A stretch of 64,000 nucleotides of DNA, from positions 14,260,001-14,324,000 of the forward strand of contig NC_092355.1 of assembly GCF_963676685.1 (NCBI RefSeq), written 5' to 3'. The position numbers and the translations under genes are program-made. Position 1 is the stretch's first letter. Every line of letters begins with the position of its first letter. The stretch comes from Mytilus edulis (taxonomy: Eukaryota). The notes under the pieces are model-generated. The model searched no databases and had not been told where the DNA came from. It saw nothing but the letters and a program-made list of their open reading frames with translations. Shown in pieces: positions 1 through 64,000 of the stretch.

Positions 1-579
1 TTACTGGCAAAATACTGCACACAAATTCCATTTCCATTAATTTTTTTTCAATTTGCACTTTACGGTTCCTCTTTTGCCTTGCATATAATTTTATCTTTAT
101 TCATACATGAAAACCGAGGCATATAAAATAATACTAATTCAAACATTTAAGTTTATTTTTTATCTTGCAACACATTTGCTGAAGTTTAGCTAGGAGATAG
201 AAAAATAGATTTATATTGATATTTAATTCTAATACCTTGGGTAAATGCCACTTATTGTTCATAAACATTGCCTACATTAAATATAAAGTTATTGTTTGCA
301 AATTAGATTTAACTTGCATAACATCAATGTATAAGAAATTCTAGTCATTTCTTTTACGGAAATATTGCCATTTCCATTGAAACTTTTTTTCAATAAGAAA
401 GTAAAATAACAAGTATCAATAATGGGTAGCCTGTCTTCGTGTGGCCTAATTCTCTGTAAACAAGCGCCTGACTCTATATGTTGGTTTATAATACAATGTA
501 GTGTTAAAATGCATATCACATGTATTCGTCCTGAATATGCATTAAATTTGCCACTGGACGTAAAAAAGATTTCCACCAT

Positions 580-720
580 CATCATCATCCATATTTGTCC
601 TTTCTGTCTGCAAGCAAAATGGAAAACCATCTCATAAAAGTCGAAATTATAATGTACCTGCATCATTGCAAATCCCTGTAGTCGTTTTTCACCTGTTGTT
701 GCACGTGAATGTTTTTATCG
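580..720 (-). pseudogene. Highly decayed C-terminal remnant of a hAT-type transposase
   Basis: Minus-strand translation KHSRATTGEKRLQGFAMMQVHYNFDFYEMVFHFACRQ resembles the hAT dimerization-domain tail (LRSTM..ERL.GLA.M..H....D.....F). An in-frame stop lies immediately upstream. Confidence 0.3.
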
Positions 721-933
721 CTCACTATATATATCCTGCAAACAATTTGAAGACGATAACGATGTTCATGTGGTCAATTTGTAGAATTTGTGTCTAAATG
801 TTGATAGTTTCTAACATCGCCATGGTCTATTTTGTATTTTGCTAAATGCAACCACATTTATACTCTTGAATAATGCCTACTTGTCAAAGTTCTCAAACTC
901 TAAAACAGTTCTATGCGTGGCCATTATGACAAA

Positions 934-1325
934 AGCTCAAAGTACGTTGATTTTGTTGAACGAGGAATACTGCTTTCTCAAAAGTTGCTAGGACAGGGCT
1001 ATGAATCAATCAAATCAAGGTCATCACTCAAGACATTTTACGGTCGCCATCATGAGCTGATTGGTCATTAAGACAAAAGTGTGTCAGAAATCATATCTGA
1101 TATTCTTCCTCAGTCATAATAACCTTCCATCATTACCGAATTGAACAAAGAAATAATACGACGGATGCCGTATACGGTGCGAAATGCTTACCCTTCCGGA
1201 GCACCTTATTTCACTCCCGGTCTTAAGTGGAGTTCGTTTTGTTTCTTAATTATTATTTATAACTGTTGCTGTAAATGTCCTTTGGTTCTGTGAGTCTTTG
1301 TTTACTCCTTGGTTTTTATTGTTAT
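934..1325 (+). mobile_element. 3' fragment of a Penelope-like (Naiad-type) retroelement
   Basis: 934-1119 reads SSKYVDFVERGILLSQKLLGQGYESIKSRSSLKTFYGRHHELIGH*DKSVSEIISDILPQS*, resembling the C-terminal region of PLE reverse transcriptases. The structured tail that follows is also seen at 29640 and 34985. Confidence 0.6.
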
Positions 1326-1550
1326 TATATTCGATTCATGACATGATAGGTTCTTAAAGAGAGGGACAAAAGATACCAGAGGGACAGTTAAATAAGGTTT
1401 GTTGGTACTTAAATTTTGGCTGATTTCTGATTTTCTTGACTGGAGGTTGCACTTCTGTTAATAGAAATATTGCAATTGTCAACAAAATTTCCATTTACGA
1501 CAAAAGATGTGCAATTTAGTTGCAATGAATTTATTCTATTTATTCTATTA

Positions 1551-1693
1551 TTAGGGGCCAGTTGAAGGACGCCTCCGGGTGCGGGAATTTCTCGCTACAT
1601 TGAAGACCTGTTGGTGACCTTCTGCTGTTGTTTTTTTTCTATGGTCGGGTTGTTGTCTCTTTGGCACATTCCCCATTTCCATTCTCAATTTTA
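1551..1693 (+). mobile_element. 3' tail fragment of repeat family A (same tail as 12605-13491)
   Basis: Reverse complement of about 12605-12747. Further copies at 34536-34655(-), 49392-49629(+) and 63906-64000(-). Confidence 0.8.
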
Positions 1694-2934
1694 CATATTT
1701 TATTATGAAAAAGGTAAAACATAACAAAATATCGAAATCCGTGGAAATTGAAAACTGAAAAGCCAGAATGAAATGGCTAAATCAAAAGCTCAAATGTTTG
1801 TAGATATCTTACCGTCATATACTGGACTAGCACTGAACAGTCTTTACTTCTTTTGCTCAGTTTGTAGAATGATGTCTAACTGTGCCACGGGTCACGGGTT
1901 CCAACAATGACTGGTTTTGTGTAATTTTGGGAGTCAAACCATGCTCAAACAATAATCTAATAACTTAACAAGTATGCTCGGATCATTGTGCTGTGTTAAA
2001 AGCTGATGATACACTCACATCAAAATCCATTCCGAGTAAGGGAGAAACAAAACAATTTTGAGATAAGAACAACATATCAACTGCAATATCCTATTGTTTG
2101 ATGGATATTGTGAAAGATTTAATTCAATTCTAAACAGATGATAAATTGGATAAATGGATATAAATATGTACTTTAGTGTGAACATTTTGTATTGAACGAT
2201 ACCGCAAAAAAATCATTCTAAAAAGATTAGGAGCATAAATATATGGATACGGTTGTGAGAACGTTTCAATAAAATGTCGTAAGGAGTTTAGGATAATTGC
2301 AAATATAGAGTGGTTATTCCTATGTAAAGAAATATTTTTAAATAAAAATCCATGCCTTGGTAACACACACAAGAACACATTCTATAATAACAAAATATAA
2401 TGTATATTTTATAGACCATATGAGTACTTGTAAATTGTCAAAAAAAGATTTATGAGTAGTTGCGGATACAAAGTGTACCCGCACCTCTTTTCCACCACCA
2501 TGCCAATGACAGTGCGCATATATAACGAAGTCCATATTGATCCAAATTTAACACCAAAAATTCTTTCACATGTTCAGACAAATAAACACAATAGAAGGGT
2601 CAAAAGGGCATCATGTCGTAAAGTTAAATCAGGCGTTTTATGATCGGTTTTTGGTACAAATGTGAGACAGTAGTTCGAACGAACACATGGCATCTTCCCG
2701 AATCACTATCAGATGTATAAAACCCCCGCTTAGATGGGAAAAATGCAAAAAATTCAATATAAATAGGCTAAATGTCTAACGAAGTATATATGTATACAAA
2801 TTGTGAAGATAGCCCTGTTTAATACTTGATATTATGTTATTAGATTGAAGACGGCTGTAGTAAAATTACCTCATATTTAGGCGTATGTTAAAGATACAGA
2901 TATTTTTTAATCATTGACCGCTGGGTGGATGGTG

Positions 2935-3345
2935 CAGTTGGGCATGTCTTGACAGTTGTCGGAAATAAGATGAAAGTTGAAGGGAATGGCATGACAGTTG
3001 TCGGGAATGATTTGACAGTTGACAGAAATAACATCAAAGTTGTTTGGAATGACATGACAGTTGTCGCAAATGCTATGATAGTCGACGATTATGGTATTAC
3101 AGTTTTTGAGAATGACATGACAGTTGTTTGGCTTTATAAATATTTAGATATGAACGTCACTGATGAGTCTTATGTAGACGAAACGCGCGTCGGGCGTACT
3201 AAATTATAATCCTGGTACCTTTGATAACTATTGCAGAGAATGATAGGATACTCCACGGTTATAGTATTACAGTTTTTAAGAATGACATGACAGATTTCGA
3301 GGTTGATATGACAGTCGACGGGCATGACATTAAAGATTTAAAAGT
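2935..3345. repeat. Degenerate 21-bp minisatellite (unit about ATGACAGTTGTCGGGAATGAC), interrupted by an insertion at 3127-3232
   Basis: Recurring atgacagttg...aatga units at 21-bp period give the 7-aa MTVVGND periodicity of ORFs 2925..3209 and 3221..3424. Confidence 0.85.
3154..3197 (+). ncRNA. Minimal type I hammerhead ribozyme (PLE-associated type) in a ~105-bp insert
   Basis: ACGUCA-CUGAUGA(3160-66)-GUCU/uaugu/AGAC-GAAA(3180-83)-C GCGC G-UC^-GGGCGU. Full catalytic core, stem II, palindromic mini stem III, and stem I with one A.G mismatch. Confidence 0.8.
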
Positions 3346-3414
3346 TGATTTATGTTTTAGTATGAAATATTTATTTTTTCATTACACAGAACTTGTACAT
3401 AAATTTCTTATTAA

Positions 3415-5361
3415 CTACAAGTAAGAACAAACTGTAATAGTTCTATCCTTAAGAACCCATAAGTTCCCATTCCCATCAATAGTTACAGACATCGGAGTAG
3501 TGTTTCTTTTCATCCTGACTGTTAATAAAGAAAATGTTAAAACATTACGAATAAAATTGCCATCCGAACTTATCAAACATATACGACAATTGTATGAGTC
3601 AGCAACGAAAACATTTCCATGACGATCTTCACACATTGAAACAAAGTTACAAGAACTTTTTTCATGTTTATGCGAATGTAAAAGATCACCACTTAAAGAT
3701 ATCGCAATTATTTCATCACGAAAAGCAATTAAAATTGTTTTTGTCTTAGTAAATAAAATGCAATTTGCATGCCTCCGACTGTGATTTTCGAAAATGTGCG
3801 TACTTGAAAACGTTCGGACAGTTTTGCCAGTTTCTTCCATTTCATAGAAATTGTTGTTTATAAATACTAGTATGTTTCCATTGTCTAATATACACGCACG
3901 ACCTTGTTCAGAAAGATGCGGCATTTCATTTTCCCATTGAAGAAAATTTCTTGAATTTGTCTCATCGTCAGTTTCCATTTGTAAAGTTCCAATACTGGAT
4001 CCTAACCATATAAAACATTTGCTGTTGTCAGTACCAATAAATTCAAGATTGTTTCCTATAAGTTTACAAGGGGTCGAAATAACTTTTGATTTGCCAATTA
4101 AGTCGTAAGCTGTGACTTTGCTTAGATGTTTGCTGTAATCACTTGAAATATTTTCGTGTGCGACACAGACGTGATACCTGCCTGCTGCCGTTATCTTTTT
4201 AACATCATATTCGACCTCAAATTGAATTTCTTGTGCAAATGATTTTATATTCACAAAACCAATAGTTTGAAGACATGGGAAACGCACTGTAGGCAAAACT
4301 GTTATGTTTTCGTCTGCTTTTACTGATCCAAAAAAATCTTTTATATGGTCAAAAGACAACGTCCCTGGATTATATTTAGGGAACTTTAACGTCATCCCGG
4401 AGAGTGAATAATTTTCATCGTATATTTTTGATTGTGTGCAAACGGCACTGCCAAATTCGACTATTTTACATTTGATACCACAATTAACTATTGCTTCAAT
4501 GGTCTTTCTAAATTTAATAATAGCAATACGACGGAGTTCTGCTTCTTCTGTGTATGTTTGCAGAGTTTTCTTGTCTGAATTCGAAAGTGATTCTAGGTTT
4601 TGCATAGAATCGGATAAAATCATATCAACAGATGTACACATCCATTCTTTCAAATTAGATGCCGCTCTCTGCAATTCAGTTTTTGTTATGTCTATATGTG
4701 TCTGGTATTTCTTTTTTTCCGTTTTTGCATTTTCTATTGTGTTGTTCAAAAAAGGTATTTTTGAACTAAGACTCGTTACTACGGAGGTCAAAGATAAGAT
4801 CATGTTTTTTGCAGCATAATTTAAATCTTCAACCTTGTGACAAACATGTTTGGAATTTTTACACTCGTCGCAGATAAGACAATTGCATGACTTACAGTAA
4901 AATGAAAATTCCTTCGCGTGCTCACCGCATTGCATGTATTCCGGTCGTATTTCGTCCTGTTTTGTAGGAAGTTCTGTGTTTTCAACTATTATGTGTTTCC
5001 TTAAAGTTTTATTTCTCAAATGGTAGTCATGACAACCTTTGCACATGTTTTGATCGCAATCTATACATCTGGAAGAAATTTCAATTTCATCACACATTTC
5101 GCATGTTCTCTCATTTTCTTTTTTCTTAACACTGTTGGTCTTAGTCATATATGGAAAAAATGGAACACTTTTAATGCCTTCAATTGGAACTAGAAGATCT
5201 CTTCTACAAAGCGGACATCGGAATGTTTGCTCACCCTCTATAAGTTTTTCCAAACAAGGTGTACAAAATATATGAAAACAGTCCAAAAGTCTTGGCGATG
5301 TATATGCCGAGTTGCAAATTTCACAAAAATTCTCTTCTGCAGTCGGTATATTTTTCGCCAT
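3415..5361 (-). CDS. TRIM-family E3 ubiquitin ligase (RING, 2 B-box, coiled coil, divergent NHL/beta-propeller), intronless, 648 aa
   Basis: C3HC4 RING CEIC...DCFHIFCTPC...CPLC; B-box1 CEMC..CIDCDQNMCKGCHDYH..H; B-box2 CGEH...YCKSCNCLICDEC..H..H; NHL-like MCEDRHGNVFVAD and VTIDGNGNLWV. AATAAA lies ~40 nt past the stop. Confidence 0.92.
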   Translation of the reverse strand: MAKNIPTAEENFCEICNSAYTSPRLLDCFHIFCTPCLEKLIEGEQTFRCPLCRRDLLVPIEGIKSVPFFPYMTKTNSVKKKENERTCEMCDEIEISSRCIDCDQNMCKGCHDYHLRNKTLRKHIIVENTELPTKQDEIRPEYMQCGEHAKEFSFYCKSCNCLICDECKNSKHVCHKVEDLNYAAKNMILSLTSVVTSLSSKIPFLNNTIENAKTEKKKYQTHIDITKTELQRAASNLKEWMCTSVDMILSDSMQNLESLSNSDKKTLQTYTEEAELRRIAIIKFRKTIEAIVNCGIKCKIVEFGSAVCTQSKIYDENYSLSGMTLKFPKYNPGTLSFDHIKDFFGSVKADENITVLPTVRFPCLQTIGFVNIKSFAQEIQFEVEYDVKKITAAGRYHVCVAHENISSDYSKHLSKVTAYDLIGKSKVISTPCKLIGNNLEFIGTDNSKCFIWLGSSIGTLQMETDDETNSRNFLQWENEMPHLSEQGRACILDNGNILVFINNNFYEMEETGKTVRTFSSTHIFENHSRRHANCILFTKTKTILIAFRDEIIAISLSGDLLHSHKHEKSSCNFVSMCEDRHGNVFVADSYNCRICLISSDGNFIRNVLTFSLLTVRMKRNTTPMSVTIDGNGNLWVLKDRTITVCSYL

Positions 5362-5400
5362 ATTTAATCTTTACTCTTGATTTGCAATAGCAATATGATT

Positions 5401-5434
5401 GTCACGTGAACATTGCTGTGTACGGTTGCTAGGC
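5401..5434 (-). promoter_or_regulatory. E-box (GTCACGTGA) plus RFX half-site module upstream of TRIM copy 1
   Basis: GTCACGTGA at 5401 and GTTGCTAGGC at 5425. The same pair with the same 24-bp offset lies upstream of TRIM copy 2. Confidence 0.45.
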
Positions 5435-5731
5435 TTTCATATTAACACGAGAAGCATAAATATATATAAATGCATTGTCTTCTTCCAAACATTTTGCCAA
5501 ATCTGCATTCTTACAAAGTATTATTATCTTTCATTAATTGGTATTCATACGATACGTCATTCCTAAGTTATCAGTATAATCTGATATACAAAAGAATTGG
5601 TATTCGTAAAAAGGCTAAATTTTATTTTATCAAATTAATATTTAATAACATATGAACATGATACCGATACAAAAGTTTCTCTAATTCTTCGTCAATTTAT
5701 CCCTTTCTGCACCCATTGTATAAAAAAAAAA

Positions 5732-6117
5732 TTAATCAACGTGTGGTTCGTTTGATCTCAGTACTTCATTGGTTAAAATCCGATTATGACGTCGAATTTT
5801 CTTGCTTTCCTCTGAATTTCCTATTGTGACGGCATGAAAAAAGGCGACCATGCCTGATGACGTCACATAGAAAGAACACATCTTTTTTCAGATCATTCGG
5901 AAAGAAGGAATAAGTTTACCTGCATAATGTTAGAAAATCATTAGAGAAACAGATTCCACCACCAAATCTCGTGTAATACGATATTTATCCACTCTCGACA
6001 GTTAAATTTTAAATATTTAAAACACTCGAGCAAGCCTCGCGTTTTAAATTTGAAAATTTAACTGTCTCGAGTGGTTAAATATCGTATTACACTCGATGCA
6101 GTGGTAGAATCTATATA
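5732..6117 (-). mobile_element. Non-autonomous hairpin-ended element (possibly Crypton-type)
   Basis: ~160-nt imperfect palindrome at 5951-6111, plus a TGACGTCA/ATTGG-containing arm. Family assignment is inference. Confidence 0.55.
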
Positions 6118-6592
6118 AAAAGAACCAATAAAACATATTAATGGTGTTAATGTCCCTTCGGTAACGTCCCCCTGTATCCGATAAAAAAAAGCCTTCTTCA
6201 CTTGATGCCAACAAAATTAACAGGGTTGAACAACTATGAGCCATCAACACAAAATCAGATGATCCAACAACATACAAAATAACTACATAATCTCTGTAAA
6301 GAGTCAATAATTATAGTAATAAGCTTCCATATTCTTAAATTCTGAAAGTAGTATAATTATCTAATCTTTTCAAAAATCGAGTATAACTGATGAATGAATA
6401 TGATAATATAGTAAGTAAACTTTGATCATAAAACACTATGATGTCATGAACATCTTTAGATTGATACATTTGTTAAGGCTTTGTGTAACTATGAGGTATA
6501 AAAACTTTAATGGACACTTTATAACCTTTACGGTCTACATCGCAAAGTAGATAACTATTTGTATAATTCTCATATCACTGGCGGCATGTTAA

Positions 6593-6982
6593 GGATGTCT
6601 GCTTGTCATGTTTTGTAATTTTTGTCAGATTTTCGGAATCCTCTGTTTTTATCCATTTGAATGTTTTAAAAAAATTTCCCCATGAACCCCCATTTTTCAT
6701 TTTATAAATATTTTACATGTATAATTATTAGTCATTTGTAAAAGTCTTATAAAATTTTATTTATTTTTTAATAGTATTTGAGAACTTTAACTGGTCAATG
6801 ATAAAGCTATGAAAAATCAAGAGAGAACATTTTCCCGCCAAAAGTCCAATGGCTAATATCTCGAAAACAAGCACATTGACCCCTATATTTTTGGGGCTTT
6901 TTTGATTCCTGAGTTTATTCCCTATCAATACATACTAGTTTGATGAAAAGTTATTTATTTTGAAACTAAGCAGCGAACATCC
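6593..6982. mobile_element. Kolobok-like MITE
   Basis: TTAA|GGATGT...ACATCC|TTAA: TTAA target duplication and GG/CC termini. Confidence 0.7.
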
Positions 6983-7489
6983 TTAATGCTATCTTAAATC
7001 TTTTTTAAGATACTAGAAGAACCGTCCAATCTGTTATTGTACCGACTGTGACATTTTAACAGTGTGTAAATTTGCATGTCGGGTGATGCATAGCAGGAGA
7101 TGATTACACCTGATCTCGTTCCTTTTGTTTTTCCCTTATTTTTGTATGATACTGTGATTTCTCTTCTTAATCGATAATGAGATATCGACATCGGTAAACT
7201 ACCGTTGGCTTTTTGAGGCTTATATCTCAATAGAAATAGAAGGAACTCTATAGAAGCTTATTTTTGCAGCTTTTGCAGCTTTAAATGCAAAATTGATGCA
7301 GATATATTAATCTATTAAAAATAGAAATACTAATATATGACAGATCCTCAAATATTTAATGTAACATTGTCACTTAAAATTCGATAAATTAATTACCAAC
7401 AAGTTACCAGGAGAAAACATTGAGTGTACACGTTGATTCAATACTATACAATTGTTCAATTTATTATCACAATTTAAAGTCAAAATTCA

Positions 7490-9508
7490 TTACAAATATG
7501 TGTACACCGTAATTATGTCATCATTCATGAGAACCCAGAAGTTACCTCTCCCGTCAATGGCCAGAGACTTTGGTCCATTAATTTCGTCATTTGAAGTCAG
7601 TATGTCACGAATGTAATGACCGTCTGATGTTAAAAGCGCAACGCTATTATTTTTCTTATCAGCCACGAACACGTTTTCATGACGATCTTCGCACATTGCT
7701 ACAAAATCAGAGCTTTCATTTCTATGCAAATGTTTAAGGTCCCCAGTTAATGAAATTGTGTATATTTCTTTTGAATATGCAATAAGAAAAACTTTCGTCT
7801 GAGTATATAAAACAAAATTTGCCGGATAAATACCCATTTTTTTCGAAATCTCCTCACTAATAAAAGTTCGGATTGTTTTACCAGATTCATTGACTTCATA
7901 AAATTTGCCGTTGCTAATAATAATCATATTTCCGTTATCCATAAAGCATGCACTTTCTTGAAAATAACCTGGTACATCATGTTCCCATGGATTTGTTCGC
8001 TTTCCTATTGTCTTTCCAAATTCCATCGGTACTGATTTGATTTTATTGTCACACCAAAAAAAGAGTCCTTTAGTATTCATTCCAATTATTGTAAATCTGG
8101 TGCCATTCGTTTGAAAAGTGCTCGACTCCTGGTTGATTTTTCCATTAAGATCAAATTTCAAAACGCTAGCATCATATGGAGAACTGTTACTTTTACTGGG
8201 GCGTTGGATATACCTAAGATGAATAGCATACACATACGAATCGCCTATAGACATAATACTTCTCGTGCCAAATTTACTCATATCACTTCTCGTGCCAAAT
8301 TCACTTATATCACTTTTCATGCCAAATCCACTCATACCCCTTCTAATTTCAGATTCACATTGAAAAATCGTCACTTTCTTCATTTTCAAGGTGTTTCCAA
8401 ATACGTGATTTTGAAAGGATGGCAATTGTGTTTTTGTTAAAACCGTTGTTCTTTGTTCTCGCTTTATCTTTCCAAAAATATCTTTCATTTGGGGATGGGA
8501 AAACGTGCCTGCATGAAATTTTGGAATACTTATCATCATCTCAAACATCGAAAAATGTTTATCGTACATGATTGACCTTCGGTTTAATGCACCACTATAT
8601 CTAATTAGTTTGGACGGTACGCCACTCCTGATAGTTCCTTCCATTGTCTTTATTAATTCAATCATAGCAATACGATTTAGTTCAGATTCTTCGATGTCCG
8701 TTCGGATAATTTTCTTATCGGATTTCGATAAAGATTCTAAGTTATTTATGCTCTCCGATAATATAATATCAATTGACTTACACATCAAATCTTTTAAGTT
8801 CGAAGCAACACTCTGTAGTTCAGTTTTTGTTTGTTTAATATGTGTACAGTATTTCTTTTCTTCCTCCTTTGCATTTTGTATTATATTGTCCATAAAAGGT
8901 ATTTTTGATTTAAGATTAATAACCAACGAGGTCAAAGTTGATGTCATGTTTTTCACCGTATACTCGAAATGTTCAATTTTGTGCCAAGCATGTTTGGATT
9001 TTGTACATGCGTCACAAATAGGCAAATTGCATGACTTACAGTAAAATGAAAATTTCTTTCCATGCGTGCCGCATTGTTCGTCTTCTTGTGTCATTTGATG
9101 TTGATCTGCGAGTATGTCAGAATTCACTTTCTCAATTATTTTATGATTCCGGAAAGTTTTATTTCTCAAATGATAATCGTGGCACATCCTGCACATATTC
9201 TGATCGCAATCAACACATTTTGAATGAACTACGATTTCGTCGCACATTTGACAATTTAATTCACAATCAGGTGTGTGTGCCTCATTACGTATTTCCATGA
9301 ATGGACACAATGGAAATTTTTCAATACCTTCTTTTGAAACAGGTAGATCCTTCCTACAAATCGGACATCGGAAAGTTTGTTTATTTTCTATTAGCTTTTC
9401 CAAACAAGGTGTACAAAATACATGAAAACAGTCCAAAAGTCTAGGAGATATATAAGCAGATTTGCATATTCCGCAAAACTCTGCTTCAAGAGATTTTCTA
9501 TGCGCCAT
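7490..9508 (-). CDS. TRIM-family E3 ubiquitin ligase, tandem paralog of 3415..5361, intronless, ~672 aa
   Basis: Same RING/B-box/B-box/coiled-coil/NHL-like architecture. First ATG at 9508 (MAHRKSLEAEFCGIC) aligns with MAKNIPTAEENFCEIC of the paralog. Confidence 0.92.
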   Translation of the reverse strand: MAHRKSLEAEFCGICKSAYISPRLLDCFHVFCTPCLEKLIENKQTFRCPICRKDLPVSKEGIEKFPLCPFMEIRNEAHTPDCELNCQMCDEIVVHSKCVDCDQNMCRMCHDYHLRNKTFRNHKIIEKVNSDILADQHQMTQEDEQCGTHGKKFSFYCKSCNLPICDACTKSKHAWHKIEHFEYTVKNMTSTLTSLVINLKSKIPFMDNIIQNAKEEEKKYCTHIKQTKTELQSVASNLKDLMCKSIDIILSESINNLESLSKSDKKIIRTDIEESELNRIAMIELIKTMEGTIRSGVPSKLIRYSGALNRRSIMYDKHFSMFEMMISIPKFHAGTFSHPQMKDIFGKIKREQRTTVLTKTQLPSFQNHVFGNTLKMKKVTIFQCESEIRRGMSGFGMKSDISEFGTRSDMSKFGTRSIMSIGDSYVYAIHLRYIQRPSKSNSSPYDASVLKFDLNGKINQESSTFQTNGTRFTIIGMNTKGLFFWCDNKIKSVPMEFGKTIGKRTNPWEHDVPGYFQESACFMDNGNMIIISNGKFYEVNESGKTIRTFISEEISKKMGIYPANFVLYTQTKVFLIAYSKEIYTISLTGDLKHLHRNESSDFVAMCEDRHENVFVADKKNNSVALLTSDGHYIRDILTSNDEINGPKSLAIDGRGNFWVLMNDDIITVYTYL
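8251..8340 (-). repeat. In-frame 27-bp tandem repeat (x3) inside TRIM copy 2
   Basis: MSGFGMKSD / ISEFGTRSD / MSKFGTRSI; absent from the paralog. Confidence 0.85.
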
Positions 9509-9543
9509 TCCTATTACTTGACTGTATGTGTGCAAGTGTTAAA

Positions 9544-9577
9544 GTCACGTGATTATTGTATTGTTTTGTTACTATGC
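9544..9577 (-). promoter_or_regulatory. E-box (GTCACGTGA) plus RFX half-site module upstream of TRIM copy 2
   Basis: GTCACGTGA at 9544 and GTTACTATGC at 9568, matching 5401/5425. Confidence 0.45.
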
Positions 9578-10254
9578 GTCCTTATCTATAGAAAAATAAA
9601 TCTTATTTTTAATATATAACTTTGTCCGTACTATAACATATATAAATCTATTTTGGTTTATTGCATTCGCAATTTTTATTGTGTGTCATTGCAAAGTTAT
9701 GCCATATTAGTGTTTGTTTCTGAGTATGTTCAAACGGTGCAAATAACTATTTCCGCGAGCGTTTCATCCGTACAAAGTATATTTGATCAAAAGAAAGTTG
9801 ATCCATATAAAACGTTGGATAAAATTATTTTATTTTTGATCGCGGTGAAATGTATCATCAGGTAAAAGGGTACAGATAACAGTATTTGTTCTGAATCGAC
9901 CTTTCTGTTATAAAGTTAATTGAAGCTATAAACATTTATTATCGCTGTTTGGTGTATTTTACATGTTTTACCTTTGATATATTTTATGGTAATTTTTCAA
10001 ATCATGCTATTTGTTTGAGATAGAAAGATATAGTTAGCATATAAGGCTCATTAGTAACAGCGTAGTTTTGTAGGTCTTTTCTCGGTCGAGAGACATAAAA
10101 TGTATGACGTCATTTGCTTACGTCATTAACCACAGCTATGTAAGATATCAATGGTCCTTCGAACTCGGTGTGTTTGCTAGCTGCATCGCAGTCAACTTAG
10201 GGCTGTCACCCTCAAATGAGATTGAAGCCAAGAAACATCCTCTTGTTTGGAACA

Positions 10255-11038
10255 CCATTGATTATCTAAAAGTTTTTATCGCAAAGCGGATTATATTATC
10301 ACGCTGTGACTGGTTTAACGCCGTCACGTGGTGATACCCTATGACACCGTTGGGGGTAAGTAAATTTCATAGGGGGTTCATGACGCGTTAAGGGTGACGT
10401 CATCTATTCATTTTGTTGTATTTCATTGTTTATTTTTCAACAGAATGCAGCGGAAAATGTAACCCGAATAATTCAGTCGTTATATTCCGCTGATCTACGA
10501 AGGCTACATTAACGCCTGAACGTCTTCCTCGATCAAGACCGTCAACCGGAAAATTCACACCGCTTTGCAATATGGGAATTTTGATTAAAATTGGCAGCTA
10601 AAGAAGGAGGAGTTCCGGATGTTAATTGATGATAAATGATGTAAACTGATGTTAATTGATGTTAATTAATTATTATCGGATTTGTGTTAATTGAACACAC
10701 GTGTTTGGTAAGACAATTTCAAGAGAGTTGCGCAGACTCGTATCCTGATCGCCGCTGATTGGCTCTCTCTCACAGAGAGCAGGCGACGCGGCCAATGATC
10801 ACAAGGAGTTCAAGCCCTCGTGTGGGAGAAAATCGGACACGGAAAGGGCTTGAATTATTCGAGTTACGGAAAATGTCCAGCGTGCGATAAATTCGTTATA
10901 CAGTTAACTACTGACCCCCAACGGATCCATAGAGGATGAATAAAATCCATAGGGGATTCCGCCTCCGGCCTCACCCCCTATGGATTTTATTAACCCTCTA
11001 TGAACCCGTAGGGGTCAGTAACGAACCATATAACTTAT
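10255..11038 (-). mobile_element. Non-autonomous hairpin-ended element (possibly Crypton-type)
   Basis: ~135-nt imperfect palindrome at 10898-11031, TGACGTCA at 10395, internal 10-bp repeat GATGTTAATT at 10618-10670. Left boundary approximate. Confidence 0.5.
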
Positions 11039-11087
11039 AAGAGTATCCTGGTATCCTGCGAGCCTTCTGTTGTCTTAAAATCAATGT

Positions 11088-11233
11088 TGTATGGAATAAA
11101 ACCGGCCGCATATGGTAAATGTTTTGCTCATGGTTGAAGGTTGTACGGTTACCTTAAGATGCTAATACCAACGTTGTTTGTACAATTGAGTTGTCTCATA
11201 GGCAATCATTCCGCAACTCCTTAAAACTAAATA
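11088..11233 (+). repeat. ~145-bp direct repeat, copy 1 (family B tail; second copy 12346-12490)
   Basis: Near-identical aaaccggccgcata...ctccttaaaactaaataa at both positions. Confidence 0.8.
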
Positions 11234-12849
11234 ATTTAAAAAAAAACAGTAAACGAATTTCTGGCAAGACGATACATACCGCCGTCATTTTTAATATTGG
11301 CAAGTAGGTGTTCTTCTGGTAATAGAAGTAACAAAAGTTCCTCTAAGGAAAATTAGAGTAAACGAGGAGCACGACCCCACACTGACGCTAGGCCATAACT
11401 TGAATAACGCTTCCTCGGTACTCGGAGGATAAAATTCAAAACTAGTAACAGTGATGAATTGGCCGCTCTGGTAAACAAGAGAAAGCCGTTTATAAAAAAC
11501 ACAACTTTCCTGTGGTACCACAGGAGAATATTGCAACATATGGTCTAACGTAGAATTATAGGGTCATGACCCCCTGTCATCTTGCCAGATCCCGCCTCTG
11601 CACTAATAGTGCGACAACTGTTTTATTAAAGATAATAATAAAAAAACAATGAAAAATATCAAAATGCATTAAAAAGAAATCCTTTTTTTGAAACGCACAC
11701 ATCTATATGTTTATACAGTTGAATTCTAGAAATTAAAGTTTTCTCCTTTCTTAGTAAACGTCCCCCATCAAGACATCAGCAGATTATAAGATGCGTAAAA
11801 ACTAGCACTGTCTGTTTGAAATCAGTATCATGCAGGTATTTATATAAAAATTTTCCATCCTCAATTTAAAAGCATTCGGAAAAACGTGAAATTGTAATAA
11901 CAGTTCACGATAAAACTGGATACAACCACTGCAATATTATTTTATTCTAGACAAGTAGAAAAGTTCATCCTCTACACTAATTGCCATACTCCATTTAGTC
12001 CGAAAATCAATTGTCTCCAGCTGGATCAGTTTCCGGTCTTCCTAAACTCACTAGGCATATACTTGAAAAACATTAACAAACAACAGCAGAAAAAATATTC
12101 CAAAATAGGAGATTGTCGGGGTAGGTGGGTGGGATTGAACAAGCTTCCCGTTCAAACGTTAGAAAATTTGGAAGTGACGTCACAATACGCTAAAGTCACA
12201 TGACAGACACGGTCAAAGTTCAGAATGCAAAGATACAAGGGGGAACTCGAGAATTGATACGGAATTATAACTTTTATTAAACCTGTATTATCAGTAAACC
12301 GATAAACATTATTAATTAAAGATTAAAATAATTCAAGAAATAATGTGTGGAATCAAACCGGCCGCATACGGTAAATGTTTTGCTCATTGCTGAAGGTTGT
12401 ACGGTTACCTTTAGATGCTAATACCAACGTTGTTTGTATAATTGAGTTGTCTCATAGGCGATCATTCCGCAACTCCTTAAAACTAAATAAAAGATTGCTT
12501 GAATATAATGCTGGTATATGGAAATTACAAATAAAATAGAACAGCTATAGTTAAAACCCCTGACAACAAATTGATTTTTAAACGTTCGAAAATTCTTAAA
12601 AGATAAAATTGAGAAAGGAAATGGTAAATGTGTCAAAGCGACAACAACCCGACCATAGAGCAGACAACAGCCGAAGGCCACCAATGGGTCTTCAATGTAG
12701 CGAGAAACTCCCGCGCACTTGTAGGCGTCCTTCTGTTGGCCCCTTAAAAAATATGTATACTAGTACACTAGAAAGTGATAATGATCGTCATACTAAACTC
12801 CGAATTATACACAAGAAACTTATATTAAAAATCATACAAGACTAACAAA

Positions 12850-12940
12850 GGCCAGAGGCTCCTGACTTGGGACAGGCGCAAAATTGCGGCGGGGTTAAAC
12901 ATGTTTATGATATCTCAACCCTCCCCCTATACCTCTAGCC
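12850..12940 (-). ncRNA. Twister-ribozyme-like motif, circularly permuted (type P5), core intact
   Basis: GGCUAGAGG..GGGG-GA-GGG..AACAUGUU-U^AA-CCCC-GCC-[GCAAUUUUGC]-G-CCUG-UCCCAAGU-CAGG-A-G-CCUCUGGCC. Matches twister P2, P4, T1 (GGG/CCC), T2 (GC/GU) and the catalytic G and A. Confidence 0.75.
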
Positions 12941-13137
12941 AATGTAGAAAAGTAAACGCATAACAATACGCACATTAAAATTCAGTTCAAGAGAAGTCCG
13001 AGTCCGATGTCAGAAGATGTAACAAAAGAAAATAAATAAAATGACAATCATACATAAATAACAACCGACTACTAGCAGTTAAGTGACATGCCAGCTCCAG
13101 ACCTCAATTAACTGATTGAAAGATTATGTCTTCATCA

Positions 13138-13198
13138 TATGAATATCAGGCACAATCCCTCCCGTTAGGGGTTTATTATCATACTATCATAAAATATG
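13138..13198 (-). promoter_or_regulatory. Type II SECIS-like element
   Basis: CAUAU-uuu-AUGA-uaguaugauaau-AAA-CCC cuaac GGG-ag-ggauugugcc-UGAU-auuc-AUAUG, ~65 nt after the ORF stop at 13258. Confidence 0.6.
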
Positions 13199-13644
13199 TG
13201 AGAAGAACATAACCCGTGTCATGCCAACAACTGTTTTTTTTTTTTAAATAAATGTGTTTAGTTCCGATGCAAAGACCCTATAAGTGAATCAATATTAAAG
13301 CCAAAATATGCAATCTTTAATGACCTGACAACAGTATCGTAACTATATCCCTTCTTTATAAGTCTGTTTAAAGGTTTTGCAAGCTTTTGAGGTGAATACT
13401 GACATTTTTGTGCTTTGTAAAGAATATTACAATAAAAGATTGGATGTGAAATATCTGAACGTATAAGATGTCTGCATGATGAGTTATATGTTCAAAATGA
13501 TGGTCGATATTTGATGAATTATGAAGTTAATCTAAAAATATAAAGCAGCTTAGAGTCCTCATTATTTTCGAAAAATGTTAAATGTTTGATATTTCTTCAT
13601 AACGTTTAGTGACCCAACCACTGTCGATACTGCCTATAATACAT

Positions 13645-13915
13645 GTATAGGGTTATTGCATGAATATTAGGGAATGTTGTCCCGAGTAGAATTTTATATT
13701 GCACGAGCTTGCGAGTGCAATATATGTTCTACGAGGGACAATATGCCCCAATTTTCATTCAATAACCCTTTTATTGTATAGCAATATAATATTTGAAAGT
13801 CAAAATTGATTTAAACTAAGATTTTGTCCTTGCTGACGTCATGAATTTTGAAGATTTATTGCACGCTAACTTTTGGTTACTTTCTGTGGGAAATATTATA
13901 TTGCTATGCAATAAT
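13645..13915 (+). mobile_element. Non-autonomous hairpin-ended element (possibly Crypton-type)
   Basis: Imperfect palindrome at 13649-13769 with CGAG/CGAG mismatches, second inverted repeat attgtatagcaatataatatt/aatattatattgctatgcaat, and TGACGTCA at 13834. Confidence 0.55.
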
Positions 13916-14344
13916 ATCATATCCGTCACCAAAATAAAAAATGAAAATTAATATAAAGTAACTTAATATAAAATATAAAAAAAAAACAATTGAAATCCAC
14001 ATTTTTATTGACAGGCTTTAACTCTTTTTTTAAACTTTTATATGTGAAAAAACAATGACTTTTTTTATATTCTGACGACATAACCAAATGTATCTTTTTG
14101 TTATTACTACTGTTTTCCTTTTGTGGAAGGTTTTTTAGTGTATAGTATGCTATGAGTGAAAACCTTTGAAGAAAATGAATATAATACACATGATAAAGAC
14201 GCAATATGCCTTGAATTAACATTTTATTACATTGCATGACTGATGTTCATAATTTCGCTTAATGAGTAGGCATTTATCTATACATCTTGTTGGAAAATGT
14301 ATACATTTGGGACTATATATTATTTATAATCTCATATATATACA

Positions 14345-14580
14345 GCCGCCTTGGTTGTCTCGTGGCAGATCCTGGCAGCATGCATATGCTTGTCTTGAAT
14401 GCGATTGGGTTTTTTCACTTACCGATAGAGTCAAACGGAAGACTTGACAATATGTCACAATGATTTGCTGCTTCATCGCCAGCTTAAAACGCGCGATATT
14501 TAAGAGTAAGAGCTGGAGTGCTTGACGTCAGAATAAAGTAGGTAAACTGTTTTCTTGTGGCCGAGTCGAAATGCCTTCCC
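14345..14580 (+). mobile_element. Decayed SINE
   Basis: gtcaaacggaagact...atttgctgcttc...taagagtaagagc resembles a conserved bivalve SINE central domain; strongly diverged. Confidence 0.35.
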
Positions 14581-15066
14581 TTTATAGTCTCATCCATTGT
14601 TTTTAATTTGATTTTGTGTCGTGATCTATTCATATCAGTCATTTTATATGCATTGCCCATCTGATGGTAGCATACCTTTAATGTTAGAGGGTTGAAAAAA
14701 TCAATAAAACCTCGGTACCACATCGAAAAGAAGTGATTTTACAACAAAATGGGAAAAAACTTAAAGCAAATTTAAGCATTCTACGGCTGATATAATATAG
14801 GATTCTCAAACTAGGCAGGGGCAACCATAATATTGCAAAGACCCATATTATTTTTATAAGCAATTTATTTTTATTCCAAACTCTCCTTTTTATCCAAAAT
14901 TTAACAACCGATATTAGAACTTAAAAATGAAACATGAACATAGCGGGTCTGATTTGAATACTAGATGCCAATACGGCCTTTTCTTGATTTCAAACTTATT
15001 CCTTTTTGAAACATGTGAATTTGCTTTGAAAATAAATGTTTTTGATTGGATAATTTAAAATACTGT

Positions 15067-15160
15067 CAGTGGCGTAGCTAGACTATTTTTAAGTGTACGC
15101 CCAAACCTCGGCAAGGGGTTTGAGAGCCGGGGCGAAGCCACCGGAAGCTAACGAGTTATC
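15067..15160. mobile_element. Left end of a hAT-like MITE
   Basis: CAGTGGCGTAGCTAG terminus. No matching right end found; an assembly gap follows. Confidence 0.4.
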
Positions 15161-15734
15161 GAGAATGAGATACCGTTTCTGTCATTAAAAACTCATCAAT
15201 AGCAACATACTTTAGACATGTTAGAGTCTAATTTGTTTATCTTTTATGTTTAATTTATTCATTGTGTTGATTTGGAATCTAATGGTCATTGGATTAAGAT
15301 AAAATGTCCAAACAAGTTACTTTAAAATATGTAAAAGGAGCCGTGGGGTAAAGCAATCAATCGATCAAAATTCCTTTTTTGTGCAAATTTCGTTTATGGA
15401 CATGAAATAATTAATTTTCAAAGATGTTACCCAGATGTTATAGATGTTATGGTGTATTATGAATATTCGTAAAGTGTTCTGTGGAAACCTGGTTCTCGCC
15501 TGAGATGACTTTCCGCTGAAATATGCTCAGTCTCTCGATGAATATTTCAACATGGGGCAATATTTACACTACTTATAAACAAATGTTATATCGTCTGTAA
15601 AGGTTCGCCTGAACTTATTATTGTTTTTTAGATATATTGCACAAAAAAAAAACCATGTTATACAAATACAATTATCTAAGTGATATATAGTAACTCTAGT
15701 TTTCAACGCTTCAATACTATTGTTTTACTTCTAC

Positions 15735-15762
15735 CAGAGACATATAATATTATATGTCTCTG
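15735..15762. mobile_element. 28-bp TIR-only palindrome, probable P-superfamily excision footprint
   Basis: CTTCTAC|CAGAGACATATAATATTATATGTCTCTG|CTTCTAC: 7-bp TSD and the same TIR as 62724-62797. Confidence 0.7.
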
Positions 15763-15776
15763 CTTCTACAAATGTA

Positions 15777-15908
15777 NNNNNNNNNNNNNNNNNNNNNNNN
15801 NNNNNNNNNNNNNNNNNNNNNNNNNNNNNNNNNNNNNNNNNNNNNNNNNNNNNNNNNNNNNNNNNNNNNNNNNNNNNNNNNNNNNNNNNNNNNNNNNNNN
15901 NNNNNNNN
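15777..15908. other. Assembly gap (132 N)
   Basis: Run of n characters. Confidence 1.
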
Positions 15909-16335
15909 TTTGGGGGAGGGGGAGCGAGTTTTTTCCAGAAATATTGTATTCTTCATCTATCTCGCCTAAGAAATATAATACGATTGTATTACTACCGATA
16001 TTATTCTAACTGTGACGGGCTATTTATTATAAACAATCCATATTTTCGCGTCAATTTATAAAGATTATGTAGATCAATACTTTCAATATTAGCTAAATGT
16101 CTACGCAAAACTACTATTTACACAATGGAAATAAATTCTTATTAAACTTGTTAAAGATTATGGGTCCTTTTAAACATTGAAAGGGCTTTAATCATTGTAC
16201 GCTTGTGTCACTTGATCAGCTGATTGATTGATTGTGGGATAAAACGGCTTAGTGATAATGAAGTGAAATTAGCCAATGAAAACAATTGAAAGCGAGTCAT
16301 TGACAACGTGAGGCTTGACAACAACGCGGGAAAAG

Positions 16336-16354
16336 ATGTCGGATACAGCGAAAG
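16336..16354 (+). CDS. THEG-like exon 1 (MSDTAK)
   Basis: ATG at 16336, donor G|gtttgt. Confidence 0.7.
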
Positions 16355-19300
16355 GTTTGTAAATACAAATTTTAATGTCAAATTATTCTTAAAATCATCA
16401 ATAAGATATCGATTTTAAATGGAAGATTTTATTTATTTTTAGAAGAACGGCGGATAGAAACCTTGGCAAAGCCTAAACGTGTACCAAGTGAATTTCAAGA
16501 TGACAGGTAAGAAATCGTAAGATGTAAACATGGCAAAAAAAGGGGGAGGTAAGCCACGTGTTTGTTGACGGTCTCAAACCACAATAATGTCACCTTAGAT
16601 CTAAAGATAGTTGTAGATAGTGTCTGTTTTCGTATTATAAAACACAGATTCGATTTTCTGAATTTGCAGACAAGGTGATGTATAAATGGTCTGTAGTTAC
16701 CGTACTTCAACATGCTATGGGTAGACCTTTTTTTGCATTGTACATACCTTGCAATGTTGGTATGAACAAGCCTTTCTATTGTACACCTTATAATATCTAT
16801 AGAATTTAGATATCATTATCAGCCAGGGATAAATTTAACATAAGGTTCCAATAAAGTCAAAATATAGGACACTTCCTAAGTTTACATCTAAACTTTGCCT
16901 TTATTTTTCAAAGCTATAATCAATTAAGTCCTAAACTATGGTAAAATATATTCATTTGAACATACTTAAGTGGGGGTAGGAGGGGTCCTGATCCCGAAAC
17001 CCTGGGCTTAAAAACACAAAATCCAGAGGTCCCGTAAAAAAGAATTTCCGGATCCTGAAATCCAGAGCTTAAAAACACCCGATCCCGGAGTCCTGATTAA
17101 GGTCCCATCCCCTCCTCATACTTACATATGCACACTGAGTCAATAAACTTGAAATTATTATATGTACAATGTACCTATACACATTATTTTGACTCTGAAA
17201 TATAGCATGTATACGTAGTCGGTGATTAAATAATTTAATTATGTAAGTACAAAGTCAAGAAAGGTTCAAATGTTCGAATGTTCACAAACTGTCTTTAAAG
17301 TTGAATTGTTCGAATGTTCAATATCTCACACGAGCACGTGATCGTATAGTGGTATAACTGTTCGAGTATTTCGGATATTAAGCGCATGAGTTCCAGCCTA
17401 CCCACGAGGGGGGAGACCTTGGCGGAATCTCCGTTACCAATCTGTCCTAATCGAATTCTCGTCTTATCGAATTGTTCCTGCTGATTAATGTATGGAACAC
17501 AATTGTGTAACATCTTGAGCCAGCCAGTCTTAATGCTTTTACTCCTAAGTCATATAAAAAAGAAGATGTGGTATAATTGCCAATGTGAGAACTATCCACA
17601 AAAGACCAAAATGACACAGACATTAACAAGTATAGGTCACCGTACGGCCTTTAACAATGAGCAAAGCCCATACCACATAGTCAGCTATAATAGGCCCCAA
17701 TAAGATAATGTAAAACAATTCAAACGAGAAAACTAACGGCCTTATTTATGTAAAAAAATGAACGAAAAACAAATATGTAACACATAAACAAATGACAACC
17801 ACTGAATTACAGGCTCCTGACTTCCAAGGGACAGGCACATACATAAATTATGTGGCGGGGTTAAACATGTTAGCGGGATCCCTCCCCTAACCTGGGACAG
17901 TGGTATAACAGTACAACATACATGTAAGAACGAATGCATCTTCAATCTTTGTCGTGATGACAGGTTATTTTCTCTTGTTAAATTGTTATCACTAATGTAG
18001 TTTCTCCTTTGTACTAAGATATTGTATGTGGCGCTTTAAAAATATTAAAGAATCAATGTATGAAGTGAAATTTTAAAAAAAAAGTTAAAAAAAAATACAT
18101 TTTGTAGTATCAAATTATTTACTAAAACAGTTTGTTTCCTCTATGTACTCTGCTAATAGTTGAGTGATATTCTCTGCATTTGGCAAATTGATTGTTAATA
18201 AATTGTCTAAATCTGTTGGAATTTGTCCTGTTATGAAGTAGATTTGATGAAATAATTTGTCTCTGGCATCTGAATACAGATCATGCATGCAACCAACCCC
18301 CTGCACTCAAACAACAAGACCAAGAAGTTGCTTCTATTGCAGTCTGCCCCAAATATTTTCCAACAGCTAGTCCCAAGACAAATATTCAGACATTTTCCTT
18401 TTGTGTCTAAACAGAGTTTTGCAAAAGTTTACTAATCCGAATAAAATTTTACTTGTCTAGGGCATTGAACTAATAGTTAAAGGTGCAGGCTGCTATTGGA
18501 TGCCTATTTAGTGAAGAAAGTTCTGTTTTCATGTTTAGTAGTAGGTAAAAAAAAGAACAGCTCTCCTATTGACAAGCTTTATCGTTTATGATTAAATACT
18601 GTTGTTAACACCTGTTGATATTTTTCTGAATGAGTTCCTTTAGTCAGATAGTATTATCCAGGGTATTTAACATATAATTACCTGTAATATAAACAAGTGC
18701 AGAATTTTATCTCTGAATCAAAGCAATAAAGTGATGTGGGGGAGATAGGCTTTTGTTCTCTTAATATACATTGTAAAATAACCGATAATTGTTGGAGCAT
18801 GTTCAACACTTTACATTCTGTTGATCGTAACGATGCAATTAGAGTGTCTGATTTATTTCGTAACTGAATTTTAATTGATTTATATGGGGCACCACTTGGG
18901 CCTTTTTAACAATTAAAAAGTTCTTATTTTTATAAAAGTCTGAAAATTATAGTTGCTCAATGAAATCATAGGTTACGGATGGTAGGTGATAACATTTGAG
19001 GAAAATATGTCTATGATAACATTTTGGTTTTCATAATTTAAATCAAACTCTTTTGGCACCCAGTCGCAAATTTATAATCTATAATCACTTTAGCATGTCG
19101 TACATGTATGTGTGGGACTTCTATATATATATTGTTTAACAGTGGGGTCTTAATGACTGTGGGAAAATGTACAGTTTATTGATCGTTTAATAATTACAGA
19201 TATGTTGCATAACATTTCAACTAAATTCAAACTATAAAAGTTCATGAAATGGAAAATTTTAAACTTGGGCTAATATTACTATATTGAAAAAAATTATAGA

Positions 19301-22300
19301 TCTATATCAAACTTTGGATTAAAAGTCATGTATCTGAATGCCAATCCACTTTTAGCCAGGTAAGATTCTGAATAAATCATATCTTTTATATACATATATA
19401 TTAATACATAGAGTACATGTATATTAATCTTAAGGTCATACAGTTCTTGTGTAAGTCTAAATTTACAAATTCGTCTTAAATATCATATAAATTTTCTTAG
19501 TTCTCAAAGATATAAAAAAAAAAAGGATGTTTGTATTTGACTTCCAACTGTCTGGTGTCAAATTCGACCATCTAAGGACAACAAATAAAAAAACATGTAC
19601 ATTTTTGGTTATCGTTTTTTATCATATGCTTTTTTTTGGCCTGTTGCATTTGCCTATATTCCTCTTTCCTAGCTATATGGCATACCCAAATTTTCCATCA
19701 TAAACAGTCAATTCATATTGGAGAACTTGACTTTTTGATAAATTTTGAAATATTCACATCCTGAATTTGAAGAAAATATATATATATTTGCCACCACTAA
19801 GCTCACTGAGCTGTTTGGCAAACAAAACATATGAATCTGACTATCATCATGATACTTTTTATAGTGACTTTATTAAATATAAAAAAAAAACTACTAACTG
19901 TTCTCATGGTTCTTGAGAGTTTTAATGAGAAAATTATCACCATGCATTTTAACAACTATTTTGTTCTTTTTCAGACGGTCTGTTTATTGGATTGAGAGTA
20001 ATCCACCAACTCCTGGTCCTAATGGAGTAACAGTTATAGGTAAGCTTTCCAGACAAAGTTATATACATATATGTGAAACAGGGAAACAGATCTAGACAAA
20101 GATTTGAACTAGGGACTTACTAAATCCGATAACACAATATTAATGTCTATTGGATACGTTCTTCTTAAGGTATCCAATTATCCTTCAGATATTTTATGGA
20201 TACTACATGTAACTGCTTTCGTCCAAGTTTTGAGCATAATTATATATGAAATAAATAATTATTGCACTCAGACTTAAAAATCAACAAATCAAAGTACTGG
20301 ATTTCGTGTTTGGTATTCAGGGTACTGATGAATAAAGTAAAATGACCGAGACCTAGAGTCTCACTTTTTTTTGGGTTCATGCTATTCCCACATTTTTTGT
20401 TTGTGCAACTTTAACCAAGTCATTCCAAAGGTCAGTGACAATGTTACCTTTTGGCATAATGCGAAAAACAGGTAGCCGCCAGCGGAAACCTTGGGTCAGT
20501 CAGAAATGTTGCGATGATTAGTATACATGTAATGTCATCCATTACTGGAACAAATAAGAATTGTTGATGTAAAAATAACATAAAAGGTGACGGTTACCTT
20601 TAAATGCAATAGTTAGAACTCCTTCTATTCAAGTTCATGCAATTCCGATTTTATTTTATGCCCTATTTATGGGCATTATGTTTTTCAGTCTGTGCGTCCC
20701 TTTAAGTAGTTTTTGGTGAAGTTAAAGTCCAATCAACTTTAATAAACTTATTACACATGTTCCATATGATATGATATTTCTAATTTTAATGCCAAATTAG
20801 AGTTTTAACCCCTGTTTTTCACAGTCCACTGAACATAGACAATTAAGTGCGAGAGGGGCATCCATGTAATATGGACACATTCTTATTAACTTGGATTTGT
20901 ATCTTCCTTGTGGGTTAAAGTGGGAAGAAGTTGAGCTTATTTGCTCATATTGTCTGAAAATCTGACCCCCTTCGAGACATTATGGCTATGGGCCTGAAAA
21001 TAAATTATCATTCTGCACTACAAATATTATTGAAGGCCATTTGATGACCTATAATTACGGAAATCCATGTCATTTAGACTCATTTGGATATTTATCTCGC
21101 TGTCAATCATAACAAATATCCTTATTTTTAACAAACATTAACCTGCATTATTTTTTTTCCCAGTCATGCCAATAGATTCTGACTTAAACTTTATTAAGGT
21201 CCAATTTTATATTCGTTAGGACTTTGATCTGTGCATAGCTGTTTTAGCTCAATACAGATCTATACAAAACATGCCCTTTGTAGCATGATAACAGTTTAAT
21301 TAATTTAATATTGAATATACATATATATTGTTTTGATACAGCTTTTAACACTGGTAAAATATAAAACAGTGTTCGTATATTTGTAGACAGGTGATAAGTA
21401 TACGAAACAATTATTTAAATACCTACTACCGGTACAATTAAAGGTAAAAATTAGATATACATGTACCGATAAATATCAATTGGTTTTCCATTTAAGATTA
21501 CTAAATTAAGTCTTTTTAAGTGGTCCAATATTTGAACTGTTAAGGCATACATGTTCATTAAATGGAAAAGCAGACAGAGAAATTGATTTTTATAAAAATA
21601 ACTGGCTGGGTGCTGTTTGATGGTTGACAATAGCTGATTAAATATTTAAAATATTTAATATGCTGTTTGATGGTTGACAATAGCTGATTAAATATTTAAA
21701 ATATTTAATATTTTTAAATAGACATGTTTCAGATTTCAATATTCAGATATTATAGAGACTAATACACATCTGTGTTGATTGATTGAAATAGACGAATGAA
21801 TACATTACACTGAATAATTAAATACACAATTAAAACAGTTGTCACCTGATCAATCAGCTGTTTTGTTAGCGGGTATGGATTGTTGGAAAATGTTGTATTT
21901 CATCCATAAGGTGTTTATTAATAAATGTTTAATTAAGTGTAAATTTCCTGTCTGAACAAATTTTTTGATCTTCATAATTGCAAACTATCTTACAAATTAT
22001 AGATTGTTGTTTGCTTAAAGTCCAGTGGGAAATATTTGATGCATATTTTGTTCATTACTGTCAATATTGAGCTTTTACTTATTTTTTATGCATCACCTAC
22101 GATAGTTGAGGGGCATTTTTTTGTAGGGAGTTCATTACGTCCATCTGTCCAGCTTCAGGTTAAAGTTTTTGGTCAAGGTAGTTTTTGATGAAGTTGAGGT
22201 CAATTCAATTTGAAATTTAGAACTCATGATATTAATTGATTATGAAGTGTCCAGTGGGAAATAGTTGAGGCATCTTTTGTTGACATACAAAAAAGTTATA

Positions 22301-25300
22301 ATAAATTTAATTGAACTGATTCAGTCAATGTTTTTCATTTGATTAGTCTATCCATAAGCATTTTTCAGTTGGATACAAATTAAAATTCTGGTATTTAAAA
22401 GCTATTAAAATATTTTATGGGATTAATTAAACAATATATATATTGACTTAAAACTATCATTAAAATATGTTTATACATGTACATCATCCTAAGTATATAA
22501 TGAAAGGCAACATATCTATATTAAAATTCACTAGGGCATGAAATGGAAACCTTTTAAATCTCCAATTATGGCCATTTGAAATAGGAAGACTTGATTAAAA
22601 GTTAAACCAATAAAATAATATGGATACATTTGTTGACTTACTTCAGGTGAAGTCAATGTAAACATTTTTTGTCTATATTTGATGATTAAGAAGTTGCTAG
22701 GGACATTAATGATCAAAAAGTAAGTTATGTTTGAACAATATATCATTTTATTTTATCTAAATAAGGACTAATTAATATTCTTTTGCTGTGCATGAAATTA
22801 TCTCAAATTCTATATTATGTACATGTATATGCTACAGACTTTAAGGTGAACAAATAGTAAATGGTCTTTATTCGCACTGAATGACAGTTAAACATTTTCT
22901 GTACATAAAATTACCTCATAAATCCTAGATTGGGTTTTATCAATTTTCGTCAGTTTGTCAATGTGGTTGCCATGTTAACAAAGTGAAAAGGGAAAAATAG
23001 GGAGTTTATGTAATTGTTAACCCAGATACATGTTTATATAAATAATGGGCAGATGGAGCATTTAAGACTGTCAGGATTATAGGCCTTTATTTTTGTAGGA
23101 TGTAGGATATCAGAACTTGACTTATTTATTTCGGTATCAAGGAAAGAATGGCTTATTTTTTATTCAGTGTTTATTTGCTGTGAATTCAGGATGACATCTT
23201 CTCCTACCCCATCCATCTTAAATATCAGCATGTTGTCATTCAGTAGCTTGAAATCAAACAGTCGGTGACCAATGAATTATTCAAATCTTAAAAATAGCAA
23301 AAATTAGCATTTTTGATGGGCACCCATATGAAACGTATCCATCCATAAAGATGATTTAACAAGTTTTTCAAGACATGAAAGAATTGGTAGATTGAAAATA
23401 CAAGGTATAATTAAGACCTGTGATTTTGGCATCAAAATTTTATAATTTAAAGTAACTAACACTTCAGAGAGTCAACTCCTTTTACACCTTTTACCTGAAG
23501 CTAATATCAGTGGTCTTACATAAATCCATCTTTTCTTCTAGAATACAACAAAAGTGTACATATAAGAATTCATAAATCTGTTTTGTATGTTTGTATTATA
23601 AAGCTTAAATTGTATCTTTTTAGTGGCTACAAAAAGAGTATCAGAATTGGCACAACACAGAGTACCTCACCAGTATAAACATGATAGGTAACTAACATAA
23701 TATATGGTAGAATAGATTTAAGCTTGGGGTAAAAAAGTATAATTCTGTTTCTTGCATCGATGACATACTCCAAATTGTCATATAAACCCTTACTAATTTA
23801 TGAAACATTTACATTTGTAGGTAAACACTGTTTAAGTGCAAAACATATCACTCTATAGTTGATAACATTTCCTTTATCAAAATAATTATACATACATTCC
23901 TGCCTTAAGGTGGTACCTAACACTTTAACTAAAATTAAATTGGCTCGTTTAATTTTCTTAAAATTTTGACAAAGTATTTACTTTGACCTTTTAACAAAAA
24001 TATAAAAATTTCAATAATTTTGAACCAACTGTTTTGTCAGAAAAATTACACTGGTTATATAACAGTTTGACAAACACCAATTTTGATCATTGAGAAGCTT
24101 AATATTCCCTTTACAACACAATGTAATTAAAACGTTAAGCTGATTTTACAGAGTTATCTCCCTGTAGTGTTAGGTACCACCTTAAGTGCAAAACATATCA
24201 CTCTATAGTGGATACCATTTCCTTTATCAAAATAATTATACATACATTCCTGCCTTAATTTTGAATAGGTGTAATACCACCATTGATTTTCCCCTATTAG
24301 TCTTTGTTAAATTTGCACTGTTCAAAAAAATGTGCAGAATTTATCCTTGTTTCAAATAAAGAAATACTTGGCATGAGTAAAGTTTTATCCTGTCTAGTTC
24401 TATAGAAAAAAATTCACATAACATTTCATTGCATATAAGAATATAACCATCATTGGAAGTTAACCAATCAAATTTCTCCCCTTATTTTATCTGTGTACAA
24501 GGTTTAGTCACCATGTAACCTCAAGATTACAAAATTTTCTATAGAAATCCCAAATAAAAAATAATGGTGTTTTGAAATACCCAAGACATATGTTTATGAC
24601 ACAGAAATGGTTTTACTGCAATAAAACGTAGGATTAATTACCTACAACTGTCAAATTCTAGGGAATATTTTTTTCGACCTACTTTGGTATACAACCGGAT
24701 GTGACGTACCATGATTTGGTGGTATTACACCTTGACCATGACTATGATGAGCCAATAAATACACTCATTATAAATACTCATGGTCAAATTTTAAACAGTA
24801 GGCAAATGTTTTATTTACAAAGGACTAGTAAGTTACATTCAAAATCAAATCAAAAAGGTTAAAATGGCAAAAAAAAATATGAAGTTGAAGAGCACATCAG
24901 ACTCCAAAGTCCAAAAACCTTTTGCCAAATACAGCTAATAATACCACAGTTGTGGTAAAAATCTGTGCCATCAAGAGTTGTTTGACTATTATAAAATATC
25001 TTTCACAGATGACACTTGGTTACTGTTTATTTTAATCAGAGTTAAGATTACAATTCTGAATACTCCCTTTCCATTGTCAGAACATTTTATATCTATATTT
25101 CAAAAAAGCACAACAACAAAAAACCTGATTAAGTGTTCTTACCTTTGCTAAAAAAATATACTATATTTTCCTGTAAACAATTGTTGGTAAACTGTGTAGG
25201 TGTAACATGACATTTTTATATCCACACTGGTTAATTCATAGATGTTAAAATAAAGAAAACAAATCCCTTTAAAGAAATAGATGATATTATTTTTTTTCTC

Positions 25301-25859
25301 GTATTTCAGACCATCACCAATATGGCCAGTCAGACAGACAGCATTAGAACAAGAAGCCTCCGAGAGAATTAACCAGTTATCCATGCATAAAAATGCTCAT
25401 CCACAGCATGCTTATGACAGGACAGCCTATATTGAAGTGTCACCAGGAGCCAAGAGGGCAGCATCAACCGAACGCATAGAAATGCTTAGCCGACCAAAGA
25501 TGCGACAAGATCGTTTCGGTATGGATGAGACAGAATGGGGTCAGTATTTTCCCGTATCCGATGCAGCCAAAAAAGCAACAGCATCTGGAAGGATTGAAAG
25601 TTTAGCGGAATCTAAAAGATATCATGCAATGTTTCAGAACGAGAAACCAGTTCAATGGCCTGTTGATGATGGGGCCATGAAAGCAATTGCTAGCCTTGAA
25701 ATACAAAAATTAGCTCGTCCCCGGAGTCGTACTATGATTAAAGACGATTATGATCCTTATAAAGTTCCCATGGCTGCTAGACGAGCTAGGGCAACACCCA
25801 GGCTTGACGAACTTTGTGTACCTCTGCCAAGAAAATCTAGAGCGAAGAAAGCTGCTTAA
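16336..25859 (+). CDS. THEG-repeat protein (testicular haploid expressed gene-like / SPMAP2-like), 5 coding exons, 253 aa
   Basis: Exons 16336-16354, 16443-16506, 19975-20039, 23624-23687, 25310-25859. All introns GT-AG, phases join in frame (762 nt). Repeated W.V...A....S.RI..LA.PK motifs typical of THEG repeats. CCAAT at ~16273. Confidence 0.85.
16443..16506 (+). CDS. THEG-like exon 2
   Basis: ttttag|...ERRIETLAKPKRVPSEFQDD...|gtaaga. Confidence 0.85.
16969..17116. mobile_element. Small MITE with internal (ATCCCGA)-like repeats
   Basis: G-rich/C-rich imperfect termini flanked by the direct repeat CATACTTA. Confidence 0.4.
17335..17410 (+). pseudogene. tRNA-derived sequence (pseudo-tRNA or SINE head)
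   Basis: CGTGATCGTATAGTGGT matches the tRNA-His-like 5' end/A box. Degenerate B box GAGTTCCAGCC; closing CACG. Confidence 0.3.
17555..17930 (-). mobile_element. Repeat family B (SINE-like/non-autonomous retroelement) carrying a damaged twister-like motif at 17798-17904
   Basis: Abundant family: fragments at 21030, 29065, 42925, 43560, 49695, 51490, 63115, 63590. Core AGGG-GA-GGG..AACAUGUU-UAA-CCCC-GCC..G-CCUG-UCCC(uugg)AAGU-CAGG-A. Confidence 0.75.
18115..18290 (-). mobile_element. LINE ORF2 3'-end remnant
   Basis: DLYSDARDKLF...LL...N..I...AEYIEETNCF, a typical non-LTR ORF2 C-terminal pattern. Confidence 0.45.
19975..20039 (+). CDS. THEG-like exon 3
   Basis: tttcag|RSVYWIESNPPTPGPNGVTVI|gtaagc. 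Confidence 0.85.
20655..20886 (-). mobile_element. HINE/pearl-like element, diverged copy of 45175-45476
   Basis: Reverse-complement similarity to 45175-45476. A partial copy also lies at 22085-22230. Confidence 0.65.
21611..21710. repeat. Perfect 50-bp tandem duplication
   Basis: 21611-21660 is identical to 21661-21710. Confidence 0.95.
22966..22979. promoter_or_regulatory. Candidate RFX X-box in THEG-like intron 3
   Basis: GTTGCCATGTTAAC versus consensus GTTNCCATGGNAAC; fits a flagellar/ciliary gene. Confidence 0.35.
23624..23687 (+). CDS. THEG-like exon 4
   Basis: ttttag|VATKRVSELAQHRVPHQYKHD|gtaact. Confidence 0.85.
23909..24181. mobile_element. Kolobok-like MITE flanked by a 77-bp direct duplication
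   Basis: TTAA|GGTGGTACCTAACACT...AGTGTTAGGTACCACC|TTAA; 23832-23908 is repeated at 24182-24258. Confidence 0.85.
24268..24731. mobile_element. MITE with GGTGTAATACCACCA TIRs (Kolobok-like)
   Basis: Perfect 15-16-bp terminal inverted repeat; TSD degenerate. Confidence 0.7.
25310..25859 (+). CDS. THEG-like exon 5 (terminal)
   Basis: tttcag|PSPIWPVRQTALEQEASERINQLS...KKAA*. Confidence 0.9.
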
Positions 25860-26803
25860 TTTTAGCTAGTTTTTAATCAAAATGTTTTTTTTCTAATCAT
25901 CTTGTAAGAATGAAGTCATTAGTTCATAATGTGCATTTATTTATTTTTTAAGTGTTAGAACAAGTGTGAAGCTTATAAAGTAAGCCAGTTATTGGTGAAA
26001 TTTGGCATATATTTCTCATGATGAGTTGTACTTAATTTTCATCTTATTACATGTAAATGTTAATTTTGTTATGTTTATGGTGCCAGTTTCAACAAGTTAT
26101 GAAGAAGTTGTTTTGGCTAGGATACACAATTTGTGTATTTATTAATGTATATATTATGTTATTGGAAGGTTTACATCCTGACTTATACATAACAGAAAAT
26201 TCATGAAAACCAATGTTTGATGCATATATATGACAAGTAATATTTCATCTACAGTAAGAGTTGAATTTAATTATCAGTTATATATAATTTGTTTTTTAAG
26301 AATGTTTATTTATTTGTCAAAAAATTTATATTGCATTGTTAAAAACAGCATGAACTTTATATTATTAAAAGCATTCATATTTTGCCAAATTTTCAATAAG
26401 TATTTGTAATCATTGAAAGTGTAAAATGCTGGAAACGTATAAAAATATTTCTAGGCTATAATTTGCACTCTCAATATAATCAGTGAAGAGCTTTAAAAAT
26501 GAAGGGGGAGATTTCCAGCATAAAAGAAAGCTAAAAAATTATCATATGTTATAATGTTCTCTTATGAAGTATAAGTGAACCTTTGTTGCTATTTTAGTAT
26601 TTTGTTTGATTTTCTGTTCAAAGTGGTATGTTTTTGATAAATTTTCAACTTATCTAACTTGTTAGAGATACTGGTTATTTTAAGATCAAAACTGCAACTG
26701 TTGGTGCTTTTACATGGAAAGATTTTACAGTTTTATAATAAAAAAAAGCATTTACTATTTAAAGTAGTTATAGTCCTTAGTCATCTTGCATTTAATGCAG
26801 TTT

Positions 26804-27056
26804 AAGATATGTTATTATTACGGCTATTTTCCTAATGCATGTAGTTTAAAGGTTTGGTTGGCTTGCTTGTTTTGCTTGTTTAAATGTTTGCTCAAGTATT
26901 CAAGAATATTATCCATACAAGCTGAAGCTTAACATATCTGTGGATATTGCAACTGTAAAACTACAATGTTTGAGCAAGCAGTTATAAAAATAAACCAAGC
27001 AAGTCAACTAAATCTTTAAACTACATGCATTAGGAATTAGCTGTAAAATATATCTT
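26804..27056 (+). other. ~250-nt fold-back structure downstream of the THEG-like stop
   Basis: Arms of ~95 nt; differences are mostly G.U-compatible on the + strand. Confidence 0.7.
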
Positions 27057-29639
27057 TGTATAGTAAACAGTATGTATACATATGAAACTTCTTGAGTTAA
27101 GAAAACAAATTATAGATAAGAAAATGTGTAGAAACTTTAAGCATAATAAGATTTTATTGTAAACTCGTTTGTTTATTTATTATATTTAAGTTTAATATTA
27201 GGGTAAACAAAATGATTGTATTATCTTTTTTTAATGTATTTAACTTTCAGATTTTACCAATTTGATGATGCATACAACATAATATACCAAAACATAATTT
27301 TATTGACATTTTAAACTATTGTCATTTAAATATATAGACGAATTTTCTTGTCTTTTAAACTTTTCGTATTTCGACAATTCACAAGAAAATAAGGCCAACC
27401 AAACTTATATGATAAACAAAAAAGAAATTTTGCTATACAATAAAAGTATTAACCATGTTTATTATGTAAAGTAGAAAAATCTTTTTAAATATCTTAATTT
27501 GCAGTGATTTGGTGTGCTATCGGTTAACCTGAGACTTGCTCAAAGTTTGTACATAACATTTCTTTATTTAGAATCTTAACTTTCAAAACTATGTCAAAAT
27601 AACAAGTTATAATTTCATATTAATACATATTGATTTCTTCAAAATTTACACAGTTAAGAAAAATGTTGATTATAATATATATATTAGAAAATCAAAAAGT
27701 GTTAAAATGTGTGTGAATTTTAGATTTAATTATTTTATCTTACTGCCCATGTTTCTCAGTTTTTCAGTATTATTTGATTTTTTCTTGCCTTGTTATTTGC
27801 TATTGTTACTTTTTTGTAGAATGAATTTTAGATAGGCTGATTGTAGTGTTTTTATAGCGATGTTGATTGGTGCTCTCGCTTTTTGCAAACTATTCAAATG
27901 CAACTGGACTATTCTTTGCATAATTTAAATTAGTACTGTAATATCTTGGCAAGTTTGTGTGTAGGCTATCAACCTCATTTTGCATTTATTACTATTTAAA
28001 TTTTATTAGAAAAATTCTATAGGTATTATAAAAAACAAAAACTGATCGCTTCCTGTTTCTTTTTATTAATGTTTTATATAAAAATAAAAGTATGTATAGA
28101 AGAAAGTTTATATGTTTTTAGAGTTATATATTTTCTTTCAGTATTAAATATTTTGTTAAATGTTTGTTTATTATGTTATGTATTTGTAAATGAATTGTCT
28201 AACAAGATTTTGACCTTATGCATTTTCTTTTTGAAATTTATCAACATAATAAATAAAGAAGGTAAATTTTGCTTAATAGGCAAAAACTGCTTTATTTTTC
28301 AAGATTTCTAATCTGTCAGAGTAACCTCCCTTTTTTTTCCTATAAAGAGATGCATAAGGTCAAAATCTGTTCATCATTGGTGTTATATACATATTAGGTG
28401 TGAACCTCACAGTATTATCAATGCACACAGTATTATACATTATTTCTTTTTTTATAAAGTCTATTTCTATTATAGTTGTTTTGGATATTGAACATTTTTA
28501 TATGTGATAAATACTTTTTGTAGTTACTTTTACCACCAATTAAGATTTCTGAAAGTGACTTAATTTAATGTAGTAGCACAGAAGCTTTCAGTTTTCATTG
28601 CAATCCCAGATTCCTGTATATGCCCTGTGTAGATACTGAGTGTCACTAAACTGGTTCTAAAGATATTCCTACAATCTTGTATTTATTCCAGATTTAGGAT
28701 TTTTCTGCACCAGTATAGTTTCTTGTATGTTCCTCCATTATATGTGGAACACTACCCATAGGGCATAACTGTGATATTTTTCAATTTTTAAAGTGGTTAG
28801 AAGTTATTTTGGTGGTAAAATGTGAACTGCTAAATGACCTACACATATGTGATATTTGTTTTTACATGGAGAGAGATTTATCTTTAAGTATGTTTGTATA
28901 TGCTAAACTCAGAATAAAATGTAATGTTGACCTTAGTTTATTCATTATAGTCTGAATAGAATTATTGGAGATTGTATTTCATAATTTTTGCTGATTTTCA
29001 ATATTATTAACCTGTGTGAGCCTTGATGGCCAAGTGGTCTTAAACTATAAAAAAAAATAAAAAAAATTGGTATGATTTACAATGAGACGACACTACAGAA
29101 GACTGAAATTAACAACTATAGGTCACCGTACGACCTTCAACAAGGAGCAATGCCCATACCCCAGAGTCAGCTATAAAAGGCCCAGAAATGAATGATGTAA
29201 AACAATTCAAACAAGAACTAATGACCTAATTTAAGCATAAGTGAACTATATTTTCGGAGTTTGGAATGGTTGTAAGGGTCCATATGATCTTGACTGTTTC
29301 TCAGATATGAGAAGCAAGAACAATGTCACCTATATTTGGTGTGTGGAATGGTTGTAAGGTTTATATGGTAGGACTAACAACCTTGACCTCATTTTCATGG
29401 TTCAGGAGTAGATTTAAAGGCCTACTTATGAAAATTTCTTGATCTGCCACTGTGACTTATTGGACAACATCAAGGTTTTTGTGATTAGGACTGTTTCTCA
29501 GATACTACAAGTAAAAGTTCTAACAATATTTTGTATATAGAATATTAGGTTCACATGTGTGTCTGATAAATTGTATCTGAACTTACCCTCATTTTCATTG
29601 ATCAATGATCATGTGAGGTCCATATGAAACAGTCTACTC

Positions 29640-29865
29640 ACCATGACAGGTGCCACATGTGGAGCAGGATCTGCCTACACTTCCTAAGCATTTGAGATCA
29701 TCCCCAGTTTTTCATGGGATTTGTGTTGCTCAGTGTTAAAGCTTTCTAAATTGTGTTTTGTGTACTATAATTTGTCTGTTGGTCTGTTTATTTTTAGCCA
29801 TAGCGTTGTCAGTATATTTTCATCTTGTGAGTTTGAATCCCCTCTGGTATTTTTCAACTCTCTTT
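29640..29865 (+). mobile_element. Non-autonomous element sharing the structured tail of the PLE fragment at 934-1325 (another copy at 34985-35200)
   Basis: gacaggtgccacatgtggagcaggatctgc..acacttcc..agca..tgagatca.ccccagttttt. Confidence 0.6.
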
Positions 29866-31132
29866 TATAAAGACTTAAATATTTGATCTTGATCAGTCAT
29901 TGCAATAAAGCAGGCCAAATTTTCATACAACAGCTGCCTATGTACAATATACTGGTAAATGGTATATTTGATTAGAGGTTACTGTGGTAAACATATTTTC
30001 ATGGTTTTATTGAACCACAAATTTAAATGTTAAACGAAGTACACATTTTCAATAGATTGAAAGCAGCATTTACATGACCACTAAATAAAGTACCTAAGAA
30101 AATATTAATCGACAAACATCCAGGAAAATAAATGACTCCAGTTCATGTTTTGTTGGTTAAAGGTTATTGGGTTAATACACAACATTAAGATTTACTTTAA
30201 AAACATTTATTAAATAAAATACAGTCTTATTTTAAGACATTATTGTTTATATATGATACATAATTCACTGCAGAACCACAAGTGTAAAGGGACAGATTTT
30301 TCTCTTGTGATCTTGTCCCCCCTGAATGTTTATATTTCTATTTCTATTTAATATAAAGAGATGTGAAGTTTACTTAAATGAGACAGCAACCCTACAGACA
30401 ATGACATCTCAAGGATACCATTGTCATCCTCATTTAAATTACTTACGTGAGAGGTCACGTGTATCTTAAAACAACTTTCACTTAATTCTGGAGTAGGTTT
30501 TTTATGAGCCTAGGTGTTAAATTAAGCAATTTCACAGGCCTAATTACTGGTAACCTATTCTCAAACTTATTTGCTCTTATTTACATGAATGCACTAGTAC
30601 TCATTCTTGCAGTAATATACAGTACCATATGACCATAAATAATACCAAGATGTCAGTTTAGATAAAAAATTTAGAGAATGTAATTTGAGGTAGAGTTAGT
30701 TCCCTTTGTCTTTGTTTTAGATAACAACATGCACAAATTCCCTCATAAATCTATCAAATTCAACTCATTATACTATTAAACTGCTTGACCTAATAAAAAG
30801 TTGAATTTAACTTTTATGTATACCAAAAAGAAGAATATGTTATCTGATTTTCTTGTATCACATAGTCAAATAAGAAAATAATGTGAAACAAAATCAGGGG
30901 AAATAACTCCAAACTCAAATTACATCAATGGAAACTATCTACAACAACTGATATATTAAATTGGATGCAAATCTTAATGAAGGTTAATTTGGACATTAAC
31001 TTTAATTGATGCCAATTGACCACGAAATATGGTTGACATAAACTTCTGTTAGAAAGTGGGACTAATTACGATGTAATGTTTGAAGTGTGTAGGCCAAGCA
31101 GTTCTGCAGATGTGACTCTGGAGGCACAACTT

Positions 31133-32440
31133 ACTGTAAATTCAAAAATTACTACAATTTTGTCATTTTAGGCTAAAATGCAATTTTTATCTTTTTGATA
31201 TTGAGAAAAATCCTGTTTAGGCCAATTAAAATTAATTGATAGATTTTCATCCCCGCCCGCCCCTCTGAAATCGCCCCACCCCGAATTTTTTTATTTTATA
31301 AAATTTACGATTTCCGGATTTTGTTCATTCCCGTTACCGGTAACCGTTAAAATTTTGTTTCATTCAATGCTTCCTGTTTCAAATTTCGGTTTGGTACCTC
31401 GAGTAAATCTAACCAAAATGATTAAGTCGACCTTTCCGCTGCTCTATGATGATAACATCACCTTCCGAGAGTAAAGATTGATAACGAGAATGACATGAAA
31501 TATTGGTGTTACGAGAAAAACGCCGTTTCCAATACTGCAAATCGCGGTATGTCACAAATTTCTGTGATTAGAAAACTGCGGACTTTTTTATTTATGCAAT
31601 GACTTTGTCTCAGGAAATTTAAACTGTAAATGATACCCAAAGCACAAGATTCGTGGAAACCATTGATACAGAAAACATTAAAGATATTGAAACACAAGCA
31701 CGAACTTGTCAGAATTATGACCGTTTATTGAATTTAAAAAGTCGACTAACATACTCATTTTATTTATGCAAGCTCTTCGATTTTACCCATGGCTGTCTTT
31801 TTATGTTGACAAACAGCAAATGTCCCAATACACCCAAAAAGACTCATTAAACAACAACTTTTTTTTATTATTAAGTTCATGTTTTACATGATAATTATAT
31901 TTTCATCTTGCATATAAAGTACCAACTCTATTATTTTCAACACTCTCTGAGTTTTCATTTTATTCTGTACTCATAATAATTGTGTTGCATACCAATGCAT
32001 TTGCTTCATTTTATGGTAATACAAACCATTGTTTAGAAACCAAAATACATTTTGTGTAGGTACATGTAGTCTAACTGAAGAGAGTATTTCTCACACGTTT
32101 TTGTTGTTAAGTTTTTAAAGCCGTAATTAGATATATTTATTTAAGGATTTGAAATATTATGTAAGATTCCTCATACTTGTGTATACCACTGTACATGATA
32201 TAAGCTTATTATTACACTTGCATATATGAAGAACTCGTCACAAAAGGGTTTCATATGAAATAAAATTTAAAAAATAAAACCCTCCCACCCGCCCCATTAT
32301 TTTCAAAAATTTGGATGAAAATCTACTAATTAATTTTAGTTGGCCTTAATTCAAATTAAAAAAAAATAAAAATTTTGAGATAATAACTGTTGCATTTTTC
32401 GCAATAATAAAAACATCGCAATAATTTTTAAATTTACAAA
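31133..32440. mobile_element. TACTGTAAATT-ended MITE interrupted by a nested Kolobok-like element
   Basis: tactgtaaattc... and ...aaatttaca ends, split at a TTAA-like site by 31220-32345. Confidence 0.5.
31220..32345. mobile_element. Kolobok-like non-autonomous DNA transposon
   Basis: ~33-bp TIR GGCCAATTAAAATTAATTGATAGATTTTCATCC / GGATGAAAATCTACTAATTAATTTTAGTTGGCC; flanks TTTA and TTAA. Confidence 0.8.
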
Positions 32441-34226
32441 AGTGTTGTTTGTACTCCAATAATTCTCAATCAACTTTGTTAAGGCAAACTAGAAATAATT
32501 TTTATTTAAATCTATAATCATAATGTTAAAACATTAATTACTGATTTATTTTTCTTTAAATGCATATTCATTTCCACAATTGTGCATTGAAAACAAATAA
32601 AGGTGTATTTTGAACTGAAATGCAGAATTATTATACTATGATATGTGCTGCGTTTGATAGATAGAAATTGACCTCGAAATCTGTTAACCTATTTTGGGTT
32701 GAAAAATTCTCTATGGTAAGTCTGTGACTGTTTGTAAATCAGTTGTTAAAGAACCCAAAAAACAAACTTAAATTCATCTTTTATTTTATAATTACATGTT
32801 TCAAATTCAACCCAAGTCTTAAACGTGTACATGTATATGTGCATTTCGTCCATTTCTATCCAACGCTGCTCACATTATAAAACATGGACTTACTTTCCTG
32901 CAAAAAAATGTTCTTCCAACAGAAAAGAACAAAAATAATATGTTACCAAAAAAGCATAAAAAACAATTTATAATTAAGCACAAAATTCATTATTAATTTA
33001 TTTGGTAAGATATTTCCAAAATCTCAACCAAAAATCTAACAAACTGATATTTATAAAGCGATCATAGCAACAGATATTTTAAAGCAAACAATATGTGGGT
33101 ACTGTGGATTCCTTATTATTCCTGGGAAAATATTGTTTATGGATTTTTGTGTGCCATAGGTCGACCACAAATTTAGATGTTCAATGCAAACAAATTGTCT
33201 GTAGAATTCTATGCAAACTAAGTTAAACAAAGAATGAAATATTCATCAAAAATACCATTTGTCCTGAATCCACAAATATAATTTGCCGTTTCAGAATCTA
33301 ATGCATCCTGGGTAATATTTTCAAAAGTGTACACCAAAATGTTGTGATTGGTTAAAGATGTCATAAACAATAGAAATTCAACCAAAAACGTGACGTTTTC
33401 TTCATTTTGATGAACGAACAATGAAATTACCCATGGTTCTTTGAATCTGAAACAGCCAATAGAAGCCACAGTCCTTCAGATATGATAGAAAAATGAAAAT
33501 GTTTAAAAGTACAACCTTTAAATCTAAAAGATGATAAAACACAAGTGTTACCATTTATATTTAGTGGAGTTTTGAGTGTAATAATATTCTAAAGAACAGA
33601 ACAGGATTTCATGTGCATTCATTATTATTCGTTGGATACCAATTTTCATGTGAACCACAAATTCAAATATTAAACGAAGAAAAAAATGTCTATAAAAATT
33701 GTATGCAGAGATTGGCAAAACAAATATCCCAAGAAAATGAAAGTTTTCCTAAATCCACATGATTGATACCCACAAAAATAAATGAATCCACATTACTTTA
33801 TATTTGCATTTTGTATTTTTTACCAATTCATATCATTTATGAAAGATAATAAATGAATGACTGATGAACACACATTTAAAAAAAAAAAAACTTTTGATTT
33901 CTTTTTAAGATTAAATTTCCCTTTTTTGGGGAGAAAAGCCCTTATTATAGAATAAATTCACATTACAAATCTGCATAACTACCAAATGTTCAGTTTCATA
34001 ATTTGTTTCAATAAGCTTGAGGCAATTTAAACACCGCTGCTTCCAAACTCAAACCTGATTCAAACAGAATATATTCTTTCAACATGTAACACAAACGAAA
34101 CTTTTTTTGTAATTCTAATCTTGTCAAGGTTACTCAAATAACTTATATATATGCACGTCTTCCAATTTCTGCAGATTCCTTTTGCACTTGAACATAAAAT
34201 TCAATTTCAATCTATTTTTTTCTAAT

Positions 34227-34406
34227 TTATGCTTCGTTATCTTGCACAAATAACATTTCATTTTTTCCAAGTCCTGCTTCAGCAAAAGTGGGAGGTTCAG
34301 GTTCACCGTCTTTAGGTTCACATGGTAGAGTCCGTCTTGGGAAATTTGTAACTATATGAAAGTCATCAGGACAATCTTCATGACAGAATGCAAAGTGATA
34401 TAAATC
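34227..34406 (-). CDS. FAF2: FAF2 exon 14 (UBX C-terminus, stop)
   Basis: DLYHFAFCHEDCPDDFHIVTNFPRRTLPC...MLFVQDNEA*. Confidence 0.93.
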   Translation of the reverse strand, partial: DLYHFAFCHEDCPDDFHIVTNFPRRTLPCEPKDGEPEPPTFAEAGLGKNEMLFVQDNEA

Positions 34407-37400
34407 CTAAAACAGAAAAAATTGTGACATCAGTAATTTTTCTTTTTTTTACATATTTGTTTGTTTTTAGAGTGATTAAGATTATAACACAATTTTGACT
34501 GCTGTTTTTTTAATATTTTACCTATTATGTCTGTTTAAAATTGAGAAAGGAAATGGGGAATGTGTCAAAGCGACAACTACCAGACCATAGAATAGACAAC
34601 AGCCGAAGGCCACCAATGGGTCTTCAATGTAGCGAGAAACTCCCGCACCCGTAGGTGTTTGTTTTGTTCACACATGGTTGTAAATATAAATAGAATTTGA
34701 TGTGACTGTCATACAAGTGAGAGGTTTAGCTTGCTTAAAGAACAGGTTTAATCTCCCATTTTGTACATGAGAAAATGCCTGTACCAATTGAGGAATATGA
34801 CAGTTGTAATCCATTTTTTGATGTGTTTGTGCATTTATGCCATATGATAAGGGACTTTCCTTTTGAATTTCCCTCAGAGTTTAGTATTTTTGTGATTTTA
34901 CTTTTTATTACTAATTTTCTGACCAAGTCTCTTTTGCTTGCTGCCTTATCACTTGATATAACGTATCAACATATTTTATAGGAGCAACACCATGGATTTC
35001 ACATGTGGAACAGGATCAGCTTACCCTTTCCTTGCATCTTAGTTCTACCTCAGTTTTTTGTTGGTGTTCGTGTTGCTCAAGTCTTTATTTTTTCATGTTG
35101 TGTTTTGTATACATATGGTTGTTTTCCTTTAGAATTTTCACTGTTTGCCATGGCGCTTTTAGTCAATTTGTTTTTAACTTATCAGTTTAAATGTCCCTTA
35201 ATTTACTAAAATATTAATTACTGACATGGTATATATTTTTTTAAGTATGGAAAATTGCATGTATAATACAAAAACAAACTAACAACTATTCACTAATGTT
35301 AACTAGGCTGGGGTAAGGAAGTTAACGTTACCAGTTTTCCAACTAACAAATGTACAGATTTCAATAAAATATAATTTTAAAAAAAAAGTAAAATTATAAA
35401 AAATATTACTTTCTTCACAACAATGATTAAAGATAATGATTGGTGTTATAAATGGCTGTTTTATGACCAGTACAACATCAAATGTAGGACAAGAATATGT
35501 TATGTGATAGGAATAGAAACCCTGAGACACTTAGTCTGATTTTCAACTTGCTAGCTTTCAAGATAATAGCGTGGCTTTTGTTGATTTATTGAGGTAGACC
35601 TTTGTTCAAGGAAACTACTCTTTAAAACATCAATACCTTTGTGTCAACCTTTTTCATATATATATATAATATATTCTAAGCTTCTAGGTTACAAAGAGTA
35701 TTTCCAATCTGTTTTTATAGGTAATTGCTTAAATGCTTTGATGAAACTTGACTTTTTTAAAAGCACAACTGATATAAAGAGTTATCTCCCTGAACCAAGG
35801 TCTACCCCCTTAGTAAAAGTTACATTTTTGGTAACTTGATTTTATGGTTCAACTGAAGTACACTAAAATACACAAATAATAACTAAATATGTAGTGTTCT
35901 TCTTTAGCAGTGTTTAAAGGGGGATCTTTACTCTCATAATTCATGGTTCCCACTAAGGATTTTAGAAGGTGGGTCCAGGGACTCATCATTTTTGGTCATG
36001 GTGAGACCGACAGTAACAACAAGATATTCTATTGTAATTTTATTTATTATTGATTTAAAGACTGTGATTTTAAAAATCTTCACTCCCCCCTAGCTTCATG
36101 ACAAAGTTTTAATACAATTTTTACTGTGTATACCTTTAATGACTGTGATTTCAAAAATCGTCTCTCTACCCTAGCTCCATGAGGAAGTTTTAATACTATT
36201 TTGACTGTATCAGGATCAGTAGAATTAGGCTCTGCAGGTATTTCAGTTTTTAATACTTCCTTTCTGTCTTCTTTTGCCTAAATATAAAATTGCAAATAAA
36301 TTTATTTTAATTTTTTATAGTCACAAAATGCATTTTAATATATATGGTAAATGGATGTTTGCTACTTTTCAGGTATTTCCTTGCATCTGATGGTACTATT
36401 TGTTGTGATTTCTTTTGTTTTTAGAGGACTCATTTATTTTCATCGATACCAATATTTTTAGGATTGAAGATAACTGCTATTTTTGTGGAATTTTTTTAAC
36501 TGCTCCTGAGAATATCATGCTGAACAGTTTTTATTGGTGTAGGTAGCCTGAGTACATGATATACATGGGGTAAGAAACTTGACGATCCTTGTCAATAAAC
36601 ATCAGAATCAAAGGCTCTCTGCAACAAGCTGAATTTGAACTCATGACAGACTTAATATCCCTGTAGATAAAACACTTAGATCACACCAGGGCTTCCAAAA
36701 AATATTTGAGCCAGCCGGACATTTCATATCTGATCCCGATTTTTAATTCCTTAAGACTTAGTCACAAAAGGCAATTATGGTAATCAGATGGCCATTCCAA
36801 TGATTGACATTACATTAAAAAAAAACGATTTTAAACTTTACTTTGATATGATATGAATTTGATGTTCGGATGTAACTGTTAAATTGGCAGTGCATCATTT
36901 AAAGTGTGCACATCAGCGTGCGCATATCTGCCTTGGACTTTTTATTTGTGTAAAAACTTTAGTTTCGTTTTCACATTGTTCTAACCGGATGTTGACTAGA
37001 CAATGGTAAAACATGGACCATAAACGGATACGTAAAATCCATGTATGTTTTACAAAGCACGACTGAGTGAAGAAGCTCTTTCCACGTTATTTCTTCAACA
37101 AAATACTTGAAATGAACGTTAGATACTTTTGGCATTTTTGAAGAAATGTAGGATGCATAATTAAATTTCCCACCTGTGCACATGCACACACATGTTCTTG
37201 TTCATACGACGTAGTTCTGACGATTTTTCATTTAAAACCTTTTTAAATTTTTCATCAAATCATGTTGATAAACTTAATTCTAATGTTTTAATCTTTTGGA
37301 CTAAATCAATTAGAAACAAACCGCTGAAAAGTAAGAAAAAAATTGTGAATAGACCGATCAATTTATACGATGTCCGGTACTGAACATGGTTCACCTGTCA

Positions 37401-40400
37401 CCTGAACAGGTAGATTTCAGCTGTCCAACTACTAATTAGCCTCGATTAAAATTAATAGTATTGGATTAGGTGTTATTTTGATAGTAATTAATCATCATGT
37501 CACATTTATGACCGGAAATGTGTTGATGTTAAAGGCAAAAGGTTGGGTCAAAAAGATCATGAATTTTGAAAAAATGACCGAAAAATCCTTGAAACTAAAA
37601 AGTATATGACCGTTTGATGCTTTGCCCAGCCGGACTTTTACCGGACATTATACAAATGACCGGAATATATGAGCGTTTTGGAAGCCCTGGATCACACATA
37701 TATTGTGAGTATTGTTTGATAATGTAAGGGAGGTAACCTGTATTAATCTTAGTCTTTCTAATTCTTCTTCTTCTTTTTGTTGCTCTATCTGTCTAACTTC
37801 CTCTTGTTCTTCCTGTCTTTTTCTAGCCTGTAAAGTTCAATATGACACAAAATAAACGTTAATTTGTTTATAAAAGATTTTTCTGGCCTGTAAAGTTCAA
37901 TATGACACAAAAAAGTGATTTGTAAATAAACAATTTTCAGGTATTGTGAAAACAGAAAAGTCTATAAAGATTATTGAAGATTAAGATTTATTAAAGATTT
38001 CTTTTTAAATGCATTAACATCCTGATATTTTGATTTTTTTTTTTTATCTGCCTACCCAAACTTATTTGGTAAGATTCCTTTGAAAGACTACAAAAGAAGA
38101 CTTACTTATATAAGCCCGATTTTGCTTGCTTTTGGATCATATTGGCAACAATGGGAAATTACATTGTACAAGATGTTTTTTTTTTGTTTACAGTGAAGAC
38201 CACACTATATTTTTAGGCAAATTGACTAACCACCCATATAACCTATTTTTTGAGGTTTTGCTCCTTGTTGAAGGTCTGTAAAAGTTATCTATTGATGTTT
38301 ACATTCTTGTCAAGTGTCCTTTTTTCCTAGCTTGTGACCTTACAATTAGCCTTGTTATCAGGTTTATATATACATTCTAGGGAAAAAGGACAGGATTGGT
38401 GTCACAAAAATTGGAACATATTCAAAGTTACCTTTTCCTGGTCAGCTTTTAATGATTCTAAATAGGCTTCATCTTGTTGTGCTCTTAAAGTTTGGTTGAA
38501 ACTTCGTTCTTCTCTACAAGTATTCAAATCAACAGTAAGACACAGTATGTTACACATAATATTCATTTTTATATACTGTAAACCAACTTATTTCCGCGGA
38601 TACATTATTTCGCATTCAGTCAAGGCTTCCAAAATTTCCTGACGACAGCCGGACATTTTACAAAGAAATATTTTTGACGGTCAATGATCAGCTGGATACT
38701 TTTAAAAATGTAACTGAGAGGATGCATAAGATATATGTGTCTAAGTAATTAGAAGTGTTATATGCAATAAAATTATTTATAACTGTTTTGTTGTCTTTAT
38801 TCTAAAAATAAATAAAATATCATCCTCAGTATTGTGTCATTTTTCTGTGTATCGGGAGCCATCATTGAATCAGTCAGCTTCAGTACCTGACTTTTCTCAT
38901 GTTTTCGTTTTTGTTTGTGTTTAAATAATCTATCTTCTCTCTGTGAGTACTCTACACTTGTTAACTTGTTAATTAAGGCCATAGTATTTTAAACTGTTGA
39001 TGACAACTGGCTTTAATTGTAGTACAGCTTGATACAGGGATACTTTTCTTTTTGTGTATTGATTACCCGACCACGTGACATTTACAACTGATGCGGTATT
39101 TATAGATAACATTGAGGAGGCCCAATGAAGGATATTGTTTTAAACCTTGTACTGAACAGTGATAACATTTTTCGTTGTACAATTTTCAAACCCGATTTAG
39201 AAAATAAGGAATAAATAAAAACATACTCAGTTGGTAGATAATTTAATGAATAACAACATGATATGTTATGTAAGCATATAACAACAATAATAGCACAATG
39301 TTGACAAACACAAGCAATAATCATTGAAAAGAAGCACAGATCATAGCACAAGATTACAGTTCATTTAGTCTAATTCAAGATCTAACATTCATCAGCTTGC
39401 TGAATGCATTGTTCTGATACACATGGCGGTTACGAACGGATTGCCATTTGCGGATTGCAGGAACAGGGTCGAAGTCTTTAACATCTACACCTACTAAGCT
39501 TATTCTCGTAAGTTGATCTAAAGAATCAATACCCAGACTACACCTTAGCTTTGTCTTAATAATGTTCTGCCTTGAAAAAACCCTTTCGCATTCGACACTT
39601 GAAACCGGCAAAATACGTGAAATTTCCATTAGAGAAATTGCATTAGGGAACTGGTCTTTTCTTGAAATAATGGCGGTTAACAGATCAGCAAACGAAAGTC
39701 CCTTATAGTTATTGAAGATCAAATACTTAAGTATGCCCCATTCTACTTGTAGTTCTTCTTGGTTGATTAAATTATAATGGTCCCCGAGACACTCTAACTG
39801 TTGTTCACCGTAGCGAGGAAGGTCGGCAACACTACTCGGAAAGTTCGACGGTTCAAACACAGAGAATGCTTCAAAAATTTTGTTGTCTGGAAATCGGTCG
39901 CGAATGTTATCATGAATCAATTGGGTACATTGCACGGCTCTTTTCTTAAGATGAATGTCACGGTGGTTACGTTGAAAGGTGATAGTTTTGAAGGTGTCAG
40001 ATTGTTCTGTTGATTTTAGAAATTCGGTACATAATGGTCCAAATGAAGGAAGTTCGGTTAAGTACTCGGCCTCTATTGCCATAAGAAAAGAGTCAACTAG
40101 TTGTTTCACGGTGGCATAAGACAAGTCTCGTTTCTGGAGTGATTTGCTGAGCTGATTTATTTTACCAAACAGGTCGGATAAAAAGTAGAGCATGAAAAAG
40201 AACTTGTATGTTGTCATACTGTTGTGTAGAGAATTAGCCCATGATGGCAGATTTATAAAGTTCTATTTCAGACGAAGTCTTTATAAGAGTCAGAGATTGT
40301 CATGATTGGATATTATTCTTTATGATTTTAATTGTAAAAACATTTTTTTAATATGAAAACAAGAATAGAGAACGCCCCTCTTATTCATTGGACAAGTCAG

Positions 40401-43400
40401 CTTGGTATACACAAGCGAAGCTTTTCTTGGTGTTTTTACGATATATTTCAATTAATTTTCCCCTTCATAGTACCCCAGTATTTAACACGATGTACAGTGT
40501 CAAATAAATAATATATATCTGATATCATAATTATTCATTTATAAATATACTTATTTGAAGAATAACTTTTAAATATCAGGAAACTTTGTTAAACTGAATG
40601 CTCATTTAAAATAATATCTATAAAGCGTAATTAAATAGGATGTTGTTCCGTACACGCTTACATATTTGACCTGGTTACCTGATCACCTTTATGTACATTG
40701 TTATGCATCATTAGTTCTATTGATAAAGACAAGCTAAGGACACCTCATCAAAGGTAACAAACCTGTAATCAGTGAATGATTTATGGCTTCAATATAACTT
40801 ATTGAAGGGATAATTGTTTGACAGCTTGTTGTTATTTAAATAAAAGAAAACGTGTTTTTTCTACCTTTTATTGATGTACACAAGCTAAAGACCAAGCCGT
40901 ACATTTATGTATCCAGAGAATTAGACTAACTGAGACACTTCAAAGAATCTTAAATTTGCTGCATCTGTTGTAATAAACCCACTTATGACCGAAATATCTT
41001 TGTGAAATAGTATGCCCAAGCGGACATGTCCAAAGCCCCAAACGGACATTTTTAATGATCGATAGTTGGTCAAAATTGAAATGACCGTTTTATGAAAAAT
41101 GCCTTGAATAACAAAAAGTGGCAAACCAATTCTATATGACCGTTTGAGGCTGAGAGCAGCCGGACTTTTTATGAAAGTTTCGGTCATGACCGGAATATAT
41201 GACCGTTTTGGAAGCCTTGCATTCAGTCCTTTTAAGCCCATTTTGCGGCGATTTAATTTCGCGATTCTCAAATTCACCAAATGTAGTTTAGTAAGAAAAA
41301 ATCCAAGTTTTACATATTTGCTACGATTTATATTCGCGATATTTGTCTATTCGCGAGAGTCGCGAATATAAGTTGGTTTATAGTATAGGGTTTACAAAAA
41401 TTGTGGATTCACTTATTTTCGCAGATATGATTTTTTATGGATAGAAGAAAATCATATTTTCATGAATATTTAATTTCGTGTCTACATACAAGCATATAGA
41501 TATTCGTACTTTGTTGAACATTTTGAAAAATTCATGGTGAATTCTACTTTGCTTCTTATACATCCTTGGCCTTGACAAGTATTATAATGTACAATTATCA
41601 TTAAGATCATACTACTATAGGCGGCAGATTGACACTAAATTGGGTTTAGAAATTTAAAAGAAACTAAGGTTCCAACTCACTGAGGCAAAGTTGACCTTAG
41701 ATTTTATAGCTTTCTAGTTTTGATCTTTTTTCGTCATACAGCTCTTCGACTGTGTTGGTACTGAAATATCATTGGCTTTCAAATATTTAGCTTTGAGCGT
41801 TCCTGATGAAGATAAATCAAGAAAAGCATTTTGAATCCCTGAAATTTATAAAGTGTGATTTTCATTTTTTCTTTGTCAGAATATGTGGGACTTAAAGACT
41901 TTCCTAAATAATGATTGCATTACCTATCTGCTCTTGCTGCTACGAGACTAGTTTCATTTTCACTCATAAGTCTTTCTAATCGCTGTGTTAATTCAACCGG
42001 TCCTAAAATAAAACATTATCATAATCATTGTTATTTCTTATATAGTATTTTACTATCACCATTTGTACTGAAATTTTTAGGACACAGATTCTGATATAGT
42101 TTTTTTCTTTAAATTAAGCCAGACAAAGTATAATATCTTATGTATTTATTTGACAACTATTTTGCAATCTAAGATATATATGGGGGAAAAAATATTAAAA
42201 AAATTTCATCTAAAATCTAGATAGTATCTTTTGATTGTAAGAAGCTTCTGTCCATGTTTGGAAAAAAACAGGATGGTTTATAAATCTTATAAATGTTTTA
42301 AAAACTTTAACTGCAGCCTGTTTGTAATGTTAACTCGACTAAAAACTAAGTCCATTTAAGAATAATATATGGAAAAACAGAAAATATTTTTTTCCCCTAG
42401 ATAATAGCTTTTGAAAATAAGCAAGCTTCAGTCCTAGTTTGGAATAAGAAAATTATTAAAATTTCAATAATTTTAACCACAGAGTAAACATTTGTGGATG
42501 CAAAAATGAAGTTAATGTTAACTTGCATTAAAACTAAGTCCATTTATAAGTAAAATACAGATAAACTGGTTTGTTTTTTTAACAAAATTTACTTCTGGAT
42601 ACTAGCTTTTGATCATAAACAAGCTTTGATAGAAATCCAGAATTTTCAACCTTATTGTATTTCAATATCAAGATTTGGTGAAAATCTTAATATATATACC
42701 TATCAGTGATTCAATAAAATTTCACAATTCTACGAAGCTTGTGTTATCCAGAATGAGGAAAAAGTCAGTTCTTTTCAAAATAAAACTTCCAATGTAATTT
42801 TTAGAACAGCTTTTTCAAGAACAGTTTTATTTGCCATAGTAATTTGAGCGAAAACAGGGATTGTAACTATTTAATTTTCTATTGCATTTGATAAATTGAT
42901 AAATTGTTACTTCATCAGTCCAATACAGGAACCTGATGTTCAGTATTTGTCGTTTATTGATGTGGTTCATAAGTGTTTCTTGTTTCTCATTATTTATAAA
43001 GATTAAACTCTTGGTTTTCCTGTTTGAATGGTTTTACACTAGTCATTTTTAGGGCCCTTTATAGCTTGCTGTTCTGTGTGAGCCGAGGCTCCGTGCTAAA
43101 GACCTTACTTTGACTTATGATAGTTTTTCTTTTACACATTGTAACTGGGATGCTGTCTCATTGGCACTCATACCACATCTTCTTATATCTACTAAAACTT
43201 ACCAATAGGACCTTCTATTCTAGCTACTACTGTCATTTTATTTTGACGTAAAACTATTAAAGCTAAAAATGGATATGTATTTTCTCTTAATGCTCTGGAA
43301 ACTGAAAAAGAGAAAAAAATGTTTTACTTTAGGATCCATTGTATTTTTATAGCATAATTCATTCATACAAATTGTTTAAATTCAGGCTTTTCAGATGTAC

Positions 43401-46400
43401 CATATCGAGTTGATACCTCTCTAATGAAAAGAAAGTGCTCTGGTTATGTACACCCTATATCTGTTTTCATTCATGATCAATCAAATAAATGATCCTTTCT
43501 TTTTCTTTTTTTTAAACAATATCCTCCAAACTCTGATCAGTCTAGGCCTTTACAGTATATTGCTGTTATTGTGTTCCAGGTTAGAGGAAGTGTTCAGCTC
43601 ACACAAGCATATTTAAAACCTCTATATTCCTTAAGAAAGAGCCTGTCGAAAGACCCTGTAATTTGATGCTTCTCCTTGATTTACTTATCATTTATAGTGT
43701 TATTTTAAATTAGATTGTTAGTTTTCTCATTTTAATTGAGGTCTTTTATAGCTTATTATATGCATAGGCGGATCCAGGAGGGGCCCCCCTTTCGTGGGAA
43801 AAATTTGGTTGATTATAAAGGAAATCACTGAAGCATGACTGGAGCCCCCCTCCCTTAGGTCAGTCTCAGCCCCTGAGGTTGTTAAAATTCATAATATGGC
43901 ATGTGGGTTTCGACTGCAATTTTAATTGAATAGGATAGCCAGTTTTCCTGTCATCTTTGTCTTTGGGCACTCTACTTCTTTCACTTGTAAAACTTGACTG
44001 CCACAAAATTGTAATTAATGTTGAACGTGGCATTAAATACACTACTAACTTACCCCTGTATCCTTCAGGACTGTTAGTATTACAGGACCAAAATAACATA
44101 CTACTATTTATAAAGTCTATCACATCATTATTCCCTAACGTATTTCTGAAAATAAATAATACATGGCAAATGATATTTCGGAAGAAAAAAAATTATTGTT
44201 ATCTATTTCCATCCGGGGTTGTAAGACATATAAAACATTTAAAATATGATATTTTTTTTTTCAATCATTAATGAATTTAAAAGTGAAATAGTGAAATGAT
44301 TATTCCCTTTTAGCAGACAGTATGGTTGAATTTTGTCACTTGCAAGTGAATAATTCAACCTCATTGAATTCCTATTCATGTGACCTTCAATATAACTCCT
44401 AACCTAGAGGTAAATTAAACAATTCATGTGTGTTCAGTATTTGATGGAAAAAGAATGTCAACATTGAATATGAAACAAAGGTATTTCAATTGATAGACTA
44501 ATTGGATCCACAAAATTGCATTCATATACAGGTAAGTACGACAGTTAACTAATTTCTTTAACCTATAAACATGAAATAAAACAGACATACAAAAATCCAA
44601 TTGCACAAAGTTGCTATCTATGTATATTTATGTTTATATTTTGTTATGTGACTGTCATCAGTTTTTTTATAGTTGATTAGATGGTGTCTAGACTAAAATA
44701 CACAGGAAACTCTGATATATATATTATTTAGTATATGCATTGAAACTGTTTATTTCAGACTTATTGTAATTTGGATATGTGTGTTAATAGTACATGTATG
44801 TTATAAATCAAATATATATGAGAGTTTCAGGTCAAATTTGTTTTTAACAGCTAGTGCCCCTTTGATAAAACTGTTAATTTAGAAATTTTAAGAAAATTTT
44901 AATAATTTCACAAATAGAAACAATATAGGTACTTCAAAATCAACCAGATGCTCCGCAGGGTGTAGCTTTATACGACCGCAGAGGTTGAACCCTGAACGGT
45001 TGGGGCAAGTATGGACACAACATTCAAGCTGGATTCAGCTCTAAATTTGGATTGTGATTAAATAGTTGACACAGCATAGGTTTCTGACACAGAATGAATG
45101 TGTTCTAATGAACTTAAAATTTTTTGTTTTCTCTTAGAGCAATTCACTATGCTGTTGAATATTAATCCTCTCAAAACAAGAATGTGTCTTCAGTACACGA
45201 ATGCCCCACTCGCACTATCATTTTCCATGTTCAGTGGACCGTGAAATTGGGGTAAAAACTCTAATTTGGCATTAAAATTAGAAAGATCATATCATAGGGG
45301 ACATGTGTACTAAGTTTGAAGTCGATTGGACTTAAACTTCATCAAAAACTACCTTGACCAAAAACTTTAACCTGAAGCGGGACAGACGGACGGGCGAACG
45401 AATGGACAGACGGACGGACAGACGCACAGACCAGAAAACATAATGCCCCTCTACTATCGTAGGTGGGGCATAAAAATGTTTGAAGAAATTTTCTTTTTTA
45501 TTTATGAAATTTCAAATGAGAAAAATTGAACCCAATTTTTTTAATCACATCCCCCTTTCCCTTATTCCAAAACTAATCTCAATTAAAATTTCTAATGGAG
45601 TTTGCAACAATAACTACTCATTTAAATACATCATAAAATATTAAGATGTAAAAAAAAACTGCTTGTTATCACTGAATGTTATTTATTATAATTTATCAGT
45701 TGGTAGTAAAAAGTGAATATACATTGTATATTGTATATAACAAAGATTTAAGTTGATTCTGGACAAAGAAAGATAACTCCAATTAAAAAAAATCTTGCTA
45801 TTGCACAATATTTTGCAATAAGATATTTCTTGCTTACTATTCTGGACAAAGAAAGATAACTCTAATTAAAAAAAAATTTGCTATTTCACAATATTGTGCA
45901 ATTAGATATTTCTTGCCATTGCGCAATACTGTGCAATTGAAAAGACTTGATATTGCACAACACTTAATATAATAATTTTAGATCCTGATTTGGACCAACT
46001 TGAAAACTGGGCCCATAATAAAAAATCTAAGTACATTTTTGGATTCAGCATATCAAAGAACCCCAAGATTTCAATTTTTGTTGAAATCAGACTAAGTTTA
46101 ATTTTGGACCCTTTGGACTTTAGTGTAGACCAATTTGAAAACAGGACCAAAAATGAAGAATCTACATACACAGTTAGATTTGGTATATCAAAGAACCCCA
46201 TTTATTCAATTTTTGATGAAATCAAACAAAGTTTAATTTTGGACCCCGATTTGGACCAACTTGAAAACTGGGCCAATAATCCAAAATCTAAGTACATTTT
46301 TAGATTCAGCATATCAAAGAACCTAACTGATTCATTTTTTGTCAAAATCAAACTAAGTTTAATTTTGGACCCTTTGGACCTTAATGTAGACCAATTTGAA

Positions 46401-49400
46401 AACGGGACCAAAAGTTAAGAATCTACATACACAGTCATGACAGTTAGATTCAGCATATCAAAGGACCCCAATTATTCAATTTTGATGAAATCAAACAAAG
46501 TTTAATTTTGGACCCTTTGGGCCCCTTATTCTGTTGGGACCAAAACTCCCAAAATCAATACCAACCTTCCTTTTATGGTCATAAACCTTGTGTTTAAATT
46601 TCATAGATTTCTATTTACTTATACTAACGTTATGGTGCGAAAACCAAGAAAAATGCTTATTTGGGTCCCTTTTTGGCCCCTAATTCCTAAACTGTTGGGA
46701 CCTAAACTCCCAAAATCAATACCAACCTTCCTTTTGTAGTCATTAACATTGTGTTTAAATTTCATTGATTTCTATTTACTTAAACTAAAGTTATTGTGCG
46801 AAAACCAAGAATAATGCTTATTTGGGCCCTTTTTTGGCCCCTAATTCCTAAACTGTTGAAACCTAAACTCCCAAAATCAATCCCAATCGTTCTTTTGTGG
46901 TCATGAACCTTGTGTCAAAATTTCATAGATTTCTATTAACTTAAACTAAAGTTATAGTGCGAAAACCAAGAAAATGCTTATTTGGGCCCTTTTTGGCCCC
47001 TAATTCCTAAAATGTTGGGACCAAAACTCCCAAAATCAATACCAACCTTCCTTTTGTGGTCATAAACCTTGTGTTAAAATTTCATAGATTTCCATTCACT
47101 TTTACTAAAGTTAGAGTGCGAAAACTAAAAGTATTCGGACGCCGGACGACGACGACGACGCCGACGCCAACGTGATAGCAATATACGACGAAAAAATTTT
47201 CAAATTTTGCGGTCGTATAAAAACTGGATTTTTAAAATTTTTATAGCATTATCATTTGCAATTCTAAATCATATTCAACATCAAAATCAAACAAACTATT
47301 GCAGTATATGAAATACCTATTCATTGAGCTGTACGTATAGATTTAAATTAGGTATGGTAGTAAGATCAAAATTATTAAATTACATCCAACCGATAGTAAA
47401 ATATCAGAATGTCAACAAATAATATCAAATGGAAGCTTTCATGTGACATGTATTAAATACAAGCAAAATTATCCGTGGTTTTCAGTCAAAAATGCAATAC
47501 ATACACAAAAAAGCTTACCAAATCATATGCAAAATAAAAATCATCATACAGTTTTTAGGGGCTGAGCCACGATATTTAAAAAGGGGCAGCTATAAAACAT
47601 TTTTTGATGATTTTGTGTAATAGTAGTCAAAATCAATATTTTGAATACATTGAAATGTAAATTAATTTTCCAAAGCTATTTGATAACAAACCTGCAGAAA
47701 TCTGGCGTATCCTGATGATTATCACCATGGAGATAAACCAACAGGAACCGTAACTCACTCTTGGCATCATTTAAAGCCTGCAAAAAAATATAATATATAC
47801 AATACAGTTTAGGTGGATTTCTTCCTATTTGTCAAAGGAGCTACATTTGTACTTACATTTAGTAAAGATATGATATGATCAGGCTTTAATGTATGAGATG
47901 TCTCCTATCTATGGCTGATTTATTTCCTGTTTCTTGATATTCATAACAGGGATATCTTAGTCAGAAATAGCTCATAGCTGTTTAGTAATGTAAACGAAAA
48001 GTTTTTTTTCTCAATGAGATATGAAACCGTATGGCACATTACAATAGAGGCAAAATGTATTGAATGAGGAGCTGACAATAGGTCTCATAATGTAACATGA
48101 ATTAATTTCTATACAATAAACAAACGAAAAATTCAGCTATATCCAGTTATAAAGGGGCATAACTCTAGGACAATAAAAGTGAGACCACCAAAATTCAAAC
48201 ATGATCTGTGTTTTGTGGTAATAAGCATTATGTATAAGTTTCATAACATTCTGTGGAGGCAAATTAAAGTTATTTTTGGGATGTACGGAGAGACGTTCAG
48301 ACCAACAGACGTACATGTGTTATAAGACGAGTTTACTTCTAGAGCATGATAATATGATCCTTTTTAATACCTGACTGTATGATCCCTGGTAAAATACTGG
48401 ATGGTCCTGTCCATATAAATCATTATATGTCTGTATAAATCTAGTAACATCACCAACAGGGTCTACTACATCTGGAAATGAACATTAGATTACAGAGCTA
48501 TAAATATACAATACTGAAGACTGGGTCAATCAAAAGTGTTTTTTCTAATGCAAAGGCCCTTATTATTTCAATATTCAAATTTATATTCTATAGATTATTT
48601 TTTTTTCATTTAATGCTGGAGTGAAAGATTTCTGGTATTGATCAAGCCTTATAATTTGGAATTTATAATTTTCTAATGCCAATTTTCCTGATGCAAAAAT
48701 TGCATTTTCATCAATAATTGAATTTCAGAATTTTATCCAATTTTGTATGCCAGCCTATAGGAAGTTAACCAATTATACTTACTTCTCCTTGGATCTTGTC
48801 GAAATAAACTCCCTGAAATAAAAGAAAATATACGACATTATTACATCAACAAAAAAATGCTGAATTCAAATGCAAATGCAAATCTGCCTCCTTCAGCAGA
48901 TTTGCATTTAAATTCAGCATCTTTTTTATACACTGATACCAATATACATACCTGTACATTTATATTGCAAACTGAATTTTAATTGTGAGTTATGATTGAA
49001 ATATCAAAGACCTGTTTATTCTTTAATTCAGGGTTAAAGCTTTGTAAAAAATCAAGACATAAAATGCTTTCTGATCAGTATCTTTCATAGAATAGAAATA
49101 GAGGGTGAAGAAATTATCACAATGAGCTGACAGAATGATCTAAGATAATTAATATGTTTTCTTTCACATTTCTAATGCTTAAATTTCTGTAAAATGTGTA
49201 CATTATTTTGCTACTTACAAATAAATGTTAAAATATCAGTAAAAGTTGTGTAAACAAATCTAAACGGAAACGCCATAAAAAAATATGTCCATTGAAATAT
49301 TCCTTGTGGTCTTCTACTAGCCACTGTAAATACCCTGAAAATACAAAAAGACAAATAAATGTATGAATCATTTATAATGAATACTGGGTTTGGCCTTTGT

Positions 49401-52400
49401 TAGTCTTGTATTATCTTAATTTTAGTTTCTTGTGTACAATTTGGAAATTAGTATGGCGTTCATTATCACTGAACTAGTATATATTTGTTTAGGGGCCAGC
49501 TGAGGGATGCCTCCAGTGCGGGAATTTCTCTCTACATTGAAGACCTGTTGGTGACCTTCTGCTGTTGTTTTTTCTATGGTCGGGTTGTTGTCTCTTTGAC
49601 ACATTCACCATTTCCATTCTCAATTTTATGACTGATGCTTAATCTTGAAAAAACATGGATAATTTTAGTAATTAGATCAGTAGATCAGTACTTTCAGTGT
49701 TTTCCTGTTTGAATGGTTTTATACTAAGTCTTTCTTGGGTCCCTGTATAGCTTGCTGTTCAGTGTGAGCCAAGGCTTTGTGTTGAAGACCGTACTTTGAT
49801 CTATAATGGTTAACTTTTACAAATTTTGCATTAGGTGAGAGAGTTGTCTAATACCACATCTTCTTATACCTAATTAGCCTGTATTCTAGTTTGATGTCAT
49901 TATCATACATACGTTATAAAGAAATATAATTTGAGAACTTAAAAAGTGAACCAACAAAATTTGAACTGGATCTGTGTTTTATGATAATAGGCAGAGTGTA
50001 TGAGTTTCATAAGATTTGGTTGAGGCACTAAATTTAGAGAACGGAAACCAATTTTGGGACGGACAAGGATAACACTTAATGCCCCGTCCCTATAATGGTA
50101 GGGGGCATAACAATACTTGCTACGTTGGGGTCCGAGTACTTCAAGTATTTCAGTCATTTATGGGTACATTTAACATGAATGAATAAAATTTTAAAAAAAG
50201 AACATAATGAATGAAGTTGTTAAATATGATATATGCCTTTTTGTGCTTCTTTGTTAAATATTTGTTTGTTTTTATTGTGATTAAGATACTTGTGGTACTT
50301 GTACCTTCTGTCATAATTGTTTCATGTGTTTATGATATTCTCGTATTCTTGTCTTTCATTTTTGAGCTACCAGTATTGTAAAACTTGTTTGGTGCTTGTA
50401 TTTCATTTTTGCTATGTGCTTAGTCTATGCCTTTTTATGTCTTTTTTTTGTTAAATATATGATGTGGCTCTGTACTTGTACATCCCTCCATTGTGTTATT
50501 GTACTATGGTTAACTTGTGTATTCTTGTCTTTAATTTTTGCTGATGTGCTTGGTTTAATGCCATTTTGTGCTTCTTTGTTACATATTTGTTTTTTAGTGA
50601 TTGGGATTGTAACACAATGTTGACTGCTGTATTTTTGATATGTTTACCTTTTATTTCTGTTTGTTTTGTTCACGCATGGAATTTGATGCGACTGTCATAC
50701 AAGTGAGAGGTTTAGCTAGCTATAAAACCAGGTTTAATCAACCATTTTCTACATCAGAAAATGCCTGTACCAAGTCAGTAATATGACAGTTGCTATAGCC
50801 ATTCTTGTAATGTGTTTTAGCTTTTGATTTTGCCATTTGATTTAACAGGGACTTTCGGTTTTGAATTTTCCTCAGAGTTCAGTATTGTTGTGACTTTAGT
50901 TTTTACCTATTAGTTAGTCTAACAGAAAACTAATTAATCATGCAGAACTTGTTTTTAATTATTTAATATGTCTTCATTTTTTCAATTCTTTGAATGTATG
51001 CAATATGTGGTAGTTGTCAACAATTGATAGGACATGCCATTATTTCTGATTGTATCATTAAGTCTTTGTCTCATTTGTGTCTGCCAAATAACATTTCTTT
51101 TCTGTTCAGTTGGCATACATTCTGTTTAATATCATTTTACATCAGTTATCAATTGAAATGAAGGTCAAGAAAAGGCACAAAATGGCAGAAATTTTTCATC
51201 ACTGAGTTAGAGTACAAACTGACCTTTGATCTGAAGGTTGAATGTTAACTGGAGGTGTTCTGGGTTCAGGAGGAGGTTGACTATAAACAGAAGGAACTCC
51301 CTCTTGTTCATTAAATGTGTCCTGCACTGCAGTCTGAAATATATAAACATTGTCATGATTATGCCATAATTTGTTTTTGTTTGCTTAATATTTCTTTACA
51401 TTTTGAAATTTGGTGTTTGTATGATCTAGGCATCTATTCTCTCTCTGTGAAATTTGCATTACAACCTGCCTCTACTTAGAATGGTTTAATTTATAACTTG
51501 CCTGTTGTTATTTGTTGATGTGGTCCATAAGTCTTTTTTGTATTTTTTTTTATAGATTAGACTGTTGGTTTTCCCGTTTGAATGGTTTTACACTAGTGAG
51601 TCATTTTTGGGGCCCTTTATAGCTTACTGTTAGATGTGAGCCAAGGCTCTGTGTTGGAGACCGTATTTTGACCTGTAATGGTTTTTCTTTAACAAATTGT
51701 TACTTGGATGGAGTGTTGTCTCATTGGCACTCATACCACATCTTCTAATATTTATAAAACACTTCTTAGTCTAAATTTTGACCCAAATTCTCTTTAAGAC
51801 TCAGAATAATAACACCAAAAAGGCAGTATTACAAATGTTTTTAAATATAGTATTCAATTTGTATGAAGCAAACTTTAGATGCGAAAATAAATTCTTAACC
51901 AAATGTCCTCTGGTGGAAGTTGATATTGGTATATATGTAATTGACATGTAACTTGTCTACATACATAAAAGTTATACTTGAATACAATTAAGGAATGACT
52001 GTAATATTTTTTCTGTCTATGAAGAAATAACATAAAAAATTTGGTGCACACTAAATAACGCTCGTAGCAGGTTATTTATCAGTGTTCACCACATTTCTCA
52101 TGTTATTTCGAATAGATAGAAAAAGTATTACAGTCATTTCTTATAATTTAATTCTAAATTCCATTTTAAACCGTAGAAAACCATGAAAAATTGTTGATGA
52201 CGTCACGGTCACATGACTAAATTATGTCTATGGGCTCATAACAAAATAACGTCAGCCAATCAGAAGATGCGTTACATCCAAAATTAAATTATTAAATGAT
52301 GGTCCCTGCAGTCAATGTAGTACACAGCATGTTTTATGATATGTCTCAAACTTGATTCTTATATAATTCAGTACTGTGGAATCATTTATTTTCTTGGGTT

Positions 52401-54682
52401 CCAATTTTCATGGATTAAGGGAAAACTGCTTGTAAGTGGAAGTTTAAATTCATGGTTTTGCCAAGGTGTGCATACAATCCTAAAGAAAATTTATTATTTG
52501 TTGAACATTTAAATTCGTGGTTCTCTTGTACCCATGAAATCCACAAAAAATTTAGTATCCAACAAAAAAAATGAATCCACAGTAATACATATGATATGTT
52601 TGTAAACAACATGGCCCAATTAGGTATACAAAACACGGAAAGCATAAAGATTATCAATGATTATGTCACACAATGAAAATAATGCTAATGATAATAAGGA
52701 TCATGCTGTAAAAATCAAAAAAAGTTATTTTGGAATGTGATGGCTGAAAGAATATATATACCGGTACTTATTTATACAGTCAGGGGACTTACTTAAATGA
52801 GTGATTTTCTAAATCACTGATTCAAGTAACATTATTTCCATAAAGGTTGGAAGCAAGAGTTGTCTTTCTTTAATAATCACCTATTTAAGTAGTACAAAAT
52901 AATCACTTGTGTTTAAATTTTGTAAAACTACAAAATTACAATTTGTGACAAAACTTTGAAATTGCTACTTTAAAAATCACTTACTTAAGTCCCCTGACTG
53001 TTATATTTTGGATGATGTGAACAGTAGTACTATTATGACTATAGGTTATTGACATGGTGTTTTGTATTGTTTAACATTTTTGGTAATTTCCTGTTTTTCT
53101 TTTAAACAATTATAGAATACTACATTGTAATTTTGAATTAAAAGTTAATATCTCTATGATGAAAGGACAAGATGAGGATCTCCTGCTCTGCAGACATTAC
53201 ACCGATAAATGAATTAAAACTTAGCCAACTTGTGTGACACTCCTTTTATTCTTATTACAAACCTCAATATTCCACTCATGCTGTTGTAAAATCTGTTGAC
53301 ATCTATCTAAATCATCTATCCCTGTCATGTCCTATAATTAAAACATTATGAACTATTAATAACTATGACCCCCTACAGAGTTTGCAAAGACATTGTTTGA
53401 TTTTTTGGACAAAGGCAATGACAATTACTATATCATTTATATGGTATACAATCCTCTGGACAAAATTCATCAATCAATATACAATTATATCATTAAAACT
53501 TCCAACACATTTCAAAGGACTCTTGATTTTTTTATTTTACAAGTACCTGTTTGATAAGTGATTTACTGTTTTTGGACGCTGAACCTCCATGACCTGTGTA
53601 TTATGCAAAGCCTTAGCTGTAAAAACATGTGTTCTACATCTTTCTGTTTATCCATTGTGTGAATGTAATAAATCAAAATGAAATGTTATTTGTAATTATC
53701 CAATGAGTCAAGCCTTTGCTTACTGATGTTTACAGTTATATGTAGGTCCTCTGTTGTGTTGCTTGTTACGTTTGTATATATCTGTATATTTCTGATAAGC
53801 ATGATAAGTTTGAGCATTGTAGAGGGCTCAGAAAAAAATTACATAGTGCTTCATTCATAACATTGTCATAATTGACGAGTTTTTACAGGTGATGGATGAA
53901 CTCGAAAGTGGTCTTTTGGATTTCTTTCACATGTTCACACAAACTATGTAAAATATTTATGAATATTCTTTTGATCTTATTATATGCACTCCCAGCAGTT
54001 ATTATTCATCAAAAGTTGATGAACAACTGGATAACTTTATGTTAGTTAAAAGCTAATTAATGTTATGTCCTTGTTTCTATTGTCAGACATGTCAGATCAT
54101 TTGTTTTCTTATGTCATATGAATTCATACTATGAATGCTTTTTCAATGGAAATTGTCAAAATGCATTCTTAATAGTACGAAAACCCATGAGGCATGAGAC
54201 AAAGATATACTATGCCAACTCTCATTAAAGCTTATTTATCTACATGGACTACAGAAGAGACAGAAGAAAGGCCAATACTGGCAATCCACCTTATGGCTAA
54301 TCTTGGCTGACCCAGCCGCTTGAACTTTTGACACATACAAAAATCACTTTTCCATTGTGGCGTCAGATAGTTTGTTTTATGATGTCAGTATAGTGATAAG
54401 GTGTATAGGCAAATTATCCTCGAAACAGGACATTTTTCACTTCGGAAGCCTGATCCTCAATTATTACGCTAATGGCAAAATTGAAATATTTGAAATTATC
54501 TTAACTATTTAACTAATACCGATAAGTTTGTCTAGAAATTATCGTGAATGATGACGCAGTTGTTTTGAAATGGACCTGATCAGCATCAGTAAAAATTAGA
54601 GATTTTATGTCACTTTGTTGACCTGAAATTGGATTATTTTTTCTGTCTGCTCTGGTGATATTTCTTCTGGTGCTTCTGCCAT
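34227..54682 (-). CDS. FAF2: FAS-associated factor 2 (UBXD8): UBA, membrane hairpin, UAS, coiled coil, UBX; 14 coding exons, 445 aa
   Basis: Exons 54682-54623, 53331-53263, 51333-51224, 49334-49219, 48812-48783, 48471-48371, 47777-47692, 44145-44054, 43301-43203, 42002-41924, 38513-38432, 37827-37738, 36277-36134, 34406-34227. All GT-AG, total 1338 nt in frame. Motifs HPVFYQGSYSQALNDAKSELRFLLVYLHGD, ALRENTYPFLA, QQDEAYLESLKADQEK, TNFPRR. Confidence 0.95.
34445..34910 (+). mobile_element. Repeat family C with a decayed twister-like motif (34705-34804) and a nested family A tail (34536-34655, -)
   Basis: Homologous to 50580-50905; ACTGTCATA..TATGACAGT outer stem. Confidence 0.7.
36134..36277 (-). 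CDS. FAF2: FAF2 exon 13
   Basis: AKEDRKEVLKTEIPAEPNSTDPDTVKIVLKLPHGARVERRFLKSQSLK. Confidence 0.92.
36687..37689. mobile_element. Non-autonomous hAT element
   Basis: TIR CAGGGCTTCCAAAA/TTTTGGAAGCCCTG; 8-bp TSD GATCACAC. Confidence 0.92.
37738..37827 (-). CDS. FAF2: FAF2 exon 12
   Basis: ARKRQEEQEEVRQIEQQKEEEELERLRLIQ. Confidence 0.9.
38432..38513 (-). CDS. FAF2: FAF2 exon 11
   Basis: EERSFNQTLRAQQDEAYLESLKADQEK. Confidence 0.93.
38621..41219 (-). mobile_element. Internally deleted hAT transposon (2.6 kb)
   Basis: TIR CAAGGCTTCCAAAA/TTTTGGAAGCCTTG; 8-bp TSD CATTCAGT; subterminal TGACCG repeats; carries the transposase 3' half. Confidence 0.93.
39375..40217 (-). pseudogene. 5'-truncated hAT transposase (ZNF862-like, C-terminal dimerization domain), 280 open codons
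   Basis: LSKSLQKRDL...RFPD...FSVFEP...FPN...ILPVSSVECERVFSRQNIIKTKLRCSL; N-terminal catalytic part missing. Confidence 0.88.
41793..41840 (+). ncRNA. Decayed hammerhead ribozyme motif in a repeat fragment
   Basis: GCGUUC-CUGAUGA(41803-09)-agauaaaucaa-GAAA(41821). Leader tggcttt.aaatatttag shared with the 3127-3232 element; stems degraded. Confidence 0.45.
41924..42002 (-). CDS. FAF2: FAF2 exon 10
   Basis: PVELTQRLERLMSENETSLVAARAD. Confidence 0.92.
43203..43301 (-). CDS. FAF2: FAF2 exon 9
   Basis: SRALRENTYPFLALIVLRQNKMTVVARIEGPI. Confidence 0.93.
44054..44145 (-). CDS. FAF2: FAF2 exon 8
   Basis: NTLGNNDVIDFINSSMLFWSCNTNSPEGYR. Confidence 0.93.
44941..47223. mobile_element. Helentron-associated (HINE/DINE-like) non-autonomous element with internal tandem arrays
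   Basis: Sub-terminal IR TTTATACGACCGCA (44967) / TGCGGTCGTATAAA (47208), terminal stem-loop, (GAC)n microsatellite at 47138-47168, and arrays of ~83, ~130/260 and ~163 bp at 45757-47135. Confidence 0.8.
45175..45476. mobile_element. Nested HINE/pearl-like element with (GACG/GACA)n microsatellite
   Basis: ATGCCCCAC / GTGGGGCAT inverted repeats, terminal hairpin, insertion into an A-run of the host element. Confidence 0.8.
47692..47777 (-). CDS. FAF2: FAF2 exon 7
   Basis: ALNDAKSELRFLLVYLHGDNHQDTPDFC. Confidence 0.94.
48371..48471 (-). CDS. FAF2: FAF2 exon 6
   Basis: VVDPVGDVTRFIQTYNDLYGQDHPVFYQGSYSQ. Confidence 0.94.
48783..48812 (-). CDS. FAF2: FAF2 exon 5 (30-nt microexon)
   Basis: ttcag|(W)SLFRQDPRR|gtaagt, phase 1-1. 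Confidence 0.88.
49219..49334 (-). CDS. FAF2: FAF2 exon 4 (hydrophobic hairpin)
   Basis: VFTVASRRPQGIFQWTYFFMAFPFRFVYTTFTDILTFI. Confidence 0.92.
50691..50790 (+). ncRNA. Twister-ribozyme-like motif (type P5) in repeat family C
   Basis: ACUGUCAUA..UGA-GA-GGU..AACCAGGUU-U^AA-UCA-ACC-[AUUUUCU..AGAAAAU]-G-CCUG-UACCAAGU-CAGU-A..UAUGACAGU; T1 GGU/ACC, T2 AC/GU, one P4 mismatch. Confidence 0.65.
51224..51333 (-). CDS. FAF2: FAF2 exon 3
   Basis: TAVQDTFNEQEGVPSVYSQPPPEPRTPPVNIQPSDQ. Confidence 0.93.
51986..52293 (+). mobile_element. Non-autonomous hairpin-ended element (possibly Crypton-type)
   Basis: ~155-nt imperfect palindrome at 51989-52143, then TGACGTCA (52198) and CCAATCAG. Confidence 0.55.
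52372..52584. mobile_element. TA-flanked MITE (TACTGTGGA..TCCACAGTA); decayed copies near 29980, 33100, 33620, 36425, 41400
   Basis: Terminal inverted repeats; multiple homologous copies in the window. Confidence 0.7.
52777..53000. mobile_element. MITE with CAGTCAGGGGACTTA TIRs
   Basis: Perfect 15-bp TIR, probable TA target. Confidence 0.75.
53263..53331 (-). CDS. FAF2: FAF2 exon 2 (UBA-like)
   Basis: DMTGIDDLDRCQQILQQHEWNIE. Confidence 0.93.
54623..54682 (-). CDS. FAF2: FAF2 exon 1 coding part
   Basis: MAEAPEEISPEQTEKIIQFQ|gt. Confidence 0.9.
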
Positions 54683-55273
54683 TATGATCTGTTTTGAATG
54701 AGGTAAATATGAATGAATGCGTCAATGACAAATTAGAAGTATTGCAACTTTCCAATTTTTTCCCGGATCTTGTCGAAATAAAATAAATGTGGAAACATAG
54801 AGTTGACGGAATGGATACGATATGAAATACGGATTTTCAACCACTAATAAATATTAATTTAATTTGGTTTTATGCAATAGAGAATAGACAATATTTATTA
54901 GCACAAACACATTTACATTAAGTGGTTATGTCATACAAAATTAAAACAATAAACTGACAATAGTAATAATTATATTAGAACTGTGAGACAGTGGTATTCA
55001 CAGCGAAGGAAAAAAAAAAGACTATAAATATCGACAGTTAACACATTATTAATGTTCATGAACAAACAAAAAAAAGGATACAAAAAAATAGTTACATATA
55101 AAGAGTAACAAAAGTTACACAGATGTTCTCAATAAAAAAAACATCATTGATATATACTTTATGGTGATCTTTATAATGACTGGTAGACTGCTATACTATT
55201 AAAAAGTGCAGTGATATGCCTCAGTGTTATATCTGACTGCGATTTAATAAAATTGAAATTAAGATCTCTATTA

Positions 55274-55920
55274 CAAGGCCGTAGCTACCATTGAGGCAAG
55301 TGAGGCAATTGCCTCACTAAAATTTCGACACTGATTATTTTTTTATACATATTTATATATCAATATAATAGTCATTTGTTGTTCTGTCTCAACCTTAATT
55401 TCTATATAATTATTAAAAAAGTAACTGTAGTTAGAATTAGTCAGACATAGATTTTCAGGTCCCTTCAGGTCTTTTCATTTCTCCGTTCAGGTCCAACTTT
55501 TTGCATCAAAAAATTGTTTTTTATTTAATTTTTTTTAATTTTAATGAAATCTGAATATTAAAAATTAATAAAATTCCAACTTGAAGAAATTCCATCCAAT
55601 AATAAAAAAGTTATTGCAATTTGAATAATTTTAGTCGTATATTTTCAGGTCTTTTCAGGTCCACTTTCAGGTTTTTAGTGTAACCCTAAATAAAGTTGTT
55701 AAAAATTTGGTGTTAATTAGTACAAGTCTTTAAATATAAAAAAAAATATATAAAAAGTGTCCAAATTCAAAACATCAAACTCTTTAAAAATGCCTAGAAA
55801 GCATGATTTTTCACCATTCATTTCATACCCCCAAAAAAAAAAATTTCGCCTCGCTTCGCCTCGCTTCGCTCGGCTCAATTATTTTGCCTCACTAAAATAA
55901 GATGCCTACCTACGGCCTTG
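55274..55920. mobile_element. hAT-like MITE
   Basis: TIR CAAGGCCGTAG / CTACGGCCTTG, subterminal TGAGGCAA repeats; TSD not clean. Confidence 0.7.
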
Positions 55921-55924
55921 TTAT

Positions 55925-56640
55925 TAATATTTTGTATATAGGTATCCCTCAATGATGTATAGCATGGGCAGACTGACAAGAAATGGTATTCCTCCTCAAT
56001 TTCTTTTCTGTTACAGGATAAGCACATGCGTTTACTTCTTCCAATGTTGGTCACGATGATAACGTCCCCTTCAAGTTCAATTGCTAGGGAATGGGCACTT
56101 TGTTTAAATTTACTGAAAACTGATCGGTCAGTTTACATATCTCAATATATGGGGGCCTTTTTCTAATTCTTTTGGTATGATAAAAGAAATTTAATTTTTC
56201 AGTTCACAATGTGGTTTAGAAATTTTATAGATGAAAGCTGAATTTAGTAGAAAGGGGTTCTGTTTGTCTCAGTTAAACATGCTACATTTGTTGTTTTGCA
56301 CTGTATCCCTAAAATTTCTTTAATAAACTTAATATGTAAATGTTTAAATGGATCTGAATCTTTGAACACTTGGCTTACACTCCAAACATCACTCACATAA
56401 AGATTTATTGGAACAGCTAAAGTATCAAATAATTTTCAGTCAAGCATTTTGCAGGAATTATATAAAGAGGCGTTGTTTTTTTTAAATTTTAAACTAAGCT
56501 TTTCTTCCTTTTTCCATAAGAAGTTTTTTTTAATCACTTAAACTTCCTGAACAATTTATAGATATTCCAAGGTAACAATAAAATTTAACAGTCTCAAGAT
56601 GCTCGTTTTCTTCTTTAAAATAATTACAATAGGGTTTTCC
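55925..56640 (-). mobile_element. Decayed LINE ORF2 fragment
   Basis: Broken minus-strand peptides resembling non-LTR C-termini (e.g. VCPCYTSLRD, FDTLAVPI.LY...VW). Confidence 0.35.
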
Positions 56641-56729
56641 ATTAGAATTAAATATTATATTTTTTTATTTTTGTTCGTTTACATCAAATTTCCATAAGGT
56701 ACAAAATTTACACGACCAATACATGACCA

Positions 56730-58003
56730 GTGTTACCTCATTTTCATGGTTCAGTAACTACTTGAAAAAAAAGTTGATTTTTTTGTAATGTAAATTTCTC
56801 TCTTATTTTGAGTAGCATGATAACTATATTTGGTATGTGCGTGATTTTCATTTCATGGATCAATGAACAAGGAATTACGTTTTGGTGGTCAAGTCTATAT
56901 CTTTGATACTATAAACAATATGTCTAGTATATTTGGTGTATGGCAGGATTGTAAGACGGGGCGCACTTGTCCAACTGGCAGGTATCATCTGACCTTGACC
57001 TCATTTTCATGGTTCAGTGGTTATAGTTAAGTGTTTCTGTTTTAGTCTGATTTTCTAATACTGTATGCAACATGCCTACTATATTTGGTGTCTTGAATGA
57101 TTGTAAGTTGTACATAGTCCAACTTACAGGTGTCATCTGACCTTGACCTCATTTTCATAGTGCTGTGGTCGAAAGTTAACTTTTTGCGGTTTTTTTCTAA
57201 TACTATATGCAATAGGTCTACTGTATTTGGTGTATGTAAATTCTCGCAGGTTTTATTTGACCTTGACCTCATTTTTACGGTTCATTTTCCGGTGTTTTGG
57301 TGTGTTTTTCTTAAACTTTAAGCAATAGGTCAACTATATTTGTTGTATGGAAGGATTGTGAGTTCTACATATCTGACTTGCATGGTTCATCTGACCTTGA
57401 TAAAATAATTTGCATGGTTCATTGGTCATAGTTTAGTTTTTCTTGGTTAAATCTTGGTTTCTTAAAAACTATAAGCCATAGGTCATCAACATTTAGTATA
57501 TTAAATGATTTTAAGTTGTACACGTATTTCTCCTTTCGGTTTATATGACCTTGGCCTCATTTTCTTTGATGATGTTTAATTTATGTGATAGTTATATAGC
57601 TTTATATTAATAGCTATCAACTAAATATCAATGGTTAGTAAAGAAGGCGAGACATTTCAGCGTGTGCACTCTTGTTGGGTTTTGGTCTGATTTTGTTTAT
57701 ACTGTTTGCAATAGGTCTACTATATTTGGTGTATGGAATGATGATACGATGTACAAGTCCAACTGCCAGGTGTCATTTGACCTTGACCTCCTTTTTATTG
57801 TTCAGTGGTCATAGTTAACTTTTTGTGTGTTGGTCTGATTTTCTAATACTATACGCAATAGGTCTGCTTAATTTGATGTATGAAAATATTTTATGATGTA
57901 CATGTCAGTCTCGCAGGTTTCATTTGATCTTCACCTCTTTTCACGTTTCATTGCTCAGTGTTAACTTTTTGTGTTTTGGTCTGTTTTTCTTAAACTTTAA
58001 GCA
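56730..58003. repeat. Tandem array of ~145-bp units (TGACCTTGACCTCATTTTCATGGTTCA core), HINE-like element body; fragments also at 29240-29620 and 61610-61720
   Basis: About 7 diverged units; element-end-like motif GGCGAGACATTTCAGCGTGTGCACTCTTGTT at 57646-57676. Confidence 0.7.
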
Positions 58004-58114
58004 AATTATGAAGTCTGAAGTCTTCTTAATAATACAATATAAAATTACAATGATATAGTATAATATAATGGAAATGCATAATGATATAAAGCAAACAGTT
58101 TATAGAATATAATA

Positions 58115-60746
58115 CCCAGCAGGCACACAACGTTGATTGAACATTGAATCAATGTTTATTTTCTATGTTGAATCAATGTTGAATTATTATTAGATTTTGC
58201 AAATTTGTATCAACGTTGAAATCCTATGTTGAATCAACGTTGATGTTCAACATTGAATCTATATAGAATAATGGTTGCTTCAACATTTTTTCAACCAATA
58301 GCTTAATTTGAATTCAGGGTGAATACAATACTAGTATTCAACACGGAATCAAAATTGGTTAGTGGTTGTGTTCAACTGTGTTTCCACCTAAACTAATGTT
58401 TCATTCATCGTGTATTTTTTGTGTCTTGCAGTCCTTAATTTTATACTGTAGCAATATTCAAGCTATTGTCTTCTCAAGGCGCTCAACATGCAAAATGCCA
58501 TATCAATATTCTGCCTCAGGAAACCTGATCCAATAACTGCTCCATAAGACCCAAGTTTGAAAAATAATCTCAAAACAAAATTGATTAACTTTAAATAAAG
58601 TCATTGTATTTATATTTGACATGGTCATGGTGTGGGCTTTAGCTCATTGTTGAAGACTGTGACCCAAAGATATATAAATAATATTCTTTGGTTGATGGTT
58701 GTCTTTTTAACAATAGGTACAACAATACAAAGTGTTTGGGTGCACAAAACTTTGAATACAATGTAGATGCCATTAACTGCCAATTTAAATTCTATCAGTA
58801 ATGTTCAACAATAAAACTGAGTGACCACATTCGTGTGGTGAGCATGGTGAGAGCATGGCTTGACCATGATGATGATAACAACCAATCAACTGAATAACAA
58901 ATATGTGTGTTGAGGGATTTCCTGCGAACCATAATTTAACCACCAAGATTGTTTTAACTTTTTACAATATGCTTATAACAACACAAATTTTCATCCAAGA
59001 GAAATATTGATTTCGAAAGCACACAACCCTTAATACACAAATTTTGCTCAATGTCTATTTGAAATATGTGACTGATCAAAATATAAAACAAAGTTTGCTG
59101 TTAGGACACTTCCTACCCCATGTATTCTAATGTCCAACCACTGATTATAGAGAAATATTCAATACGATAAAATTAAAATAAATTTATTTATTAATAGTGA
59201 AACTTCAACTTCTGTTTTTCTCACATCTTGTCTTTTTACAGCCAGTTTTAGAAAGTTCATTGTTTTGTCCGAAACTTGAATTGCTGTTCAGTGATTCCAT
59301 CTAGGTCTTCATGATGACATCTACAAAATCAAAAGTTGTATCATTGTCAAGTTTAATTCTGTTCAACACATTTAACTATTAATAACTACATAATGATATT
59401 ACTTTAAGGTATAAATCAAAAGCATAAGGTCTCAACTACATTTCCTTTTAGATAGACTAGAAGGTATAATCTGCACGAAAATCATAAATACTAAATCATA
59501 ACTTGATCGCAATTAATATCCTGGGAACATATAATAAAAGAAATTTTTAATCGCATATATAATTAGCTTCTTACCTTTCCATCCCAAAGTTGTAAACAAG
59601 CCCCCCTTTTTATGCGATTAATTTTTTTTTTACTTATGATTCAATCACATGATTTCAAAAAGTCAATGATAAAAATTCATGATACATTGCAAGATATCTT
59701 GGGAATGGTAACATGCTACCCTGATCCTAAGGTCAATCCTTAAATTGTCCTAACATCCCCCCTTTTTACGTGTAAAATTTCAACTTTTCAGTGCTGTTTC
59801 ATAACAACAATTTACACGATATGCTCACATTTCTAAAATACGATAACTTAATCACAACAATTAATATAAATACTTACGATAAAAATGTAAAAGCAAAGCT
59901 GTATACAGGAAAGATATTGATAAAAACTCTGCAGAAATCACTTGTTGTCTCGTTAGCGGATATTCAAACTTTGGCAACAAATACAACTGCGCATGCGCAT
60001 ATAAATGTCACAATGCCGCGAAAATTTAAATCGTTATTTAAATAGATCTATCCGATGTTTATATTACAAGTTGTCAACCATTGTTTATGTACTGATGTAT
60101 ACGGCTTTCTCTTTGAATTGATAAAAAGAATAGAAAAAAAGAAAGAAATGAAAACAAGATATTTGAAATCAAGGAAAAAGGGGGAGGGATCTTTTAAGGG
60201 GGAAGGGGTTATTCACAAATTCACATAATATTTAATTTTATATTCACTGTATGATCCTATATATACGCTGGTTCTATTACTAGTCTAATGTTTAAGGGTG
60301 GGGTGAAATTTTGGAATTTTCTATTATTTCAATATTTGGTGTTCGAAGTTCATGATTAATCAGTAATGCTAATATATATATACACTTTGATTGTTTTAGG
60401 TGTTATTCTATAATCACTACAACAATTAGTGATAAATCTACTAAATATTTTATTTAATGTGAATATCGTTGTCAATTTAAAAATAATTGTAATGTGTCCA
60501 ATACTCTCAGCCAATACTACTTTTTTTGACAATTCTGGTATCCACAACTACTGGGTTTTATATATTGTTTAGCCAACGTTGATTCATTGTTGGTATTTCA
60601 ACACAATGTTAATTCAACGTTGAAACAATGCACTAATTTCAACGTTGCATTGTCAACGTTGAATCAATGTTGAATATTTGTTGATCAATGTATAACCTAA
60701 AATCAACAAAGATTCAACGTTGATTCAACAGAGTGTGCCTGCAGGG
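58115..60746. mobile_element. CACTA/EnSpm-like non-autonomous DNA transposon (2.6 kb)
   Basis: TA|CCCAGCAGGCACAC...GTGTGCCTGCAGGG|TA, with dense subterminal TCAACGTTGA repeats at both ends. Confidence 0.8.
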
Positions 60747-61109
60747 TACTAGCTATCATAGGAAAAAAGAAGAGAGAGAGAAAGAAGAGAAAAAGAAAGT
60801 TTGAAAAGTCATATAATTCGGTGATGATGACGTGTGTGTTGGCACTGATGTTACGTTCCAGTAACAATAACGCTTTAAGGAGGCACAAGTAGTCTGTTTG
60901 TCCTTTCTATGAAATTTTTAACATGTTTGAAAATTTGAATAGTTTGTTCTTTCGAAAGTTCCAACAGCTGTAAATTAATAGTTTTGTATCTAAAACACAG
61001 TTTAATTGTAATTTAAGAGCCAATAAAAAATATTGAATAAATAAGGTTTTCTACATAAATTGTATTTTGGACAAACGAAGACTGAGTAATGATGGATATC
61101 TTCAATATC

Positions 61110-61605
61110 TGACCCATAATGACAAGAAGGATCATTTATAATATTAGCTCGAAAAAAGGTCATGGTTTAAGAATGAAGCGGAGTATCGCAATTGCGTTAA
61201 TATGATATTCAATTTCCTCGGGCCGTACGCATAAAACGTTTCTACTTAGTCTACTATCGTTGTTCAATTCTTTGTTAGATTTAGAAATAGAGTCGACACT
61301 GCTAAATTTTGGATCAAGTTTATTCCATTCACGTATTGAAGAGGGAATAAACGATTTAGTAGTAAGGGAAAGTCTACAAAATGGAACAATAATATCATAA
61401 CTATTTCGCAATTTGTACACACGGAGGTACAAGATTACATAGGTACTCTGATGCATGCTTTTTGTTCATGTAATAAAACATCTGCAATTTTCTTCGCCTT
61501 CTTCTTTCATCTAACCTCATAATAAAAAGTTCAAGTTTAAGTAAATATTGGTAGACCGGTTACTATTCTTGCGGCCTCTAATTGCAAATTTTCCAATTTA
61601 TGTGA
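61110..61605 (-). mobile_element. LINE (CR1/L2-like) ORF2 C-terminal fragment
   Basis: KLENLQLEAARIVTGL...LDERRRRRKLQMFY...LRN...SFIPSSIREWNKL, with frameshifts. Confidence 0.8.
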
Positions 61606-61721
61606 GTTAAGCAACAGGTCAACTATACTTGGTGTATTGAAGAATTGTAAGCTGTACATGTCTGACTGGCAGGGTCCATCTTACCTTGAACTAATTTTCA
61701 TGTTTTATTGGTCAATGTGTA

Positions 61722-62938
61722 GTTTTATGCGGATATTGGTATCATGTCGGCGTCCGAAGACATTTGGTTTCCGGACAATAACTTCAGTATAAGATAATAG
61801 AAATCTATGAAATTTTAACACGAGGTTTATAACCACAAAAGGAAGGTTGGGATTGAATTTAGTTGTCCTAACAGTTTATGAATAAGGGGCTCAAATAAGT
61901 ATTTTTTTCTAGTTTCCAGCTGAGATGTGTTATAGTAGTCTCAGTTTCAAGATAATAACTTGTGGAACAATGTATGGATCATTGATATTATACTACAAGT
62001 TTCGATACCACAAAGGGATGGTTAGGCTTGGCTTTGGAGGGTATGGCTCAAAATGTTTAGGAATTAGGGACAAATAAGAGAAAAACAAGGGTTTCCTGGT
62101 TAATGGACAATTACTAAAGAATTTAAAAGCAGTGTAAGGGGTAAGGGGTGTAATCCAAATACAACGTTTGGATTACCTCCCTTACACTGCGTTTGAAATA
62201 TGTATAAAGAAATGTTATATTTTCTTGAGATGACTAGCTGTCAATTTGTTTGAAGAAGTTAGTATTAAAAATGCTGATTAAGGAATATTAATTTTAGCCA
62301 TGATTATGTATGTCATTTTCTAATCTAAGACTTTTATGATGTATTAAATAAATGGGTAATTATGGTTGCAAACTCCATTTGATATTTAAATTGAGATTTT
62401 GACAATATCTTGAGGGGGGAAATGGGAGGGGGGTTAATTTTTTCTCATTTCAGTTTTCAGAAGTTGAAAAGAAAATGTTCTTCAAATATAATTTTTGTTA
62501 AAAAAGGGTTTCTTTTGGGTTTAAAAAAAAGGGGGGGGGGGTAAATACTCAACAGCATAGTGCACAAAAGCCACAAAAAAGGGGGTATTTTTTTAGGGGG
62601 AGACGGGTCAATTCGCAACAGCATAGTGTATAGCACAAAAGCAAAAATTTGAATATAAATTCAAATCATATAACCAATTCTAAGTTCTCTGACTACAATT
62701 TATCTGTGTCAGAAACCTATTATCAGAGACATATAATACAAGAGATTGGCAACTCTAGTAGAGTCTATATAACGGCCAATTGTATTATATGTCTCTGCTA
62801 TTATGATGTGTCAAATATTCAATAACAATCCAAATTCAGACCTGTATCAAGCGCGAATATTGTGTCCATTTTGATCCCAATTGTTCATGGTTGGACCTCT
62901 ACGGTTGTATCCAGCTGTGCTCGGCAAAGCAATTTGTT
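61722..62938. mobile_element. Decayed inverted relative of the 44941-47223 element
   Basis: 62826-62938 is reverse-complement-like to 44941-45055; 61760-62070 resembles its 163-bp units. Confidence 0.6.
62724..62797. mobile_element. 74-bp P-superfamily-like MITE
   Basis: CTATTAT|CAGAGACATATAATACAA...TTGTATTATATGTCTCTG|CTATTAT: 7-bp TSD, CANRG terminus. Confidence 0.8.
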
Positions 62939-63369
62939 AAAAAAAAAAATGGCCATTTGTGAAAAGGGTTAAATCCCGTTGTTTTTTTCTCATGCCAACT
63001 CGCCCCAATTAATGAAAAAGGTAAAGTCTAGATGAATATATAATTTTCAGTTCTGCCAACTCAAATGAAAACTAATCTACACAGAATAAATAAAAAATGC
63101 ATTATGTGTATCCATATAAAAAAGAAGATGTGGTATGATTGCCAATGAGACAACTGTCCACCAGATACCAAAATGATACAGACATTAACATGCATGTTCA
63201 TGTTTCTAGTGATGACATTCCACCTAGTATTTCGTTTTATGTTATCATGCCAGTGCTTGCTATCATTTATTGAATGTATGAGTGTTTAAAATGTTATTGT
63301 TATGCATAGAACAATTCTTTTCTCACTTCTGTTCTTCCCGCTGGTAACCATGCATGCGTTGATGTGTAT

Positions 63370-63545
63370 ATTGCGGGAAAGCCTGTCTGAACTGATGCAT
63401 GGTACAACCTAGATATTTATCAGATTTCAGAGCTTGAAGGATGATGCCATGCATGCGCAGTGTGTACTCTCGTATAGGTTTGCGTTTTAAAATTTTAAGT
63501 TCATTGCATTTAGCGGGATAAAAGGCCATTTTCCATTTTGTTTCC
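63370..63545 (-). mobile_element. LINE reverse-transcriptase fragment
   Basis: KWKMAFYPAKC...HG..L....SDKYLGCT, an RT domain C-terminal motif. Confidence 0.75.
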
Positions 63546-64000
63546 GGACCATGTCACGTCACTAAATCTAACTTTTAAAGGGACTGTTATACGTTAGTTT
63601 TCTCTTTTGAGTTGTTTAACATTGTTATTTCGGGGCCTTTTATAGCTAACTATGCGGTATGGGCTTTGCTCATTGACAAATTTGTTATCCCTTATTTGAC
63701 AATTTTACCTCCCATTTTACAATAATAATCTTAATTGTTGTATAGACAAATAAAAAAAAAAACGCGTTTGTGATAAAGGAACTGTAGTATCATCTTTGGA
63801 TATTATAATTGTATCAGCAGTCAAACATTGATTTGTTTTAAAATAAATTAAAACATAACTTAATAAATAGTTATCAAACTACCAGGATTATAATTTTGTA
63901 ATAATAAAAATTGAGAATCGAAATGGTGAATGTGTAAATAAGACAACCCAACAAAACTGAAAAGAGCAGAAATCAGCCTAATGGGTCTTCAACACAGCGA

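What the first reader, a model, noticed from the sequence alone, without database searches (positions are those of the whole stretch)
12850..12940. Permuted twister ribozymes shared by three different mollusc retro-derived repeat families
Seen: three sequence-divergent families (A 12850-12940 -, B 17798-17904 -, C 50691-50790 + and 34705-34804 +) keep one ordered core: [P5]-P2'-GA-GG(G/U)...U^AA-P2-(G/A)CC-[P3]-G-CCUG-U(C/A)CCAAGU-CAGG-A-[P5']. Known: this matches the twister consensus (rice twister UAACACUGCC..GCCGGUCCCAAGCCCGG..GUGGAGGG), opened at P5. Base changes are compensatory: T1 GGG/CCC vs GGU/ACC, T2 GC/GU vs AC/GU, P2 CCCC/GGGG vs UCA/UGA, and three different P5 and P3 stems. Inference: high-copy bivalve repeats usually treated as plain SINEs are twister-processed retroelements, using twister where Penelope-like elements normally use hammerheads. 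I do not know of this being described, but could not check the literature. Predicted cuts: 12897/12896 and 50735/50736.
Basis: partly seen in the sequence, partly recalled or inferred. Interest (0 to 1): 0.92.

Follow-up and report, generated by a model that had tools for sequence, protein, structure and literature searches.

The report
Twister ribozyme motif in Naiad retroelements
A very abundant mussel-type repeat carries a well-conserved twister self-cleaving-RNA motif, and its host is a Naiad Penelope-like retrotransposon, the one group of these elements reported to lack the usual hammerhead ribozyme; cleavage itself is not yet shown.

Summary
All four cited sites carry the ordered type-P5 twister core with an extra P3. 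The copies at 17798-17904 and 34705-34804 are mutated relics. I found a fifth relic at 43571-43650.

The interpretation needs one large correction. 'Family A' is not a SINE. It is the 5'-truncated 3' end of a ~4.0-kb Naiad-clade Penelope-like element (PLE). A near full-length copy has an N-terminal GIY-YIG, a CxC motif, a DKA motif, a C-terminal RT, in-frame UGA codons and a SECIS-like hairpin. The twister lies in its 3'UTR, about 320 nt after the stop codon and 294 nt before a sharply fixed 3' end. B (438 bp) and C (at least 360 bp) are short ORF-less elements that share only the twister block with A.

The same module follows Naiad ORFs that are only 36% identical in protein. There it is the only alignable 3'UTR segment.

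Covariation supports P2, P3, P5 and both pseudoknots. GGG/CCC versus GGU/ACC in T1 never mismatches between lineages.

Against: every Rfam score is below its gathering threshold, there is no P1, and copy 5' ends do not pile up at the cut site.

Craig et al. 2021 state that Naiads lack hammerheads. No paper in the searched library links Naiads with twister. Other first-stage notes of this scan flagged the same motif elsewhere in this genome.

The parts
12603..13491 (-). 5'-truncated copy of a Naiad-clade Penelope-like element ('family A'): last 77 codons of the ORF, 3'UTR and fixed 3' end
   Evidence: Other copies extend further upstream into an RT ORF. 5' ends are scattered and the 3' end is constant. 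The 77-aa ORF end has 14,602 first-look candidates in the genome, many in 480-aa open frames and in tandem at 4031 bp.
13261..13491 (-). C-terminal 77 codons of the Naiad ORF, up to the stop codon
   Evidence: Homologous to the end of the L136 ORF.
13136..13198 (-). SECIS-like hairpin in the 3'UTR
   Evidence: Rfam SECIS_1 at 28.6 bits (gathering 35), E 0.0007 in 251 nt. The same element scores 30.9 bits in L136 and 28.0 in L215.
12850..12940 (-). Type-P5 twister motif with P3 (family A). P5 12940-12932 / 12858-12850; P2' 12927-12924; GA 12923-12922; T1 GGG 12921-12919; L1 with palindrome 12918-12898; predicted cut 12897/12896; AA 12896-12895; P2 12894-12891; GCC 12890-12888; P3 12887-12878; P4 12876-12873 / 12864-12861; L4 12872-12865
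   Evidence: Twister-P5, 23.5 bits; 111 bits with R1.
17552..17920 (-). 5'-truncated copy of the 438-bp ORF-less element B
   Evidence: Full-length copies start 66 nt further upstream (L071 1435-1872) and 3' ends are shared.
17798..17904 (-). Damaged twister of the B copy (6-nt deletion at GA-GGG/L1, TTGG insertion in L4)
   Evidence: 61.8 bits. Intact family members.
50544..50906 (+). Copy of the short element C (at least 360 bp)
50688..50793 (+). C-type twister motif (T1 GGU/ACC, 12-bp P5, 7-bp P3), predicted cut 50735/50736
   Evidence: 23.1 bits.
34690..34907 (+). Second, 5'-truncated C copy. Its twister (34704-34804) has two substitutions in L4/P4
   Evidence: 21.5 bits.
43571..43650 (+). 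Fifth, degenerate B-like twister relic (P3/P4 largely deleted)
   Evidence: 21.2 bits, E 0.0005.

Best explanation
The motif is a genuine member of the twister ribozyme class: type-P5 topology, an added P3, and no P1. It is a conserved module of the 3'UTR of Naiad-clade Penelope-like retrotransposons. The window copy at 12603-13491(-) is a 5'-truncated insertion of such an element. Families B and C are short ORF-less elements that carry the same module and are probably mobilised in trans.

Shown: the fold is maintained by compensatory change across lineages whose proteins are only 36% identical. All catalytic and core nucleotides are kept. The host is a Naiad.

Inferred: the RNA self-cleaves at N^AA (12897/12896 in A). 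It would then play the part that hammerheads play in other PLE clades, namely cutting read-through or tandem (4031-bp unit) transcripts. The transposition template itself must stay uncut at this site, because every copy keeps the 294 nt beyond it.

Speculative: each lineage has a self-complementary stretch where P1 should be. This suggests cleavage may need two ribozyme copies pairing, as in the dimer-dependent PLE hammerheads.
For: Core and order.

Covariation on 42 sequences, including both pseudoknots, which were not part of the model: 93.6% of cells paired against 85.0 +/- 0.8 in shuffles; 10 of 16 pairs changed on both sides; 0 of 500 shuffles reach the observed values; slid controls give 28-47%.

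T1 is GGG/CCC in lineages A, B and F and GGU/ACC in C, D, G and I, with no mixed lineage.

P5 is 9-12 bp with a different sequence in each lineage: 3-8 of 2000 shuffles match it in the three lineages the test scored correctly (C, D1, F). B's inner 6-bp arm is not significant (220/2000), the A value was a script mis-parse, and the run stopped before D2, G, H and I. P3 also differs between lineages.

Minimum-free-energy folds recover P5, P3 and P4 in seven of the eight sequences folded; the L153 fold lacks P4.

Host: the ORF end lies in 480-aa frames and in 4031-bp tandems. L136 has an ORF of at least 1012 codons with GIY-YIG, CxC, DKA and YLDD. The relative P0079 has a weak N-terminal GIY-YIG match.

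The same module follows Naiad ORFs in L215, L167, L158 and L175. Between the L136 and L167 3'UTRs the only significant match (E below 0.01) is the 18-nt L4/P4 core. D, from another organism, matches C over the 79-nt twister only.

Type-P1 relatives with the same 17-mer score 43-54 bits on Rfam twister-P1, and copies of one of these families (family E) begin exactly at the predicted cut.

A dispensable P1, any base at -1 and bulges are tolerated in tested twisters (PMC11662667). Naiads lack hammerheads (PMC8557442). No hammerhead hit at E of 1 or less in L136, L167 or L215.
Against: No Rfam match reaches its gathering score: 23.5 against 37.6 for A, 22.3 for B, 18.6 for C, and nothing for D, F or G.

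No P1 helix can be drawn.

The younger C copies in my small sample have C at -1 and a bulged P2.

The 5' ends of about 65 A copies are scattered, with no excess at position 593/594. All copies run 294 nt past the cut. So there is no genomic footprint of cleavage.

The metagenome lineages were retrieved with a fixed P4/L4 17-mer, so P4 and L4 carry no independent information, and generality across Naiads is untested. Many rows in the covariation set are related copies, so counts are not independent events.
Confidence: 0.7

Rival explanations
1. The fold is conserved but no longer catalytic. It would be a former ribozyme kept as a structured 3'UTR element, for example for recognition by the element's reverse transcriptase or for RNA stability.
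For: Every inserted copy retains sequence on both sides of the cut, and there is no 5'-end pile-up there. P1 is absent. Rfam scores are sub-threshold.
Against: The positions needed only for catalysis are kept in all intact lineages: the GA before T1 and the AA after the cut. Type-P1 relatives with the same core show element 5' ends exactly at the cut. A missing P1 and bulges are tolerated by active twisters (PMC11662667).
Confidence: 0.15
2. One reading: B and C, and A as a 'SINE', are retrozyme-like elements whose cleaved or circularised RNA is the transposition intermediate.
For: Animal hammerhead retrozymes are now read as non-autonomous PLE derivatives (bioRxiv 10.64898/2026.07.22.740005). 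One C copy (L014) begins at the cut site.
Against: A is an ORF-bearing 4-kb element. A, B and C copies have fixed 3' ends and linear 5' truncation, not permuted ends. Only one of about 11 truncated C copies starts at the cut.
Confidence: 0.1
3. A conserved repeat core that resembles twister by chance, with no RNA-level function.
For: All Rfam hits are below gathering. A and B share the block by common descent.
Against: Compensatory changes occur in five helices, including two long-range pseudoknots. The core is retained between elements with 36% protein identity and otherwise unalignable UTRs. The pattern is 300-fold over chance in the window.
Confidence: 0.03

Closest known systems
Twister ribozyme, type P5 (Rfam RF02684, clan CL00120; Roth et al. 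2014)
   Same: Same order of elements, same conserved nucleotides (GA-GGG, N^AA, RCC, UCCCAAG-Y), P2, P4, T1 and T2. About 21 nt lie where the P1 hairpin sits.
   Different: It has an added P3, which the P5 model lacks. There is no P1 pairing; a palindrome sits there instead. P4 is CCUG/CAGG, and T2 ends in U (G.U or A-U). Scores are below the gathering threshold.
Hammerhead ribozymes in the pseudo-LTRs of Penelope-like elements (Cervera & de la Pena 2014; Lunse et al. 2017)
   Same: A small self-cleaving motif in the non-coding terminal part of a PLE that occurs in tandem. There may be a dependence on dimerisation. Function is unresolved.
   Different: A different ribozyme class. The host is the Naiad clade, reported to lack canonical hammerheads (PMC8557442).
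Twister variants at the 5' end of Perere-3/RTE non-LTR retrotransposons (Liu et al. 2021, PMC8501958; PMC7761336)
   Same: A twister-class ribozyme carried by a retrotransposon. Family E in the metagenome loci behaves this way and shares the same L4/P4 17-mer.
   Different: There the ribozyme is type P1, sits at the element's 5' boundary, and cleavage defines the 5' end. Here it is type P5, lies in the 3'UTR 294 nt from the 3' end, and leaves no end footprint.
Naiad PLEs encoding selenoproteins (Craig et al. 2021)
   Same: N-terminal GIY-YIG, CxC, DKA, C-terminal RT, in-frame UGA with a 3'UTR SECIS, 3.4-4.4 kb, very high copy number in bivalves.
   Different: That paper reports no ribozyme and describes Sec-Naiads in clams and spiders. 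Here a mussel-type genome has one, with a twister motif downstream of the SECIS.

Membership tests
Twister ribozyme class | Conserved core nucleotides in the right order (GA + GGN, N^AA, RCC, U-NCC-AAG-Y) | tested here: met
Twister ribozyme class | Helices P2 and P4 with supporting variation | tested here: met
   P2 occurs as CCCC/GGGG, CCAA/UUGG, CCAU/GUGG, UGCG/CGCA, and CCC or UCC with a bulged partner. P4 was fixed by the search pattern, so it is uninformative.
Twister ribozyme class | Pseudoknots T1 and T2 | tested here: met
   T1 is 89% paired, with UA:21 and GC:7 at the variable pair. T2 is 95% paired, with AU:23, GU:15 and GC:3. There is no mixed lineage.
Twister ribozyme class | Score at or above Rfam's gathering threshold | tested here: not met
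   0 hits at gathering. Best score is 23.5 against 37.6. No Rfam model combines the P5 opening with a P3.
Twister ribozyme class | P1 helix flanking the cleavage site | tested here: not met
   The 21-nt L1 has no 5'/3' complementarity. P1 is reported as dispensable (PMC11662667).
Twister ribozyme class | Site-specific self-cleavage giving 5'-OH and 2',3'-cyclic phosphate | not testable with these tools
Naiad clade of Penelope-like elements | N-terminal GIY-YIG endonuclease and C-terminal RT in one ORF | tested here: met
   The L136 ORF aligns to residues 74-970 of P0079 in one piece. Motifs IIYLLT..QYVGETGR and FRYLDD are present. P0079 has a weak GIY-YIG match.
Naiad clade of Penelope-like elements | CxC linker motif, and DKG changed to DKA | tested here: met
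   SCNCS at about residue 394 and VPADKAAN at about residue 522 of the L136 ORF.
Naiad clade of Penelope-like elements | Unit of 3.4-4.4 kb, tandem arrangement, 5'-truncated copies | tested here: met
   4031-bp spacing and scattered 5' ends.
Naiad clade of Penelope-like elements | No canonical hammerhead | tested here: met
   No hammerhead hit in the window or in L136, L167 or L215 at E of 1 or less.
SINE (Pol III head from a small RNA, LINE-type tail) | tRNA-, 5S- or 7SL-derived head | tested here: inconclusive
   ARAGORN finds no tRNA-like sequence in B or C copies or in the window. Degenerate heads could be missed. A is excluded outright because it carries an ORF.

The most novel reading that the evidence does not exclude
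Twister is the regular, ancestral ribozyme of the Naiad clade. It stands in for the hammerhead of all other endonuclease-bearing PLEs. It is activated only when two copies pair through the palindrome that replaces P1. If so, two unrelated ribozyme classes were recruited to the same place in one retroelement order, which would mean that self-cleavage is a required step of the PLE life cycle and not a passenger.
Probability: 0.35. Interest if true: 0.8.

Novelty: new variant of a known kind. Interest (0 to 1): 0.62.

Why it matters
Craig et al. 2021 noted that Naiads lack hammerheads yet are the most successful PLEs in bivalves. From that they raised the possibility that hammerheads merely parasitise PLEs.

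A conserved twister at the equivalent place would reverse that reading: the need for a self-cleaving RNA would be general, and only its class would differ.

It would also make this genome one of the richest known sources of twister sequences. The scan's figures are 410,408 rough first-look candidates, with the best 150 all nearly perfect.

It shows that standard Rfam annotation misses these motifs.

It gives a natural test case for twisters that lack P1 and may act as dimers.

It ties two short high-copy bivalve repeats to PLE 3'UTRs.

Tried and rejected
- Rfam at gathering thresholds on the window: nothing.
- Genome-wide search with RF02684: 31,236 candidates, none scored at E of 10 or less.
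- Rfam E-value scans of B, C, D, F and G loci: only weak twister-P1 hits for B and C.
- 5'-end pile-up at the cut site as a footprint of cleavage: none for A. D copies are scattered. One C copy of about 11 starts there.
- B subfamily with GA changed to AA and P2 mismatches as evidence that activity is not needed: rejected. Those copies share both flanks, so they spread as part of a larger unit.
- 'A is an 887-bp element': rejected. My first query simply ended at the window copy's truncation point.
- Pfam on ORF pieces: no significant RT or GIY-YIG hit on the window, L025 and L136 pieces. Classification therefore rests on homology and motifs.
- MAFFT alignment of all lineages put the C/D group out of register by 1-2 columns, so covariation was counted on a model-guided alignment. 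P5 could not be written as one column set because its register differs between lineages, so it was scored per lineage.
- The P5/palindrome shuffle script mis-parsed lineage A and stopped with an error before D2, G, H and I, so its numbers cover only B, F, C and D1.
- No supplementary files are held for PMC8557442 or PMC11662667.
- No paper mentions JYMV01. The core sequence appears in no paper in a relevant context.

Full report
**Observation**

For A, on the minus strand from 12940, the elements are:
- P5 GGCUAGAGG, paired with CCUCUGGCC at the 3' end
- P2' GGGG, then GA, then T1 GGG
- a 21-nt stretch (L1)
- U^AA, P2 CCCC, GCC
- P3 GCA..UGC, then G
- P4 CCUG/CAGG enclosing UCCCAAGU

This places the cut at 12897/12896. 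In C it falls at 50735/50736.

The shared 16-mer occurs three times in the window against 0.01 expected. Rfam at gathering thresholds finds nothing. In E-value mode on short stretches, A matches Twister-P5 over the whole model (23.5 bits, gathering 37.6) and C partly matches twister-P1 (17.8 bits). The window's B copy matches nothing.

A covariance model built from four intact copies (R1) recovers exactly the four sites plus a fifth relic at 43571-43650(+). The window's B copy carries a 6-nt deletion and a 4-nt insertion. The 34.7-kb C copy has two core substitutions.

**What the repeats are**

Family A is not an 887-bp element. My first query ended at the window copy's own truncation point.

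The first 231 nt of the copy (13491-13261, minus strand) are the last 77 codons of an ORF. That ORF end has 14,602 first-look candidates in the 1.37-Gb genome. Many lie in 480-aa open frames, and some lie in tandem at exactly 4031 bp. Upstream pieces in other loci show RT motifs.

A metagenome contig, L136, holds a nearly complete copy. Its features are:
- an ORF of at least 1012 codons bounded by TAA/TAG, with four in-frame TGA codons; the last TGA lies 480 codons before the stop, which explains the 480-aa frames
- a GIY-YIG motif near the N-terminus, a CxC motif, DKA in place of DKG, and YLDD near the C-terminus
- a single unbroken alignment to residues 74-970 of a 996-aa relative that has a weak N-terminal GIY-YIG match

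These are the diagnostic features of the Naiad clade of Penelope-like elements described by Craig et al. 2021 (PMC8557442).

A SECIS-like hairpin lies between the stop codon and the twister. It scores 28.6 bits in the window and 30.9 and 28.0 bits in L136 and L215.

Copies have scattered 5' ends. Their 3' end is sharply fixed...CTCAATTTTAT, with unique flanks. The twister lies about 320 nt after the stop and 294 nt before that end.

B is a 438-bp element with defined ends; the window copy is 5'-truncated. C is at least 360 bp. Neither has an ORF nearby in my sample or a tRNA-like head that ARAGORN detects.

B shares one collinear block with A, 135 nt at 73% identity, covering the twister and about 55 nt upstream. 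C shares only the 18-19-nt L4/P4 core with A and B.

Model R1 gives 410,408 rough first-look candidates genome-wide. The best 150 all score at least 110.7 bits.

**Is the fold under selection?**

A scan of public metagenome contigs for the 17-mer gave 120 stretches. They include:
- copies nearly identical to the window genome's A and B families (L136, L116, L183, L169)
- a related element F (L215; ORF 78% identical to L136)
- a large family D from an unidentified organism (JYMV01 contigs)
- element G (L167; ORF 36% identical to L136)

In L215, L167, L158 and L175 the twister again follows the end of a Naiad ORF on the same strand. Between the 3'UTRs of L136 and L167 the only significant match (E below 0.01) is the 18-nt twister core. 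D and C, from different organisms, align over the 79-nt twister at 80% identity and nowhere else of note.

Lineage by lineage:
- T1 is GGG/CCC in A, B and F, and GGU/ACC in C, D, G and I, with no mixed case.
- T2 is G.U or A-U.
- P2 is CCCC/GGGG in A, B and F. In C and D it is 3 bp with one bulged pyrimidine, with U-A against C-G at the first pair. The model found this register on its own.
- P3 and P5 have a different sequence in each lineage and still pair. P5 is 9-12 contiguous bp. In the three lineages the shuffle test scored correctly (C, D1, F), 3-8 of 2000 shuffles match it. B's inner 6-bp arm alone is not significant (220/2000), the A value came from a mis-parse, and the script failed before D2, G, H and I.

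On the 42-sequence model-guided alignment, with the pseudoknots added by hand, 93.6% of cells pair against 85.0 +/- 0.8 in shuffles. Ten of 16 pairs change on both sides. No shuffle of 500 reaches the observed values. Sliding the partners gives 28-47%.

The nested helices were fitted to the model, which favours them. The pseudoknots were not. Many rows are related copies, so these are counts, not independent events. Minimum-free-energy folds recover P5, P3 and P4 in seven of the eight sequences folded; the L153 fold lacks P4.

**Does it cleave?**

This is inferred, not shown.

For:
- Every nucleotide needed for catalysis is kept.
- McKinley et al. 2024 (PMC11662667) report that any base at -1, bulges and imperfect helices are tolerated, and that P1 is dispensable.
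- The type-P1 relatives with the same 17-mer score 43-54 bits on Rfam twister-P1.
- Copies of one of these type-P1 families (family E, in gutless-worm metagenome contigs) begin exactly at the predicted cut, with unique upstream flanks. This is the pattern shown experimentally for Perere-3 (PMC8501958).

Against:
- There is no P1.
- All Rfam scores are sub-threshold.
- The 5' ends of A copies show no excess at the cut.
- Every copy keeps the 294 nt downstream of the cut, so the RNA that was reverse-transcribed was uncut there.

**Likely mechanism**

Most likely the module does in Naiads what hammerheads are thought to do in other PLEs: it cuts read-through or tandem-array transcripts (inference). 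The copy near the 3' end of a transposition template must remain uncut.

Where P1 should be, each lineage has a self-complementary stretch:
- UGAGAUCUCA in A
- UGGGAUCCCA in B and F
- UAGCUAGCUA in C
- GGCGCC or GGCGCGCC in D2 and G

Next to the cut, AACAUGUU (A, B) and AACC-A-GGUU (C) are also self-complementary. The change from GAGAUCUC to GGGAUCCC keeps the symmetry.

This recalls the dimer-dependent hammerheads of PLEs (Lunse et al. 2017, cited in PMC6765202). It could explain how a lone RNA stays intact while tandem transcripts are cut. This is speculation. A first-stage note (s1-832599) raised the same idea.

**Comparison with the literature**

- Twisters in retrotransposons are known at the 5' end of Perere-3/RTE elements (PMC8501958; PMC7761336).
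- Twister candidates in bivalves were predicted, but only type-P1 forms and without a link to transposable elements (PMC11662667).
- Craig et al. state that Naiads lack canonical hammerheads, and from that they question whether hammerheads matter to PLEs.
- No paper in the searched library contains both 'Naiad' and 'twister'. The core sequence appears in none in a relevant context. Subscription-only papers are not covered.

I therefore file this as a new variant of a known kind: a PLE-plus-ribozyme system with twister in the hammerhead's place. Cleavage and generality across Naiads still have to be tested.

Other first-stage notes of this scan flagged the same motif in other windows of this genome (s1-834635, s1-835468) and the ORF-end/SECIS/twister cassette here (s1-832375).

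Noticed in passing
window 13136-13198(-); L136 1018-1082(-); L215 614-678(-): SECIS-like hairpin in the Naiad 3'UTR (28-31 bits, gathering 35), together with four in-frame TGA codons in the L136 ORF, one replacing the Cys of the GIY-YIG 'LTC' motif. This looks like a selenoprotein-encoding Naiad in a mussel-type genome. Craig et al. 2021 reported these in clams and spiders.
   Followed up: partly
L112, L118, L143, L157, L173, L154, L155, L135, L210 (gutless-worm metagenome contigs): Type-P1 twisters with P3 and the same L4/P4 17-mer (Rfam twister-P1, 43-46 bits). Each copy begins exactly at the predicted cut (N^AACCAAGCC) with unique upstream flanks, as for the 5'-terminal twister of Perere-3.
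   Followed up: partly
literature lead (PMC4758252): The ~70-nt 'LINE-promoter' head shared by LP-SINEs of molluscs and by Nimb-17_LMi, I-3_DR and RTE-9_CPB may be a 5'-terminal twister of the kind above. The sequences are only in figures, so I could not check.
   Followed up: no
window 12918-12898(-) and equivalents in B, C, D, F, G: Self-complementary stretches of 6-10 nt where P1 should be, different in each lineage, plus a second palindrome abutting the cut site. They exceed shuffles in A, F and C (23-55 of 2000), less so in B (112 of 2000).
   Followed up: partly
G000 C8:90026928, 90030499, 90034068, 90037640: C/D-type twister hits spaced about 3570 bp apart: probably a second tandem Naiad-like family in this genome carrying the GGU/ACC type.
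   Followed up: no
window 49391-49629(+), 1553-1693(+), 34536-34646(-): Further fragments of the family-A 3' tail (more strongly 5'-truncated Naiad insertions). One lies head-to-head next to the C copy at 34.7 kb.
   Followed up: no
L062-L090 (B1/B3 copies): Many B copies share identical flanks on both sides and carry P2 mismatches or GA changed to AA. They spread as part of a larger repeated unit, not by their own retrotransposition.
   Followed up: partly
L014 about 1895-2059; L021 about 1163-1305: Truncated C copies inserted directly after the ...AATTTTAT end of an A copy. In L014 the C copy begins at its own predicted cut site.
   Followed up: no
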